A stretch of 64,000 bases of DNA from Micavibrio sp. UBA2705 (GCA_002354205.1 DELD01000002.1:15496-79495); one strand, 5' to 3'. Shown: positions 1 through 64,000, counted from the stretch's first letter. Notes: generated by a model not told the origin, from the sequence alone. A program made the numbers and translations.

Positions 1-56
1 CTTGCCTGATAATGTTACGCCCGCTTCTTGCAGCGCTAAGATTAATTGTTCACTCA
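1..56 (-). CDS. 5' end of an unidentified gene (N-terminus MSEQLILALQEAGVTLSGK...), continues beyond the left edge
   Basis: ATG at 56 on the minus strand, just downstream of the pepN terminator. The reading frame stays open to position 1. Only 18 codons are visible. Confidence 0.3.
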
Positions 57-74
57 TAACCATATACATACAAA

Positions 75-103
75 GAAAAAAACGCCGCGTAAAGCGGCGT
101 TTT
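75..103 (-). terminator. Rho-independent terminator after pepN
   Basis: Stem aacgccgc (81-88) / gcggcgtt (94-101), followed on the minus strand by a T-run (the A-run at 75-82 on plus). Lies 20 nt past the pepN stop. Confidence 0.8.
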
Positions 104-123
104 ATGTTTCATCATTTAATATA

Positions 124-2838
124 TTAGGGCTGCGGCGTGTTTTGATCGCCTTGCGCTGCTGGCGCGCTTGCGTCTTTGCGCAAGGCGGCATATTCATTTG
201 CGCCTAAGAATTTCTTCAGCTTCTCGCTTGTATTCGCGCTAAGCTCTGGCGCTTTGGCAATGCGCTCTAACGCGCCATGCATTTTGTCGCGAATATCATC
301 TTTATATTGCCCATAGCTCGCAAGATTATCGACAAGGCGCGATGCAAGCTGCGGATTGCGCTGATCTTCCGCACCAGATTCTAATTGAATGATTTTATCT
401 GCGAGTAAAGTATAACCGCTGCCATCAGGCGCATGGAACAGACCGCCATTTCCTGCAAGGCCGTTAAATAATGAACGAATACGGTTCGCCGTAATATTCG
501 ATTTATTATCGGCGTGATTGCACAGATCAGCGAAAGCTTGACCATCCTGCGCTGAGGAAGCAACGATTTGCGCCCAGCTATCCGTCGCAGTGACGTAATC
601 TTTGTGCTGCGCGTAAAAATCATCACGGTAATGCGCATGGTCAGCCTGTGCCATTTTGCTGCCCATAATCGCAACAAAAGCGGCTTGCTTATCATTAAAG
701 TTATTCGACATGCTGTAATGCGCTTTCAAAAGCGGATAAGCCGCGGCCTCCTCGCTTGCCGCAATATAATGTAAGGCTTTGTTCATCAAGGCGCGGCGGC
801 CTTTTTCTGCCATATTATACGCGTAAGGCTTATTATAATCAGCTGTGTTTTGGTAAGTATCAATCCATTTTGAATAAAGCGTCGTCGCGATATTCTGTGA
901 AAGGCTCTGGCGTACTGCGCCAATTTGCACAGGGTCACGCTTGGCAAAGTTTTGCGCAATCATCGCCGTTGATGGGATGTTGAGCATCAACGCTTTTACT
1001 TCATCATCAAGGCTAGCATCATCCAAAATTGTTTCAAACAACTGCGCGATACGCGGGTCAGCATTGTAAGTTTTACCGTTCTGCGCGACTTTAACGCCGC
1101 TAACAAGCTCACGTTCTAAAAACATTTGGATCGCCGACCAGCGGTTAAACATATCCGTATCATTTTTCGCTAAGAATAGCAGCTCATCACTGCTGTAATC
1201 CGCTTTAAGGCTCACTGGCGCTGAAAAATTACGCAGCAATGACGGTGTGCAGCCCTTTGGCACAAAATAGGCATATTGCTCCGACGCGCTATCAAGGTGA
1301 ATAGTCTCTGACACCACCTCGTTACCATCTTTATCGAGCAAGCCAAACGCCACAGGGATAACGCGCGGCGCGCCATCTGATACGCCGTCAATTTTCGGCA
1401 CATCTTGTTTAAGGTCAAGCAAGAAGCGCCCGCGCTTCTCATCATAAGACCAATCCGCCGTTAATGTTGGGCGGCCGCCTTGTGTGTACCAGAGCATAAA
1501 TTGGTCTAAATTCACATTATTAGCATCGGCATGGGCGTTGACCCAGTCTTCCACCGCAACGGCCTGACCATCATGGCGTTTAAAATAAAGGTCTGCGCCA
1601 TCTTTAAAGCCTTGCTCGCCGACAATGCTTTTGAGCACGCGATTCACTTCAGCGCCTTTATTATAGACGGTTGAAGTATAAATATTATTCATCTCTTCAG
1701 CCTCTTCCATACGCGGCGCATGAACCATTGGGCCGTTATCTTCGCTGAACTGAGAAGCTTTTAGCGCCATCACATCTTGAATGCGCGTTGCCAATGCATT
1801 GCCCATATCAGCCGAGAATGACTGGTCACGATAAACGGTAAGGCCTTCTTTCAAACAAAGTTCAAGCCAGTTTTTAACCGTAACACGATTGCCCGTCCAG
1901 TTGTGGAAATATTCATGACCAATAACGCCTTCGACATTATAATAATCCGCATCATTCGCATATGAAGGATGCGCCAATAGATATTTAGGGTTAAAGACAT
2001 TTAGCCCCTTATTTTCCATCGCGCCCATATTGAAATAATCATCAGCCACCACCATGTACTTATCAAGGTCATAAGCAAGTCCCCAAACATCTTCATCCCA
2101 GCGCATCGCGTTTTTCAGAGAATCCATTGCGTGCTGTAAGCCTTCTTTATATTTCGGCTCGGCATAAACTTCTAACTTCACATCACGCCCTGCATTGGTT
2201 GTGTATGTGTCTTCAATCATCGCGAAATTATTGCCACAAAGCGCAAATAAATATGTTGGTTTTAAAAAAGGGTCTTCCCAGCGGCGGCGCACTAAGCCAT
2301 CACCTAAGTCTTCTTCTTCGGTCATATTACCGTTCGACAAAGCATTTTGCACTTTGCTTGGGTCAAAAATAATATCTGTCGTGAATTTTGCTAAATTATC
2401 GGGGCGGTCAACCGCATATGTGATACGGCGGAAACCTTCGGCTTCGCATTGTGTGGTGTAACTGCCACCTTGTTTATATAAGCCTTCGGCTGCGCCGTTT
2501 TCTTTGGCGTTAAAACTGGTTTCAACTTCCAGCTCAAAGCTTTCTAATCCTGTATCTAACGTTAAAGTATCATCGCCCTTCACATAGCCCGCTTTCGGGT
2601 CTGTGCTGGCTGATAAAGCTTTACCGTTCACCTTAACGCTATCAAGGTCAAAATATTCGCCGTTAAGCACTAATGGTTCATTATGCTGACCATTACGCTG
2701 AATTTTGGTTTTTGTCACAATGCGCGCCTGCCCATCAACCCCGTCATCATCAAGGAAGAATGTCATATGGACTTCTGGCGTAAAATATTTTGGTGGTTGG
2801 TAATCCGCGCGGCGAATTGCTGTGCTTTGCTCAGCCAT
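124..2838 (-). CDS. pepN: Aminopeptidase N (M1 family)
   Basis: 904 aa. GAMEN exopeptidase motif ('GAMENKGLN') and zinc motif 'HEYFHNWTGNRVT' (HExxH-18-E). Length is typical of PepN. Confidence 0.95.
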   Translation of the reverse strand: MAEQSTAIRRADYQPPKYFTPEVHMTFFLDDDGVDGQARIVTKTKIQRNGQHNEPLVLNGEYFDLDSVKVNGKALSASTDPKAGYVKGDDTLTLDTGLESFELEVETSFNAKENGAAEGLYKQGGSYTTQCEAEGFRRITYAVDRPDNLAKFTTDIIFDPSKVQNALSNGNMTEEEDLGDGLVRRRWEDPFLKPTYLFALCGNNFAMIEDTYTTNAGRDVKLEVYAEPKYKEGLQHAMDSLKNAMRWDEDVWGLAYDLDKYMVVADDYFNMGAMENKGLNVFNPKYLLAHPSYANDADYYNVEGVIGHEYFHNWTGNRVTVKNWLELCLKEGLTVYRDQSFSADMGNALATRIQDVMALKASQFSEDNGPMVHAPRMEEAEEMNNIYTSTVYNKGAEVNRVLKSIVGEQGFKDGADLYFKRHDGQAVAVEDWVNAHADANNVNLDQFMLWYTQGGRPTLTADWSYDEKRGRFLLDLKQDVPKIDGVSDGAPRVIPVAFGLLDKDGNEVVSETIHLDSASEQYAYFVPKGCTPSLLRNFSAPVSLKADYSSDELLFLAKNDTDMFNRWSAIQMFLERELVSGVKVAQNGKTYNADPRIAQLFETILDDASLDDEVKALMLNIPSTAMIAQNFAKRDPVQIGAVRQSLSQNIATTLYSKWIDTYQNTADYNKPYAYNMAEKGRRALMNKALHYIAASEEAAAYPLLKAHYSMSNNFNDKQAAFVAIMGSKMAQADHAHYRDDFYAQHKDYVTATDSWAQIVASSAQDGQAFADLCNHADNKSNITANRIRSLFNGLAGNGGLFHAPDGSGYTLLADKIIQLESGAEDQRNPQLASRLVDNLASYGQYKDDIRDKMHGALERIAKAPELSANTSEKLKKFLGANEYAALRKDASAPAAQGDQNTPQP

Positions 2839-2903
2839 TGTGAAGTTCTCCCTAATAATATTATTTTTATGGCTGCTATTATTAAAGAATATTGCGCGTT
2901 ATG

Positions 2904-3533
2904 TCAAGACAATTGCTCCCAAACTTCGCCCTCTGTATCTATATCCGAGACATCTTTATGGTGAATGTTCGCGCCGCGCATGTCATGCGCCTCCGCCGCG
3001 CGCAATTCTGGCAGCGCTTTTACGCGGACAATCCCTGCATATAAATTCGCAGGGAATAAAGTAATATTAACGCGGACATTGGATACCGCCTTATTATACG
3101 TGGCGCGCGCCAACGCAATTTCGCTTTCATTCGCGTAATATTGATCCATCAGCGCATCTAGCTGCGGATAGTCATGGTAATGCGGATATTGCGGAGCGAG
3201 GGCGAGCATAAAATGCATCATTTCGCCAAGTTTTTCAGCGTGAATAATATAACGCTGCAGCCCTGTTATATCGTAAATATACGGCGCAGGCGGTGGGTCG
3301 AGCAACAAGGCAACAAGGTCTGAGATTAATTCACGCTGGTCGTCCATAAATTTATCACAAAGCTGAACAATTTCAGGCGCATAAAGGTGACGTTTTTGCA
3401 TCGCAACGTCAATACGCGCGACCTCACCATAGGCACGGTCTTTAATTTTCCCCAAATGGCGGCACCAGACATAGCTGGCAACAACAAAAAACACGAGAAA
3501 AGCAGATATGGAATAATTTACAGCGTCAAACAT
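2904..3533 (-). CDS. LemA family membrane protein
   Basis: N-terminal TM helix. Pattern 'VARIDVAMQKRH...' and C-terminal '...ARATYNKAVSNVRVNITLFPANLYAGIV' match the LemA layout (R..YN..V..YN....FP.N..A). Confidence 0.55.
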   Translation of the reverse strand: MFDAVNYSISAFLVFFVVASYVWCRHLGKIKDRAYGEVARIDVAMQKRHLYAPEIVQLCDKFMDDQRELISDLVALLLDPPPAPYIYDITGLQRYIIHAEKLGEMMHFMLALAPQYPHYHDYPQLDALMDQYYANESEIALARATYNKAVSNVRVNITLFPANLYAGIVRVKALPELRAAEAHDMRGANIHHKDVSDIDTEGEVWEQLS

Positions 3534-3583
3534 GGCGGAAGTATATCACACGCATAATAAAGAAAAATAGCGAAACTTAACGC

Positions 3584-4042
3584 TTAATACTTCCTTTGAC
3601 AGTTTTCATAGAAAAAACGGCAGATTGATTCTATTTTTTCTTTAAAGCAGCCCTGACGAACATCAACGCAATATTGCACACGCCCACTATGTGAAAGACC
3701 ATCCCAATACTGCTTAATTTCGCTAACGCCTTGCCTTGAATTAAGATATTCAGCGCTGTACCTACTCTCGCCATTTATGCGGTTTTGTGATGTAGCCGCG
3801 CCTGATGGAGGGTTATTTTGCAACTGAAGGAAATATTGCTGCATCGCCTGTTTCTGTGCCTGAGATTGCGCAGGGCTCTGCGCTTGCGCGGCTCTTTGTG
3901 CAAGCTCTTGCTTGGCACGCTGCGTTTGCTGCTGACTTTGCGTTTGGACGCTGCGGTTCAAAGCATCCAAATAGCCCTCCGCGTTAACGCCTTGCGCGCC
4001 TGTTAAAAACACAGCCATCATCATCAGAAAACAAATTCTCAC
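3584..4042 (-). CDS. Small exported Gln/Ala-rich protein with Cys-containing C-terminal domain
   Basis: Signal peptide 'MRICFLMMMAVFLTGAQGVNA', a Q/A-rich low-complexity stretch, and 4 Cys in the last 40 aa. Lies 25 nt downstream of the anti-sigma gene. Confidence 0.55.
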   Translation of the reverse strand: MRICFLMMMAVFLTGAQGVNAEGYLDALNRSVQTQSQQQTQRAKQELAQRAAQAQSPAQSQAQKQAMQQYFLQLQNNPPSGAATSQNRINGESRYSAEYLNSRQGVSEIKQYWDGLSHSGRVQYCVDVRQGCFKEKIESICRFFYENCQRKY

Positions 4043-4067
4043 GCTTTACGACACCTTCCTGCAGAAG

Positions 4068-4727
4068 TTAACCTTCTTGATTTAAATACTCTAACGCATC
4101 TTCCATTAACACATCGTCAAATTCCAAAATAATATAATCCATGAATTTATTGATATCTTGTTCTTTTTCAATCTCAGCAAAGGCCAAAATCAACTCTTGA
4201 TGCGTCTCGCTTTCCACCGCCAAGTTTTCTATTTCATCTAGCGCATCATCAACCCGCGCAAGGACAATCGGCTGTGCATCAGATGCAGCGCCCTGCGCGC
4301 CCAAAAGCGCCGCGCGCTCTGCCGCGAAATCATTTTGCGCCAACAAAGCCACGACAAGCACCACAGCGACAATACTTGCTAGCGCGTAAGCCGGCTTTAA
4401 AGCACGTCCCCATAGGCCAAAAACTGTGCCCATTACGCCTGTGCGCAAGCCCCCCTCATCGCGCGCTTCAGCTTGCGACGCGGCGTATTGTGCCTCCCTG
4501 ACAATTTGCGCACGCGCAGCGGCAACAACATCCGTATTCAATGCTGGCACGGTAAAATCATCCAGCTGCGCATCGAGGCTCTGCGCCTGTAAATATAAAT
4601 CCAAGGCGCCGGCATCTTCACGCAGGAAGTCTCTTAAAGCATCGACATCGGCCCCTTGCCAAAGGTTAAAATCGCTGCCGTAAATCGCCAAGTTTCGTTT
4701 AAATGTTTTTAAGGTAATATCACTCAT
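4068..4727 (-). CDS. Putative anti-sigma factor (single-pass, non-ZAS)
   Basis: ATGA start/stop overlap with the upstream ECF sigma gene. One central TM helix ('YALASIVAVVLVVALLA'). No HxxxCxxC zinc motif. Very acidic C-terminal domain. Confidence 0.5.
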   Translation of the reverse strand: MSDITLKTFKRNLAIYGSDFNLWQGADVDALRDFLREDAGALDLYLQAQSLDAQLDDFTVPALNTDVVAAARAQIVREAQYAASQAEARDEGGLRTGVMGTVFGLWGRALKPAYALASIVAVVLVVALLAQNDFAAERAALLGAQGAASDAQPIVLARVDDALDEIENLAVESETHQELILAFAEIEKEQDINKFMDYIILEFDDVLMEDALEYLNQEG

Positions 4728-5329
4728 ATGACCTCCTGACTTTTTTGTAAATTTTGCTTTAATGCTTTGCGTCCACGCACCAAAAGGCTCTCAATCGCCT
4801 TGACTGAGATGCCCATCGCATCTGCCGCTTCTTTATTGCTCATTTCTTGGTAATAAACCAAAACCACCGCCTGACGTGCACGCGCTGGCAGGGTTTGCAG
4901 CGCGGCTTCAACATGCGCGCTGCGCTGTGCCTGCTCATGTTCAAAATCACTGCGCTCCGCCCCGTGCAAAGGGACGACATCAATATCAACCGCCGTTTGC
5001 ACGGGTTGTCGTTTATTTTTACGCTGCACATCAATGCATAAATTTGTCGCCACGCGGTAAATCCATGCCCGCGCGGAAATATCTTTTTGTCGGCTCCAAT
5101 GCATGGATTTTTGCCACAAATGCACCAATATATCTTGCAACATATCTTCACATTCTGCGCCTGTGAAACCAAGGCGATAAACAAGACGATTAAGCGCCGC
5201 GGCATAACGTTCACAAAAAACATCAAAAGCCGCATGCTGCCCTTCGGCCATGCCCATTAGCAATTCCCCGTCATTCATCGCGGAAAATTTATGCTGCACT
5301 TCATTATGTTTGAAAATCTTATCTCTCAA
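4724..5329 (-). CDS. ECF-type RNA polymerase sigma-70 family factor
   Basis: Region 2-like segment ('LQDILVHLWQK...WIYRVATN') and region 4.2 HTH ('MSNKEAADAMGISVKAIESLLVRGRKALK'). The start may be internal (M18, 'MNDGELL'). Confidence 0.85.
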   Translation of the reverse strand: MRDKIFKHNEVQHKFSAMNDGELLMGMAEGQHAAFDVFCERYAAALNRLVYRLGFTGAECEDMLQDILVHLWQKSMHWSRQKDISARAWIYRVATNLCIDVQRKNKRQPVQTAVDIDVVPLHGAERSDFEHEQAQRSAHVEAALQTLPARARQAVVLVYYQEMSNKEAADAMGISVKAIESLLVRGRKALKQNLQKSQEVI

Positions 5330-5352
5330 TATACAAAACCTTTATCATCCCT

Positions 5353-5769
5353 TTATTCGCGGCACTTATCGCGGGCAAGGTCGCAGGCAAATTTCTTGTT
5401 TTCTTGCTGACATTTTTGCTGCAGTTTCTGGCAGAAAAAGGCGCGTTCTTCCGCGTCCGCATTTTGCCATTTTTCTTCTAGCTTTTTCTCGCGCGCGGCG
5501 CATCTTTGCAAATGTTCCTCTTTTAATTCTTCTAAGCGTGCGGCGCGCTGCGCAGGCGGCAAAGCCATCAATTCTTCTTTAAGTCGCTGTTTATTAAAAT
5601 CAGGTCGTGGACTATGGCGCTGCTCATGGTTTTGTAGTGGCTCTGTGCGTTTCCCATCAAGGTGCATCCCCTCATGTGCATAGCCATCCTGTGCATAGAC
5701 ATGCGCTATCGTGCTAATCTGTATTAACATGATAAGAACCATCACTACTTTGATTCTTCTCTGCTGCAT
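5353..5769 (-). CDS. Small exported charged protein with Cys-rich C-terminus
   Basis: Signal peptide ending 'AHVYAQ'. Charged helical body ('LPPAQRAARLEELKEEHLQRC'). 4 Cys in the C-terminal 45 aa. Ends 23 nt upstream of the sigma gene. Confidence 0.55.
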   Translation of the reverse strand: MQQRRIKVVMVLIMLIQISTIAHVYAQDGYAHEGMHLDGKRTEPLQNHEQRHSPRPDFNKQRLKEELMALPPAQRAARLEELKEEHLQRCAAREKKLEEKWQNADAEERAFFCQKLQQKCQQENKKFACDLARDKCRE

Positions 5770-5852
5770 TACTGTTTTTTTCTTCCTTATAAATTGTGTA
5801 ATAAGCCACGGCGCAAAAATGCGTTAGCGCTCCTGCATCGTGGCTAAAAACA

Positions 5853-6284
5853 TTATTGTCCTATAGTTTCGCGCTTGTCTTTTAACTTTGCACGGTGCTC
5901 TTTTACTTTGTCATGATGCGCCTTCGCTTTTTCACGGTGCTCTTCATGCTTTTCCTTATGCTCTTCTACGCGTTCTTTATGATTTCCCTGGCGCTCTTTG
6001 GCTTCCTCATGGCGTTGCTGCATTTTTTCTTTATGGTCTTCACGTTTTTCTTTTGCAGATTCATGGCGTTCTTGCATCTTCTCTTTATGTGCATCCATAC
6101 GCTCTTTATGATCTTCGCGCTTTTCTTTTACAGCTTCTTTACGCTCTGCTGCTTTGGCTTTTTGTGTTTCAATGCGCTCTTTCATTGCTGCGCCGTGGCC
6201 TGCCGCTTGCGCGTGATGATGTGCGCCCAAAGAAATACAGCTCACCGATACTGCCAATAATGTTAAAAATTTACGTTTTTTCAT
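5853..6284 (-). CDS. Exported His/Lys/Glu-rich periodic repeat protein (possible periplasmic metal-binding or chaperone-like protein)
   Basis: Signal peptide 'MKKRKFLTLLAVSVSCISLGAHHHAQA', then ~110 aa of reiterated KEKxEDHKE(K/R)M..(R)HE.AKE units. Confidence 0.65.
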   Translation of the reverse strand: MKKRKFLTLLAVSVSCISLGAHHHAQAAGHGAAMKERIETQKAKAAERKEAVKEKREDHKERMDAHKEKMQERHESAKEKREDHKEKMQQRHEEAKERQGNHKERVEEHKEKHEEHREKAKAHHDKVKEHRAKLKDKRETIGQ

Positions 6285-6468
6285 TTTGAGTCCCCTCGCT
6301 AAATTTGACCTATTAAATACTATAACGCCAAGGCCTTAAAAAACCCTTCATATTATTTATCTCTTTTTTGCGCGCACAACCATAAGTCACATCAATTTGC
6401 TTTTTCACCTTATTTCGTGTATTATACGCATAACATTATATAACCGCACACAACATATAAGGGTATAA

Positions 6469-7533
6469 ATGAAACGCATTATTGTAAGTCTTGACGGTAC
6501 ATGGCAAACGGCTGAACAGGATAATCCGACAAATATTAAACTGATTCACGATTGTTTTATGCCTTACGACAAAAACGGCGTAGAGCAACTTACAAAGCAT
6601 TTTTCCGGCATCGGCACACAAGGCAATAAATTAAAACGGCTTTTTAACGGTATCACAGGTGGCAGCCTCGAAGACCGTATTAAAGAAGCTTATAAATTTA
6701 TCGTCGAAAATTACAATAATGGTGATGAAATTATCCTTTCAGGCTTTAGTCGCGGCGCGTTTACCGCACGTACATTAAACGGCATGATGTATAAAGCGGG
6801 CATTATCGACCCTAGCAAAGTTGACGACCTCGACCAAGCCATTGAAGAGGCATATGATTTTTATCAAACAAATCACCGTCCAAACAGCAAACACGGCGTA
6901 GATTTCCGTGAAAAACATGCCATGGCTGAGCGCCCTAAAACAGTTCTGGCTTGCTTTGATACAGTCGGTTCACTGGGCATCCCCCCGCAGCTGACAACAT
7001 TTGCCAATCTTTTTAATAAAGACCACGCATTCCATGATACACGGGTCAACAGAAACACAACCCATGCCTTTCATATTGCCGCGATTAATGAACACCGTAA
7101 AAACTTTCAACTCACCCCAATGCGCGCATCTGAAAATGCCGACACACAGGTGACGCAGCTTTGGTGCGTTGGTAACCACAGCGCAATTGGCGGCGGCAGT
7201 GACCATAACAGCAATAAGCCGCTTTCCGATATTGCAGGTTTAAAAATGATTGAACTGCTGGAAAAACAATGCAATGTCGGGTTTAGCGCCGCCAAAATAC
7301 AAGAAAAATTTGCGCCTAATGCCCTCGCAACCCCCCATAGCGATTTTAAACAAAAGGGCTTTATTTGGAAAATTTCCGGCCTCAACACGCAGCGTATCAT
7401 TAGCATGAGTGAGCAGTTCGCTGATTCTGTCGGGGAGCGCTGGAAAAACAATCAAAACTACCGCCCCTCGCAGCTCAATAAATTTTCTGACAATGCAGGA
7501 AATTTCCCTCTCTGCCCATATCCAAAGCCTTAA
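6469..7533 (+). CDS. DUF2235 alpha/beta hydrolase (Tle1-like phospholipase fold)
   Basis: N-terminus 'IIVSLDGTWQ' and nucleophile elbow 'GFSRGAFTAR', as in the DUF2235 family. 354 aa. Confidence 0.7.
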   Translation: MKRIIVSLDGTWQTAEQDNPTNIKLIHDCFMPYDKNGVEQLTKHFSGIGTQGNKLKRLFNGITGGSLEDRIKEAYKFIVENYNNGDEIILSGFSRGAFTARTLNGMMYKAGIIDPSKVDDLDQAIEEAYDFYQTNHRPNSKHGVDFREKHAMAERPKTVLACFDTVGSLGIPPQLTTFANLFNKDHAFHDTRVNRNTTHAFHIAAINEHRKNFQLTPMRASENADTQVTQLWCVGNHSAIGGGSDHNSNKPLSDIAGLKMIELLEKQCNVGFSAAKIQEKFAPNALATPHSDFKQKGFIWKISGLNTQRIISMSEQFADSVGERWKNNQNYRPSQLNKFSDNAGNFPLCPYPKP

Positions 7534-7602
7534 GCGCGCAGGAAAAACGCGCTTTAGAATTCTTTTCATTCACGCTGTGATCCATGGTAAAATGGATGGG
7601 TA

Positions 7603-10200
7603 ATGAAAGATTCTGATACAGATAGAGAAGGCATAGACCTCGACAACCTGCCCCCTGACATCGTGCGCACGAAATATTGGCACGCGATTGATAATGAACG
7701 CGTCCAATGCGATTTATGCCCGCGTGCGTGCAAAATGAAACAGGGGCAGCGCGGCCTATGCTTTATTCGCCAGAACCTTGGCGGCGAAGTCGTGATGACC
7801 AGCTATGGGCGTTCGTCAGGGTTTTGCATTGACCCTATTGAAAAGAAACCCCTCAACCACTTCCTACCCGGCACGCCTGTCTTATCGCTTGGCACTGCCG
7901 GGTGTAATTTATCGTGTAATTTCTGCCAAAATTGGGATATTTCCAAAGCCCGCGCCATGGATAACATACAGGACCTCGCAAGCCCTGAGGCCATCGCCGA
8001 CGCTGCGGTGCGTACAGGCTGTAAATCGGTTGCTTTCACCTATAACGACCCTGTGATTTTCCATGAATATGCGATTGATATTGCGCAGGCCTGTCATGAA
8101 CGCGATATTAAAACCGTTGCCGTCACAGCGGGTTATGTTTGCGATGCACCGCGCAAAGAGTTTTACGCCCATATGGACGCTGCAAATGTTGATTTAAAAG
8201 CATTCTCACAGGATTTTTACTGGAAACAAACCAAGAGCGAGCTGCGCCCTGTGCTAGATACGCTTGAATATTTAAAACATGAAACCAATGTTTGGTTTGA
8301 AATCACGACCCTGCTCATTCCCGATGAGAACGATTCCAGCCAAGAAATCACCGAACAATGCGAATGGATTGTAAAGCACCTTGGTACAGATGTGCCGATC
8401 CATTTCAGCGCGTTTCACCCTGATTATCGGATGAAGGATAAAAACCACACCCCGCCTGCGACCCTAAAACGCGCGCGGCAAATTGCGCTCGATCACGGGC
8501 TTGAATACGTCTATACAGGCAATATTCATGACCCAATAGGCGACACTACATATTGCCCCAAATGCCAAGCCGAGCTGATTAAACGCGACTGGTATCAAAT
8601 TAATGGCTGGGGTTTAACCGATGATGGATCATGCAGCCATTGCGGTTATAAAATCGCAGGGCGCTTTGATGGCAAGCATGGCGATTGGGGGCGCAAGCGC
8701 GTGCCGGTGCGCATCGGCGCAGAAAATGTCACCATCGCACCGCCCGTGAGTAAACGTAAAGAACCACCAAAGCGCCAACATAATATGCCGCCAGAAATGG
8801 TTAGAAGGAGATATGAAATGCCCAAAGATTCCAATTTATCGATGCTTGATCCTCAAGTTGCTGGTGCATTTTACCCCAATGACCCATCAAGACTTTCTGT
8901 CATGGTTGATAACATCATCAATAATGCCCGCGCCCCTGCCATGCAGCCAAAGGCGATTATTGCGCCTCATGCAGGATATATTTATTCAGGCGCAATTGCA
9001 GGCAATGCCTATAAAACCGTGGCGCATCGTGCCAATAAAATCAAGAAAATCGTCCTGTTCGGCCCGCCGCACCGCGCCCCCGTGCGCGGTATCTGCGTCC
9101 CCAAATATGACGCATTACTGACTCCGCTTGGCCCAGTGAGCATCAATAAAGAAGGCATTGAAACGCTTAAAACCCTCGACTATGTCTATGCCGACAACGC
9201 GCCCTTTAAAGGCGAACATGACCTTGAAGTGCAGCTGCCCTTTATTCAGCGCGTCTTTGAACATGCCCAGATTATTCCCGCCCTGATCGGTCAGACAACG
9301 CCCGAGCAAGTCGCCGATGCGCTGAAGCTGTTATGGGGCGACGAAGAAACGCTGATTATCATTTCATCAGACCTCAGCCATTTTGAGGAATATAAAGACA
9401 CATATAAACTTGATAATGCCGCAGCAATTGCAATCGAGACCCTTAACCCCGCGGGGCTGAACGATCAGCAAGCCTGCGGACGCCACGCGATACGCGGCCT
9501 GTTATTAGAAGCGCAGCGCCGCCAAATGCGCGCCACCACTATTGATCTGCGTAATAGCGGCGACACCAAAGGTGATAAAAGCCGCTGCGTTGGTTATGGC
9601 GCGTTTGTTTTTGAATATAATGATGGCATTAAAACCGACCCGCGCCTTGCTGAGAATATGCTCACGGTAGCCAAAACCATGGTGATTGAAACTGCCAAAC
9701 AAAATGGCCGTAAGGCGCAAATTCAGCTCAAAGGCGTGCCTCGACCCTTAATGAACCAGCGCGGCGTCTTCGTCACTATTAACAAGAAAGGCCAGCTACG
9801 CGGCTGCTACGGCTCATTCATCCCGAATAAACCTCTCATCCTTGATATTGCGGAGCAGTCATATAATGCAGGGTTTAACGACCCACGTTTTGCGCCGCTT
9901 AAAACCGAGGAATTAAAAGATTGTGATATTGGCCTGTCTATCCTTTCCATCCCAGGGCCATTAGAGTTCACAGATGAAGCGGATTTATTAAGCAAGATCC
10001 AGCCCAATATTGACGGACTTATTTTAAAAGATGGGCGCCACCAAGGCTTGTTCCTGCCGCAAGTATGGGAAAGCCTCACAACGCCAAAAGACTTCTTAAA
10101 CGGCCTTAAACGCAAAGCTGGATTGCCGGAAGATCACTGGTCAGAAAGCGTCACTATTCAACGCTTCACGGCTGAAAAAATTGGCCCTGTGAAGTTTTAA
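7603..10200 (+). CDS. Triple-fusion AmmeMemoRadiSam protein: radical SAM enzyme + Memo-like (protein B) + AMMECR1 (protein A)
   Basis: Radical SAM domain, aa 1-~370: 'CDLCPRAC', radical SAM 'CNLSCNFCQNW', C-terminal 'CPKC..CSHCG'. Memo domain, aa ~418-680: 'APHAGYIYSG', 'GPPH', 'EHDLEVQLPF', 'ISSDLSH', 'ACG'. AMMECR1 domain, aa ~690-865: 'LRGCYGSF', 'NDPRFAPL', 'GLFLPQVWE'. Approximate domain spans: 7603-8715, 8854-9645, 9670-10200. Confidence 0.85.
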   Translation: MKDSDTDREGIDLDNLPPDIVRTKYWHAIDNERVQCDLCPRACKMKQGQRGLCFIRQNLGGEVVMTSYGRSSGFCIDPIEKKPLNHFLPGTPVLSLGTAGCNLSCNFCQNWDISKARAMDNIQDLASPEAIADAAVRTGCKSVAFTYNDPVIFHEYAIDIAQACHERDIKTVAVTAGYVCDAPRKEFYAHMDAANVDLKAFSQDFYWKQTKSELRPVLDTLEYLKHETNVWFEITTLLIPDENDSSQEITEQCEWIVKHLGTDVPIHFSAFHPDYRMKDKNHTPPATLKRARQIALDHGLEYVYTGNIHDPIGDTTYCPKCQAELIKRDWYQINGWGLTDDGSCSHCGYKIAGRFDGKHGDWGRKRVPVRIGAENVTIAPPVSKRKEPPKRQHNMPPEMVRRRYEMPKDSNLSMLDPQVAGAFYPNDPSRLSVMVDNIINNARAPAMQPKAIIAPHAGYIYSGAIAGNAYKTVAHRANKIKKIVLFGPPHRAPVRGICVPKYDALLTPLGPVSINKEGIETLKTLDYVYADNAPFKGEHDLEVQLPFIQRVFEHAQIIPALIGQTTPEQVADALKLLWGDEETLIIISSDLSHFEEYKDTYKLDNAAAIAIETLNPAGLNDQQACGRHAIRGLLLEAQRRQMRATTIDLRNSGDTKGDKSRCVGYGAFVFEYNDGIKTDPRLAENMLTVAKTMVIETAKQNGRKAQIQLKGVPRPLMNQRGVFVTINKKGQLRGCYGSFIPNKPLILDIAEQSYNAGFNDPRFAPLKTEELKDCDIGLSILSIPGPLEFTDEADLLSKIQPNIDGLILKDGRHQGLFLPQVWESLTTPKDFLNGLKRKAGLPEDHWSESVTIQRFTAEKIGPVKF

Positions 10201-10227
10201 TAAAGCGCATTTTATGGGAGCATAAAT

Positions 10228-11730
10228 ATGATGTATCAATCTCTTAGTGAAATAAATGACCTCTTTGATGTCTTTTTCATCGTATTTTTTGGTATTTGGC
10301 AATTTGGCTTTGCGCTTGGCGGCGCGTTTATGCTGCTTATTGGCGCGGTAATTATTTATGATTTTTTTAATTGGCGTTCTGGTGCAGATAAGTATTTAAC
10401 CGAGGGTGATATTATTGGCGTTCGCGTTTCAGGGCGTACAACATCCGCACAAAAGGACGATGAAGAAGATATTACTGCCTCTCTTGACATGCAGGATTGG
10501 CAGCGCCGCAAAAATGGCAAGAAAGCAGGGTTTTTATCTGCTGCCTTTGGCAATTTCTTTGCCCTGTTAGTCGTTTTAATGTTTTTTGGCATCCCCGCCG
10601 CATTTTTCGCTTTTGGCGCACATACGGCATATGATTATCACAAGTTACAAAAAGACGGCGCGCGTAGCCAAGGCATAGTTTCAGACTATAAAAGCTATTA
10701 TGATAGCGATAGCGGCACAACCTATAATGCGGTTATAAGCTATACAGATCAGACTGGAACGCCCCATGAGGTTAAAGACCGCATTGGCAGCGGCAAACGC
10801 AAATTTACCATTGGGCAGCGTGTCAGGGTTATCTATGACAAACAAAAACCCGCACATTTTTACATTGACGATTACTGGCACAATATGACCATCGCCTATG
10901 TCTTTATCAGCATAGCATTGCTGTTCTTTTTTTTGGTTTTTGGCGGTTTCAACCTTATCGCGGATAAGTTCAAAGGCACGAAGCATTACACCAGCGCGCC
11001 GCAGAAAAAACGCCGCCAAGAAAACTATGACGGTGAAATCTATTACGAAGTGATTGAGTATGTCACCCGCGACGGACAGCGCGTGCGCGCAAGCACAAAT
11101 AGCGGCAGCTCGTCATTAAAAAACAAAATCCCCGGCAGCCGCGTCCAAATTATTGCCAGCAAAAAAGACCCTGAATCTGTGCGCCGCCGCACCACGCTGT
11201 GGCTATGGATAGGCCTGATTGTCGGCGTTGGGCCTGGGCTTGGCCTGCTGACCCTCGCTTTCGCCAAAGGCATTAGCCCATTTTTCTTTGTCATACTGGC
11301 CTTTTTTGCCCTCAAGAAAGGGCCTAAAATTTATAAAATTTGGGCGGAATATAAGGCGCTATCCCCCGAAGAACAAGAAGAGAAGAAGGATGCTTTCGCA
11401 AAAAAGAAAATTACGCGCAAAGCCGAGAGAAACGCAGGGCCTTTATTAGACAAATATGACATTCAAGACCGCCTGCGCTTTTATGCTGCGCGCGCTAAAG
11501 TTAGCGCGTTCATCTTACTCATCCTAGCTGGAAGCCTTTTAAGCACGGCTTATTATATGGATACCAGTTTCTACGAAAACATAATTTCTAACCCACAAAG
11601 CATATTTGATTTTCAGGGCGAAAAACTAAAAGAAGATCACTTTATCAGCCTTATCCTTGGCGGCTTTGGTATATTTTTATCCATTATATGCGTACAAAGC
11701 TACCTCGCAGCACGGACGAAACGATTCTAA
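10228..11730 (+). CDS. Polytopic membrane protein with two DUF3592-like modules
   Basis: Several TM helices. Two similar soluble modules ('GIVSDYKSY..YNAVISYTDQTGTPHEV..GQRVRVIYDKQKP' and 'YYEVIEYVTRDGQRVRA..PGSRVQIIASKKDP') match the DUF3592 pattern. Confidence 0.6.
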   Translation: MMYQSLSEINDLFDVFFIVFFGIWQFGFALGGAFMLLIGAVIIYDFFNWRSGADKYLTEGDIIGVRVSGRTTSAQKDDEEDITASLDMQDWQRRKNGKKAGFLSAAFGNFFALLVVLMFFGIPAAFFAFGAHTAYDYHKLQKDGARSQGIVSDYKSYYDSDSGTTYNAVISYTDQTGTPHEVKDRIGSGKRKFTIGQRVRVIYDKQKPAHFYIDDYWHNMTIAYVFISIALLFFFLVFGGFNLIADKFKGTKHYTSAPQKKRRQENYDGEIYYEVIEYVTRDGQRVRASTNSGSSSLKNKIPGSRVQIIASKKDPESVRRRTTLWLWIGLIVGVGPGLGLLTLAFAKGISPFFFVILAFFALKKGPKIYKIWAEYKALSPEEQEEKKDAFAKKKITRKAERNAGPLLDKYDIQDRLRFYAARAKVSAFILLILAGSLLSTAYYMDTSFYENIISNPQSIFDFQGEKLKEDHFISLILGGFGIFLSIICVQSYLAARTKRF

Positions 11731-11732
11731 TG

Positions 11733-12110
11733 CTATCGGATATTTACGGCTAAATTACATACAGCCCATGATAAAGTTTGTTCATAGGCGAGGCGCTGTT
11801 CCAAAGTTGGCGGGTCTGCATCCATCAATGCGCTAAACTCATCGCTATTACGCACCTCATATTGCGCATCTTCTAATGCTGCTTTCATGCTACGCATCAG
11901 CGCGTCATCTTTAGAAAAATCAATGGTGATAACGCCTTCAGGTCCATGAAACTTCATATCACCCGTCTCAATAAAGGCGCGAAAACTGGTCATGCCGACA
12001 TCAATGCCTGCAATCTCACGTGAAGCCCAACTTCCTGTTGCCGCGGCTATGTAATCTTGCTCTGCAAGATTCGCTGACTTATCGTTAAAAAGATCTTTGT
12101 AATACGACAT
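11733..12110 (-). CDS. Hypothetical protein (125 aa)
   Basis: ATG at 12110 is preceded by an AAGGGG RBS. The ORF-track TTG start at 12146 is less likely. No recognisable motif. Confidence 0.45.
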   Translation of the reverse strand: MSYYKDLFNDKSANLAEQDYIAAATGSWASREIAGIDVGMTSFRAFIETGDMKFHGPEGVITIDFSKDDALMRSMKAALEDAQYEVRNSDEFSALMDADPPTLEQRLAYEQTLSWAVCNLAVNIR

Positions 12111-12250
12111 TACCCCACAACCCCTTATGGTATAGTTGCTTACCAAAATACTATAAAGGGGTTAATTTTCAATAAACGCTGGGGGCGATTATCCTCCCTT
12201 ATTTACAACGGCAAATGCATTAAACTTTTGCCCAATGCTAAAAACGCTCT

Positions 12251-12679
12251 ATGATTACTGTTATGAAGATTTCAACGATACGCATAAATACAGCCCAAGA
12301 TACAAAACAGCACAGCCTATTACGCTATGTCGGCTGGGCGATTAACGGCCTTTCTATTCTCGCCATTTCGGCGCATTTGGGCGGCGGCTTTATAGCTGTA
12401 CTTAGCGCATGTTTATTGACGTTAATTTTGCCGCCCATTGCCGCCATATTCGCCTTTTTCGCCGCCATTACAACATGGGGCTGGCCGTGGTATTTGGCGC
12501 TGATCATTTTCTTGTGGCCTGTTGTTTTCCTTGTTCTTGGCATAGGTATGCTTGGCAGCGTCTATTTATGGATGCGCCATAAATTTAAGCCGCAAGCGCC
12601 AAATCCCGAAAGCGAAGCCATTGAAGTTGAATATGAAATCATTGATGAGCAAGAAGATGAGCCCGCGGAAAAACCCTAG
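12251..12679 (+). CDS. Small integral membrane protein with acidic C-terminal tail
   Basis: Three to four hydrophobic helices and an acidic tail ('EYEIIDEQEDEPAEKP'). Confidence 0.5.
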   Translation: MITVMKISTIRINTAQDTKQHSLLRYVGWAINGLSILAISAHLGGGFIAVLSACLLTLILPPIAAIFAFFAAITTWGWPWYLALIIFLWPVVFLVLGIGMLGSVYLWMRHKFKPQAPNPESEAIEVEYEIIDEQEDEPAEKP

Positions 12680-12937
12680 CCAGCCCCTTTCACACAAGGG
12701 CTGATGCCTAAAATGCAATCAATAATAAACATAATTTTTACGCCTGCTGCGCTATACTCAATGAATGGGAGTTTGGGTTGGAATGATGATTGTCTAGGAT
12801 TTGCCGCAAAAAGATAACGATTCTTATGCACCCCGCCCCAATGCTCCGCATTCAGGCTCCGTCTTAGGCTGCACATTATTTTCCCAAATAACAAAACTAT
12901 AAAAACAATAAACAGCCAGTAACGGGAGTAACATAGA

Positions 12938-13294
12938 ATGAAATACCAAAAATGGGTTATTTTTAGCGCAGCGATTTCTGCAATCATGCTTAGCACAGCC
13001 ACACAATGTAAAGCCGCCGGCGTTATGGGTTTTGAAATAAACGATTACGCGCCACTTTTACAACAAGACCAATTCACGCAGGAACAAGATATACAGCTTT
13101 ATGAGAAACGTGGCTTCCATTATGACCGCTATTCACACCATCTGTTTGAACAATCAGGCGAGCGTCAAATAGAGGCGCGCATACGTTATTTTAAAAATGA
13201 GCGCATGCAAATCAGCCATGATTATGGCGCGAATTTTACAGATGGCAGCGCGGAATCTGTGCGCGCCATGCTGCGCATGACCTTCAAATTCTAA
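12938..13294 (+). CDS. Small exported protein
   Basis: Signal peptide 'MKYQKWVIFSAAISAIMLSTATQCKA'. C-terminus '...MLRMTFKF' resembles an outer-membrane-protein terminal aromatic signature. Confidence 0.5.
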   Translation: MKYQKWVIFSAAISAIMLSTATQCKAAGVMGFEINDYAPLLQQDQFTQEQDIQLYEKRGFHYDRYSHHLFEQSGERQIEARIRYFKNERMQISHDYGANFTDGSAESVRAMLRMTFKF

Positions 13295-13308
13295 GCTGCA
13301 CATGTAAA

Positions 13309-13379
13309 TTGAATCTCAATAAAAATGCACGGCAGAGCCAAAACGCACTGTTTTTATCAAATAAATTATTGAGATTCAA
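13309..13379. repeat. Perfect 14-bp inverted repeat (ttgaatctcaataa / ttattgagattcaa) with 43-nt spacer
   Basis: Arms at 13309-13322 and 13366-13379. Each arm contains a GANTC site. Lies between the stop of the 12938-13294 gene and the channel gene start. Confidence 0.6.
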
Positions 13380-13408
13380 AATCTCTACGCTATCATAGAT
13401 CAATTATT

Positions 13409-14269
13409 TTGATTCCTAACTCAAGGTTCTCCCCTATGGTACGCCCAGCACATATTCAGTTTAAAAATACACTACAGCAAAAATTAGCGAATATTGTCGA
13501 GAATCCTTATGTTATCGGTTTTATTACCGTTTTGATTATTATTAACGCCATTACCCTTGGCCTTGAGACATCCGACACAATATCTAGTGAATTTGGGCAT
13601 TTTTTTCACTTGCTTGACGTGACCATACTTGGCGTATTTACAGCCGAGCTGCTCGCTAAACTCTACGCCTATCGCTTGTCCTTTTTCAAAAGCGGTTGGA
13701 ATGTCTTTGACTTTTTGATCGTCGCTATCGCATGGATACCCGCAAGCGGCCCATTCGCAGTCTTTCGGGCGCTGCGTATCCTAAGGGTACTGCGCCTACT
13801 TTCTGTTGTCCCGCAGCTGCGCCGCGTTATTAACGCACTTGGTCATTCTATACCGGGCATGTCATCCGTTTTTGGCGTGCTTTGCCTGATATTCTATATT
13901 TGCGCAGTCCTCACAACAAAAATATTTGGCGCGCATCCTGACCCACATATGCAAGAATTATTCGGCACAATGGGCGCGTCCACATATACATTATTCCAAG
14001 TCATGACGTTAGAAGGCTGGACCAGTGAAGTTGTTGGCCCAACAATGGAAATTTTTCCTTGGGCATGGATGTTCTTTGTCCCCTTCATCATCACCACCAG
14101 CTTTGCGGTACTAAACTTGTTTATCGGCATTATCGTTGATGCCATGAACGTCGTACAAAACGGGCATCATGGTGAAGAGCTTGAAGAAGTTGACCTCAAA
14201 ACCATTCATTATGATGTCAGAGAACTGCGTAAAGAGATTTCAGAACTGAAAAAACAGCTCGAAAAATAG
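13409..14269 (+). CDS. Bacterial voltage-gated cation channel (BacNav/NaChBac family, single 6-TM domain)
   Basis: S4 voltage sensor 'FRALRILRVLRLLSVVPQLRRV' (Arg every third residue). Pore loop 'FQVMTLEGWTSEVV'. S6 'FAVLNLFIGIIVDAM'. C-terminal coiled coil. The TTG start at 13409 may instead be the ATG at 13436. Confidence 0.85.
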   Translation: MIPNSRFSPMVRPAHIQFKNTLQQKLANIVENPYVIGFITVLIIINAITLGLETSDTISSEFGHFFHLLDVTILGVFTAELLAKLYAYRLSFFKSGWNVFDFLIVAIAWIPASGPFAVFRALRILRVLRLLSVVPQLRRVINALGHSIPGMSSVFGVLCLIFYICAVLTTKIFGAHPDPHMQELFGTMGASTYTLFQVMTLEGWTSEVVGPTMEIFPWAWMFFVPFIITTSFAVLNLFIGIIVDAMNVVQNGHHGEELEEVDLKTIHYDVRELRKEISELKKQLEK

Positions 14270-14314
14270 CCGATTATTGATATCTTATACAGTATAATAA
14301 ATGACAAAAAAACA

Positions 14315-14346
14315 CAAAAAAACCCCGCAACAAAGCGGGGTTTTAT
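14315..14346. terminator. Bidirectional rho-independent terminator (channel gene / gyrB)
   Basis: Stem aaccccgc (14321-14328) / gcggggtt (14335-14342), flanked by an A-run and a T-run. Confidence 0.85.
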
Positions 14347-14373
14347 TATATTTCGTGACTTAATTAAGCCGCG

Positions 14374-16836
<2,463 letters not shown>

Positions 16837-17144
16837 TTAGAACCTCATAGATATAGCATCTGCGCCACACAGAGTCTTGCATTTTCTGGCTTTAAAGCAG
16901 AAAAATACAGGGAAAAATACCGATAAAAACACAGATACACAGCAAAGCCGCCTTAAGAAAAAATCAAGCGGCCTCAAACTCTTTTTGAACGGCCAATATC
17001 TCCTAGGTAGTGATAAAGATTTTTAAACCAACATAGCCACGAGAACTGCATGCCCTAGAGCATTGCACAGCACGTCAAAAGAAAAAGCCCCGAAGAAATC
17101 AGGGCTTTAAAATCAATATAAAATCAATAAATGGGAGTGTAAGC

Positions 17145-17699
17145 TTACGCCGAAGCGACTTTCTTGACGTTCTTATCTGCATCAACAAAATCATCAATTT
17201 TGAATTTACGTGAACGCGTTGTTGTTTGATACGCGATTTGACCATGTTCTGGGCAATACGGCAAACCTGTTTCAGAATGCGCACCACAAAAACCAAATTC
17301 TGCACTTTTCGGATCACCAATAGGCCAGCGACACATACGCTCACTCAACTCAGACAGAGGCAAGCGCTGCCCTTTATTCTTAATAATCTCAACATCCTGT
17401 TTAGACGGTGCGTTAACAGATGTTACCGTACGTTTTGGTGCAGGTTTCGGCTTTTCTACAGCTTCGGCAGCCTTGGCTTTGACGCGCGGTTTCGCGTTAC
17501 TTTGCTCTTTCGCCACTTTAACAGTCTTTTTGCTTGCCTGTATCGGAGACGCACGACCAGAAAGTTTCAAACGGTGTGCCTTGCCAATCACAGCATTACG
17601 CGTAACGCCTTCACCTAATTCCTTGGCAATTTCCGCAGCGGTTTTTCCATCGCCCCACATCTTTGTTAATACAGATACACGTTCGTCAGTCCAAGCCAT
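17145..17699 (-). CDS. gcrA: Cell-cycle transcriptional regulator GcrA
   Basis: 'MAWTDERVSVLTKMWGDGKTAAEIAKELG..VTRNAVIGKAHRL' plus C-terminal 'CRWPIGDP....FCG......PYCPEH'. ATG at 17699 has a GGGAGA RBS. The longer ORF-track start at 17768 is rejected. Confidence 0.9.
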   Translation of the reverse strand: MAWTDERVSVLTKMWGDGKTAAEIAKELGEGVTRNAVIGKAHRLKLSGRASPIQASKKTVKVAKEQSNAKPRVKAKAAEAVEKPKPAPKRTVTSVNAPSKQDVEIIKNKGQRLPLSELSERMCRWPIGDPKSAEFGFCGAHSETGLPYCPEHGQIAYQTTTRSRKFKIDDFVDADKNVKKVASA

Positions 17700-17891
17700 C
17701 AAAATATCTCCCACACTTTGGTTGAGCTTTAAAAACAAAGGATTCACAACAGCTTGGCTGTAAATCACTCCTCGAATAAATCTTAGTTACTCAATAATTG
17801 TCGCTAATGAAGAAGACCATATCACACTCACGAATCGGTGGGATAGATTCTCGAAGTAAAAAACTTGCCTTATGCACACAAAAACTTTCTT

Positions 17892-17915
17892 TTATCAACA
17901 GAGGCTTGTTGATAA
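17892..17915. promoter_or_regulatory. Palindrome of two DnaA-box-like 9-mers (TTATCAACA-N6-TGTTGATAA) in the gcrA upstream / divergent region
   Basis: Perfect 9-bp inverted repeat. Each half matches TTATCCACA at 8/9 positions. About 195 nt upstream of the gcrA ATG. Confidence 0.35.
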
Positions 17916-18052
17916 CTTGTTTTTATCGTTTTTTAGAGGATCTTACTGACAGCCGCTTTGTCATAGCGCTGTGTATTACTTTTATTTGCTCACCATTGAC
18001 TTTATGGCAAAAAGCACATAAACATAGTTATGGATATTACAGGAAGAGAAAA

Positions 18053-18385
18053 ATGAGCCTTACAATCGGACTTACAACATTATTTGGATCAGCAGTAGGC
18101 GCTGGCATTGGCGTTGTTTATGGCTATGTAACGCAAGTTAGCGGATCAACATTCGGAGCACTCAACCCCAAAGCGACTGCGCTCGCTGGTGCTATTATCT
18201 TTGGCGGCGCTGGCTGGGCGGCTGGTGATTATTACGAAAGCCAGCAACCTGTCAGCGGCAACATCACGCAGCAGCAAGCGCAGGAAATAGCCGCATGCCA
18301 CAGCGCTGCCCCTGAGGGCTTTAAGGTGGAATCTAGCGTCAACAAAGATGGCAGCGTCAGCTGTAGCTACCTCAAACCAAATTAA
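18053..18385 (+). CDS. Small glycine-zipper membrane protein
   Basis: ATG at 18053 has an AGGAAGAG RBS. 'GSAVGAGIGVVYG' and 'ALAGAIIFGGAGWAAG' are Gly-zipper helices. The upstream 85 codons of the ORF-track call look non-coding. Confidence 0.55.
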   Translation: MSLTIGLTTLFGSAVGAGIGVVYGYVTQVSGSTFGALNPKATALAGAIIFGGAGWAAGDYYESQQPVSGNITQQQAQEIAACHSAAPEGFKVESSVNKDGSVSCSYLKPN

Positions 18386-18415
18386 AGACACATCTATATA
18401 TAGAAGCTCAAAAAT

Positions 18416-18449
18416 AAAAAGCAGCCAATGTATGAACATGGCTGCTTTT
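18416..18449. terminator. Bidirectional rho-independent terminator (small membrane protein / era)
   Basis: Stem gcagccaatg (18421-18430) / catggctgc (18437-18445), flanked by AAAAA and TTTT. Confidence 0.85.
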
Positions 18450-18460
18450 ATTGTTTGTGT

Positions 18461-19405
18461 TTATTTCTGGTTCGGATCTAAGCCCCAAATGCGGTAATGT
18501 TCTGGGTCTTCATCCCATTGTTCGCGGACTTTCACAAAAAGCTTCACATGGAACGGACGGTCAAAAATTTGTTCCATCTCAAGCCGCGCGGCCTTACCCA
18601 TGGCTTTAATTTTTTGCCCGCCCTTACCAAGCACAATTGGCTTATGCGCATCGCGGGTGACATAAATCACCTGACTGACTTCTACCGAGCCATCAGCACG
18701 CTCTTCCCATTCTTCAGTATCCACCGCCATATTATAAGGCAGTTCGTCATGTAATTTGCGGAAAACCTGCTCACGGGTGATTTCAGCTGCCATCAAGCGC
18801 GATGGCATATCTGTCATTTCGTCTTCAGGGTACATAAATGGCCCTTCAGGTAATAATTTTGTATAATGGTTTAGCACATCTTCAACGCCGCGGTCTTTTT
18901 CCGCCGAAATCATAAAGGTCGCATCAAAATCAAACACATCATTAAAGCCTGCACTAATTTTAAACAGCTTTTCAGGGTTAATCATATCGACCTTGTTCAA
19001 GACAAGCGTCACTTTCTTCTTACCTAAATTCTGGCTGCGCAGCCCTTCGAGAATATCTTCGTTCCAGTGCAGCGGGCTTTTCAGCGATGTATCAACAATG
19101 AACAAAATCGCATCACTATCAATCACGCCTTCCCAAGCGGCAGCGACAATCGCCTTATCAAGGCGGCGTTTCTTCGGCTTAAAAATCCCTGGCGTATCAA
19201 CAAATGCGATTTGCGTGTGATGGCCCGCAAAGTCGTTAATCGTAATCCCCATAACCCGCGTGCGCGTGGTTTGCGCCTTGGGTGAAACGATACTTATTTT
19301 TGCGCCCACCATTTGATTCATCAATGTTGACTTCCCCGCATTCGGCGCACCAATCACGGAAACAAAACCAAATTGTGTGGTCTGTGGCTGTTTTTCTTCA
19401 CTCAT
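18461..19405 (-). CDS. era: GTPase Era
   Basis: G1 'GAPNAGKST', G3 'DTPG', G4 'NKVD', C-terminal KH domain. Located downstream of rnc. Confidence 0.95.
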   Translation of the reverse strand: MSEEKQPQTTQFGFVSVIGAPNAGKSTLMNQMVGAKISIVSPKAQTTRTRVMGITINDFAGHHTQIAFVDTPGIFKPKKRRLDKAIVAAAWEGVIDSDAILFIVDTSLKSPLHWNEDILEGLRSQNLGKKKVTLVLNKVDMINPEKLFKISAGFNDVFDFDATFMISAEKDRGVEDVLNHYTKLLPEGPFMYPEDEMTDMPSRLMAAEITREQVFRKLHDELPYNMAVDTEEWEERADGSVEVSQVIYVTRDAHKPIVLGKGGQKIKAMGKAARLEMEQIFDRPFHVKLFVKVREQWDEDPEHYRIWGLDPNQK

Positions 19406-19431
19406 TATTTATTATGCTTTCTTAGAAAAGA

Positions 19432-20103
19432 TCATTTTTTATCTATCAAATTATGCTGCGCCAAAAAGGCTTGCGCCGCCGCTTTCTCAGCCGCGCGTTT
19501 AGAGCCTGCCTCTGCCGCTGCGCCTTCATAGCCCTCAACAGATACACAAACATTAAATAACGGCTGGTGGTCAGGCCCGCTACGCGAGACAAGCTCATAT
19601 TTCGGTATACCTAAAGCGCGGCCTTGTGACCATTCTTGCAACTGGGTTTTCGGGTCTTGTGGTGGCTCTGACATGGTTTCAATATAACCATCCCAAAGCT
19701 TGATGATTAAATCAGCGCAGGTTTGATAGTTGCTCGATAAAAATACCGCGCCAATAATCCCCTCTACCGCATCAGATAAAATATTATCATTTTCAAGCCC
19801 GCCGCTTTGACGTTCATTGTCTGAAAGCATTAAAATGCACCCTAAATCGAGGTCTTGGGCGACTTTAGAAAGCATTTTGCCTGAAACCAAAGCGGCGTGG
19901 CGCTTCGCCAGATCACCTTCTTTTTCTTCAGGAAAGCGCTGATAAAGCATTTCAGCCATTGCCAAACCAAGCACGCGGTCACCCAAAAACTCAAGGCGTT
20001 CGTAATCAGCATTACCCGTACTTGAATGCGTTAAGGCTTGGCGCACCAGTTCTTCACTGATACCGACAAGCCCAAGAGAGTTTATAAAATTTTTATATTC
20101 CAT
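19432..20103 (-). CDS. rnc: Ribonuclease III
   Basis: Signature 'ERLEFLGDRVLG'. C-terminal dsRBD ('SKRAAEKAAAQAFL'). Confidence 0.95.
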   Translation of the reverse strand: MEYKNFINSLGLVGISEELVRQALTHSSTGNADYERLEFLGDRVLGLAMAEMLYQRFPEEKEGDLAKRHAALVSGKMLSKVAQDLDLGCILMLSDNERQSGGLENDNILSDAVEGIIGAVFLSSNYQTCADLIIKLWDGYIETMSEPPQDPKTQLQEWSQGRALGIPKYELVSRSGPDHQPLFNVCVSVEGYEGAAAEAGSKRAAEKAAAQAFLAQHNLIDKK

Positions 20104-20118
20104 TATGCGATGCTTAAA

Positions 20119-20961
20119 CTATGCGCCTTTTTTATCTGCGGCAGGCTTAACAGGGCCCACAGCATTAAATATGCGGTTATAACGAATAGAAAATGGCCAT
20201 TTCCAAATTTCATAAATACGTGCCTTGCCATTTGTCGAGAAGAACAAACGCTCCGCGCGGCCAACAATATTTTCAACAGGGATGTAACCCACATGGTCAA
20301 GAACGCGGCTATCCATTGAATTATCGCGATTATCGCCCATTGCAAAAACATGCCCTTCAGGGACGCGGTATTTTTCTGTGTTATCAAGGCGCTCACTATC
20401 ACCGACTTCATAAATATCATGCATCACGCCGCCTGGCAGCGTTTCAATATAATGCTGTACCTTCACGTTACCGCCGCGGTCACCGACATAATCTTTAAGG
20501 CCAACAACCTCGCGCTCAACGCGTTCATCATTAAGATAAAGCCTACCGCCAATGACTTGCACCGTATCCCCCGGTAACGCCACAACACGTTTAATATAAT
20601 CAACAGATGTATTACTTGGCAGCTTAAAGACAATAACATCACCGCGCTCTGGCATCTTACTCATAATACGGCCTTCAAAACCGCCAACGCCGAAAGGGAA
20701 AGAGTGGCGGCTATAACCATATTCATATTTCGAGACAAACAAATAATCGCCAACCAATAATGTCGGGCGCATCGAGCTTGAAGGAATATTAAACGGTTCA
20801 AAAATAAAAGTACGGATAATCAGCGCAATGATCACGGCAATAATCGCCGTTTTCGCCATATCGCTCCACTCTTCTTTGGCGCTAGTCTTTTTTGTTTCTT
20901 CAACAACGGGCGCTGTATCGCTCATAGCTTTTGCCTTATCTGTTTTCTTTATCTTTTTCAA
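20119..20961 (-). CDS. lepB: Signal peptidase I
   Basis: N-terminal TM helix. Catalytic Ser box 'PSSSMRPTL', Lys box 'YIKRVVALPGD', 'GDNRDNSMDSR'. Confidence 0.93.
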   Translation of the reverse strand: MKKIKKTDKAKAMSDTAPVVEETKKTSAKEEWSDMAKTAIIAVIIALIIRTFIFEPFNIPSSSMRPTLLVGDYLFVSKYEYGYSRHSFPFGVGGFEGRIMSKMPERGDVIVFKLPSNTSVDYIKRVVALPGDTVQVIGGRLYLNDERVEREVVGLKDYVGDRGGNVKVQHYIETLPGGVMHDIYEVGDSERLDNTEKYRVPEGHVFAMGDNRDNSMDSRVLDHVGYIPVENIVGRAERLFFSTNGKARIYEIWKWPFSIRYNRIFNAVGPVKPAADKKGA

Positions 20962-21017
20962 AACGATTATACTCTATTCTTTTCTTTATCTCTAATCACC
21001 ACATATAAAGCGATAAA

Positions 21018-21407
21018 TCAAGCCTCTACCACAACATAAGCCACCGCATATGGCGGTTCATCTGATAAAGACACATGCGGGCGAATACTCTCACCTGCCC
21101 CTGCGCCGCACAAATGATCTTTTATGTAACGCTCCGCCGCCGCGCTAAAGCTCAGGATAGGCTGCCCCTTATCATTGCGCAATATTTCTAAATCATGGAA
21201 GCCGATATTTTCGCCAATGCCAGTGCCCAACGCCTTAGAAGCCGCCTCTTTCGCCGCATAGCGCCGTGCAAGCGCTGCCATATCCGTACCAATCAGTGCT
21301 TGCTCCGCTGGTGTAAAGCAGCGATCTAAAAACCGCTGACCGTGGCGCTGATAAATTGCGGTGATCCGCGCTATATCAACAATATCTGTACCAATTCCCA
21401 AAATCAT
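21018..21407 (-). CDS. acpS: Holo-[acyl-carrier-protein] synthase
   Basis: 'MILGIGTDIVDIARI' N-terminus, ~129 aa. ATG at 21407 is preferred over the GTG at 21413. Confidence 0.9.
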   Translation of the reverse strand: MILGIGTDIVDIARITAIYQRHGQRFLDRCFTPAEQALIGTDMAALARRYAAKEAASKALGTGIGENIGFHDLEILRNDKGQPILSFSAAAERYIKDHLCGAGAGESIRPHVSLSDEPPYAVAYVVVEA

Positions 21408-21439
21408 AAACACATATACTTTTCTTCAAAATCTCTTTT

Positions 21440-22030
21440 TTAAGGCCGGGCATTTTGTCCCGTCACCTCTACCGCCGCTTTATGCAGTGATTTTAAACGT
21501 CGGCGACGCTGTATATTCTTTATACGTTTAACTGCTATAAAAAACACCACAAAAAATACAGGCCACGTAAGTGCCGCGAGCATATAGCCCCCGACCACCC
21601 AGGGCACAAACAGCGCTAAAGGCTGATGCAGCGCCATATCAACAGATTGCCAGAGCGTTATGCCATCAGGCAAGTTAAGCGCCACACTCATACCAAACAG
21701 AGAAAACACAGTCACGCCTAGCTTATAACTTAAATACCACATAAAAGGAAATGTCCACGGATTACCGATAATCGTACCCACCAGCGCCGCAAAATAATTT
21801 GCCCGTATACAAAAACTAAAGGCAAAAGCCTGCAATATATGCGTACCAACAATCGGCGTGAAAGATATCGAAGCCCCCATCGCCATACCCCCTGCAATGC
21901 GATACGGCGTATCAGACAGGCGAATAATACGGCAGGCCATATAACGCAAAGTCCGCAACCACCCCATAGAAGGCCACAAAGCTTCGCGCGTTGATTGCAG
22001 AAATGTAAGCGGGTTTTTACGCTGGAACAT
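21440..22030 (-). CDS. DUF2062 family membrane protein
   Basis: 'PYRIAGGMAMGASISFTPIVGTH...ANYFAALVGTIIGNPWTFPF' matches the DUF2062 pattern. Basic C-terminal tail. Confidence 0.7.
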   Translation of the reverse strand: MFQRKNPLTFLQSTREALWPSMGWLRTLRYMACRIIRLSDTPYRIAGGMAMGASISFTPIVGTHILQAFAFSFCIRANYFAALVGTIIGNPWTFPFMWYLSYKLGVTVFSLFGMSVALNLPDGITLWQSVDMALHQPLALFVPWVVGGYMLAALTWPVFFVVFFIAVKRIKNIQRRRRLKSLHKAAVEVTGQNARP

Positions 22031-22104
22031 TTGGTTTATTTTATCTCTTATCGCTTACATGGCTTAAAATCACTTACATCACAAAATGTAAAATAAGCGG
22101 GGCT

Positions 22105-22956
22105 TTAGAATGAAAATTCGCGTTTCACCGCATCATTTCGGTTTTGCACGACGACATGAATGGATTTCCCAATCAGCGCCGCATTAAGGTCTTCAACACC
22201 TTCAGGCGCGGCAATTTTTATCATCGCTTCGGTTTGACTACCCTCTTGCAATGTAATTTCTGGCGGCGCAGTTAAAACCACCGCATTATGCGCGTCAACA
22301 AATACATTCGTATCTTCAAATCCTGCGCTTGCACGCACAGCGAGGACAAGCGCGTCTTTTGAAACAACAGCGAAGTTTATCGCCAGACCAGACACCGCGC
22401 CCTCATGCGGGATGCGGCGCTCAGCAAGGCGGCGCATTGCTTGGTTGCGGGCGAGTTTTTTGTCGTTTTTATCAAAGACCGGCAGCTCTATGATAAACTC
22501 TTCAGGAACACAGACTTTTTTACAGACCATATAAAACACTTTCAGCTTCCCTGTATAATCAGGATTATCCGCAAAATCATCTTTCAACGTAAAATCAATC
22601 GGGAAGACGGTCTTCTCGTCATAAATATAGCTCACCATATCATAAGCTTCGTGGCGTTTGGGCACTGGCCAATAAATCTGCGCAGCGCCGATGCCGCTAT
22701 TTTCCTCTGGCGTAATGCGCAGTGGGATGCCTGCATCCCCTGGGAAGCGCCAATAGCTATACCAGCCATCCGTAAACTCCATATGCAACAGGCCTTGATA
22801 TATAGGGCTTTCACCGTCATCTGCCTGCCCTGTTGGCAGCAGGCGCAATTTGCTTTGCGGGCTTTCATGCCAAATATCATCCGCCGCCGAAGGCTGCGCC
22901 GTAAAAACGAGTAGCGTTAACAGTAGAAAATATGCTAAAATTTTATTATATTGCAT
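22105..22956 (-). CDS. Exported DsbD N-terminal-domain-like (thiol:disulfide interchange related) protein
   Basis: Signal peptide. 'YWRFPGDAGIPLRI' and 'CKKVCVPEE' resemble the DsbD-alpha/ScsB-like domain. Confidence 0.5.
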   Translation of the reverse strand: MQYNKILAYFLLLTLLVFTAQPSAADDIWHESPQSKLRLLPTGQADDGESPIYQGLLHMEFTDGWYSYWRFPGDAGIPLRITPEENSGIGAAQIYWPVPKRHEAYDMVSYIYDEKTVFPIDFTLKDDFADNPDYTGKLKVFYMVCKKVCVPEEFIIELPVFDKNDKKLARNQAMRRLAERRIPHEGAVSGLAINFAVVSKDALVLAVRASAGFEDTNVFVDAHNAVVLTAPPEITLQEGSQTEAMIKIAAPEGVEDLNAALIGKSIHVVVQNRNDAVKREFSF

Positions 22957-23043
22957 TGCGTTTTTACCTTTACAATCTAACTTAGTAATAATAAGCCATT
23001 ACGCTGAGAAATAAAGGACTATATCGCATATTAGGACATAAAA

Positions 23044-23697
23044 ATGCCAGATAATAAAAAGCCACAGAGCGACACAGCCAAGACTGAACACAAAGCAAAT
23101 CAAGCAGACTTAGAGATAAGTAAGCCCAGCAAAAGCGGGACAGCCTGCCTAGCGGGAAAGCTTTTGGTGGCTATGCCCAATATGGATGATGAGAGTTTCA
23201 AAAACGCGACCATCTTCATGTGCGCACATGATGAAAAAGGCGCAATGGGGCTGATTGTGAATGACAAAATGCCCAATATTGATTTTGAACAGCTTTTGCT
23301 CAAACTTAAAATCGAACATGGCGACCATAAATCCATCAAAATTCCTGTCTTGCGTGGAGGGCCCTTAGACTCTTCGCGCGGCTTTGTTCTACACAGCAAA
23401 GATTTTAACCGCAAAGACACTATTAATGTCGATGAACGTTTCAGCGTTACCGGCACAATGGATGCATTAAAAGCCATTGCCGATGGCAGCGGACCAAATG
23501 AAGCGATATTCATGCTGGGTTATTCAAGCTGGGATGCAGGGCAATTAGAAGAAGAATTGCGCGATAATAGCTGGATTATCGTTGACGCTGATAAAGATAT
23601 TATTTTCAACACCACCCCCGATAAGGTCTGGCGCAAAGCCATGTCAAAAATTGGCGTCAACCCTGATATGATCTCAAATGTTACGGGCAACGCTTAA
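23044..23697 (+). CDS. YqgE/AlgH family protein (UPF0301)
   Basis: 'LLVAMPNMDDESFKNATIFMCAHDEKGAMGLIVN' and 'GGPLDSSRGFVLH' are typical of the family. Confidence 0.85.
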   Translation: MPDNKKPQSDTAKTEHKANQADLEISKPSKSGTACLAGKLLVAMPNMDDESFKNATIFMCAHDEKGAMGLIVNDKMPNIDFEQLLLKLKIEHGDHKSIKIPVLRGGPLDSSRGFVLHSKDFNRKDTINVDERFSVTGTMDALKAIADGSGPNEAIFMLGYSSWDAGQLEEELRDNSWIIVDADKDIIFNTTPDKVWRKAMSKIGVNPDMISNVTGNA

Positions 23698-23779
23698 CCT
23701 GCCATAACCGTCATTATATTTGCGCAGCGCGCGCGATTATGTTAATGTGATCCTCATAAAATACCATAATGGGATAAAC

Positions 23780-24589
23780 ATGAACTCTAAGCACGACAGC
23801 CACGCACAGCGCGCCCTAGACTTTGAGTTAAAATCATTCGTCAAAGCCTGCCTTGTGGAGCGCAAACAGCACAACACACTTGGCGATCTTATTCACGCGG
23901 TGCAGAATAAAAACGCGCTTTATGTCGCTGAACCTTGGGTGACCAAGGATGAGCGCAGCATTGCCCATGAAGTGCTGTTCCGTTTTCGTCACAAATCAAA
24001 CAAAATTCTTCGTTACAGCCATGTCGCCAGAGATTTAAACTCATCTGACCTTGCCAAAGGCTTCGACCTTGTCAATTTTTTCAATATCCTCTCATGGCTA
24101 CCATCCGATGAAAAAGCCCCGCCCTGTTCCATCAACATGACTCATGACAGCTTAACAACGCCTGAGATTTGTGAAAAGATCATCGCCGCTAACGCCCACC
24201 GCAAAGGGCCGCAAATCATTATTGAGATTTTAGAAGATGAACGCATCTTTACCGGAAATGAACTCCAAATGCTACAACAAATGAAGCAAAGCGGCATTAT
24301 ATTCGCGCTTGATGATTTCCGCGTCAGCACCGATAGTGACTGGCAACGCCTAAAGGGCTTAGAAAGCATCGTTTCCTACGTCAAATTAGATGGTAAAGAT
24401 TCCGTGCGCCCATTCCTCGATAACGATGGCGCAAAGATCAGCGCCCTGTTTAATCACATCAGCAACATTCAAAACCTTGTCGGCGCAGATAAAAAAATCA
24501 TCGCCGAATGGGTTGAAACGCCGCAAGAGGCGCATAAATTATTTGCTGGCGGCGTTCATGCCGTGCAGGGACATAAGTTAGTCTTTTAA
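23780..24589 (+). CDS. Stand-alone EAL-domain protein (putative c-di-GMP phosphodiesterase)
   Basis: EAL-domain landmarks occur in the expected order: 'HEVLFR' (EVL variant), 'SINMT', 'EILEDE', 'FALDDF', 'YVKLDG', 'IAEWVE', 'VQGHKL'. ATG at 23780 is preferred to the TTG at 23720. Confidence 0.6.
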   Translation: MNSKHDSHAQRALDFELKSFVKACLVERKQHNTLGDLIHAVQNKNALYVAEPWVTKDERSIAHEVLFRFRHKSNKILRYSHVARDLNSSDLAKGFDLVNFFNILSWLPSDEKAPPCSINMTHDSLTTPEICEKIIAANAHRKGPQIIIEILEDERIFTGNELQMLQQMKQSGIIFALDDFRVSTDSDWQRLKGLESIVSYVKLDGKDSVRPFLDNDGAKISALFNHISNIQNLVGADKKIIAEWVETPQEAHKLFAGGVHAVQGHKLVF

Positions 24590-24663
24590 CTTCGTCGTGC
24601 TATTGACATATTTTTCAGCTTCATGCTATCACTTCCTTATACATATCAAGGGAGTTTTATAAT

Positions 24664-25110
24664 ATGGTTATGATTGATGGCTGGGTATACGAGCGTGGGA
24701 AGTCTGTATATCTTTCACAAGAATTTAAAATGGCCGTTTTCACAGGTCAGAAATTGATTAGCAATAAACCGACCGTGCTTTTAAAGGATTACAAGAACGA
24801 TGAAGAAATCATCATTAAGCCGCATTACGAGGAAAACGAAGCATTAGAAATCAGCGGTGAGAAAGTTTATAGAAACGCTTCATCTTTTGCGATTCCATTT
24901 AATGCGTTAAGTGCAGGGCAGCTAGAATACTGCAAAAGCGTTGCAGAGAGCATGAGCCAAATAAAAATCAATTATGATGCATCAATTGGCGAGGTTACAA
25001 TTATCGATCAATGTACTGGTGAAATCAGCTCGCTTCCTGCTGCTGCATTGGATCGCGACGTCGTAGAAGCAAAAAACGGCTCAAGCAAGCCACCAAGAAT
25101 TATCGTTTAA
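24664..25110 (+). CDS. Hypothetical protein (148 aa)
   Basis: Open frame with coding-like composition. No recognisable motif. Confidence 0.4.
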   Translation: MVMIDGWVYERGKSVYLSQEFKMAVFTGQKLISNKPTVLLKDYKNDEEIIIKPHYEENEALEISGEKVYRNASSFAIPFNALSAGQLEYCKSVAESMSQIKINYDASIGEVTIIDQCTGEISSLPAAALDRDVVEAKNGSSKPPRIIV

Positions 25111-25142
25111 AATTGTCAGGCTGTCGCGCGAGTCAGCTGTCA

Positions 25143-25736
25143 TCAAACGTGCTGCGTACGCCACTCAGCTTTATTCAGCCCATATAATTTATGATCCGCC
25201 CGCACGCCGTTAATTTGAATATACCCCTTGGCGAACCCTTCTTCGGCAAAGCCTGCGCGAGTCAAGACGCGCTGCGATGGCGCATTATCGACCAAAGTCG
25301 CCGCATTGACACGCTCTAATTTAAGGAACGAAAAGCAAAATTTTAAGGATAGGGTCATCACTTCACCCATATAGCCCTGATTGACATGGTCTTTATCAAT
25401 CCAGTAGCCGAGCGATGCAAATTGCGCCGCGCCGCGTGAGACGTTATTAATATTCATCCCACCGATAATCGTATCATCCTCTTTTTTAATCACCAAAAGC
25501 GAATAGTTGCGATCATTAAGCCATTCTTTTTGCTGATAACGCAGGCGGCGGCGAAAGAAAGAATCTTGCAGGCCACCATCAGGCCATCTCGGTTCATAGG
25601 GCTGCAAATGCACCATATTGCGCCGGCGCACTTCACGCCATGGCGCGTTATCCTTGTCGATAGGTGGGCGCAGATAAATCCGCGCGGTTTCTAGCTTTGG
25701 GTGCTCAGGCGGCCATACGGGCTGTAAAATCATCAT
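25143..25736 (-). CDS. GNAT family N-acetyltransferase (RimJ/RimL-like)
   Basis: 'LETARIYLRPP' N-terminal pattern and acetyl-CoA site 'VNQGYMGE'. Overlaps the upstream M16 gene by 32 nt. Confidence 0.8.
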   Translation of the reverse strand: MMILQPVWPPEHPKLETARIYLRPPIDKDNAPWREVRRRNMVHLQPYEPRWPDGGLQDSFFRRRLRYQQKEWLNDRNYSLLVIKKEDDTIIGGMNINNVSRGAAQFASLGYWIDKDHVNQGYMGEVMTLSLKFCFSFLKLERVNAATLVDNAPSQRVLTRAGFAEEGFAKGYIQINGVRADHKLYGLNKAEWRTQHV

Positions 25737-26967
25737 AACGCTCCAAATGATCTAACGGGCCATGCCCCGATAAAGTCACCTTAGATGAGAATATTTTACG
25801 CGCCGCGCGTAAGACATCATCCGCCGTAACCGCATCCAATAATTTCATGCGGTCTTCAATTTCCAGCACTTCATTATAAGTCAGCAAGAAGCTCGCCTGC
25901 GCATTATTACGGCGCAATACGGATTCTTCGCCCTTCAGCATTGATGCACGAAGACGCGCTTTGGCGCGTTTCAGCTCTTCATCGCTAATCGTAAGCTGCA
26001 CCTTGCCAAGTTCATCACATAAAACAGGCAAAAGCTCGGGCAGTGATTTCGGGTCAGTGCCCGCATAGATACCAAAATGACCATCATCATGGAACATCAT
26101 ATTGTAACTATAAATCGAATAGACAAGGCCGCGTTTTTCGCGAATTTCTTGGAACAAACGTGATGACATGCCGCCGCCAAGTATTTGCGAGAGCACCTTC
26201 ACAGGGAAGTTTTCTTCGCTATATTGTGACATGCTTTGGAAACCGACAATGATATGCGCTTGTTCGCCATCTTTATGGGCGCGGCATTCACCGCCCGTAT
26301 AATTGGCTTTCGCATATGGCGCGTCTTTTGATTCAGGCAAATGGACAAACAGCTTTTCAACCATTTCAACCACATCTTTATGCTTTGCATTACCCGCCAC
26401 AGAAACCACCATGTTATTGGGCGTATACAGACGCTCAACATAGCCCACCAAAGATTCACGGCTCATATTTTGGATAATATCTGGCGTCCCTAAAATCGGC
26501 GCCCCTAAAGTCTGGTTGGCGTAAGCGGCTTCCTGATGAATATCAAAAATATGTTCGTCTGGGCTATCGGCATACATGCCGATTTCTTGAATAATCACGC
26601 CGCGTTCGCGTTCAATTTCTTCTGGCAGCATTGTCGAAAGCTGAATTTGTTCAGATAGGATATTCAGCGCAGCGCCTAAATCTTCTTTCATCAAATGAAT
26701 ATAATAGCCCGTCGTTTCACGACCCGTAAATGCGTTTGTACTGCCACCCAAATTTTCAACCGCTTCAGCAAGCTGCAGCGCATTAAATGACTTTGTTCCC
26801 TTAAACAGCATATGTTCAACCATATGCGCCACACCGTTTTCGGCCATATCTTCATGGCGCGTACCAACGCCGCAATAAACGCCCGCCGCCACTGTATGGA
26901 CATGTGGAATTTCATCTGTTATGACGCGCAGGCCATTTTTTAAAGTGGTTAAGTGTCTTGTTTTCAT
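25705..26967 (-). CDS. M16 family zinc peptidase (mitochondrial-processing-peptidase-like)
   Basis: Inverted zinc motif 'HMVEHMLFKGT' (HxxEH). 420 aa. thrC-M16-GNAT arrangement. Confidence 0.9.
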   Translation of the reverse strand: MKTRHLTTLKNGLRVITDEIPHVHTVAAGVYCGVGTRHEDMAENGVAHMVEHMLFKGTKSFNALQLAEAVENLGGSTNAFTGRETTGYYIHLMKEDLGAALNILSEQIQLSTMLPEEIERERGVIIQEIGMYADSPDEHIFDIHQEAAYANQTLGAPILGTPDIIQNMSRESLVGYVERLYTPNNMVVSVAGNAKHKDVVEMVEKLFVHLPESKDAPYAKANYTGGECRAHKDGEQAHIIVGFQSMSQYSEENFPVKVLSQILGGGMSSRLFQEIREKRGLVYSIYSYNMMFHDDGHFGIYAGTDPKSLPELLPVLCDELGKVQLTISDEELKRAKARLRASMLKGEESVLRRNNAQASFLLTYNEVLEIEDRMKLLDAVTADDVLRAARKIFSSKVTLSGHGPLDHLERYDDFTARMAA

Positions 26968-27008
26968 TGTCTACTCTACTTTCATGGTTGAGTACCCGCT
27001 CGCTTTTT

Positions 27009-28424
27009 TTAACGTGGGCTTTTCTCTTTAATATAGCTTTGCAATGCAGCTAAGTCATTATCAAGATGATGCATATGTTCTTCCCTACCCATTAAATCAC
27101 TGACAAATTCAGGCAAGGCAGGATGCACCCCTGTGGCTTTTTCCACCGCATCAGGGAATTTCGCAGGATGCGCGCAGGCAAGCGCAACGACAGGCGTGTC
27201 TTTCGGTAATTTATCGCGCATTTGATAAGCCGCATTAAGACCAATCGCGCTATGCGGATCCATCAACAAATCTGCGTCTTTATGAATTTGTGCAATTGTC
27301 TGCAAAGTCTCGGCATCACTTACCCGCGCAGCATCAAACAAATGATGGGCGGAAGCCAAGTGACCCGCATTGACCTCAAAATGACCCTCTGCGCTAAATA
27401 TCTCCATGACATCTTTTAACTTTGCGCTATCACGGCCAAACAATTCAAACAAATAACGTTCAAAATTACTCGATATTTGAATATCCATTGATGGCGCTAA
27501 AGTCGGGTGAACGCCATCCATTTGCATTTTACCGCTTTCAAAGAAACGCGTTAGAATGTCATTGCTATTGGTTGCGACAATCAGCTTTTCAATCGGCAGC
27601 CCCATTTTCTTTGCAACGTAAGCCGCAAGAATATTACCAAAATTCCCTGTCGGCACAACAAAGCTTAATGGGCGCTGACACCCGCCAAGCGCTGCGGAGG
27701 CGACAAAGTAATACACCGTCTGCGCAATAATCCGCGCCCAGTTAATCGAATTCACAGCGGAAAGGTTCTGACTTTTTCGGAAATCATGGTCGTTAAATGA
27801 TGCTTTGACCAAGTTTTGACAGTCATCAAACGTCCCCTTAACCGCAATCGGGTGGACATTTGGTGCATTAACCGTCGTCATTTGGCGGCGCTGCACATCA
27901 GAAACGCGCCCATCAGGGAATAATATAAACATATCAACGTTCTTACATGCAAGGCAGCCTTCTATCGCTGCCGATCCTGTATCACCAGACGTTGCGCCCA
28001 CAATCGTCACACGCTCGCCGCGATCTTCAAGCGCCGCATCAAACAAATGCCCCAGCAATTGCAGCGCGACATCTTTAAACGCCATCGTTGGACCGTGAAA
28101 CAGCTCCAGTGACCATAAATTCGGTTCTAGCTGACGAAGTGGCGTGATTGATTTATCGTGAAAGCGAGTCTCTGCCGCGCCATAAGTTTTTTCTAAAATA
28201 GTCTTCAGGCGCGCACCGGCGAAATGTTCATCAACAAAGGGGCTAATCACATCATAAGCAATTTCGGCATAGCTTTTCCCTGCCATCCCCTTAAGCTGAT
28301 CAGCTGAAAGCTGCGGCCAGCTATCGGGCATGAACAAGCCGCCATCTGATGCAAGGCCAGAGAGCAGAATTTCTGAGAAGCTTTTACCGCTTTCACCGCC
28401 GCGCGTTGAACTATATGTCATCAT
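27009..28424 (-). CDS. thrC: Threonine synthase (long form)
   Basis: 'YSSTRGG' N-terminus and PLP-lysine motif 'GPTMAFKDVALQ'. ATG at 28424 avoids overlapping the upstream gene. Confidence 0.93.
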   Translation of the reverse strand: MMTYSSTRGGESGKSFSEILLSGLASDGGLFMPDSWPQLSADQLKGMAGKSYAEIAYDVISPFVDEHFAGARLKTILEKTYGAAETRFHDKSITPLRQLEPNLWSLELFHGPTMAFKDVALQLLGHLFDAALEDRGERVTIVGATSGDTGSAAIEGCLACKNVDMFILFPDGRVSDVQRRQMTTVNAPNVHPIAVKGTFDDCQNLVKASFNDHDFRKSQNLSAVNSINWARIIAQTVYYFVASAALGGCQRPLSFVVPTGNFGNILAAYVAKKMGLPIEKLIVATNSNDILTRFFESGKMQMDGVHPTLAPSMDIQISSNFERYLFELFGRDSAKLKDVMEIFSAEGHFEVNAGHLASAHHLFDAARVSDAETLQTIAQIHKDADLLMDPHSAIGLNAAYQMRDKLPKDTPVVALACAHPAKFPDAVEKATGVHPALPEFVSDLMGREEHMHHLDNDLAALQSYIKEKSPR

Positions 28425-28437
28425 CGTCTTGACCCTT

Positions 28438-30015
28438 TTATATCTTAATTTCTTCGCGCAAATAACGCTCACGCAGATGCGCCATTAAAAACTCTGGTGA
28501 TGCTTCTTTACCGGTAATATCACGCATTAATTCATGCGGCCCCAGCAAGCGTCCACGCGAATGAACATATTTATTAAGCCACGCCGTAATCGGCTGGAAA
28601 TTACCTGTGCGAATAAGCGTATAGAAATCGGGTAAGTCTTGGCGCATGGTTTGATAAAACTGCGTCGCGAGCATATGCCCAATTGTGTAAGACGGGAAAT
28701 AACCAAATTTAGCCACGAACCAATGGACATCTTGCAAAATGCCTTCGCCATGATCCTGCGGCGATACGCCAAGAAGCTCATAAGAGCTTTCCGTCCACAT
28801 CTCTGGCAGCTGTTCGACCTGAATGCGCCCTTCAATCAAATCGCGCTCCAAGCGGTAACGCAGTAAGATATGTAAGAAGTAAGTCACCTCATCGGCGCGT
28901 TTACGATCCACCGTCGGGCGCACATGCGTTTTAATCGCACACAAGTTCTCAGGGTGCAGCGTTGGGTCATGCATCGCCTTAAACAAGCCCTCAAGGCGCG
29001 GCGAAAGAAATTCAAAAAATTCTTCCGTGCGCCCGATAAGCATTTCCACAAGCAGCGCCTGCGATTCCTGCATCGCAGAGCCGAGATCAGCCGCAACAGG
29101 CTGATAACGCCAGGATTTACGCGGCAAGCCTTGAATATACAGGCCGTGCCCCGCTTCATGCATGGCGCTTTTTAAAGAATCAAGGAAGTTGGAGGTATCA
29201 ACATTTTTAATCACAAGGCGCGTATCATCGGGTGTGCCACCCTCAACAGGGTTATGGCCCGTTTGATAAAGCCCGCCGCGTTCAAAGTCAAAACCAAACA
29301 GTGCCAGCATTTCTTCATTGAGCCACATTTGCGAGTCAACGGGGTAGCTATCAGCGAGCTGTATCGGTTCAGGTTTCTGCGCTTGAAACGCCATGACTTC
29401 TGGAATTAACCCTTTAATGCTGCCTTCAAGCTGATTAAACCATTTATCAATCGTTGAATGGCTGTAACCCGGGCAATAATCTTGCAGCAGCGCATCATAT
29501 AAATCTTCACCGCCGCGGGCTTTTAATTTTTTTTCTGCGATGCGGCGTTCAACATCAACGACATTACGCAAATGTTCGCGCGCGCTATCCCAATCATGGT
29601 TTTCGAGCGCGTTACGGTGACAGCGCCGCCCTTCATTAGCGACTTTGGCATTATATTCCATTAAGTCATCATCAATAAGGCTATGTTCATCATAAACAGA
29701 TGCCATAGCGCGCAAATTCGCACGATCCCAATCATCCCAATCCGTACTGTGATTATCTTCATGGGTTAGCGCCTTATCAAGCAGGCGGCGTATATCTTTG
29801 TTCACAATATCTTGGTGGACACGCTTATACAGATACGCAATTTGGTTCAGGCGCGAGCGATATGCGCCATCAGGCATGGCGGTTAAAAAATCACGACCAA
29901 GAATTTCGCCAATCGCTTCTAAACGCCCGACATCACGAAAACGCCGTTTTAAATCCGTGTAGGCGTTACAAGGATGCAGCTGTTCTTGCTTCGTCGATTC
30001 AGTTGTCATTAACAT
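28438..30015 (-). CDS. Carboxypeptidase Taq-like metallopeptidase (M32)
   Basis: 'HEAGHGLY' zinc motif and 'LQDVHWFVAKFGYFPSYTIG' are both hallmarks of M32. Confidence 0.9.
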   Translation of the reverse strand: MLMTTESTKQEQLHPCNAYTDLKRRFRDVGRLEAIGEILGRDFLTAMPDGAYRSRLNQIAYLYKRVHQDIVNKDIRRLLDKALTHEDNHSTDWDDWDRANLRAMASVYDEHSLIDDDLMEYNAKVANEGRRCHRNALENHDWDSAREHLRNVVDVERRIAEKKLKARGGEDLYDALLQDYCPGYSHSTIDKWFNQLEGSIKGLIPEVMAFQAQKPEPIQLADSYPVDSQMWLNEEMLALFGFDFERGGLYQTGHNPVEGGTPDDTRLVIKNVDTSNFLDSLKSAMHEAGHGLYIQGLPRKSWRYQPVAADLGSAMQESQALLVEMLIGRTEEFFEFLSPRLEGLFKAMHDPTLHPENLCAIKTHVRPTVDRKRADEVTYFLHILLRYRLERDLIEGRIQVEQLPEMWTESSYELLGVSPQDHGEGILQDVHWFVAKFGYFPSYTIGHMLATQFYQTMRQDLPDFYTLIRTGNFQPITAWLNKYVHSRGRLLGPHELMRDITGKEASPEFLMAHLRERYLREEIKI

Positions 30016-30145
30016 ATACTTTATAAGATCCGCGTAGAGGGCACACGCTAACCATTATAGGCGGGAATGCGCAAAAGTCCACACAAAGCCCTGCAATTAT
30101 ATGTTTAAAACGACTTAAAAATCATAAAAGAAAACCAAAGTACGG

Positions 30146-30601
30146 TTAAGGCTTTGGCGCGATCTTCAAATCAACATATTCATACATTGCAGGAATTTCG
30201 GCGACGAACGCGAAGAAACGGATGCTTTCATCATAGCCAATGCGTGCACCCTCAACCACTATACCCTCATCATCAAGCGCAGCGATTAAACCTTGATAAG
30301 CATCATGGCTCTGCAGTGCCGTATCCTCGTTATCATCATTGGCAAAAAACTTACGTGGCGGCTTATCTTTAAAAGCGCTATTACAGGCGCGGATTAAGTT
30401 TGAAACCCCATGCTTAAATAGCGGGCGGTCTTCAAAATAAATGCGGTAAGGCACATCATTATACATCGCATCAACAAGGCCATCTATATCCGCCGCCGCT
30501 TTTGCAAATGCTTTTTGTAGGCACGCGGTTTTATAAGTTTCGAATTTCTTATCTTGCGCCTTTTGCGCGCGCTGCTTTAATGCTTTTTCTACATTACGCA
30601 T
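30146..30601 (-). CDS. Hypothetical protein (151 aa)
   Basis: ATG at 30601 is preceded by an AAGGGGAGAG RBS. No recognisable motif. Confidence 0.45.
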   Translation of the reverse strand: MRNVEKALKQRAQKAQDKKFETYKTACLQKAFAKAAADIDGLVDAMYNDVPYRIYFEDRPLFKHGVSNLIRACNSAFKDKPPRKFFANDDNEDTALQSHDAYQGLIAALDDEGIVVEGARIGYDESIRFFAFVAEIPAMYEYVDLKIAPKP

Positions 30602-30690
30602 CTTATCTCTCCCCTTTATATCATGGGAAAGATTTAACATATAAAAACAGCCTGCACAATAGCCTATCTTAGCGATAAAACTGCGCTAGT

Positions 30691-32395
30691 TTACGCCACA
30701 ATAGAGCGTATGCAGCCATCAAGTCCTTGCACATTATTATGAATTTTCTGCATATTTGCTGAAATATCATGAGTCACCGCGCTTTGCTCCTCTACCGCGG
30801 AGACAATGACGCTGATATATTCACCAACCGCATTGGTTGCCTCAGCAATTTCATTACCGCTCGTCAGAACCTCACTCGCGACCGATTGAATCCGCGCAAT
30901 TTCTTCGGATATTTGGTCAGTTGCTTTTGCGGTTTCATTGGCGAGTGATTTAACCTCCCCCGCCACGACAGCGAAGCCTTTGCCCGCATCGCCGGCGCGC
31001 GCCGCTTCAATTGTTGCGTTCAGAGCGAGCAAATTAACCTGCTCTGAAATATCACGGATCAACCCTGCTATACCCTCCATCGCGCGCGTGTTTTCATCAA
31101 GCCGCGCCATAAGCGCGCCCGCAGAAACGTTTTTTTGGATAATTTCAGCTATCGCCGTTTGTGATTTCCCCATATTTTGGCTAATTTCCTGCACTGAAGC
31201 GAGCATTTGCTCCGTCGCGCCAGCAACGGCCTCAATATTCATTGATGTCTCTGCACTGCGCTCTCCTGCCTCACGGCGAGCCTTAACCTGAGCGGTAATA
31301 TCTGTTGCATATTTGACAACGCGAAATGGCCGCCCGTTGACATCCATAATTGGATTATAACTCGCCTGTATCCATATCTCGCGCCCATCTTTACCGAAAC
31401 GTTGATATTCTGATGCCATATATTCGCCGCGCTGCAACCGCTCCCAAAACGCGCTATATTCGCCCGTGCTGGCATATTGCGGGTCTACAAAAATGCGGTG
31501 ATGCTGCCCCCTAATTTCATCTAAGCGATAACCAACAGCCTTAAGAAAATTATCATTTGCATTGACAATCTGCCCGTCCATTTCAAATTCAATCACCGCT
31601 TGCGACTTACCAATCGCTTCAATCTGGCTCGAAAAATATGCATTGCTCATTTTTTGTTCGGTGACATCCGTCGCATATTTCACCACTTTGAAAGGCTGAC
31701 CATTCGTATCAAGGATCGGGTTATAGCTTGCCTGTATCCATATTTCGCGCCCATCCTTACCAAAGCGCTGATATTCCGCCGCTGCATATTCGCCGCGGCG
31801 TAGCTTTGCCCAGAAGGATTGGTACTCTTCGCTGCGTGCATATTGTGGGTCAACAAAGATACTATGGTGCTGACCTTTAATATCACCCAGATCATAACCC
31901 AACTGCATTCAGAAAATTTGCATTAGCATCAACAACCGTCCCGTCCATATTAAACTCAATCACTGCTTGTGATTTACCAATCGCGCTAATTTGCCCCTGA
32001 TAATAAGTAGATTGCTTTTTTTGTGCGGTAATATCAGTCGCAAATTTAACGACCTTAACAACTTTGTGGTTCTGATCGAGGATTGGATTATAACTCGCCT
32101 GTATCCATACCTCTTTGCCGTTCTTACCAAAACGTTGATATTCCGCGCGGGCAAATTCACCGCTGCGCAGCTTTTCCCAAAAATGTGCATATTCTGATGA
32201 TTTAGCGTGGGCTGGTGTGACAAAAAGGCTGTGATGCTGGCCTTTCACTTCCTCCAAATCATATTCCATAGTCGCTAAGAAGTTCGGGTTGGCGTGCAGG
32301 ATATGCCCCTGCGTATCAAATTCAATTATCGCCTGTGATGAACTTAAAGCATTAAGCACATGTGATGTTTTCTGTTTTTTTGCAAACCCGATCAT
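30691..32395 (-). pseudogene. Soluble methyl-accepting chemotaxis protein with three tandem PAS domains, interrupted by a 1-nt frameshift near 31896-31900
   Basis: ORFs 31892-32434 and 30691-31908 read through one another. '...NFLNAVGL*' plus '[15 protein letters not shown]' reconstitutes the repeat consensus 'NFL.AVGY.L.EI.GQHH' if one base of the TT/GGG run is removed. C-terminus holds the MCP signalling hairpin '[35 protein letters not shown]'. No TM segment. The start at 32395 has an AAGGGGGA RBS. Confidence 0.8.
31288..32341 (-). repeat. Three tandem 366-nt (122-aa) PAS-domain repeats inside the chemoreceptor gene
   Basis: GQHH anchors at 32242, 31875 and 31509. Spacing is 367 nt (includes the frameshift base) and 366 nt. 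Each unit has 'SQA(I/V)IEF', '[18 protein letters not shown]' and 'VVK.ATDIT'. Alternate-frame ORFs are also similar between units, which shows DNA-level conservation. Confidence 0.85.
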
Positions 32396-32541
32396 GCGTA
32401 TTTCCCCCTTCGCATTAGAATAGTATGAAACCAACTTTGGTTTACACTCAAAATAATACTATAGGTTGCAATTTATTAATAAGAATATAAACCCTAAATA
32501 CAGGCGTGTGCAAAGGAAATAAATATAGAACAGAGCCTGAT

Positions 32542-33357
32542 TTAGGATGCGCGTTTATAAATATGGGCATCCGCAGGAAAGTCCCGCGCCCGTACTTCCC
32601 GCGCATAGGCAGCGGCAGCTTCGTCAATATTCTGCGCCAATTGCGCATATTGTTTAACGAATTTTGGCACATGATCTGTAAACAAGCCAAGCATATCATC
32701 GCTAACAAGGATTTGCCCCGCGCAAGCCGCAGATGCGCCAATGCCAATGGTCGGCACAGATACGCCATCAACGATGCGGCGTGCAACGCTTTCAATTGTT
32801 CCTTCAATGACAATCGCTATTACCCCCGTTTTTTCGATTAACTGCGCATCGGTAAGTAAAGACAGCCCCTCATCATCAGACTTACCTTTTATTTTATAGC
32901 CGCCTTCTTTTTCAACGCTTTGTGGTTTCAAACCAATATGCGCGAGCGTTGGGATAGATGCGTCCGCAAGCGCTTGATAAATGTCTAGCATCTCCGACCC
33001 GCCTTCAATCTTAATGGCATCACAGCCCGTTTCATCCATAACACGGCGTGCATTTTTGACAGCCAGATCTGCGTCTGTTTCATAGCTCCCATAGGGCATA
33101 TCAACAACAACAAAAGCATGTTTTACCCCGCGCATCACTGCTTTACCGTGGTTAATCATCATCTCAAGGCTCACGCCCAAAGTGTTATCCATCCCATAAA
33201 CGACCATACCGAGAGAATCGCCAACCAAAAGTAAATCACAATGCGGGTCAAGCGCCTTAGCAACAGGCGTTGTATAAGCCGTTAAGCACACTAAAGCTTC
33301 GCCCCTTTGCGGCGCGTGCATAATATATTCTTTATCTAAGCGTGCGTTTTGTGCCAT
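32542..33357 (-). CDS. panB: 3-methyl-2-oxobutanoate hydroxymethyltransferase
   Basis: 'LLVGDSLGMVVYG', 'AIKIEGG'. ATG at 33357 has a GGAGG RBS. Confidence 0.92.
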   Translation of the reverse strand: MAQNARLDKEYIMHAPQRGEALVCLTAYTTPVAKALDPHCDLLLVGDSLGMVVYGMDNTLGVSLEMMINHGKAVMRGVKHAFVVVDMPYGSYETDADLAVKNARRVMDETGCDAIKIEGGSEMLDIYQALADASIPTLAHIGLKPQSVEKEGGYKIKGKSDDEGLSLLTDAQLIEKTGVIAIVIEGTIESVARRIVDGVSVPTIGIGASAACAGQILVSDDMLGLFTDHVPKFVKQYAQLAQNIDEAAAAYAREVRARDFPADAHIYKRAS

Positions 33358-33474
33358 GTGATGACCTCCCCATAATGGTAATGCGTACATGTTCTATATA
33401 AAGGCGCATGGCATAATAAATCAAGCATACAGCCTATAAAAAGACCGATAAAAGCGTGCCACAAAAACGAGACG

Positions 33475-34161
33475 TCATCCATCTATGCCATTGCGCATCG
33501 CATAAAAACTCGCAAGGCGCGGTGCAATGGGGGCGCATGATACGGGGCTACCATGCCAGCGCGCGCTAAGATCAGCATTTTCCATCACATCTGGATGATC
33601 TGTGCCCTTAATGAAACATAAATACGTCGGAGCCGCTTCGACCACATCACAAGGCGGCACACTGATTTCACCCGATTTAAATGCACTCTCCGCAATATCA
33701 GTGTAATCTTTCAAATATAAAAGCGTGCCATCTTGCCCGATCAACGTCGCAACCATATGCGTATCACACTGGTCAATATGCGGAATAGCTGTGCGCATGA
33801 CGCTGCGGCGTGTAGGCACATAACGATGCACATCAATAAATGCGCCCTGCCCAACAACAGCATGAAATGCAGCGGCAAGCTGGTCTTCTTTTTCTTTAAT
33901 GTCCAAAATCAAGTCCTGCTGCGCCGGTAAAAGCATTTTAAACGCAGCGCGCTCAGCCGGACGCAAGAGGTTCAAATGCGCCTTACATGCATCAATCTGG
34001 TCAGCATTGAGGTGCCGCGCCGCATAATCAAATGCGTGCGCCAAAGGGGATGGTACTAAAACGGTATTGAGATTCGGGTTAGCATAGGCCTGCGCTGCGC
34101 CGTCAACATCTGACGCTACGCCGATACGGTAATCTATTGGTGAAACCAGATACGAGCCCAA
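33475..34161 (-). CDS. Hypothetical protein (228 aa)
   Basis: Long open frame with coding-like composition. No motif recognised. Confidence 0.45.
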   Translation of the reverse strand: MGSYLVSPIDYRIGVASDVDGAAQAYANPNLNTVLVPSPLAHAFDYAARHLNADQIDACKAHLNLLRPAERAAFKMLLPAQQDLILDIKEKEDQLAAAFHAVVGQGAFIDVHRYVPTRRSVMRTAIPHIDQCDTHMVATLIGQDGTLLYLKDYTDIAESAFKSGEISVPPCDVVEAAPTYLCFIKGTDHPDVMENADLSARWHGSPVSCAPIAPRLASFYAMRNGIDG

Positions 34162-34268
34162 GAATTTTCTTTCACTAAAAAATATATTTCAGCAACATAA
34201 ATACAAGGGCCAGAATATGCAAATAAATTATCTTGTGCGCCGCACAGCGCTTTATGCCAAGCCGTATA

Positions 34269-35375
34269 TTACACGCATTGCACCGAAATGCCCCACGCAT
34301 CAAGCACGCGGTCATTTTGCGCAGGCAGCCCCAATGTTACACGAATGGCACGCGGAATTTGCGCTGACATGTCACGCAAGATAATCCCATGATCCGCCGC
34401 GAGCTTCATCATCTTGGCGGGATCTTTGACTTGTACCAACAAGAAATTCGTTGCCGATGGCCAGACACGCTCAACGTCCATACTCGCATTAAGCGCCATG
34501 CTCATCCGCTCGCGCTCTTCAATAATAATCGCGCGAATATTTTTAAGCTGATGTTGGTTTTCTGGCATTAAGGCGCGCTGCACGGCATCCATTGCTGGGC
34601 GGGTCATTGGGTATGGCGGCAAGACTTTGCGTAGCATTGCAATTACAGGCTTCGCGCCAATCGCGCAGCCAAGCCGCGCCCCTGCCATTGCCCGCGCTTT
34701 TGATAAGGTGCGCAGCAAAATAAGCTGCGGGTTAAACGGCAAAAGCTGCATTAATTTTTGCGTATCGCAATATTCAATATAGGCTTCATCAACAACGACA
34801 ATCGCATTGCTTTTCTGGATCACATCGACCAGTGCTTTCTGGTCAATTTGCGCTCCTGTAGGGTTATTCGGCGAACAAAGGAAGACAACTTTCACCGTGT
34901 TGTTCGGCCCTTTCACATGGCGCAAAACTTCATCCGTCTTGAGCGAAAAATCATAAGGGTCAAGCGGCACTGAAATGACCCGCGCCCCATGTATCGCCGC
35001 ATATTGCGCATACATGCCAAAAGTCGGCGGCGTATGCAATATCGATTCATCACTTGCTGGCTGACAAAAGGTACGGATAATCACATCAATCGCTTCATCT
35101 GAACCGCGTGACATCATAATATTATCAGGCTCAACGCCATAAATTTTCGCCAAACGCTCCAACACCACAGGGGGCTGCTGCGAGTCATAACGGTTCAAAT
35201 GCACGCTACCCTGAAACGGTTCAACGGGCGATTCATTTGCATCAAGATATAGCGTTTCAACGCCGCTTTGACCTGCCCCATCACTAGCCAATGAACGCGC
35301 AGAGCTATAGGCCTTTAGAGCGCGTATATCAGGGCGCACCAATGCTAAAACATCATCAATATCCATCAAAATCAT
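34269..35375 (-). CDS. hisC: Histidinol-phosphate aminotransferase
   Basis: Class II aminotransferase. 'NPNNPTG' and PLP-lysine context 'LRTLSKARAMAGARLG'. Confidence 0.9.
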   Translation of the reverse strand: MILMDIDDVLALVRPDIRALKAYSSARSLASDGAGQSGVETLYLDANESPVEPFQGSVHLNRYDSQQPPVVLERLAKIYGVEPDNIMMSRGSDEAIDVIIRTFCQPASDESILHTPPTFGMYAQYAAIHGARVISVPLDPYDFSLKTDEVLRHVKGPNNTVKVVFLCSPNNPTGAQIDQKALVDVIQKSNAIVVVDEAYIEYCDTQKLMQLLPFNPQLILLRTLSKARAMAGARLGCAIGAKPVIAMLRKVLPPYPMTRPAMDAVQRALMPENQHQLKNIRAIIIEERERMSMALNASMDVERVWPSATNFLLVQVKDPAKMMKLAADHGIILRDMSAQIPRAIRVTLGLPAQNDRVLDAWGISVQCV

Positions 35376-35518
35376 CCTTAGTTAAATAAATGGCGAAGGC
35401 CGCTAGTGGTAAAAAATATACCACAATTCAGTAGAATGAAAAACAAAACCCGCAATAATAAAGCCCGCATAATTGCTTATACAGGCTTTAGAATTAAATA
35501 TGTATGATTATGCGCTAA

Positions 35519-37756
35519 TTAACGCATAATCGGCGCGCCATTATAATCATCAAAGCTAAACTCATTAACGTTCACCACACGCATACGCGCTTCGTAAACC
35601 GCTAGCAAGGACTTTGCTTCATCATCGCTAAGTTCGCCGAGCGTTACCGCATTGGCCACACGATCCGCGAATTGTTCATTGGGTTTAAGGCCAGATTGCT
35701 TATCTGCTTTGTGCAGTTTTTCTTCTAAGCCTTGCGCTGCAATTGAGCCCTCAAATGCAAATTTCAAGTCTGCAACTGGGCCACCTGCTTCCTTGGCAAA
35801 ATACATTTCTTCGGTAAGACGCGAAAGCGCTTCGCCATTTTGGCTTAGTGACTTTGTAATTTCGTCTTCCAAGCGCCCTGATGGTTTTTTATGGCGGTGA
35901 CCAAATGTACCAGAAAGGATTTTCAGCGGAATGCGCAAGAAAGACGATAATGGATATGTATCTTTTTGCAGCACATCATGCAAAGCTTCATTTGCTTTAT
36001 TCAAGCTGTCTTCAATCGCATAACGCACCATTGGCAGCTCAGCCTTATTCGCGCCGCGCTGTTCATATTGGCGAATAACCGCAGATGCAATGTAAAGATG
36101 CGATAATGTATCGCCAAATTTTGCAGATACACGTTCCGCAAATTTTAACTTCGCACCAAGAATTGATGATGTTGGGTTCGCAACCGCATTAAATGATGCA
36201 CTCACCTGATCAATACGGTGTGCATATTCACGCATTTCTTTGCTTAAATTTGACTTTGGTGATGTCAAACGCTTCAAGCCAAGATTGACAAATACGCTGC
36301 GCCCAAGGCTAACAAATTGTGATGCAACAAGCTTCGCCGCAATCCATGTCGCTTTAAGCGTTTTTTCTTCCTGCACGGCTTGCTGCATAGGCTGGAAGTA
36401 TGGATGTAGACGATAGCTGCCTTGACCAAAAATCAACATATTACGTGTCAGTACATTTGCGCCCTCAACCGTAATCGCAATCGGAATACCAATATACGCG
36501 GATTGTGTGTAGTTATTCGGGCCAGAGATAATCGCTTTACCCGCCTGAATATCCATACCATTGGTAACGGTTTGACGCCCCATTTCTGTCGCATGATATT
36601 TCGCAATCGCCGATGGAATAGCCGGCTTTTCACCGCTGTCAACCAATTCAAGCGTTGTGTCTTTCAGTGCGCGCGTTGCATAAGTCATGCCCGCTTGCTG
36701 TGCAATCTTCTCTGATACGCCTTGGAAGTTTTTAATCGGCGTACCAAATTGCTGACGCACTGTTGAATAAGCTGTCGTTGTGTAGGTTTGGTACTGCCCC
36801 GCAGCAGAGCCAAGTGACGGCAGCGAGTTCGCACGGCCTTCAGATAAACACTCAACCAGCATCCGCCAACCCTTACCAGCATTTTCAGGGCCGCCAACGA
36901 TAGAATCAAGCGGAACAAAGACATCCTTACCGCGCGTTGTACCGTTCATAAACGCCATATTCATTGGACGGTGGCGGTTACCAATTTCCACGCCTTCAGT
37001 CGAGGTTGGAATAAGTGAAACCGTAATCCCTGGCTTTTCGCCCTGACCAAGCAGATTTTCAGGATCCTCAAGATGGTAAGCAAGTCCAAGCACACTCGCC
37101 ACAGGTGCAAGCGTGATATAACGTTTATCCCATGAGAGGCTGACGCCAATCTCGCCTGTTTTTGGATCTTTTTTCACAATACCCTTGGCTTGGATATTAC
37201 CCGCATCAGAACCTGCATTTGGCTCAGTCAGCGCAAAACATGGCACATCTTTACCAACGGCAAGTGAAGCCAAATAGCGGTCTTTTTGTTCCTGCGTACC
37301 ATAATGTGAAAGTAATTCACCGGGGCCTAATGAATTTGGCACCATCACGGTCACAGCCGCTGTCCAGTTACGTGTCGCAATTTTCGATACCACAGCTGAA
37401 CGTGCGCGCGCAGAAAAACCGCGGCCGCCATATTCAGGTGAAATCAGCATTCCTAAGAAGCCTTTTTCTTTAATATATGTCCATACTTCCTCGGGCAAAT
37501 CGCCGGCTTGCTCAATCTCATAATCATTGAGCATCTCGCAAAGTTCTTCGGTTTCATTTTCAATGAAAGAGCGCTCTTCTGCTGTAAATTCTTCGGGCTT
37601 ATAGCCATTAATAATCGCATCCCAATTCGGCGCACCATTATAAAGTGACCCTTCAATGTCACTTGTTGTTCCCGCATCCAGAGCCTCTTGCTCCGTCTTT
37701 GATACAGGCGGCATTAAACTTTTAAGTTTTTTTAGATACAAGCTACGAATGGACAT
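35519..37756 (-). CDS. fadE: Large acyl-CoA dehydrogenase (FadE-like, with C-terminal extension)
   Basis: 745 aa. 'LTEPNAGSDAG' ACAD motif, then a ~250-aa C-terminal helical domain as in FadE-type enzymes. Confidence 0.8.
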   Translation of the reverse strand: MSIRSLYLKKLKSLMPPVSKTEQEALDAGTTSDIEGSLYNGAPNWDAIINGYKPEEFTAEERSFIENETEELCEMLNDYEIEQAGDLPEEVWTYIKEKGFLGMLISPEYGGRGFSARARSAVVSKIATRNWTAAVTVMVPNSLGPGELLSHYGTQEQKDRYLASLAVGKDVPCFALTEPNAGSDAGNIQAKGIVKKDPKTGEIGVSLSWDKRYITLAPVASVLGLAYHLEDPENLLGQGEKPGITVSLIPTSTEGVEIGNRHRPMNMAFMNGTTRGKDVFVPLDSIVGGPENAGKGWRMLVECLSEGRANSLPSLGSAAGQYQTYTTTAYSTVRQQFGTPIKNFQGVSEKIAQQAGMTYATRALKDTTLELVDSGEKPAIPSAIAKYHATEMGRQTVTNGMDIQAGKAIISGPNNYTQSAYIGIPIAITVEGANVLTRNMLIFGQGSYRLHPYFQPMQQAVQEEKTLKATWIAAKLVASQFVSLGRSVFVNLGLKRLTSPKSNLSKEMREYAHRIDQVSASFNAVANPTSSILGAKLKFAERVSAKFGDTLSHLYIASAVIRQYEQRGANKAELPMVRYAIEDSLNKANEALHDVLQKDTYPLSSFLRIPLKILSGTFGHRHKKPSGRLEDEITKSLSQNGEALSRLTEEMYFAKEAGGPVADLKFAFEGSIAAQGLEEKLHKADKQSGLKPNEQFADRVANAVTLGELSDDEAKSLLAVYEARMRVVNVNEFSFDDYNGAPIMR

Positions 37757-38019
37757 ATTATGACTCCCACTTATGATTTTATTATATTTAACCGTGCTTT
37801 GTTTTTACATTTATACGCATAAGGAAACAGGCACGGCATCTAATTATGTATATTTTTATTATTATATGACAAGACTTTGGCATTTATTTTCTGCGCGGTC
37901 AATATACAAGGCGGGCAGGCAACATAATTTTAGACAGTTTTTTTAACTTAAGGTTTTCATAAGGCGCGCGGCTAACCAAAGCACAATTTAAAGTTTTAAC
38001 AATGCCGCGCGAGTTGTGC

Positions 38020-38048
38020 TTGACATATATCGCCATCTGTACTTAATT
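38020..38048 (+). promoter_or_regulatory. Sigma-70-like promoter candidate for the ftsH-like gene (TTGACA-17 nt-TTAATT)
   Basis: TTGACA at 38020-38025, 17-nt spacer, TTAATT at 38043-38048. About 45 nt upstream of the ATG. Confidence 0.3.
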
Positions 38049-38091
38049 ATAGCTTCAAAATAATAAAAAAAGATTACAATAGGGAAATATC

Positions 38092-40377
38092 ATGACGGAT
38101 AAGCAAACGCCAGAGCGCCAAGATTCTGACAAAAATCAGCCACAGAAAAAGAAAACAGAACAGAAAAAGCCTGGTTTTTTCAGACGTAACATGTGGAATT
38201 TTGCTCTTATCGCTGCCGCGGGCTATGCTTATACAAGCTTTAATAACGCCGCCGAAAATGACCCTATCGCTTATGATTTAATGACGGGTTCAGAATTTAT
38301 CCAAACCGTTAATCACGACGATGTCAAAGCCGCACAGATCGAGTTAATCGATGGACAATATGTTGTCACCGGCACATTAAAGGTCAATACATATGAAAAG
38401 CCTGATCCTGATGCAGCCGGTAAAGAGCTTTCAGAAAAAGAACTGAGCACTGGGCCAAAATACAAAGCCGTTATGGGCCCTTCAGACCCTACAGCAATGT
38501 TAGAAAGCCGCGGCGTTCCCGTATCAAATGTCGATCACGACCCATATAAACGCCCTAACCCAGAAATCATCACGATTGACGACCTTGAAATGCTTATCGA
38601 CCAAGGTAAAGTCGGCGGCATAAGCTACACAAATGCAGGCGCAGGCAACGGCACAATATTTGAAGGAACCTACAAACCTGTCGCGGGTGATAATGATTAT
38701 GAAGTGCGTTTCAGCACAGCAGAGCACGGCTATAACACAGAAAACGTCCTACAAAAAATTAAAGACAATAATATTAAACGCAGCTACGTCACACAAGAAG
38801 CGCCAGGCTGGCTGTCTTCTATGCTGCCATGGCTGCTTTTCCCTGCGGTATTTATCGGCTTTATGCTGTGGCAAGGCCGCGGCGCAGGCCAAGGCAAGCC
38901 CGCACACCAGCGCATTGACCCAGAAGATATCACAGAAGGATTTGATGACGTTCAGGGCATTGACGACCAAAAAAGACAGCTTAAGCAAATGGTACGCTAC
39001 CTTCAAAATCCAGAAGAAATCGCACAAATGGGCGCGAAGCCACCTAAAGGCGCACTGCTTTCTGGCCCACCAGGAACAGGTAAAACCATGCTCGCAAAAG
39101 CCGTTGCCAAAGAAGCCGGCGTACCGTTCTTTTCCATTAACGGTTCTGACTTTGTTGAAATGTATGTCGGTGTCGGCGCGCGGCGCGCCCGCGCATTATT
39201 TGAAGACGCGAAGAAAAACGCACCCTGCATCATCTTTATTGATGAAATTGACGCGGTGGGCGGAAATCGTGGCGGCAATATGAGCAATGGTCACAGCGAA
39301 CAACAACAAACTTTGACGCAGATCCTCACTGCAATGGATGGCTTTGAAGCACAAAGCGGCGTTATTGTGATGGCGGCAACTAACCGCCCAGAGAGCCTCG
39401 ACCCTGCGCTTGTCCGCGCTGGTCGCCTTGATCGTAAAATTGAAGTCAACGTCCCTGACCTTGTTGGACGCGTCCAGATTCTTACAAAATATATGAGCAA
39501 TAAGAAATGCGCGAAAGACATCGATATTGAAACGATTGCCAAGACGACACCCGGCTTCCCAGGGGCGGAACTTGTCAATCTTGTCAATGAAGCATTGCTT
39601 TTAGCGCAGGAAGGTGGCCGCCAAGAAGCTGACATGATGGATTTTGTTACTGCGCGCGATAATATCGTCTTTGGCGCAGCGAAAAACCTGACAATAACTG
39701 AAAAAGAACAACGCCTAACCTGTGACCATGAAGCAGGCCACGCCATTGTCATGAAATACACAGAAGGTAGTGATCAAATTTTAAAAGCGACAGCAACGCC
39801 GCGTGCAAAATCATTAGGTATGGTTGAAACTTTCTCAGAAGGTGATCGCGTATCATATAATAAAAAGCAGCTCCTTGCATATATGGACGCCGCTATGGGG
39901 GGGCGCATTGCAGAAGAAATCTGGCATGGCGAAGATTACGTCACGACAGGTGCTTCACAAGACATCAAACAAGCGACAGCAATCGCGCGTCAGATGATCC
40001 TCGATTGGGGTTTTTCAGACTTTGGTATGCAAAGCTTTACCGAAGAACAGCGTGCAACATTTTTGAGCAAAGGCTCATCATCGCTGAGCGACATGTCAAA
40101 CGAGCAAAAAGCTAAACTAGATGAGCAAATTAATACGCTTCTTAAGGAATCATACGAGCGTGCGCGCAACCTTATCACCCTGCGCAAAGATGAATTAGAA
40201 CTTGTCTCAAACGCCTTGTTTGAGTATGAAACCGTTTCAGGCGCAGAAATTGACACCATCTGCGCTGGCGGAAAAATCACCCGCCGCCCAACGCAAGCGA
40301 TTAACGACAACAAGAAGCCAAACCCGCCAAGCAGCACTCAAGGCGGCGTACAAGGCCCTGAAATGCGCATGGGTTAA
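38092..40377 (+). CDS. FtsH-family AAA+ zinc metalloprotease with enlarged extracytoplasmic domain
   Basis: Walker A 'GPPGTGKT', Walker B 'IIFIDEIDA', SRH '[19 protein letters not shown]', zinc site 'HEAGHAIV'. About 190 aa lie between TM1 ('[14 protein letters not shown]') and TM2 ('[21 protein letters not shown]'). Confidence 0.9.
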
Positions 40378-40405
40378 ACCGTATACACATCAACAGTAAG
40401 ACAAA

Positions 40406-40437
40406 CAAAAACGGCGCTCCATTGGGCGCCGTTTTTA
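40406..40437. terminator. Bidirectional rho-independent terminator
   Basis: 9-bp stem, acggcgctc (40411-40419) / gggcgccgt (40424-40432), with a 4-nt loop. Flanked by an A-run and a T-run. Confidence 0.85.
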
Positions 40438-40457
40438 TTATACTCAAGCCGCAATAT

Positions 40458-41093
40458 TCAAGGCATTTTTTCAACAACGGGCGCTTTGCCTGTTGCAATA
40501 AGCGCGAGGCGCAATTTTTTACGCCGCCAGAAAATAAATGCCATAAAGCCCCATTCCGTAACCATTAAGAAAAACGGGTAAAACAGCACCGATAATGAAA
40601 AACTTGGCACGCAAAGCAGAATAAAGAAATAACGCAGCCCCGCCCAAAAATACGACACGGGCGGTTCACTGCTGGGGTCAACATAGGTTTTGCGGATCGT
40701 CGGGTAAAAGGTCAGCATATCAATCACAATAATCAACAACAGCGTAATCACAGGGTCTTTTGTCGCAAGCCACACAGGAATAAGCGCCAAAGCCGATAAA
40801 AAGGCCCCCCAATCAGAGCGCGTTATATGCTTTTCGCCATAGAACAGCGCCAAAACAGCGATAATCCAGCACGTGATCCCGACAAACAGCAACATATAGG
40901 ACGACAAATCGCCACCAAGTTGAAACTGCGCATAAGCGCCAATGCTAATAATTAGCCCCCAGTTAAACCAGCTAAAGAAATGCGGGCGTGTCTGGCGTTT
41001 AAATATGCTGTGAAAATAAAGCCCGTAGCGAATAACCGAAACAATAACCGCCAGCACAGCAAATACAGCCGCACGTTCAAATAAAAAATCCAT
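40458..41093 (-). CDS. Integral membrane protein (about 6 TM), unknown function
   Basis: Hydrophobic throughout. No recognised motif. Confidence 0.5.
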   Translation of the reverse strand: MDFLFERAAVFAVLAVIVSVIRYGLYFHSIFKRQTRPHFFSWFNWGLIISIGAYAQFQLGGDLSSYMLLFVGITCWIIAVLALFYGEKHITRSDWGAFLSALALIPVWLATKDPVITLLLIIVIDMLTFYPTIRKTYVDPSSEPPVSYFWAGLRYFFILLCVPSFSLSVLFYPFFLMVTEWGFMAFIFWRRKKLRLALIATGKAPVVEKMP

Positions 41094-41359
41094 AACAGAT
41101 ACCTGCTTTCAGCGCATATGATTATGCGCCAATAAACTATTAATCACATTTCGCGCGCGTGGGCAATAATCCATCTTGTCCACGGCGATATAAGAAAAAT
41201 ATACACTTCCCTTGATACTGCCGCGCGTATTTACTAGGCTTGTCATACGAAATATTCGCCCTTAAGCGCCTGAGCGGCCGAAATGCCCTCACCGTCATGA
41301 TAATAATAACAACAATAGTGGCTAACGCGCATCACATCATTAAACAGTTTGGTCTATAA

Positions 41360-42799
41360 ATGGTTGCCCTTAGCTTTATATCCTTCCTTCTTTTATTCGT
41401 TTTCATTGGCGCAATGTCTTTTTTTAAAAAGAAGAAGACATCGCAAGATTATTTGCTCGCCAATCAAAGCGTCAAACCGTGGCTTGTCGCACTTTCAGCC
41501 GTCGCGACCAATAATAGCGGTTATATGTTTGTCGGACAGATCGGCTTTACTTATCTTTACGGCCTGCATTCCATTTGGTTAATGATTGGCTGGGTCTTGG
41601 GTGACTTTGTCAGTTCAATCTTCGTTCATAAACGCCTGCGAGCAAAAACAGAAGAACGTAAAGTGATGAGCTTCGCGACATTACTAAGCCAGTGGCAGGG
41701 CGGCGAATTTAAAAAGCTCCGCGTCATTTGCGGCCTCATTACCCTGATTTTCCTTGGCACATATGCCGCCGCGCAGCTCAACGCGGGCAGCAAGGCGCTC
41801 CACGTCATGTTTGGCTGGGATTACGCCCTCGGCGCAATTATTGGTAGTGTCATCGTTCTCTCATATTGTTTTGCAGGCGGCATTCGCGCATCAATCTGGA
41901 CCGATGCCGCGCAATCTTTTGTCATGTTTGCCGCAATGAGTTTGATGGTCGTCATCAGCCTTGTCACATTAGGCGGCGTGCCGAACTTCATTGATAGCCT
42001 CTATAACGTCTCGCCAGATTACATGGCGCTCTTCCCTGATACTACATTCTTGGGCAGCGCAGCGCTTGCTTCCGCGCTCTTTGTTATTGGTTGGTTCTTT
42101 GCCGGCGCTGGCGTGATTGGCCAGCCACATATTATGGTGCGTTTCATGACGATTGATGATACAAAAAACATGAACCGCGCCCGCGCTTATTACTATGGGT
42201 GGTTTATTAGCTTTTATATGCTGACCATTATCACGGCGCTTGCCGCGCGCCTGTTGCTGCCCGAAGTCAGCAGTTTTGATGCCGAGCTTGCTTTGCCAAC
42301 ATTAGCGCAGCAATTACTGCCCGATATTTTAGTTGGCCTTGTTATTGCCGGCCTGTTCGCCGCAACAATGTCGACAGCAGATTCGCAAATCTTAAGCTGC
42401 ACCGCGGCGCTCACCAATGATTTGTTCCCCAAAAAGCTCTCTGGTTATAAAGCCAATAAGCTTTCCACGGTGTTTATCACGGCGCTCGCCTTGTGCATTG
42501 CTCTATTTGGCAGCAAGAGCGTCTTTAGCCTTGTTTTAATTGCATGGTCAGCGCTTGCCAGCGCCTTCGCCCCATTATTAATCCTCTACGCCTTTAAGCG
42601 CAAAGTCAGCGAATACCAAGCCATTGCGATGGTGCTCAGCGGCATTGGCGGCATGGTGCTGTGGCGCTATTTCGACCTCAACAACATCACATATGAAATT
42701 GTCCCTGGCGTGTTAACGGGTTTTGCCGTCTACGCATTATGGGGCAGTTGCAAATGCGCAGCATCCGCGCTAAAAAAGCCTGAAGGGCAACAGCAATAA
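41360..42799 (+). CDS. Sodium:solute symporter family (SSF, PutP-like) transporter
   Basis: 12-13 TM helices. 'GGIRASIWTDAAQ' SSF signature region. Confidence 0.85.
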   Translation: MVALSFISFLLLFVFIGAMSFFKKKKTSQDYLLANQSVKPWLVALSAVATNNSGYMFVGQIGFTYLYGLHSIWLMIGWVLGDFVSSIFVHKRLRAKTEERKVMSFATLLSQWQGGEFKKLRVICGLITLIFLGTYAAAQLNAGSKALHVMFGWDYALGAIIGSVIVLSYCFAGGIRASIWTDAAQSFVMFAAMSLMVVISLVTLGGVPNFIDSLYNVSPDYMALFPDTTFLGSAALASALFVIGWFFAGAGVIGQPHIMVRFMTIDDTKNMNRARAYYYGWFISFYMLTIITALAARLLLPEVSSFDAELALPTLAQQLLPDILVGLVIAGLFAATMSTADSQILSCTAALTNDLFPKKLSGYKANKLSTVFITALALCIALFGSKSVFSLVLIAWSALASAFAPLLILYAFKRKVSEYQAIAMVLSGIGGMVLWRYFDLNNITYEIVPGVLTGFAVYALWGSCKCAASALKKPEGQQQ

Positions 42800-42811
42800 G
42801 CGGAAAAATAT

Positions 42812-43714
42812 ATGAGCGATATCATCTTGCTTGATGGCGGCATGGGCCAAGAACTGATCAAACGATACAGCGGCAAAGCAACGCCGCTATGGTCGGCGCA
42901 GGTCATGCTTGATGCACCTGAATTAGTGCAAGAAACCCATGCGGGCTTCATTAATGCGGGCGCAAAAATCATCACGCTGAATAACTATACGGCAACGCCA
43001 TGCCGCCTTGAACGTGATGCATCACTGGAGCTATTGCAGCCGCTGCACGACGCCGCAATAAGCGCTGCAGAAAAGGCCATCGACCAAACACAGCGCCGTG
43101 ATGTGCGCATAGCGGGCTGCCTCCCACCTTTAATGGCAAGTTACATTGCGCAGGCCGTACCGCCAGAAGATGAATGCCTTGAACATTATCATGCGCTTGC
43201 CGCGCTACAAGCGCGCGCCTGTGATTTATTCATCTGCGAGACCATGTCAACCATTGCCGAAGCACGCGCCGCCGTATATGCCGCAAAAGCAGTAAACAAG
43301 GAAATATGGGTCGGCTTTGCCCTTGATGAGCGCAGCCATAATTTGCGCTCTGGCGAAACGCTGCAGAATGCCATCACCGCGATGAACGCCCTGAATGTCG
43401 ATGCCATTTTATTAAATTGCGCCGCGCCGAAAACCATTGATACAAATCTGCCAAGCGTAATATCAAACACCAAAAATGCAGGCGCATACGCCAATGCATT
43501 TGAAAGCGTCGAAGCCCTTGGCCCAGGCGGCACGGTCGAATGCCTGAAGGAGCGCCACGACTTAACCGCCGAGGAATACGCCGCTCATGCCCTCAGCTGG
43601 GTTGATATGGGCGCGCGCATTGTCGGCGGCTGCTGCGCGATTGGCCCTAAATATATAGCGCAGCTCCATAAAGCGCTCATAGAAAAAGGCCATCACATAA
43701 CAAACGCTTTGTAA
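42812..43714 (+). CDS. Homocysteine S-methyltransferase (Pfam S-methyl_trans type)
   Basis: 'ILLDGGMGQEL', 'AGAKIITLNNY', and C-terminal zinc-ligand pair 'VGGCCAIGP'. Starts 12 nt after the symporter gene. Confidence 0.85.
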   Translation: MSDIILLDGGMGQELIKRYSGKATPLWSAQVMLDAPELVQETHAGFINAGAKIITLNNYTATPCRLERDASLELLQPLHDAAISAAEKAIDQTQRRDVRIAGCLPPLMASYIAQAVPPEDECLEHYHALAALQARACDLFICETMSTIAEARAAVYAAKAVNKEIWVGFALDERSHNLRSGETLQNAITAMNALNVDAILLNCAAPKTIDTNLPSVISNTKNAGAYANAFESVEALGPGGTVECLKERHDLTAEEYAAHALSWVDMGARIVGGCCAIGPKYIAQLHKALIEKGHHITNAL

Positions 43715-43748
43715 TGGCCTTATCATTCATTTTTATCAGGCGAAGGGC

Positions 43749-46259
43749 TTAGCCCTCTGCCGCCATGGGCGTAATGGTAAAGGCTGTGTCTTCACCGTCA
43801 TTAGCGGTTTCGATGTTCAGGGCTTTGGCGCGCGCGGCGGAAAGCAGTGACATTTCAATGCCGCGCAGGCGTGCGCTGACATCACCATCGGTGCTGCCCA
43901 GAGCGATCGTTACCGATTCCAGCAATGAACCTGCGCCAATTTGCTGTTCAGAGCGCAAGCGGCGTACGCCAGCAAGCGTTTTCAGGACGTAATCCATATC
44001 CGCTTCCCCATCGCTGCCTAAAATTTCAGCATCCGCTTTTGGCCATGCAGAAACATGTAAAGATGAGTAATCTTCGCCGAACTTACCTGCTTGCTGATAA
44101 ATTTCTTCGGTAATAAATGGCGTGAACGGCGCAAAAAGGCCAAGCAATATACGCAATGAATCATATAATGTTGCCTGCGCAGAAAGCCGCGCCGCATCAT
44201 CCCAATCATAATTTTCCCAAAAACGCGCTTTGGTAAGCTCCAGATAGTTATCACAGAACGTCCCCCAGAAGAATTTATGCAGCTTTTCTTTCGCGCTCGC
44301 ATAATCAAAGCCTTCAAAAGCCGTGGTCATTTCATCTGCTAATTGATGCAGTTTCTTAAGTAACCAGCGGTCCTCTAATGTACGATCTTCAAATTTCGGG
44401 AAGTTTGCAGGTTCAACATTTTCACCCATATACATGAACGCCATCCGCGCCACATTCCAAAGCTTGACGACAACCTTACGGCCATCTTTGACTTCTTTTT
44501 CATGGTAGCGTAAATCTTGCCCAAGCTGCGAGTTTGCCGCCCAATAACGCAGCGCATCTGCGCCATATTTCTCAACAACTGAACCAGGGTCATAACGGTT
44601 ATAGCCGTTCGCATCGGTAAATTTCTCAAGGTCACGCTTTGAAACCTTTTTACCTTGCTCATTGAGCCCCCAGCCAGAAATCATGACGTTTTTCCACGGC
44701 AAGCTATCGGTGTGATATTCAGACTTAATCAATGTATAAAACAGCCATGTACGGATAATTTCAAACGCTTGTACGCGCAGATCCATCGGGTAAATATCCA
44801 TTGACCCTTTAACATCATCACGCCCTGCCCAATTGGCATTGATTAATGGCGAAACAGATGAAGTCATCCATGTTTCCATCACATCGGTTTCAGGAACAAT
44901 CGTCATACCAGCATATTTTTCCTGCGCCCATTTGGGTGGCTGGCTTTCAAGCGGGTCAAGCGGCAAGTCAGCTTCATCAGCCAAAATCACATCCCCAGTT
45001 TCTTGCACATACCAAATAGGGAACGGCACGCCGTAAAAACGCTGGCGTGAGATATTCCAGTTATATTTCAACCCGTCAATCCAATGTTCAAGGCGCACTT
45101 TCATCCAATCAGGGAACCATTCCAATTGGTTCATACGCGCGCGGAAGCGCTCTTTATGGTCAAGCACGTTAATGAACCATTGCGGCGCCATGACAAACTC
45201 AACCGGCTGTTCAGAGCGTTCGCCAACAGTGACATTTTGAACAATTTTTTGCTCTGCGCGAATAAGCTCAGCTTCTTTCAAGTCATTGACAATATTGGCG
45301 CGGGCATTAATCGCATCAAGGCCGGCATATTTGCCTGCCGCTTCGGTCATTTTGCCATCTGGCCCCATGATGATGCGGGTATCAAGCTTGTCTTCTTTCC
45401 ATTTTTTAACGTCTTCGCCGTCGCCAAAGGTACAAACCTGCATCAAGCCTGTGCCAAATTCCACGTCAACTTCTTCGGATGTTTTAATCGGCACTTCTCG
45501 CCCATCAGATAATGGCACTTTCGCCATCTTACCGACCAGATGCTTATAACGCGCGTCATCAGGGTTACAGTACATTGCAACGCAGGCAGGGATAAGCTCT
45601 GGGCGCGTGGTTGAAATAATCAGATCTTCGCCATCAGGGCCTTCAAAGGCGATGTCATACATTTTGCCTTTGCGCTCAATCGTCTCGCAGTCCGCCTGCG
45701 CGAGCGCCGTTTCAAAATGCGTATCCCACTGCACAGGCTCATCAGAGCGATAAATCAAACCTTTTTCATACAAATCTAAAAATGATTTTTGCGCCGTATG
45801 GCGTGAACGGTCATCAATGGTTGAATAACGCAGGCTCCAGTCAACAGACAGGCCAAGCGAGCGCCATAATTCCTCATATGTCTTTGCGCCTTTCTGCGTT
45901 TCATCAATGCATAATGCACGGAAATCAGAACGGCTAATTTTCTTTTTATTTACTTTGTGCTTTTGTTCAACATAGCGCTCTGTTGGCAGGCCATTATCAT
46001 CAAACCCCATTGGATAGAAAATGTTATAACCAAGCATACGTTTGTAACGGATAAGGATTTCTGCCTGCGTATAAGACATAGCATGACCAACATGCAAATG
46101 CGCTGCAGAAACATAAGGCGGCGGCGTATCAACCGAGAAAAGAGGCTTTTCGGAGTTTTGATCATAATCATAAATGCCTGTATCATCCCAAAGTTTGCGA
46201 CATTTATTTTCTAACTCTGTATTTTCAAAACTTTTATCAAGCTCAGGAAAGTTTACCAT
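43749..46259 (-). CDS. valS: Valine--tRNA ligase, archaeal/Rickettsia-like (type 2) form
   Basis: Class I aaRS. HIGH region 'PPPYVSAAHLHVGHAMSY', 'FYPMGFDDNGLPTERYVE', 'LSVDWSLRYSTID', KMSKS-like 'GKKVSKRD'. 836 aa, lacking the long bacterial C-terminal coiled coil. Confidence 0.75.
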   Translation of the reverse strand: MVNFPELDKSFENTELENKCRKLWDDTGIYDYDQNSEKPLFSVDTPPPYVSAAHLHVGHAMSYTQAEILIRYKRMLGYNIFYPMGFDDNGLPTERYVEQKHKVNKKKISRSDFRALCIDETQKGAKTYEELWRSLGLSVDWSLRYSTIDDRSRHTAQKSFLDLYEKGLIYRSDEPVQWDTHFETALAQADCETIERKGKMYDIAFEGPDGEDLIISTTRPELIPACVAMYCNPDDARYKHLVGKMAKVPLSDGREVPIKTSEEVDVEFGTGLMQVCTFGDGEDVKKWKEDKLDTRIIMGPDGKMTEAAGKYAGLDAINARANIVNDLKEAELIRAEQKIVQNVTVGERSEQPVEFVMAPQWFINVLDHKERFRARMNQLEWFPDWMKVRLEHWIDGLKYNWNISRQRFYGVPFPIWYVQETGDVILADEADLPLDPLESQPPKWAQEKYAGMTIVPETDVMETWMTSSVSPLINANWAGRDDVKGSMDIYPMDLRVQAFEIIRTWLFYTLIKSEYHTDSLPWKNVMISGWGLNEQGKKVSKRDLEKFTDANGYNRYDPGSVVEKYGADALRYWAANSQLGQDLRYHEKEVKDGRKVVVKLWNVARMAFMYMGENVEPANFPKFEDRTLEDRWLLKKLHQLADEMTTAFEGFDYASAKEKLHKFFWGTFCDNYLELTKARFWENYDWDDAARLSAQATLYDSLRILLGLFAPFTPFITEEIYQQAGKFGEDYSSLHVSAWPKADAEILGSDGEADMDYVLKTLAGVRRLRSEQQIGAGSLLESVTIALGSTDGDVSARLRGIEMSLLSAARAKALNIETANDGEDTAFTITPMAAEG

Positions 46260-46400
46260 TTCTTATCTAGTCCTTATGATTAGCGCGTTTAAGCCGCCTA
46301 CTTTATAGTGACTAAATGAATAATTCAAGCAGATAAGCATGCAGAATGACCTGCAGATCACCAGATTTTATGAGAAAAACAATGCGAAGGCCGCACGGCA

Positions 46401-47195
46401 CTATGGCTTATTGGGCGGTTGCGGCGCGGTTTGTGGCGGCGCGGGCGGTAATGCAGGCGGTTGAAACATGCCATCACGCAGGAAATTTATTGTATATTGA
46501 TGCGCAAGTGGGTCTAGCACCAATTGCGCATGGTCAGCGTGGAGCAATTCGTGATCCTTCATATAAGGGTGCTTTGTACTTTCCACGGCAACGCGCCCAT
46601 CATTGGGACGGCCATGAAACAAATGCCGCGCAACGAAATATGCGCTGTTATCATCACCGCTAATACAGCCCAAATCATAGTTTAAAGGCTGCATATTTTG
46701 CATGACGGCGGCGCGGAAGGCGGTGGTAAGTTCATTGCCTGCAGGGCCAAAGGTAAAGCCGTAATATTTACGGTTCAGCGCGCGGCTTTGCATGAAATCA
46801 GCAACGTCACTGCCATGATAGGGTGTGCCCAATGTAACGACGCGCCCTAAACATTGTGGGCTGTGATCTTTGATAATATTTTCAACAACAAGCCCGCCCA
46901 TTGAAAAACCAACAAAATGAGTTTTTTGTGCAGAGGCGTTAAATGTCGGGCTGAGGTGACGCTGCATAATATGTTCGGCACATTCCTTGACCGTTAAAGT
47001 CGTTGATGGGTAATCCCAATTATGCACTTCATAACCGGCGCGCACTAAGGCGCGCTCAAGTTCAACCATATCGGTATAATGGCCTGTCGCGCCGTGCAGC
47101 AACACAACGCGTTCATTTTTATTATCGCAGCAAATTTGCGCTTTTTCTTTAGAAACCCTGTGATTGACAAGTTGAGAATTATCCAAATTATCCAT
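46401..47195 (-). CDS. Alpha/beta-fold hydrolase (lipase/esterase-like) with Pro-rich C-terminal tail
   Basis: 'VVLLHGATG' and nucleophile elbow 'GFSMGG'. Tail 'PPALPPAPPQTAPQPPNKP'. Confidence 0.7.
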   Translation of the reverse strand: MDNLDNSQLVNHRVSKEKAQICCDNKNERVVLLHGATGHYTDMVELERALVRAGYEVHNWDYPSTTLTVKECAEHIMQRHLSPTFNASAQKTHFVGFSMGGLVVENIIKDHSPQCLGRVVTLGTPYHGSDVADFMQSRALNRKYYGFTFGPAGNELTTAFRAAVMQNMQPLNYDLGCISGDDNSAYFVARHLFHGRPNDGRVAVESTKHPYMKDHELLHADHAQLVLDPLAHQYTINFLRDGMFQPPALPPAPPQTAPQPPNKP

Positions 47196-47300
47196 CCCTA
47201 TATACTTATTCTTATCAATTTATACATATAGTGTTAGCACATCTCTTTATGGATAGCTAGCCCAGCACACTCAAATATACATAAGCCAAATGATCCGCGA

Positions 47301-48359
47301 TTAAAAACGGTAACCTACAGATATTGCGCCAAATAAGGACGGTTCATCTTGCCCATCAAATTCTTTTGAGCGCCAATTCAAGCTATAAGAAATCTGCGTC
47401 GCGCCGTAAGAAAGGCTAATTCCAGCGCTCGCATCCGCAACAAAGGTTTTCTTATCAACTGATGGGCTATCCTGAAAACTATTGCCATCAAGGAATATGT
47501 TGCGCGCAAAAGCACGCCCATCAAGGCCAATAAAAGCTGACCACGCAAATTCATTATCAGGCACAGCAAAAAAACCATTTCCCGGTATAGATGGACGCAC
47601 CCGCATCGGCGGTGATTGCCATTGATAGCGCTGCGGCGTTAATTGCAGCGTCACCCCGCCAGAGCCATAAGTATAAATATTGCCCAGCGAAAAACCAGCA
47701 TGGGGGCTAAGGCGTAAATGCAAATCATGCATATCCACGGCATATGCTTCTGGCCAATTGCGCTGCCACGATAAAATCGCGCCGACTTCATTTTTAAGCT
47801 GATAATCCCAGCCTGAAGGGTCATCCGCGCCGACCAAATCATGCACGGTTTCCTGCACTTCTTCGCCCATAGACCACGGGCCAATAACCCCCAATGTAAG
47901 CTCTAAGGAATCGATTGTGTTTTTATTGACGCTTGAAAACCCTGCGCTGCCATATAAAAACCCCGCATAAGGGCGATCTGACGGGTTTGGCGTACGCGCC
48001 GTAATATCGTCAGGCGTATATAAATTTTGTCCGACCGAATACGCAACAGATGTCGTTTCATTAAAAGTAAAAAACGGCAACATGCCATCAAGCGCAGCGA
48101 TAATATCTGGCGACTTCATCCCGACATCAAAATAAGTCAGCCGCGTGCCATGAGTATAGTTTTGGTCACTACGTGATGCAAACATATCGTTCTCAAGCGT
48201 CAATGTCAGAAAATGGTTATCACTATCAAGCAACCCTTGCGGGATTCTCTCTTGAAAGCTTGGCTTTTCTAAGGTTGAAATCTGTGCTTGCGCATATGCT
48301 GCGCCGCTCGCAAGCGCCGCCAAGACTACAATAAAATGAAAAAATACAACTCTACGCAC
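47301..48359 (-). CDS. Outer-membrane LpxR/DUF2219 family protein (putative lipid A deacylase)
   Basis: Signal peptide. 'TLENDMFASRSDQNYTHGTRLTY' matches the family N-terminal motif. C-terminal 'ISVGYRF' is a beta-barrel signature. Confidence 0.6.
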   Translation of the reverse strand: MRRVVFFHFIVVLAALASGAAYAQAQISTLEKPSFQERIPQGLLDSDNHFLTLTLENDMFASRSDQNYTHGTRLTYFDVGMKSPDIIAALDGMLPFFTFNETTSVAYSVGQNLYTPDDITARTPNPSDRPYAGFLYGSAGFSSVNKNTIDSLELTLGVIGPWSMGEEVQETVHDLVGADDPSGWDYQLKNEVGAILSWQRNWPEAYAVDMHDLHLRLSPHAGFSLGNIYTYGSGGVTLQLTPQRYQWQSPPMRVRPSIPGNGFFAVPDNEFAWSAFIGLDGRAFARNIFLDGNSFQDSPSVDKKTFVADASAGISLSYGATQISYSLNWRSKEFDGQDEPSLFGAISVGYRF

Positions 48360-48518
48360 GCGCGGCTCCTAGGGCTAAAACGCTTCACTATAGCGCCATA
48401 AAATCTTTTTTAACAGCTTATGCCCTATAATAAATTTTAAGTATAGTGCTTTCACATCGCCGCGATAAAAGATAGAATACCCCCAACGATATATAATGGA
48501 TTGTTGTAAGGTCAAATA

Positions 48519-50816
48519 ATGCATCAAGATTTAGCATCCAAACCACAAAAAAAAACCTCCGCGATCGCGAACCCTCTGGGCAAAAAGTTTTCGAGGCTGT
48601 TCTTGGTTTACCTTGCCAGCATTAGCCTTATCGCAAGCGCTGTTTTCTTTATCTACTCTTACAATAAACAAAAAACCGCGCTTTTTACGACGATCAACAA
48701 GGAAATTGCCAGTACGGTGCAAAGCGCAAGCCTTGCCGCCTATACAATCGATAAACTTGTCGGACAGCACATGCTTGACGGACTTGTCCGCCGCCAAGAA
48801 ATCAGCCACGCCCGCGTTTTGTTAGAAGACAGCTCCATGCTCGCGCAGTCAGGGTCGCTCGCGATTAACCAAGATTCTCTGACATTATTGCTTTTCCCAG
48901 AGCTCAAGAAATTCGAGACCGATTTAATTTTCGACATCCGCGATAATAGCTTTAATGTCGGTAAATTAATTATCGTGCCTAACTATGCAGAAGCCAAAAA
49001 CACCATCCTGCATAATTTGACCAATGGGCTTATTCTGATTTTTTTAATTTCAATGATCTTATATTTCGCCATTCGCCACCTGATTAACAAAGAGCTTTCC
49101 GCACCCGTTATCGCACTCGCGCAGCAAATATCTTCCTTTGAAGAAACCCAGCAAGAGCGATCAGAACAACAGCTTGATATACCTGCAAAGCACCAAAATG
49201 ATGAAATTGGTTATCTGATTGAAAATTTCAACAGCCTGTTCCGTAGCCTCAAAGAAACCAAGACTTATGCATCAAATATAGAAGACACGCTTGAGACCAC
49301 CGAAGCCCAATATACAGCTATGGTGGCCAACACATTTGAAATTTTTATGCGCCTGACCGAAAATGGCGAAATTGAATTCGTAAACCCCGCAATTAAGGAC
49401 ATTCTTAAATATTCGCTCAATGAGGTGATTAACACCAATATCAAAGAATATATCATCGCCACAAACGCCGAAGAATTACAAAATTTTATCAATGATTCAA
49501 TAAGCGGCGCAGCGCAAGAACCTACGCGCGCCCTGCATTTCAAAACCAAAGACGGCGAAGAGCGCATTTTATCATGTAGTATTAATAACGCGCTCGGCAT
49601 TGATAAAATCAACAGCCTTTTATTTATCGCCCGCGACATCACGAAATCTTACAACACTGAAATGGAGCTGCGGCAGGCGCAAAAACTTGAATCTATAGGT
49701 AAACTTACTGGCGGCATTGCCCATGACTTCAACAATATTCTCACCATCATCATCAACAATATTGAACTTGTGCAATCCAAAATCAAGAAAGCAAAAATCG
49801 CCGATGATACGCCGATGCAAAACCTGTTAGAAACCGCATTAAACGCAGGCTTTACAGGGGCAGACCTCACAGCGCGTCTTCTTGCCTTTGCCCGCAATCA
49901 GCCGCTTAATCCCGATAGTTTCCGCCCCAATGAGCGCATCAAAAACATTATCCCGCTTTTGGAGCGTACGATTGGTAATAATACAGGCATAAAAGCCGCC
50001 CTAGATAACGATATAGGCCACGTCAAAATTGACCGCAGCCAATTTGAAAATGCCATCTTAAACTTGTGTATTAACGCGCGCGACGCTATCCCACCTGCAA
50101 AAAGAGGCGAAATCATCATCAGAACATCCCTGACCAATGAAATCCCAAATGTCGAAACATCAGGGCAAAGTTATATTTTGGTTGAAATCATTGATAATGG
50201 GGAAGGCATCAGCCCTGAAAACCTCAAAAAAGTCATCGACCCCTTTTTCACCACAAAGGATATTGGTAAAGGTACAGGGCTTGGCCTATCTATGGTTTAT
50301 GGCTTTGTCCATCAATCAAAAGGTCATTTTAATATTATCAGTACGCTTGGTGAAGGCACGACGATCCAAATGTACTTCCCTAAACATGATTTGTTACAAT
50401 CTGATCCCGCACACGACCATGTTATCGAAGATGAAACAGATGCTGATTATGACGGCAATGGCAAAGTCATACTCATTTTAGAAGATAACGCCACTGTTGC
50501 AGATATTATTGAAAAGCTCCTGCAAGATATGAACTTTACCGTCATTAAAACCAACAGTTCCACCCATGCGTTTAGCGCCTATGATCAGCACAAGCCCGAC
50601 ATTATATTAAGCGATGTATTGCTCCAAAATGACATCACAGGTTTTCAATTCGCCGATGAAATATTAGCCAAAGACCCTGCCCAATTAATTGTCCATATGT
50701 CTGGTTATACGGATCCTGAAAACACGCTGAAAAACACCGCCTATTCTGTCGAGCTACGTAAACCTTTTAGACGGAGCGACTTAGTGCAAATACTACGGAA
50801 GAAATTAGATGTTTAA
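48519..50816 (+). CDS. Hybrid sensor histidine kinase (2 TM, PAS, HisKA, HATPase, receiver)
   Basis: H-box 'GGIAHDFNNILT', N-box 'LNLCINARDA', G-boxes 'DNGEGI' and 'GTGLGLSMVYG'. C-terminal receiver ('ILILEDN', 'LSDVLL'). Confidence 0.9.
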   Translation: MHQDLASKPQKKTSAIANPLGKKFSRLFLVYLASISLIASAVFFIYSYNKQKTALFTTINKEIASTVQSASLAAYTIDKLVGQHMLDGLVRRQEISHARVLLEDSSMLAQSGSLAINQDSLTLLLFPELKKFETDLIFDIRDNSFNVGKLIIVPNYAEAKNTILHNLTNGLILIFLISMILYFAIRHLINKELSAPVIALAQQISSFEETQQERSEQQLDIPAKHQNDEIGYLIENFNSLFRSLKETKTYASNIEDTLETTEAQYTAMVANTFEIFMRLTENGEIEFVNPAIKDILKYSLNEVINTNIKEYIIATNAEELQNFINDSISGAAQEPTRALHFKTKDGEERILSCSINNALGIDKINSLLFIARDITKSYNTEMELRQAQKLESIGKLTGGIAHDFNNILTIIINNIELVQSKIKKAKIADDTPMQNLLETALNAGFTGADLTARLLAFARNQPLNPDSFRPNERIKNIIPLLERTIGNNTGIKAALDNDIGHVKIDRSQFENAILNLCINARDAIPPAKRGEIIIRTSLTNEIPNVETSGQSYILVEIIDNGEGISPENLKKVIDPFFTTKDIGKGTGLGLSMVYGFVHQSKGHFNIISTLGEGTTIQMYFPKHDLLQSDPAHDHVIEDETDADYDGNGKVILILEDNATVADIIEKLLQDMNFTVIKTNSSTHAFSAYDQHKPDIILSDVLLQNDITGFQFADEILAKDPAQLIVHMSGYTDPENTLKNTAYSVELRKPFRRSDLVQILRKKLDV

Positions 50817-51630
50817 ATATGCGCAAATATGGCGCAAAGCGCCGCATTATTTTTTAGCCGCCCTATGCGCGGCGCTAATTTCCGCTGCGCCCAGCGCCGC
50901 ACAGAACACAGCCGATGAAAAACAAGCCCCCACAATCAAGCCGCAAATTTTTCGCGTCGGTTTTGGCTTAGAGCGACCGCCTTTTGTTTTTAAAAACCAT
51001 AAAGACGGTTTAGAAATTGAGCTGATAAACGCTATCGCAAAAGAAATGAAATATACGGTAATCGCTTCATTCTGGCCTAATGCGCGTGGTTACAACGCCC
51101 TTAAAAATAAGAGCATAGATATCTATACAATCGGCACACAAAGCCTTGCTGATGAATTTTACCTCAGCGACACATATATGTCTTTTGACAATGTCTTAAT
51201 TTCCAAAGGCGACAACCCACAAGAGATATCACAATTTTCTGACCTGCGCGGCAAGCGCCTTGCGGCCTTTCAAGGCGCAGATTTTTTAGTCAAAGAAATC
51301 ACAGAGATTAAAGACGATCTGAGTCTTTACATTGAAACGCCGCGCCAAATCACGCAAATCCATTTGCTTTACAAGGAACGTGTTGATTTCTTGTTTAGTG
51401 AGAAAAAAGTCTTTGAATATAACCTTAAACGCGCCTTTGCTAGCGGCGAGCTTGCGCCGCTAGGCCGTGCCTATAAAATCCATCGCGTTGTTCCACCAAC
51501 GCTCTATAGCGCCGCGTTTAACGACCCCATTTTACGTGATAAATTTAACGCCGCATTACGCCGCCTAAAAAAAAGCGGCGCATATGCGCAGATCATGTCT
51601 AAATATGATCAAGGTTTTAAAATGCCTTAA
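50809..51630 (+). CDS. Periplasmic solute-binding protein (family 3, amino-acid-type)
   Basis: Signal peptide. About 250-aa SBP_bac_3-like layout. 8-nt overlap with the kinase gene stop. Confidence 0.7.
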   Translation: MFKYAQIWRKAPHYFLAALCAALISAAPSAAQNTADEKQAPTIKPQIFRVGFGLERPPFVFKNHKDGLEIELINAIAKEMKYTVIASFWPNARGYNALKNKSIDIYTIGTQSLADEFYLSDTYMSFDNVLISKGDNPQEISQFSDLRGKRLAAFQGADFLVKEITEIKDDLSLYIETPRQITQIHLLYKERVDFLFSEKKVFEYNLKRAFASGELAPLGRAYKIHRVVPPTLYSAAFNDPILRDKFNAALRRLKKSGAYAQIMSKYDQGFKMP

Positions 51631-52673
51631 AATGGCATCGGGAATTGACGGCGCACCGCTTCAATATCCGCCATCACATCTTTAGACAATTTCACATCCA
51701 TCGCCGCAATATTACTACGCAATTGTTCCATAGATGTCGCGCCAATAATTGTTGCGGTGACAAATGGTTTTGCCAGCGTAAAGGCCAGCGCCATTTGACA
51801 TGGGTCAAGGCCGTGTTTTTTTGCAACGTCAATATAGGCAGCCGTTGCCTGATGCGCGATTTCATTATGACGATGGTTCGGGTTACGGTTAGACAGCGAC
51901 CAACGCGCCCCTTCAGGCCAGTTATCTTTATCAAGATATTTACCGCTCAGCATCCCCGTCGCCAAAGGCGACCATGCAAGCAAACCCATATCTTCCTTCA
52001 TCGCAATTTCAGATAAATCAGGCTCAAACAAACGGCAAAGCAAGCTATATTCATGCTGTAATGATGCCATGCGCGGCAGAGCTTTTTGCTCAGAGAGTTT
52101 TAAATACTCCATAATGCCCCATGCCGTGTCATTGGAAAGGCCAATTTCACGAATTTTGCCCTGCTGGACGAGCGCGCCGAGCGTTTCTAAAATCTCGAGC
52201 AAGTTTTCGCGGTTCTTATCCGCATCTTTTGCTGTTGGCGCAAAGCCCCAATTACGGCCAAAATGGTAATGGTCGCGGTTCGGCCAGTGTAACTGGTATA
52301 AATCAATATAATCGGTTTGCAGGCGCGACAAACTGCCCTCCACCGCATCAATAATGCCCGCGCGGTCAATGGCGCGCCCTTCGCGTATCCACGGCAAACC
52401 TGCGCCAGCAATTTTTGTTGCAAGAATAATATCTTCGCGCTTACCGCTTTTTTTAAACCATGTACCAATAATCTCTTCGGTTTTACCTTGCGTTTCCGCG
52501 CTTGTCGGTACGGCATAAAGCTCTGCTGTATCAAAAAAGTTAACCCCCTGATCTACCGCATAATCCATTTGTTCATGGCCTTCGGCCTCGGTGTTTTGGT
52601 TGCCCCATGTCATTGTCCCCAGGCAAATACGGCTCACATCTATATCTGTACGGCCAAGCTTCGCATATTCCAT
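51627..52673 (-). CDS. NADP-dependent aldo/keto reductase (Tas/YghZ-like)
   Basis: 'GTMTWG', 'FFDTAELYA', 'IDLYQLHWPNRD'. 348 aa. Confidence 0.9.
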   Translation of the reverse strand: MEYAKLGRTDIDVSRICLGTMTWGNQNTEAEGHEQMDYAVDQGVNFFDTAELYAVPTSAETQGKTEEIIGTWFKKSGKREDIILATKIAGAGLPWIREGRAIDRAGIIDAVEGSLSRLQTDYIDLYQLHWPNRDHYHFGRNWGFAPTAKDADKNRENLLEILETLGALVQQGKIREIGLSNDTAWGIMEYLKLSEQKALPRMASLQHEYSLLCRLFEPDLSEIAMKEDMGLLAWSPLATGMLSGKYLDKDNWPEGARWSLSNRNPNHRHNEIAHQATAAYIDVAKKHGLDPCQMALAFTLAKPFVTATIIGATSMEQLRSNIAAMDVKLSKDVMADIEAVRRQFPMPF

Positions 52674-52794
52674 TGAAAATCATCCTCTATTTCAAAAAAA
52701 GTAAAATTACACAGCGACATAAAATAGAACATCGCAATAAATATCAAGAGGGATAAAACTTTACGTATTACATATCGCCTGCTATAAGCAATTT

Positions 52795-53844
52795 ATGCAG
52801 GGAAAATTTAATAATAAAACAAAGCATACAAAACCAACACAAATCGGCATCGCCTTGCAAGGCGGCGGGTCTTATGGTGCTTACGCGAAAGGCGCGCTGA
52901 AAGCTTTACTGCGCTCTGAATTTAACGCCCGAACAAATATAGCCGCCATTACGGGAACAAGCGCCGGCGCATTAAATGGTGCGATGCTCGCTTATGGCCT
53001 CAATAAAGGCGGTGCAGATGACGCCATAAAGCATCTTGATGGCCTCTGGGATGATGTGAAACTCACAGGCAGCGCCATGTCATTTTGGCACAATCTCGGC
53101 CCTTTGACGAATTTATCATGGCCCAATATTCCCCAACATAAAATGATGATGTTTTCATTTGCCCAAGCCGCCCTGCCGCAAGGCATCGCGATCAATGCCC
53201 TAAAAGATAGTGTAAACGCCCAAATTGATGATTTCGATATATTAAGGAATGGAAAGACAGCCCTGTTTGTCAATGCCGTTAAGCACAACAAGGTCACACA
53301 GCAACGTGAACATACCGTTTTCCATGGCAATACACTTAACGCTGAGAGTATTATCGCATCAGGCGCATTAGAAAGCCTCGGCGGCATTGAAATTAACGGC
53401 GACACATATTATGACGGCGCATATTGGCGTAATCCGTGTTTTGCCGATATTAAGCGTGCCAATATCTCAGATTTATTCGTCATTACCCTGCAAGCGAAGC
53501 CAACGCCCCCTATTGTCGCGCAACATCAAGATGATGCACGCACCAAAGGACACAGAAAAATTGGCTATGAACTTATTACACATGAAATTCATGGACATTT
53601 GGCATATATACATCACACCAACCCCGCATTAAACCTGCACGTCATAAGCCTAGAGCTTGACCCCAGATGGAATGATACCAGCCGCATGAACACTGACCCA
53701 ACATGGTTAAACCATTTAGAAGACCTTGGGAAAAAAGACGCACAGCAATGGCTGGCGGTGCATTTAGATGATCTTGGAAAAAAATCCACCTATAAACCAG
53801 ATCATGGGTCTATAGGTGGTACAAATTTATCAATAAAACCTTAA
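52795..53844 (+). CDS. Patatin-like phospholipase
   Basis: Oxyanion 'LQGGGSYGAY', nucleophile 'GTSAGA' (GxSxG), catalytic Asp 'YYDGAYW' (DGA). Confidence 0.85.
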   Translation: MQGKFNNKTKHTKPTQIGIALQGGGSYGAYAKGALKALLRSEFNARTNIAAITGTSAGALNGAMLAYGLNKGGADDAIKHLDGLWDDVKLTGSAMSFWHNLGPLTNLSWPNIPQHKMMMFSFAQAALPQGIAINALKDSVNAQIDDFDILRNGKTALFVNAVKHNKVTQQREHTVFHGNTLNAESIIASGALESLGGIEINGDTYYDGAYWRNPCFADIKRANISDLFVITLQAKPTPPIVAQHQDDARTKGHRKIGYELITHEIHGHLAYIHHTNPALNLHVISLELDPRWNDTSRMNTDPTWLNHLEDLGKKDAQQWLAVHLDDLGKKSTYKPDHGSIGGTNLSIKP

Positions 53845-53852
53845 GCGCGGCT

Positions 53853-53999
53853 TTACGGCGCAGGCTTTGCATTTATCCCTGCTTTATATACCGTATTTTG
53901 CGCGCCATGCGCATAGATAGGACTGCGTTGCAGCGCCGGATTTGTAAAAGACGCACATAAATTGCGCCCTAAATTGGCCAGTTTGTTTTGTGTACTCAT
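53853..53999 (-). CDS. Possible 48-aa small ORF, translationally coupled (ATGA) to the upstream 123-aa ORF
   Basis: The ATG at 53999 overlaps the TGA at 53996-53998. Sequence MSTQNKLANLGRNLCASFTNPALQRSPIYAHGAQNTVYKAGINAKPAP. Below the ORF-track size cut-off and supported only by the coupling geometry. Confidence 0.2.
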   Translation of the reverse strand: MSTQNKLANLGRNLCASFTNPALQRSPIYAHGAQNTVYKAGINAKPAP

Positions 54000-54367
54000 T
54001 CTAACATCCCTTCATCTATGGATAATACGGCGTTTTGCTTTGATACGCCCTGTTCCCCTAATTCATAAAATACCATTTGCGTTTGTCCACGCTCTGTTTT
54101 TTCTGGCTTAATGTGGAAATGACTTTGTGCCCCCGTCAATTCCCCAAGATCCATAATATAATCATTATCTTCGTTAAGCAGCGCAACAAGGTTCATCACC
54201 TTTTTCTCGCTCAGCTGAATGTCTTCTTGTGCATCAACAACCATGTAATCCCCAACAGGGTCATAACATTCATGCGTGCTGCGCTTTAAAATCAAAAAGC
54301 CGCGCTCACTGATCGGGTTACGTTCATAACGAAACGTTCTTTGTTCTGCTGGCCGATTAAAATCCAT
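53996..54367 (-). CDS. Hypothetical protein (123 aa)
   Basis: Open frame convergent with the patatin gene. No motif recognised. Confidence 0.4.
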   Translation of the reverse strand: MDFNRPAEQRTFRYERNPISERGFLILKRSTHECYDPVGDYMVVDAQEDIQLSEKKVMNLVALLNEDNDYIMDLGELTGAQSHFHIKPEKTERGQTQMVFYELGEQGVSKQNAVLSIDEGMLE

Positions 54368-54482
54368 CCCGATTATGCTCCTTTTAACTTGCTTTTACAG
54401 CGGATTGTGATTAGATCATGCCAGTAAAAAGTTAAGAAGCTGTAAATTTATGAAAACTAACCATAGAATCTAGGAGATATAC

Positions 54483-55793
54483 ATGTCTGTAGCCCCAAAG
54501 TCAGTAGATCAAGACTATAAAGTTAAAGATATAAACCTTGCTGAAGCTGGCAGAAAACAAATTGACCTCGCACAGGACGAAATGCCTGGCTTGATGTCTA
54601 TCCGCGCTGAATACGCCAAAGAACAGCCATTACAAGGCGCGCGCATCGTGGGCTGCCTACACATGACAGTACAAACAGCTGTGTTAATCGAAACATTAAC
54701 ATCACTTGGCGCTGAAGTGCGCTGGTCATCATGTAACATCTTCTCAACACAGGACGAAGCTGCCGCTGCTATTGCCGCGACGGGCGTCCCTGTTTTTGCA
54801 TGGAAAGGCCAAACCGAAGAAGAAGGCGAATGGTGTATCCACCAAACAATCAAAGGCCCAAATGGCTGGGTACCAAATATGATTTTGGATGATGGCGGTG
54901 ACCTTACCGCAATTATGCATAACGATTACCCTGAACTTATGGACGCCGTCAAAGGCATTTCAGAAGAAACTACAACCGGCGTCATGTTCCTTAAAAAAAT
55001 GGAAGAAGCAGGCAAGTTGAAAGTCCCTGCAATTAACGTCAACGATTCTGTAACCAAGTCAAAGTTTGACAATAAATATGGCTGCCGTGAATCATTGGTT
55101 GATGCGATCCGCCGTGCAACAGATGTTATGCTTGCCGGTAAAGTTGCCGCAGTATGTGGTTATGGTGATGTCGGTAAGGGCTCTGCGCAGTCATTAGCAT
55201 CACAGGGCGTACGCGTTATGGTCACTGAAATTGACCCTATCTGTGCGCTTCAAGCATGTATGGACGGCTTTGAAGTTGTCACAATGGAAGACGCTGCGCC
55301 ACGCGCTGACATCTTTGTCACGACAACGGGTAATAAAGACATTATCACCGTTGACCATATGCGTGATATGAAAGACCGCGCGATTGTCTGTAACATTGGC
55401 CACTTTGACAATGAAATTCAGGTTGAGCCAACACGCAACATGAAATGGACAAATATTAAGCCACAAGTTGACGAAATTGAATTCCCAAGCGGCAAGCGTA
55501 TTATCTTGCTTGCAGAAGGCCGCCTTGTAAACTTAGGCTGCGCAACGGGTCACCCAAGCTTTGTTATGTCAGCGTCATTCACAAACCAGACTTTGGCACA
55601 AATCGAACTTTGGAAAAATAGCGCGAACTACGAAAACAAAGTTTACGTCCTGCCAAAGCACCTTGATGAAAAAGTTGCAGCCCTTCACCTCGATAAGCTT
55701 GGCGCGAAGCTTACAGTGTTGAGCCAAGACCAAGCGGACTATATTGACGTTGATGTTAAAGGCCCGTTCAAGGGCGATGCTTACCGTTACTAA
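54483..55793 (+). CDS. ahcY: Adenosylhomocysteinase
   Basis: '[16 protein letters not shown]', NAD-binding '[14 protein letters not shown]', 'GHFDNEI', C-terminal 'KGDAYRY'. Confidence 0.97.
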
Positions 55794-55820
55794 TCGTTCA
55801 ATAGGCTGAATCTAATACAA

Positions 55821-55857
55821 AAACTCGCCGCTGTCATAAGCGGCGAGTTTTCTTTTG
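55821..55857 (+). terminator. Rho-independent terminator after ahcY
   Basis: 11-bp stem aaactcgccgc / gcggcgagttt, followed by a T-run. Confidence 0.85.
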
Positions 55858-56005
55858 GGCTAAGTCATTGAAACAAGATTCAAAATACAAAGTAAATATG
55901 CAAAAAATACCTTGCTTTCTATTTCCATATTATGGTAAAAACATTCAATCAAAAAATATATATAGGCAAACTATCCCTTAAACGGATAACAAGGACGGTA
56001 ATAAA

Positions 56006-59000
56006 ATGGCTAATCAAGATAACAAAGCAACGTTAACTTTAGACACAGCAGATGCGCGCAGCAAAATCTCAGTGCTCGCAGAGAAATCAAGCCCAAGCAC
56101 ATCAGATGTTGATGAAGCCATCAAGCTGTTTGAAATGGCACTTACTGATGCTTATACCGTCGCCATGAATAATCACGTTTACACAGAAAAGCTGCAAGAT
56201 GTCATGAAAAAGAACCATGATGCATTGGTTGACATGACAATCAAAGCCAAAGGCGATATCACAGCAGATGATCTGAAAGCCTATACAGATCAAGCCGTGC
56301 CGCAGCAAGACCCGAATGCGAAAACAACGCTTATAGATATTGATCACGCACAAATGCTGTTCATCGGTGATTTGACCCGATATAATGACAGCACAAGCGG
56401 ATCCCCCAAAAGCTTCACTGCACGCCGCGCGGAATCAGAAGCAAAGCGCTACGAATCTAAACTGGATCAAAACGGCAAGAAAAGAGATATAGAAAAAGAA
56501 AAGCTCGCCAATGATGATAGCGATTTTTACCGCTATTACCTCTATCAAGCAAAAATTGATGATAAGCCTGGCACTTTCTCACGCAGCGGCACACGCCAAG
56601 AATTTATTGCCCATATTGATGAACTTGCCGGACGCTGCATCCCAAAAGCAAACCAATATGCCAAAACATACATCCAAAAAGCGCAAGATGCGACGCAAGC
56701 CCTTGTGACAAAATACCAAGGCGTTGGCGCAGTATCAACATTGCTTGAAACCACTGTAAAAAACACACTTTCAGCAGAACAAAAAGATTCATTCAAATTA
56801 AACCACCGCGCTTTTTACGAGGCGATGGTCTCATCTGCTGTGCAAGCTTTTGTCAAAAGCGGCGAAATCAAAGCGACAAAAGTCCTGTTCACAGATAAAA
56901 TGTCAAATAACCGTCCGTTCATTATCAATGCATTAAACCTAGCCCTGACCGATGCCAAGCAAATTGACCTCAGTCAAGAATCTTATATTGTTGGCGGCTT
57001 GCTTGCTGATACACTTGGTAATGATTATACGGTTGAGCTTTTAAAAACGGCGATTGAATATAATGAAGCCGCAGGCAAGAAAATCAACTTACCTGAATTT
57101 GAAGCGACGATTAAACGTTTCAATGATTACATCCAGATCATTGAAAAAGATCCGCTTTTCCAAACACATGATGAACGTAATGAGCCGACAAAAACCCTCA
57201 TTAACTATAATAAAACCGTCGCAACATTTGCTGAGCTGTCATCATATACAGTTGATGGCATTAATGAATTCTTAGGCGGTGACGCCCTTGCCACAGTTAT
57301 CACACCAATAAAAGAAGAGCTTTTCGCGAGCCGTTATGGCGCGGACATGAACTTCCTTGCTTATTTTATCGACCATGTCAAAAAATCTGCGTCGCATAAA
57401 AACCTGCCTGCGGCGATTAATGAAGCAGCCGCAATTGACCAAGTCACAAAAGCGACAAGCCCCGCATTTGCACAAAAACTTGTGCTTGAAATCAGCAAAA
57501 AATCAAACGACCCTGCACTAAAAGCACGCATGAAAGACATTGCACCATTGCTTGATAATTACAGCGAAGGCGCTGCCGTCAATTACGCGAAAAGCGCACA
57601 TGCCTTAAAAGAGGCCGTCTTGCGTAAACGCCCTGATGTTGTTTTAAAACTCACTAGCCAAGATTACGTCCAAGGTATTTTCACTGACGAGCGCATTAAA
57701 CTTATGCTGCGCAACACAGAGTATAAAAACGAAAACTCAAAACCAATCAAAGCGCTTTATGATTATGCACAAAAAGATAGCGTTGCTTTGGCTGAAACCC
57801 TTTCAGGTCTTGCTGGCATGAGCACATCTTCTGATGAGCAGCAAAGCTACATCAAAGCGCTACATGCCCTTGCAGAAGGCAATAATAAGGACTTCCAGAC
57901 CCAGCTTGAAAACTATGTTGGCGTTCTCAAAAACCATGACGGCGCGACATTAATGAACCTTGCGAAAACGCAGCAAATTGTTGCGTCAAAATTCAATCCT
58001 GAGAACACAGAATCGCTCAACAGTTTCCTTGCATCACCTGAGCTTGATAGCCTGCCAGAAGACGTACAAACAATGGCGATTAACGAAGATATCACTAGTC
58101 AAATGCTGATCGGTATGCTGCGCGAAAGCGGCGACAGCGTCATTAAACAGGCGCAGAGCTTTGATAAAATTTCAACGCTGATCAAAAATGAAACAACAAC
58201 CCAGCGTGCCTTCGCCGCCATTATTGAAAAAGCAGAAAGCAAGCCTGAAACAGCACAGCGTTTTAACGACTATGTTACCGTGCTTAGCGCAGAAAATGGC
58301 CGTGAAATCCTGAGCGATTTCGCACAAAGCCGCGAAGATTTCTACGCAGCGCTTAGCAATAAAAATGCTGAAAAATTAGCGACCCTAACGCTAAAAACCA
58401 CAACAGGCGCTTCAAGCGACAACAAAGCTCTTGATGCGCAGCTCAGCGCCCTTGTCCTTACAGATGGCAATTTAAAATCATCTATTGATGTAATGCTCAG
58501 CGCCGCAGGAAACGGAACAACGCAAAAAGTAAAATATCTCGCGCTGATCGCCACAACAAACCACGCAGATTCTGTGTTCGAACATGTATTGGCAAGCGCA
58601 CAGAGTGATAATGAGAAAAACCGCCTCGCAGCGCTGATTAACCTTATCCAAGGCGAAGACGCGAATGCGCCGCAAGCTTACGCGGCGCTTGATGAAAACA
58701 TCACTGCTTTGCTTAAAAACGGCGACACAAATGGCCTGCGTGAGTTTTTGGCCTCTGATGCCTTTGCACAATCAGACTTGCCTGAGAGCGCTGTACAGAG
58801 CCTTGTCGCGCAACCATTAGATAACGGCAAAAACATCCCAGAAATGGTGCTGGCCTACAAAGCTGATGATGCAGAACAGCTTGCACAGAACCTAAGCGCA
58901 ATTTCTGGCTATATCTCTAACGAGACCCGCCTTGAAATGCTGCAAAAGCAGGACAGTAATACTGGCTTTGACGTTTTCACCACATTAATGCACGGCAAAG

Positions 59001-62000
59001 ATATTTACGCGCAGGCTGATACGGTAATTACTTTCAGCACGTTAATGGACAAAGACCATGGCGGACGCAACACGATCCTTCAAGGCTACGTCAATAATCT
59101 ACGTGAACAAAACGCGGCAAACGGCGTTGAAGAAGACACGAACGAGATCAAACAATTCCTCACCATGGTGAATATTGTCGCGACAACCTTCAGCGATGAT
59201 GAGCTTGAAGATGATCTCAAAGCGAAACAAATTGAAAAAATCCAAGGCTTGCTTGGCGCAATCAAAAACATCGCAGACACCCATGATGCGAGCGCTCTTA
59301 CCAGCTTCCTTAAATCAGACACATATCAAAATAATGTTGATGAATATTCAGTCTTTAGCCCTGCAAACCTTTTAAAGCAGTACCCAAGCGCTGAAAACAA
59401 CGCTATCGACATTATGTTTGCCGCGACAAATAATGATCCGCAAAAAGAACTCGCTTTCTTTGCTGAGATTGAAGAAATTTTCGCTGGCGACCATATTACA
59501 ATGGAATTTTACGAAGACATCATCGCCAAACACGCCCAAGACGAAGCCAAATGCGCCCGCATCCAAGGCTACGTTAGCGCCGCTGTCGATGGCAACTTAA
59601 CCGCCGCCGTTAACATCGCCGCATTAAACGTGATGATTGACGACGCCGCGCAAAAACCAAGCATGAAAAAGTTCAAAGCAATTGTTGATAGCGCAGAATT
59701 TCAAGCACTGGATGAAACAAACCGTGCCGCGATCATCAGCGCCGCGCCACAAGGCAAAGAAGACGGCCTATCCATCGCGCAGCAAATTATCCGTCTTGGC
59801 ACAAAGTCACATGAAAAAATGGCTGAAAACATCCAATATATTGGTGCGCAATTTGAAAACCAGACAACCACTGTTGAGATCCTTTACAGCGCCGCAGAAG
59901 TCATTGAAACTGATGCAAACAAAGCGCAATACATTGATTACGTGAAATTATCCGTTAATAACGAGAGCGAAGCGCTTAACGGTCTTGCAAAAGTTCAGGC
60001 GACAATCGCCAAAGCGGTAAAAGACAATGACATTGAGGCATTGCAAGGCTTAATCGCCGACCAAAGCTTAAAGGACCTTGGCACAGAGCGCCGTGAGAAA
60101 ATTTTATCGCAGCCACTTATTGGCGATAAAACATTGCTCAGCTTACTGGCTGAAAATGCCAACGGCGATATGGACGCGGAAATTAAAGCCTTCATCAACA
60201 CGTCAAAATCAATTGATGACCCAGAGCTTTTCAACCGCCTTGCAAATGCAACAATCGAGAATGCAGAGAATGCGGCGATGCGTACACGTTTTAGCGCCTA
60301 TGCGGAAATGATTAACAATAATGACGAAGAAGAAATCTATGCCAAGCTTGGCGCAACCAAAGCGATTAACGCCGCTTTAGAAAAACCAAACAAATTAAGC
60401 ATAGCGGCTCTAGCAAGCGATGAAGCTTTCACAAGCATCACGCAGTACGAAGCACACGCATTGTTTAAAAAACCCGCACTTGGCGAACAAAGCTTGTTTG
60501 CAGCGGCGCTTGGCAACGCAAAAACACCAAAAGACCACGCGCAGGCGGTACGTAGCCTTGCAGAGCTTTTCACCGATAGAGATTATACAAATGACCTCAT
60601 CTCACATTATGCGCATAGCATCGACGAGAGCGCACACTCAGCGTTGGTCATTGAGCGCTTAGACCTTTTGACGCGTATGGCATATAGTGAGGACGTCAGC
60701 CCAGAGCTAGTTACAAAACTCGGCACAGTCTTCACAGAAATTGACAAAGCCAAAGAAAAAGGCAGCCAAATTGCGCTGCGCAATATTTTATCATCTGCGG
60801 CCTATAAAGCACTTCCGGCCGGTTACCAAGAACGCTTTACCCAACAATCAGGCGAAGATAACATCCTGACAACATTACTCAACATGGCTAAAAATGACCC
60901 TGTGCAAGAAACAGAGCTTATTGCCGATATGATCGCCGCAACGCAAGGTGATGAAGGCGCAGCCTATAAACAAATCAGCACTTTGATAGACCGCAGCAAT
61001 AGCGACACACAGCGCGCACGCCTTGAAGATTACCGCGCCAGCCTCTATGCGAAAACATTAGAGGTAGACGGCAAAACCGTTGATCCTGCGCAAATTTCAA
61101 TGATTATCCCGCATGATCGTTGGTATTACCAAATCATCGGCAAGGATGGCGACACTTTACGCCGCCTTGACGAAGACGACAAAGCGCTTAAAAAATTACG
61201 TTTCTCTGATGCGATGCTCGCAGTTGGCGGCGGTAAGTATTACGCCAAGGAAGAAATTGGCTATGTCAGCTATAACGCGAAAAATCGTGAATTAGAAGTC
61301 TTCCACGTCACGCATACAGATGAAAAGCCTGTTTTCTCAACCCGCGAAATGGACAGCTATGACGCGGAAGAAATTATCAATAATTTGTGCAAGACATCTG
61401 GCTTTGTGACATTGCCAATAGCAGGCAAGCTCACAGGGTTGAATATCAACCGTATTCAAGGCGTGCATCACCTTAATGATAAGAACACTCTGAACTTAGA
61501 AACCATCACGGGCAGCCTTGCTTTGAAAAAAGTAAGCCGCGAAGCAGCGCGCCCATTACTGCGCGGTTTAGTACAAAGTGAAGCCTTTTTCCAAGATGAT
61601 GAAAACACGTTGTTTATCCGCAAAGATACGGCGCAAATCATCAGCCACAATGAAAAGAAGAGCACATTATTCGTCAAAGGACAGCACAAAAGCTTCACCT
61701 TGAAAAATGTAGACTTAGACGCTGGTTCAGACATCATTCTACGTGCAGAGCAAAACAGCGCCTTCACACAAGATGATAAAGACACAATCATCGCCAAAAA
61801 TGCTTTAGCCATGATTGGTTATGATGAAAACAAAGATGAATTGTTGTTGGCGATTTCTAAAGATGAGAAATTCACCAAATCTGTCTATAGCGCAAGCGAA
61901 GCACAGAATATCGTCACCGAATATGTTGAAAGCGGTAAATTCATCTGGAGAGATAGCCTTTCTGCAAGCAATATAAACCGCGTTGACAGCATTGAAATTG

Positions 62001-62629
62001 ACCCCGTGCTTGACAGCTACACCTTGTCACTCATCACAGGCGCAACCCTGTCTATTGACAATGTTTCCGCTGAAAACCTTGCGATATTCAAAAAAGCATT
62101 AGAACGCAACGCCAATATTCACAAGCTAAGCGATACCGCATATAATGTGCAGCAAGACAGCGCCGTCAAGCCATTGCTTGTGCCAAAACCATCACTAACA
62201 ACGCAGTTTAATGCTGCAGCGATTATTGATGAACTTGTCGCAAAATCAAGCATAGAGCGCGTACAATCCGCGATCGTAGCCTCTGCAAACTGGTTAGATA
62301 CCATGCATAGCGACGAAATGGATAATGATGGCGAAAGCGCGAAGATGCAGACACTCGGTGCATTACTGCTCAACGCTTATACAGCCCATGCTGATATTCC
62401 TGAAAATCTCGGCAAGCGCGCCGCAAATGATGCGCCAAAAACAAAAACGGCCAAAGCCGCCGTTAAGAAAGACGCATTATCAGCGCTGCAAGCTTCATTT
62501 AACCGCGCCGCACAAAGTGACGCGCCAAACGAAGCAAGCATAACAAAACAAATCGCCAATGATATTGCCAGCAACAACCCAGTGATGCAGCATTACCAAG
62601 AAGCGCTTGATCCGCTTGCAATAAAATAA
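56006..62629 (+). CDS. Giant (2207 aa) acidic repeat protein of unknown function
   Basis: One uninterrupted frame with an AAGGA RBS. No signal peptide or TM helix. About eleven ~120-aa helical repeats (aa ~370-1740) and five ~60-aa modules (aa ~1749-2050). Has its own terminator. Confidence 0.85.
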   Translation: MANQDNKATLTLDTADARSKISVLAEKSSPSTSDVDEAIKLFEMALTDAYTVAMNNHVYTEKLQDVMKKNHDALVDMTIKAKGDITADDLKAYTDQAVPQQDPNAKTTLIDIDHAQMLFIGDLTRYNDSTSGSPKSFTARRAESEAKRYESKLDQNGKKRDIEKEKLANDDSDFYRYYLYQAKIDDKPGTFSRSGTRQEFIAHIDELAGRCIPKANQYAKTYIQKAQDATQALVTKYQGVGAVSTLLETTVKNTLSAEQKDSFKLNHRAFYEAMVSSAVQAFVKSGEIKATKVLFTDKMSNNRPFIINALNLALTDAKQIDLSQESYIVGGLLADTLGNDYTVELLKTAIEYNEAAGKKINLPEFEATIKRFNDYIQIIEKDPLFQTHDERNEPTKTLINYNKTVATFAELSSYTVDGINEFLGGDALATVITPIKEELFASRYGADMNFLAYFIDHVKKSASHKNLPAAINEAAAIDQVTKATSPAFAQKLVLEISKKSNDPALKARMKDIAPLLDNYSEGAAVNYAKSAHALKEAVLRKRPDVVLKLTSQDYVQGIFTDERIKLMLRNTEYKNENSKPIKALYDYAQKDSVALAETLSGLAGMSTSSDEQQSYIKALHALAEGNNKDFQTQLENYVGVLKNHDGATLMNLAKTQQIVASKFNPENTESLNSFLASPELDSLPEDVQTMAINEDITSQMLIGMLRESGDSVIKQAQSFDKISTLIKNETTTQRAFAAIIEKAESKPETAQRFNDYVTVLSAENGREILSDFAQSREDFYAALSNKNAEKLATLTLKTTTGASSDNKALDAQLSALVLTDGNLKSSIDVMLSAAGNGTTQKVKYLALIATTNHADSVFEHVLASAQSDNEKNRLAALINLIQGEDANAPQAYAALDENITALLKNGDTNGLREFLASDAFAQSDLPESAVQSLVAQPLDNGKNIPEMVLAYKADDAEQLAQNLSAISGYISNETRLEMLQKQDSNTGFDVFTTLMHGKDIYAQADTVITFSTLMDKDHGGRNTILQGYVNNLREQNAANGVEEDTNEIKQFLTMVNIVATTFSDDELEDDLKAKQIEKIQGLLGAIKNIADTHDASALTSFLKSDTYQNNVDEYSVFSPANLLKQYPSAENNAIDIMFAATNNDPQKELAFFAEIEEIFAGDHITMEFYEDIIAKHAQDEAKCARIQGYVSAAVDGNLTAAVNIAALNVMIDDAAQKPSMKKFKAIVDSAEFQALDETNRAAIISAAPQGKEDGLSIAQQIIRLGTKSHEKMAENIQYIGAQFENQTTTVEILYSAAEVIETDANKAQYIDYVKLSVNNESEALNGLAKVQATIAKAVKDNDIEALQGLIADQSLKDLGTERREKILSQPLIGDKTLLSLLAENANGDMDAEIKAFINTSKSIDDPELFNRLANATIENAENAAMRTRFSAYAEMINNNDEEEIYAKLGATKAINAALEKPNKLSIAALASDEAFTSITQYEAHALFKKPALGEQSLFAAALGNAKTPKDHAQAVRSLAELFTDRDYTNDLISHYAHSIDESAHSALVIERLDLLTRMAYSEDVSPELVTKLGTVFTEIDKAKEKGSQIALRNILSSAAYKALPAGYQERFTQQSGEDNILTTLLNMAKNDPVQETELIADMIAATQGDEGAAYKQISTLIDRSNSDTQRARLEDYRASLYAKTLEVDGKTVDPAQISMIIPHDRWYYQIIGKDGDTLRRLDEDDKALKKLRFSDAMLAVGGGKYYAKEEIGYVSYNAKNRELEVFHVTHTDEKPVFSTREMDSYDAEEIINNLCKTSGFVTLPIAGKLTGLNINRIQGVHHLNDKNTLNLETITGSLALKKVSREAARPLLRGLVQSEAFFQDDENTLFIRKDTAQIISHNEKKSTLFVKGQHKSFTLKNVDLDAGSDIILRAEQNSAFTQDDKDTIIAKNALAMIGYDENKDELLLAISKDEKFTKSVYSASEAQNIVTEYVESGKFIWRDSLSASNINRVDSIEIDPVLDSYTLSLITGATLSIDNVSAENLAIFKKALERNANIHKLSDTAYNVQQDSAVKPLLVPKPSLTTQFNAAAIIDELVAKSSIERVQSAIVASANWLDTMHSDEMDNDGESAKMQTLGALLLNAYTAHADIPENLGKRAANDAPKTKTAKAAVKKDALSALQASFNRAAQSDAPNEASITKQIANDIASNNPVMQHYQEALDPLAIK

Positions 62630-62666
62630 GCTGCGCACAAAAATTATTATTACCGCCTAAACTTAC

Positions 62667-62718
62667 AAGCTGTGTCGACAGGAGCGCATTCTCCTTAAAG
62701 GCACAGCTTTTTCTTTTC
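62667..62718 (+). terminator. Rho-independent terminator after the giant gene
   Basis: Outer stem aagctgtg (62667-62674) / cacagctt (62702-62709). Inner stem aggag/ctcct. Followed by TTTCTTTT. Confidence 0.6.
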
Positions 62719-62756
62719 TGGCGTGGAACTTTAAATAAAACAGTAAGGCGCGTCCT

Positions 62757-64000
62757 TTAGCGTGTAAACACACCCACAATTTCAACGTGGCTGCTGTAAA
62801 CAAACTGGTCAACGCATTGCACGCTCTGCAGCGTATAGCCGCCCTGCACCAATGTTTGCGCATCGCGCGCAAAGCTTTTCGGGTTGCATGACACGCCAAT
62901 AACCAGCGGTACTTTTGACCCCGCTAATTGCTCGACCTGTTCCTTCGCACCAGCGCGCGGCGGGTCAAACACAACCGCATCATAGACATCAAGCTCCTTA
63001 ACGCTCAGCGGACGTTCAAATAAATTTCGTTCCTGCGTCGCAATGCCCATGCCGCCAGCAGCCTTTGCCAGCAAGGCAATCGGCTCTTCCGCAAATTCAT
63101 AAGCATCGACGGAGCCACGCTCAACCATTGAGCCTGCAAAACAGCCACTGCCCGAAAATAAGTCCGCGAAACGTGGTTTTTTCTTGGTAACGTGGCCATG
63201 TATCGCCCCCATCACCGCATCGACCAAGGCTTTTTCGCCCTCGGCGCTTGGCTGCATAAATGCCCCTGGGGGCAGCGCCACCTGCAAGCGGCCAAATCTT
63301 TTAATAAATGGGTCACGTTCAATCATGACATTCGGCGTATGAGAATCCTTCACGCGCCATGAAACGCGCGCAATATCAACACTCTGCGCTAGCTCTGCTA
63401 CCGCTTCCATGATCGCTAAATCCATCACACCTTTGCGGCTAGAAAGTTCGCCCGTAATCAGCATCTCTGCTTTATCTTCTGCCATTTGCATGAAAATGCT
63501 CGCGCGCTTACCTTCACGTAATAAACGTTTTAAATACGGCTTGCTCGCTTCTCTTTTCGCGTCAAGCTCAGGGCAGAGGATGAGACATTCGTCAATATTC
63601 GCAATTTTATGGCTACGCTGCTGATTATAGCCAAGCTTAATCTCTCCGCCATGCACAAGCGCGGACCAGCTCGCCCGCCGGCGCGTGCGTGATGGTACAA
63701 ATACAGGCGGCAATACTTCACCCGCCACAACGTCGCGGTATTTAAGCGCGCTATAAACCTGCTCGGTTTTCCAGTCTTGATACACATCTGGGCGGATATG
63801 CTGTAATTGGCAGCCGCCGCATTCTTCATAAAACGCACAAGGCGCTGCGGCGCGGCTTGCCCCGCCAGAAACCAATTCAACAACTTCACCGCGGTAAATA
63901 CCTTGTTTGTTTTTATGCGATTTCACCAGCATTTTATCGCCCGCGGCGCTGCGCGGTACATACACATTATGCCCGCCTTCAATCACGGCAATTCCATCGC
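62757..64000 (-). CDS. RumA/RlmD-family 23S rRNA (uracil-C5)-methyltransferase, N-terminus beyond the right edge
   Basis: Fe-S Cys cluster 'CAFYEECGGCQLQH', SAM fold 'DLFSGSG', 'VVFDPPRAGA', and catalytic Cys in 'VSCNP'. The frame stays open upstream of the GTG at 63986 ('DGIAVIEGG...' TRAM-like), so the gene is truncated by the window. Confidence 0.85.
   Translation of the reverse strand, partial: DGIAVIEGGHNVYVPRSAAGDKMLVKSHKNKQGIYRGEVVELVSGGASRAAAPCAFYEECGGCQLQHIRPDVYQDWKTEQVYSALKYRDVVAGEVLPPVFVPSRTRRRASWSALVHGGEIKLGYNQQRSHKIANIDECLILCPELDAKREASKPYLKRLLREGKRASIFMQMAEDKAEMLITGELSSRKGVMDLAIMEAVAELAQSVDIARVSWRVKDSHTPNVMIERDPFIKRFGRLQVALPPGAFMQPSAEGEKALVDAVMGAIHGHVTKKKPRFADLFSGSGCFAGSMVERGSVDAYEFAEEPIALLAKAAGGMGIATQERNLFERPLSVKELDVYDAVVFDPPRAGAKEQVEQLAGSKVPLVIGVSCNPKSFARDAQTLVQGGYTLQSVQCVDQFVYSSHVEIVGVFTR

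What the first reader, a model, noticed from the sequence alone, without database searches (positions are those of the whole stretch)
56006..62629. Orphan 2207-aa giant repeat protein with no recognisable enzymatic, export or anchoring motif
This is by far the largest gene in the window. It sits as a stand-alone unit between ahcY and an rRNA methyltransferase, with the ahcY terminator upstream and its own terminator downstream.

The product is acidic and looks predominantly helical. I found no signal peptide, TM segment, autotransporter/RTX/Ig-like signature, nucleotide-binding motif or protease motif.

It has four parts:
- a unique N-terminal ~370 aa;
- an array of ~120-aa helical repeats;
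- five ~60-aa modules;
- a Lys/Ala-rich C-terminal tail ('KRAANDAPKTKTAKAAVKKDALSAL...').

Giant repeat proteins with unstructured C-terminal tails are typical of secreted effectors and scaffolds in host-associated or predatory bacteria. That role is inference only.
Basis: partly seen in the sequence, partly recalled or inferred. Interest (0 to 1): 0.7.

Follow-up and report, generated by a model that had tools for sequence, protein, structure and literature searches.

The report
Orphan giant solenoid protein, LytTR-like tail
This is a real, conserved gene for a 2207-residue protein with no detectable relatives outside one rare clade of marine Micavibrio-like bacteria; it looks like a non-enzymatic scaffold made of helical repeats followed by small beta modules, but whether it works inside or outside the cell is unresolved.

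Summary
ORF 56006-62629 (+) encodes a 2207-aa acidic protein (pI about 4.7). It has no Sec signal, TM segment, RTX, Walker A, HExxH or LPxTG motif, and its own RBS and terminators.

It is a real gene. Eight lineages keep it full length (33-84% identity), always between ahcY and a TRAM/U5 methyltransferase. dN/dS is about 0.12-0.13 in all four regions.

It is a true orphan. Pfam, NCBIfam, PDB sequences and an exhaustive phmmer scan of 1.84 billion representative proteins found only this family.

Refined anatomy:
- helical head (1-398);
- ten old, divergent repeats of about 122 aa, each about 8 helices (399-1682; eleven in two relatives);
- six, not five, beta5-alpha units of about 59 aa (1683-2035);
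- a conserved C-terminal helical segment containing a basic Lys/Ala linker.

In predicted structures, stretches of about 100-110 residues (roughly two units) resemble the LytTR DNA-binding fold (TM 0.52-0.58, marginal E-values). Sequence tests do not confirm this.

My best reading, at confidence 0.4, is a non-enzymatic multi-site scaffold that stays in the cell. Export as a prey-contact protein remains a live rival: Cys and Trp are depleted 7-9 fold, and the gene evolves faster than its housekeeping neighbours. This is an undescribed family of moderate interest.

The parts
55829..55855 (+). Intrinsic terminator of ahcY (hairpin plus T-run), which separates ahcY from the giant gene.
   Evidence: 6-bp stem, 4 GC pairs, then AGTTTTCTTT; sequence read.
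55991..55995 (+). Shine-Dalgarno-like AAGGA, 10 nt upstream of the ATG at 56006.
   Evidence: Read directly from the sequence.
56006..62629 (+). Complete ORF of 2207 codons plus stop. It is the founding member of an undescribed family.
   Evidence: Orthologues found. dN/dS is 0.12-0.13. GC3 is native, 0.453 vs 0.465 +/- 0.039.
56006..57199 (+). N-terminal all-helical head (aa 1-398) with two very long helices (about 38 and 56 aa). Its last helix carries the repeat-end motif (KRFNDYIQII), so it may hold degenerate repeat copies.
   Evidence: AF2 chimera model, pLDDT about 80. hhalign gives weak partial matches at 246-276 and 360-381. No Pfam hit.
57200..61051 (+). Array of ten ~122-aa helical repeats, R1-R10 (aa 399-1682). 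Starts are at about aa 399, 519, 649, 780, 892, 1077, 1202, 1325, 1445 and 1570. Each repeat has about 8 helices and the motif L..FL.S..F..L......IL..P..G...LL.LLA.NA.GD ... R.RF..Y.
   Evidence: AF2 of R7-R8 gives pLDDT about 80-87. Foldseek returns only generic alpha-solenoids. There is no DNA-level tandem repeat. P0012 and P0015 carry one extra 115-aa unit at aa 816.
58943..59233 (+). Conserved insertion/extension within or after R5 (aa 980-1076). This is the most conserved stretch of the protein: 63% identity to the divergent relatives, against an average of about 45%.
   Evidence: The repeat HMM matches R5 only over HMM positions 4-88.
61052..62110 (+). Six beta5-alpha units of about 59 aa, U0-U5 (aa 1683-1735, 1736-1797, 1798-1858, 1859-1917, 1918-1976, 1977-2035). 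Stretches of about 100-110 residues (roughly two units) resemble the LytTR fold. U2 is basic in all relatives.
   Evidence: Unit alignment. AF2 pLDDT 65-87. LytTR matches. Charges.
62111..62626 (+). C-terminal segment (aa 2036-2207), made of a conserved PKPSLTTQFNAA linker, a helical region at 2067-2135, and then the parts listed below.
   Evidence: Conservation. AF2 predicts helices, but with pLDDT below 50.
62411..62476 (+). Basic Lys/Ala-rich linker (aa 2136-2157). Net charge is +2 to +5 in all eight family members.
62477..62626 (+). Conserved terminal motifs (aa 2158-2207): ALS.LQ.SFN.A, then a variable spacer, then AND(I/L)...N.(V/I)MQ.YQ.AL(D/N)..(A/K)(I/V/C)K. This is a candidate docking peptide or non-Sec export signal.
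   Evidence: Invariant positions are S2159, L2161, F2165, N2166, A2168, N2191, M2194, Q2195, Y2197, Q2198, L2201 and K2207. Alignment.
62667..62721 (+). Terminator hairpin (10-bp outer stem, 5-bp inner stem) followed by TTTTTCTTTTCT. It lies between the convergent giant gene and the methyltransferase gene.
   Evidence: MFE -27.7 kcal/mol, z = -2.98; sequence.

Best explanation
The gene encodes a soluble, acidic, non-enzymatic scaffold/adaptor protein. It is specific to one marine clade of Micavibrio-like Alphaproteobacteria and is inherited vertically at a fixed chromosomal site.

Shown:
- It is a real gene under purifying selection along its whole length.
- It has no detectable homologue outside its own family of about eight lineages.
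- It has no Sec/Tat signal, no TM segment and no catalytic or nucleotide-binding motif.
- It consists of a helical head, ten ancient ~122-aa helical repeats, six ~59-aa beta5-alpha units and a conserved C-terminal segment with a basic linker.
- Each repeat is conserved position by position among orthologues. The copies are far more similar to their orthologous copies than to each other.

Inferred:
- The helical repeats stack into an alpha-solenoid rod whose individually conserved units each offer a distinct docking surface for partners.
- The beta units pair into LytTR-like domains. Together with the basic unit U2 and the basic Lys/Ala linker, they attach the acidic rod to a specific ligand, possibly nucleic acid or another polyanion.
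- The invariant C-terminal motif docks a partner.
- I favour an intracellular location because no export signal, secretion gene or calcium-binding repeat is present.
For: Real gene:
- The ORF is intact in 8 lineages at 33-84% identity with nearly constant length, 2203-2318 aa.
- dN/dS is 0.12-0.13 overall, and region values range from 0.06 to 0.18 across head, repeats, units and C-terminus.
- GC and GC3 are native. An RBS and terminators are present.

Vertical inheritance:
- The neighbourhood (AKR, two small ORFs, ahcY, giant, TRAM/U5 methyltransferase; with a patatin gene in all examined loci except L004, the most divergent) holds in all loci, even at 41% identity.

Orphan:
- Pfam, NCBIfam and PDB sequence searches found nothing.
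- An exhaustive phmmer scan of 1.84e9 representative proteins found 5 hits, all from the same family.

No export or anchor signals.

Repeats:
-. There is no DNA repeat, so the duplications are ancient.
- Gap fraction is about 0 and per-repeat identity is 21-60% to the divergent orthologues, whereas copies within the protein barely align by BLAST.

Structure:
- AF2 gives mean pLDDT 71.9, with the head and R7-R8 all-helical at about 80-87 and the units as beta5-alpha at 65-87.
- Foldseek places the helical part among TPR/HEAT/ARM-type solenoids. These matches are generic and not significant.
- LytTR domains are the only consistent high-probability class for the beta part, seen in two independent models and two libraries.
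- The charge pattern (acidic rod, basic U2, basic linker) is conserved in all eight members.

Context: no secretion genes lie in the window or in related flanks.
Against: - No partner, ligand or localisation is known; 'scaffold' is a structural inference.
- Cys (0.14% vs 0.94%) and Trp (0.14% vs 1.23%) are 7-9 fold depleted relative to the other window ORFs, and this depletion holds across the family. That is typical of exported proteins of Gram-negative bacteria.
- The gene has the highest dN/dS of the seven genes compared. Its dN is 2-8 times that of the five housekeeping or regulatory neighbours and about equal to that of the periplasmic solute-binding protein. This suits interaction or surface proteins.
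- The LytTR resemblance is marginal: E = 0.01-0.3 and TM 0.52-0.58. It is not confirmed by Pfam or by unit-HMM searches. Only a weak in-register signal exists.
- The unit array is net acidic.
- The AF2 model was made on a three-piece chimera with an 8-sequence alignment. Inter-domain geometry is therefore unknown (pTM 0.36).
Confidence: 0.4

Rival explanations
1. The protein is an exported prey- or host-contact protein. It would be secreted without a Sec signal, by a type I system using the conserved C-terminus or by another one-step system, and would act outside the cell as an adhesin or effector during epibiotic predation.
For: - It is giant and acidic (pI 4.7), with no signal peptide and very low Cys and Trp content.
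- The extreme C-terminus is conserved, ending in an acidic residue followed by hydrophobic ones (LD.LAIK).
- It has the highest dN/dS among the seven genes compared, with dN about equal to the periplasmic solute-binding protein.
- The lineage is labelled Micavibrio.
- Cultured M. aeruginosavorus has a complete T1SS and several giant T1SS substrates but no T3SS or T4SS (PMC3189940).
- Two phospholipase-type genes lie in the window: patatin and a Tle1-like DUF2235 protein.
Against: - There is no GGxGxD/RTX repeat, unlike all six Micavibrio T1SS substrates described in PMC3189940.
- No ABC/MFP/TolC genes lie in the window or in the 10-kb flanks of four related loci.
- The fold is about 75% alpha-helical solenoid, not the Ig-like/cadherin beta repeats of known giant T1SS adhesins.
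- Length and repeat number are almost fixed, and the gene sits among housekeeping genes rather than in an island.
- No homologue exists in cultured Micavibrio.
Confidence: 0.27
2. The protein is a membrane- or pole-associated cytoskeletal ring or ruler, analogous to the Agrobacterium growth-pole-ring protein GPR. In this reading a giant helical protein oligomerises to organise polar growth or an attachment organelle.
For: - The size class and helical content are similar: GPR has 2115 aa with 1700 aa of helices, and its C terminus is essential (PMC8262873).
- The host is an alphaproteobacterium (GcrA in the window).
- Length is nearly constant across divergent orthologues.
- The C-terminus is conserved.
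Against: - There are no TM segments, whereas GPR has two N-terminal ones (PMC8262873).
- There is no PF01442 apolipoprotein match.
- No sequence similarity to any Rhizobiales protein was found in the exhaustive search.
- GPR has no beta-module array.
Confidence: 0.1
3. The ORF is not a functional gene: either a chance long ORF, a decaying pseudogene, or an assembly artefact.
For: No annotation, name or Pfam domain exists in any source.
Against: - The identical protein appears on at least 10 contigs read from independent ENA, Logan and NCBI samples.
- It is intact in eight lineages.
- dN/dS is 0.12-0.13 with dS about 0.9-1.1.
- An RBS and terminators are present.
Confidence: 0.01

Closest known systems
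LytTR DNA-binding domain (Pfam PF04397; AgrA, ComE, BtsR)
   Same: - Stretches of about 100-110 residues of the ~59-aa unit array (roughly two units) superpose on AgrA/ComE LytTR domains in two independent AF2 models: probability 0.92-1.0, TM (target) 0.52-0.58 for the isolated AgrA LytTR chains (lower, 0.25-0.30, when normalised by full-length ComE), rmsd 4-5 A over about 100-110 columns.
- They also superpose on a phage 'LytTr DNA-binding domain' protein.
- By my reading, the order of secondary-structure elements, (beta5-alpha) x 2, is the same. The motif F..D....hN...I aligns with the LytTR core F.R.HRS..VN...I (register, plus my own inspection).
   Different: - No Pfam LytTR hit at any threshold.
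- The unit HMM does not find PDB LytTR sequences.
- Scores against BtsR and AgrA are at or near shuffle level.
- Foldseek E-values are only 0.01-0.3.
- Here there are six contiguous half-units (three tandem domains) at the end of a 1700-aa helical protein, not one domain behind a receiver domain.
- The array is net acidic, apart from unit U2.
Alpha-solenoid repeat proteins (TPR, HEAT/ARM, Sel1; e.g. LGN, transportin-3, condensin Ycg1, APC/C TPR subunits)
   Same: Long arrays of stacked helices act as multi-partner docking platforms. These are the top Foldseek matches for the helical part.
   Different: - Matches are not significant (E >= 0.01, TM <= 0.2).
- The repeat unit is about 122 aa with about 8 helices, not 34-47 aa with 2-3 helices.
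- No Pfam repeat family matches, even when each repeat is scanned alone.
[quoted passage not shown]
   Same: It is an alphaproteobacterial, roughly 2100-2200-aa, predominantly alpha-helical structural protein with a functionally important C-terminus, and it is lineage-restricted (PMC8262873).
   Different: GPR has two N-terminal TM anchors and continuous PF01442 apolipoprotein-like matches. This protein has neither, shows no sequence similarity to GPR, and carries a beta-module array that GPR lacks.
Giant type I secretion substrates (RTX adhesins and haemolysin-related proteins, e.g. M. aeruginosavorus GMV0107, 2892 aa)
   Same: They are very large, acidic, Cys-poor and lack an N-terminal signal. 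The information-bearing end is the C-terminus, and they occur in the predatory genus Micavibrio to which a related MAG (L001) is assigned (PMC3189940).
   Different: This protein has no GGxGxD repeats, no VWA, lectin or Ig-like domains, and no adjacent TolC/HlyB/HlyD. It is helical rather than beta-rich and is not in a genomic island.

Membership tests
RTX / type I secretion substrates | Tandem calcium-binding nonapeptide repeats (GGxGxD) upstream of the C-terminal signal. | tested here: not met
   A regex scan of the 2207 aa found none. No Pfam HemolysinCabind hit.
RTX / type I secretion substrates | Genetic linkage to an ABC transporter, membrane fusion protein or TolC. | tested here: not met
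   Pfam scans of 36 window ORFs and called genes in the 10-kb flanks of L002, L004, L007 and L010 show none. The rest of the genome was not available.
RTX / type I secretion substrates | A functional C-terminal secretion signal in the last ~60 residues. | not testable with these tools
   The C-terminus is conserved and ends LD.LAIK, but T1SS signals have no reliable sequence consensus.
LytTR domain (PF04397) | Significant match to the family's sequence profile. | tested here: not met
   - No hit at E <= 5-10 for the whole protein, for 7 relatives, or for isolated double units.
- The unit profile finds no LytTR chain in the PDB.
- The unit and double-unit HMMs score 2.7-3.5 bits at best against BtsR and AgrA.
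LytTR domain (PF04397) | The ten-stranded elongated beta fold of AgrA_C. | tested here: inconclusive
   The Foldseek top class in three searches gives TM (target) 0.52-0.58, rmsd 4.0-4.9 A and probability 0.97-1.0 for isolated LytTR domains, but E = 0.012-0.3 and only 9-15% identity. The query is a predicted model with pLDDT 65-87.
LytTR domain (PF04397) | Sequence-specific DNA binding through loop residues. | not testable with these tools
   Only the charge could be examined: U2 and the Lys/Ala linker are basic in all members, while the rest is acidic.
TPR / HEAT / ARM / ankyrin / Sel1 repeat families | Match to the repeat profile, with a unit length of 33-47 aa. | tested here: not met
   No Pfam hit, even per repeat at E <= 10. 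The unit length is about 122 aa.
Apolipoprotein-like GPR family (PF01442 with N-terminal TM anchors) | PF01442 matches over most of the length, plus two N-terminal TM helices. | tested here: not met
   There is no PF01442 hit; only ApoLp-III appears, at E = 1.8. The maximum KD19 of 1.32 means no TM segment.
Autotransporter / Ig-like giant adhesins | Sec signal, beta-barrel translocator, or Big/cadherin/FN3 repeats. | tested here: not met
   The N-terminus is hydrophilic, there are no Pfam domains, and the predicted structure is helical with small beta5-alpha units.

The most novel reading that the evidence does not exclude
The protein is a new kind of bacterial intracellular organiser. In this reading an acidic ~1700-aa alpha-solenoid rod is tethered to DNA (or another polyanion) by three tandem LytTR-like domains plus a histone-tail-like Lys/Ala linker. 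It would recruit many partners to a chromosomal or polar site in a predatory alphaproteobacterium. A corollary is that the six evenly spaced 59-aa units would expose the LytTR fold as a duplication of a beta5-alpha half-unit.
Probability: 0.12. Interest if true: 0.7.

Novelty: new variant of a known kind. Interest (0 to 1): 0.42.

Why it matters
If the reading is right, a rare marine lineage related to epibiotic predators keeps, at a fixed chromosomal site and under purifying selection, a 240-kDa protein built from two repeat types that no database describes.

- It would add a new repeat family of about 122 aa to the alpha-solenoid world.
- It would provide the first example of LytTR-like modules outside small transcription factors.
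- Deciding whether it is an internal organiser or an exported prey-contact protein would bear on how uncultured Micavibrio-like bacteria live.

In practice it is one more well-documented giant orphan. Its value is as a defined target (domain boundaries, alignments, models) rather than as an answer.

Tried and rejected
- BLASTP self-comparison gave only weak repeat signals. HMM and hhalign analysis were needed to see the repeats.
- The search for homologous proteins with the N-terminal alignment A2 returned nothing, not even the query's own orthologues. I treat this as a tool limitation, not as evidence.
The window chimera alone was accepted.
- The partial-row alignment A7 for AF2 was misaligned by MAFFT and was discarded. 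It was replaced by the chimera plus full-length rows, A8.
- The first AF2 run, on the C-terminal 524 aa with 4 close sequences, was poor (pLDDT 44).
- Pfam scans of the whole protein, of seven relatives, of each repeat and of double units found only noise: Acylphosphatase, FliG_N, NifW, DUF3911 and the like, all below the curated cut-offs and none recurring across relatives.
- PDB profile searches with the whole family and with the unit profile found nothing meaningful.
- An ankyrin-like reading of the 'G.KTLL.LLAENANGD' motif was considered and dropped because no Ank hit appeared.
- A Sac7d/chromo-like reading of single units was considered. It ranked only 41st, with TM 0.45.
- Recent repeat expansion is rejected: TRF finds no DNA repeats.
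- Horizontal acquisition is rejected: GC3 is native and synteny is conserved.

Full report
**1. Observation**

The ORF at 56006-62629 (+) is present as described, with an ATG start and 2207 codons. It is the largest gene in the window; the next largest is 904 aa.

It follows ahcY (54483-55793; PF05221/PF00670). AhcY ends with a hairpin and T-run at 55829-55855. An AAGGA lies 10 nt before the ATG.

Downstream is a convergent PF05958 methyltransferase gene (TRAM plus U5-methyltransferase in relatives). Between the two genes, a 10-bp-stem hairpin at 62667-62709 is followed by a U-run (z = -2.98).

GC (0.449) and GC3 (0.453) match the other window genes (GC3 0.465 +/- 0.039).

**2. Real gene**

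The identical protein occurs on at least 10 independent contigs. Full-length relatives form about eight lineages:
- 79-84% identity: P0002-P0004.
- 41-48% identity to the window protein in the full-length alignment: P0011, P0012, P0015, P0013 (33-42% in the phmmer search with the chimeric query).

Nei-Gojobori dN/dS against two close relatives is 0.12-0.13. The four regions taken separately range from 0.06 to 0.18.

All examined loci keep the order AKR, two small ORFs, ahcY, giant, TRAM/U5 methyltransferase, even at 41% identity; a patatin gene precedes the small ORFs in all of them except L004. The gene is therefore vertically inherited and not part of an island.

It is nevertheless among the two fastest-evolving of the seven genes compared, and it has the highest dN/dS. 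Against L002:

| Gene | dN |
|---|---|
| giant | 0.115 |
| ahcY | 0.015 |
| AKR | 0.019 |
| methyltransferase | 0.024 |
| histidine kinase | 0.058 |
| periplasmic binding protein | 0.129 |

**3. Organism**

The only hit in 185,579 species genomes is a MAG titled 'uncultured Micavibrio sp.'. A scan of 241 million metagenome records gave six loci, several of them from Tara Oceans and other marine metagenome records.

The window itself carries GcrA, Era, RNase III, LepB, GyrB, FtsH and ThrC. This is a core alphaproteobacterial chromosome region.

**4. Orphan status**

- Pfam, NCBIfam and PDB-sequence searches of the protein gave nothing.
- Scanning seven relatives against Pfam gave no recurrent family.
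- A whole-family profile against PDB sequences gave nothing.
- Each repeat and each double unit scanned alone gave only sub-threshold noise.
- An exhaustive phmmer scan of 1.84 billion cluster representatives found five proteins, all members of this family and all with the same architecture. The query was a 1157-aa chimera of the head, two repeats and the C-terminal 524 aa.

No paralogue and no partial homologue of any of the four parts exists in that library at E <= 0.001.

**5. Anatomy**

*Head (1-398).* It is all-helical with pLDDT about 80 and has two very long helices.

*Helical repeats.*
- An HMM from the four clearest copies (1199-1688) finds an independent copy at 649-763 (iE 4.5e-11), and weaker ones at 893-975 and 1086-1191.
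- Iteration and profile-profile self-alignment give in-register matches at every expected position. R8 vs R3 reaches 93% probability (E = 2.5e-7).
- This gives ten units of about 122 aa between 399 and 1682.
- P0012 and P0015 carry one extra 115-aa unit at position 816.
- There is no DNA-level repeat. Each unit aligns without gaps to its orthologous unit, while paralogous units barely align. The array is therefore ancient and each unit is individually constrained.
- AF2 models R7-R8 as about 8 helices each, at pLDDT 80-87.
- The most conserved stretch of the whole protein is 950-1200, including a ~97-aa extension of R5.

*Beta units.*
- There are six, not five, at 1683-2035. Each is about 59 aa with five short strands and one 12-14-aa helix.

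*C-terminus (2036-2207).*
- It contains a conserved linker and predicted helices (pLDDT below 50).
- A Lys/Ala linker at 2136-2157 is basic (+2 to +5) in all members.
- A terminal motif is invariant across the family.

**6. Physicochemical checks**

- pI is about 4.7 and net charge about -86.
- The maximum hydropathy window of 1.32 means no TM segment, and the N-terminus is hydrophilic.
- There is no GGxGxD, Walker A, HExxH or LPxTG motif.
- Cys is 0.14% and Trp 0.14%, against 0.94% and 1.23% in the other 36 window ORFs. The depletion is shared by all relatives.
- The solenoid is acidic in every repeat, and unit U2 is basic in every relative.

**7. Fold comparison**

For the helical part, Foldseek returns only generic alpha-solenoids: LGN TPR, transportin-3, Ycg1, APC/C subunits and designed repeat proteins. 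All have E >= 0.01 and TM <= 0.2.

For the beta part, LytTR is the only consistent, high-probability class:
- In the chimera model, AgrA/ComE score probability 0.98-1.0 and TM (target) 0.52-0.57.
- In the independent C-terminal model, LytTR chains take the top nine ranks, with E = 0.012-0.036, TM up to 0.58 and rmsd 4.2-4.4 A over about 106 columns.
- In the viral library, a protein named 'LytTr DNA-binding domain' scores probability 1.0, TM 0.52 and rmsd 4.0 A.

About 106 aligned columns correspond to roughly two units, so the six units would make three LytTR-like domains.

Sequence tests do not confirm homology:
- There is no Pfam LytTR hit.
- The unit profile finds no LytTR chain in the PDB.
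- The unit HMM scores BtsR (read from the E. coli record) and AgrA (recalled from memory, so only a lead) no better than shuffles.
- A double-unit HMM beats 400 of 400 shuffles for BtsR, but only 375 of 400 for AgrA.
- hhalign aligns F..D....hN...I with the LytTR core LLRCHRQYLVN...I in the expected register, at only 2% probability.

I therefore call the fold 'LytTR-like, unconfirmed'.

**8. Mechanism**

The protein has no catalytic signature. It consists of individually conserved repeats, has near-constant length and carries a conserved charge pattern. These point to a non-enzymatic multi-site scaffold.

In this reading the solenoid units are docking surfaces. The beta domains, basic U2 and the basic linker form an attachment module. 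The invariant C-terminal motif is a docking or export peptide.

Where the protein sits is the open point.
- For an intracellular location: no Sec/Tat signal, no TM segment, no RTX, no secretion genes within reach, the alpha-solenoid and LytTR-like folds, and the housekeeping context.
- For export: Cys and Trp depletion, acidity, relatively fast evolution, a conserved extreme C-terminus, and a predatory lineage whose cultured member relies on a T1SS (PMC3189940).

I put the intracellular scaffold at about 0.4, export at about 0.27, and a GPR-like polar ring (PMC8262873) at about 0.1. The remainder is unassigned.

**9. Comparison and novelty**

The protein is not a member of any tested family; see the membership table. 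It resembles alpha-solenoid platforms in its logic. It resembles LytTR in the predicted fold of its beta modules. It resembles GPR and T1SS giants only in size and composition.

It is an undescribed family that combines known structural classes in an undescribed way, so I rate it a new variant of a known kind. Interest is moderate: the documentation is solid, but function is unresolved and giant orphans are not rare in metagenomes.

**10. Caveats**

- The main AF2 model is a three-piece chimera (1-398 | 1202-1444 | 1684-2207) with only eight sequences. Domain-level secondary structure is usable, but inter-domain packing is not (pTM 0.36).
- Foldseek E-values for ~100-residue domains are marginal.
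- The rest of the genome could not be surveyed.

Noticed in passing
window 7603-10200 (+): An 865-aa ORF fuses radical SAM (PF04055), Memo (PF01875) and AMMECR1 (PF01871) in a single polypeptide. As far as I know these three are usually separate genes of the 'AmmeMemoRadiSam' system, so this looks like a three-way fusion.
   Followed up: no
window 6469-7533 (+): A stand-alone protein with a T6SS Tle1-like phospholipase catalytic domain (DUF2235; PF09994, E = 2.4e-62). No T6SS genes lie nearby in the window.
   Followed up: no
window 52795-54367: A patatin-like phospholipase (52795-53844) is followed by two small minus-strand ORFs with no Pfam match: 123 aa at 53996-54367, plus a ~48-aa one called in related loci. 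The two small ORFs are conserved in synteny next to ahcY in all related loci; the 123-aa one is 71-95% identical. The patatin gene is present in all examined loci except L004.
   Followed up: partly
L002 18456-26612; L004 18664-26612; L007 11598-12624: Content just beyond the TRAM/U5 methyltransferase differs between relatives and looks like integrated or defence DNA.
- L002: OLD-like TOPRIM/AAA_21, HTH, AAA_25 and a DnaG zinc ribbon.
- L004: a serine recombinase and S24 peptidase.
- L007, which carries the identical giant protein: GmrSD_N.
The site downstream of the methyltransferase seems to be an insertion hotspot. The window ends before it.
   Followed up: no
P0012 and P0015, insertion at reference aa 816 (window about 58451): Two relatives carry one additional 115-aa helical unit inside R4. 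This is the only repeat-number change in the family. R4 is also the least conserved unit, at 21% identity to the divergent members.
   Followed up: partly
window 17145-17768 (-): A GcrA cell-cycle regulator (PF07750, E = 5.5e-45) marks the organism as an alphaproteobacterium. The NCBI taxonomy dump, however, still files the genus Micavibrio under Bdellovibrionota.
   Followed up: partly
window 47301-48359 (-): An LpxR lipid A 3'-O-deacylase homologue (PF09982, E = 1.3e-92) is conserved in the same neighbourhood in related loci L002 and L010. It implies lipid A remodelling in this lineage.
   Followed up: no
tool behaviour: the search for homologous proteins, when queried with a 4-sequence alignment of the N-terminal 400 aa, returned no hit at all, not even the orthologues that made up the alignment. 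Negative results from alignment queries in that tool should not be trusted.
   Followed up: no
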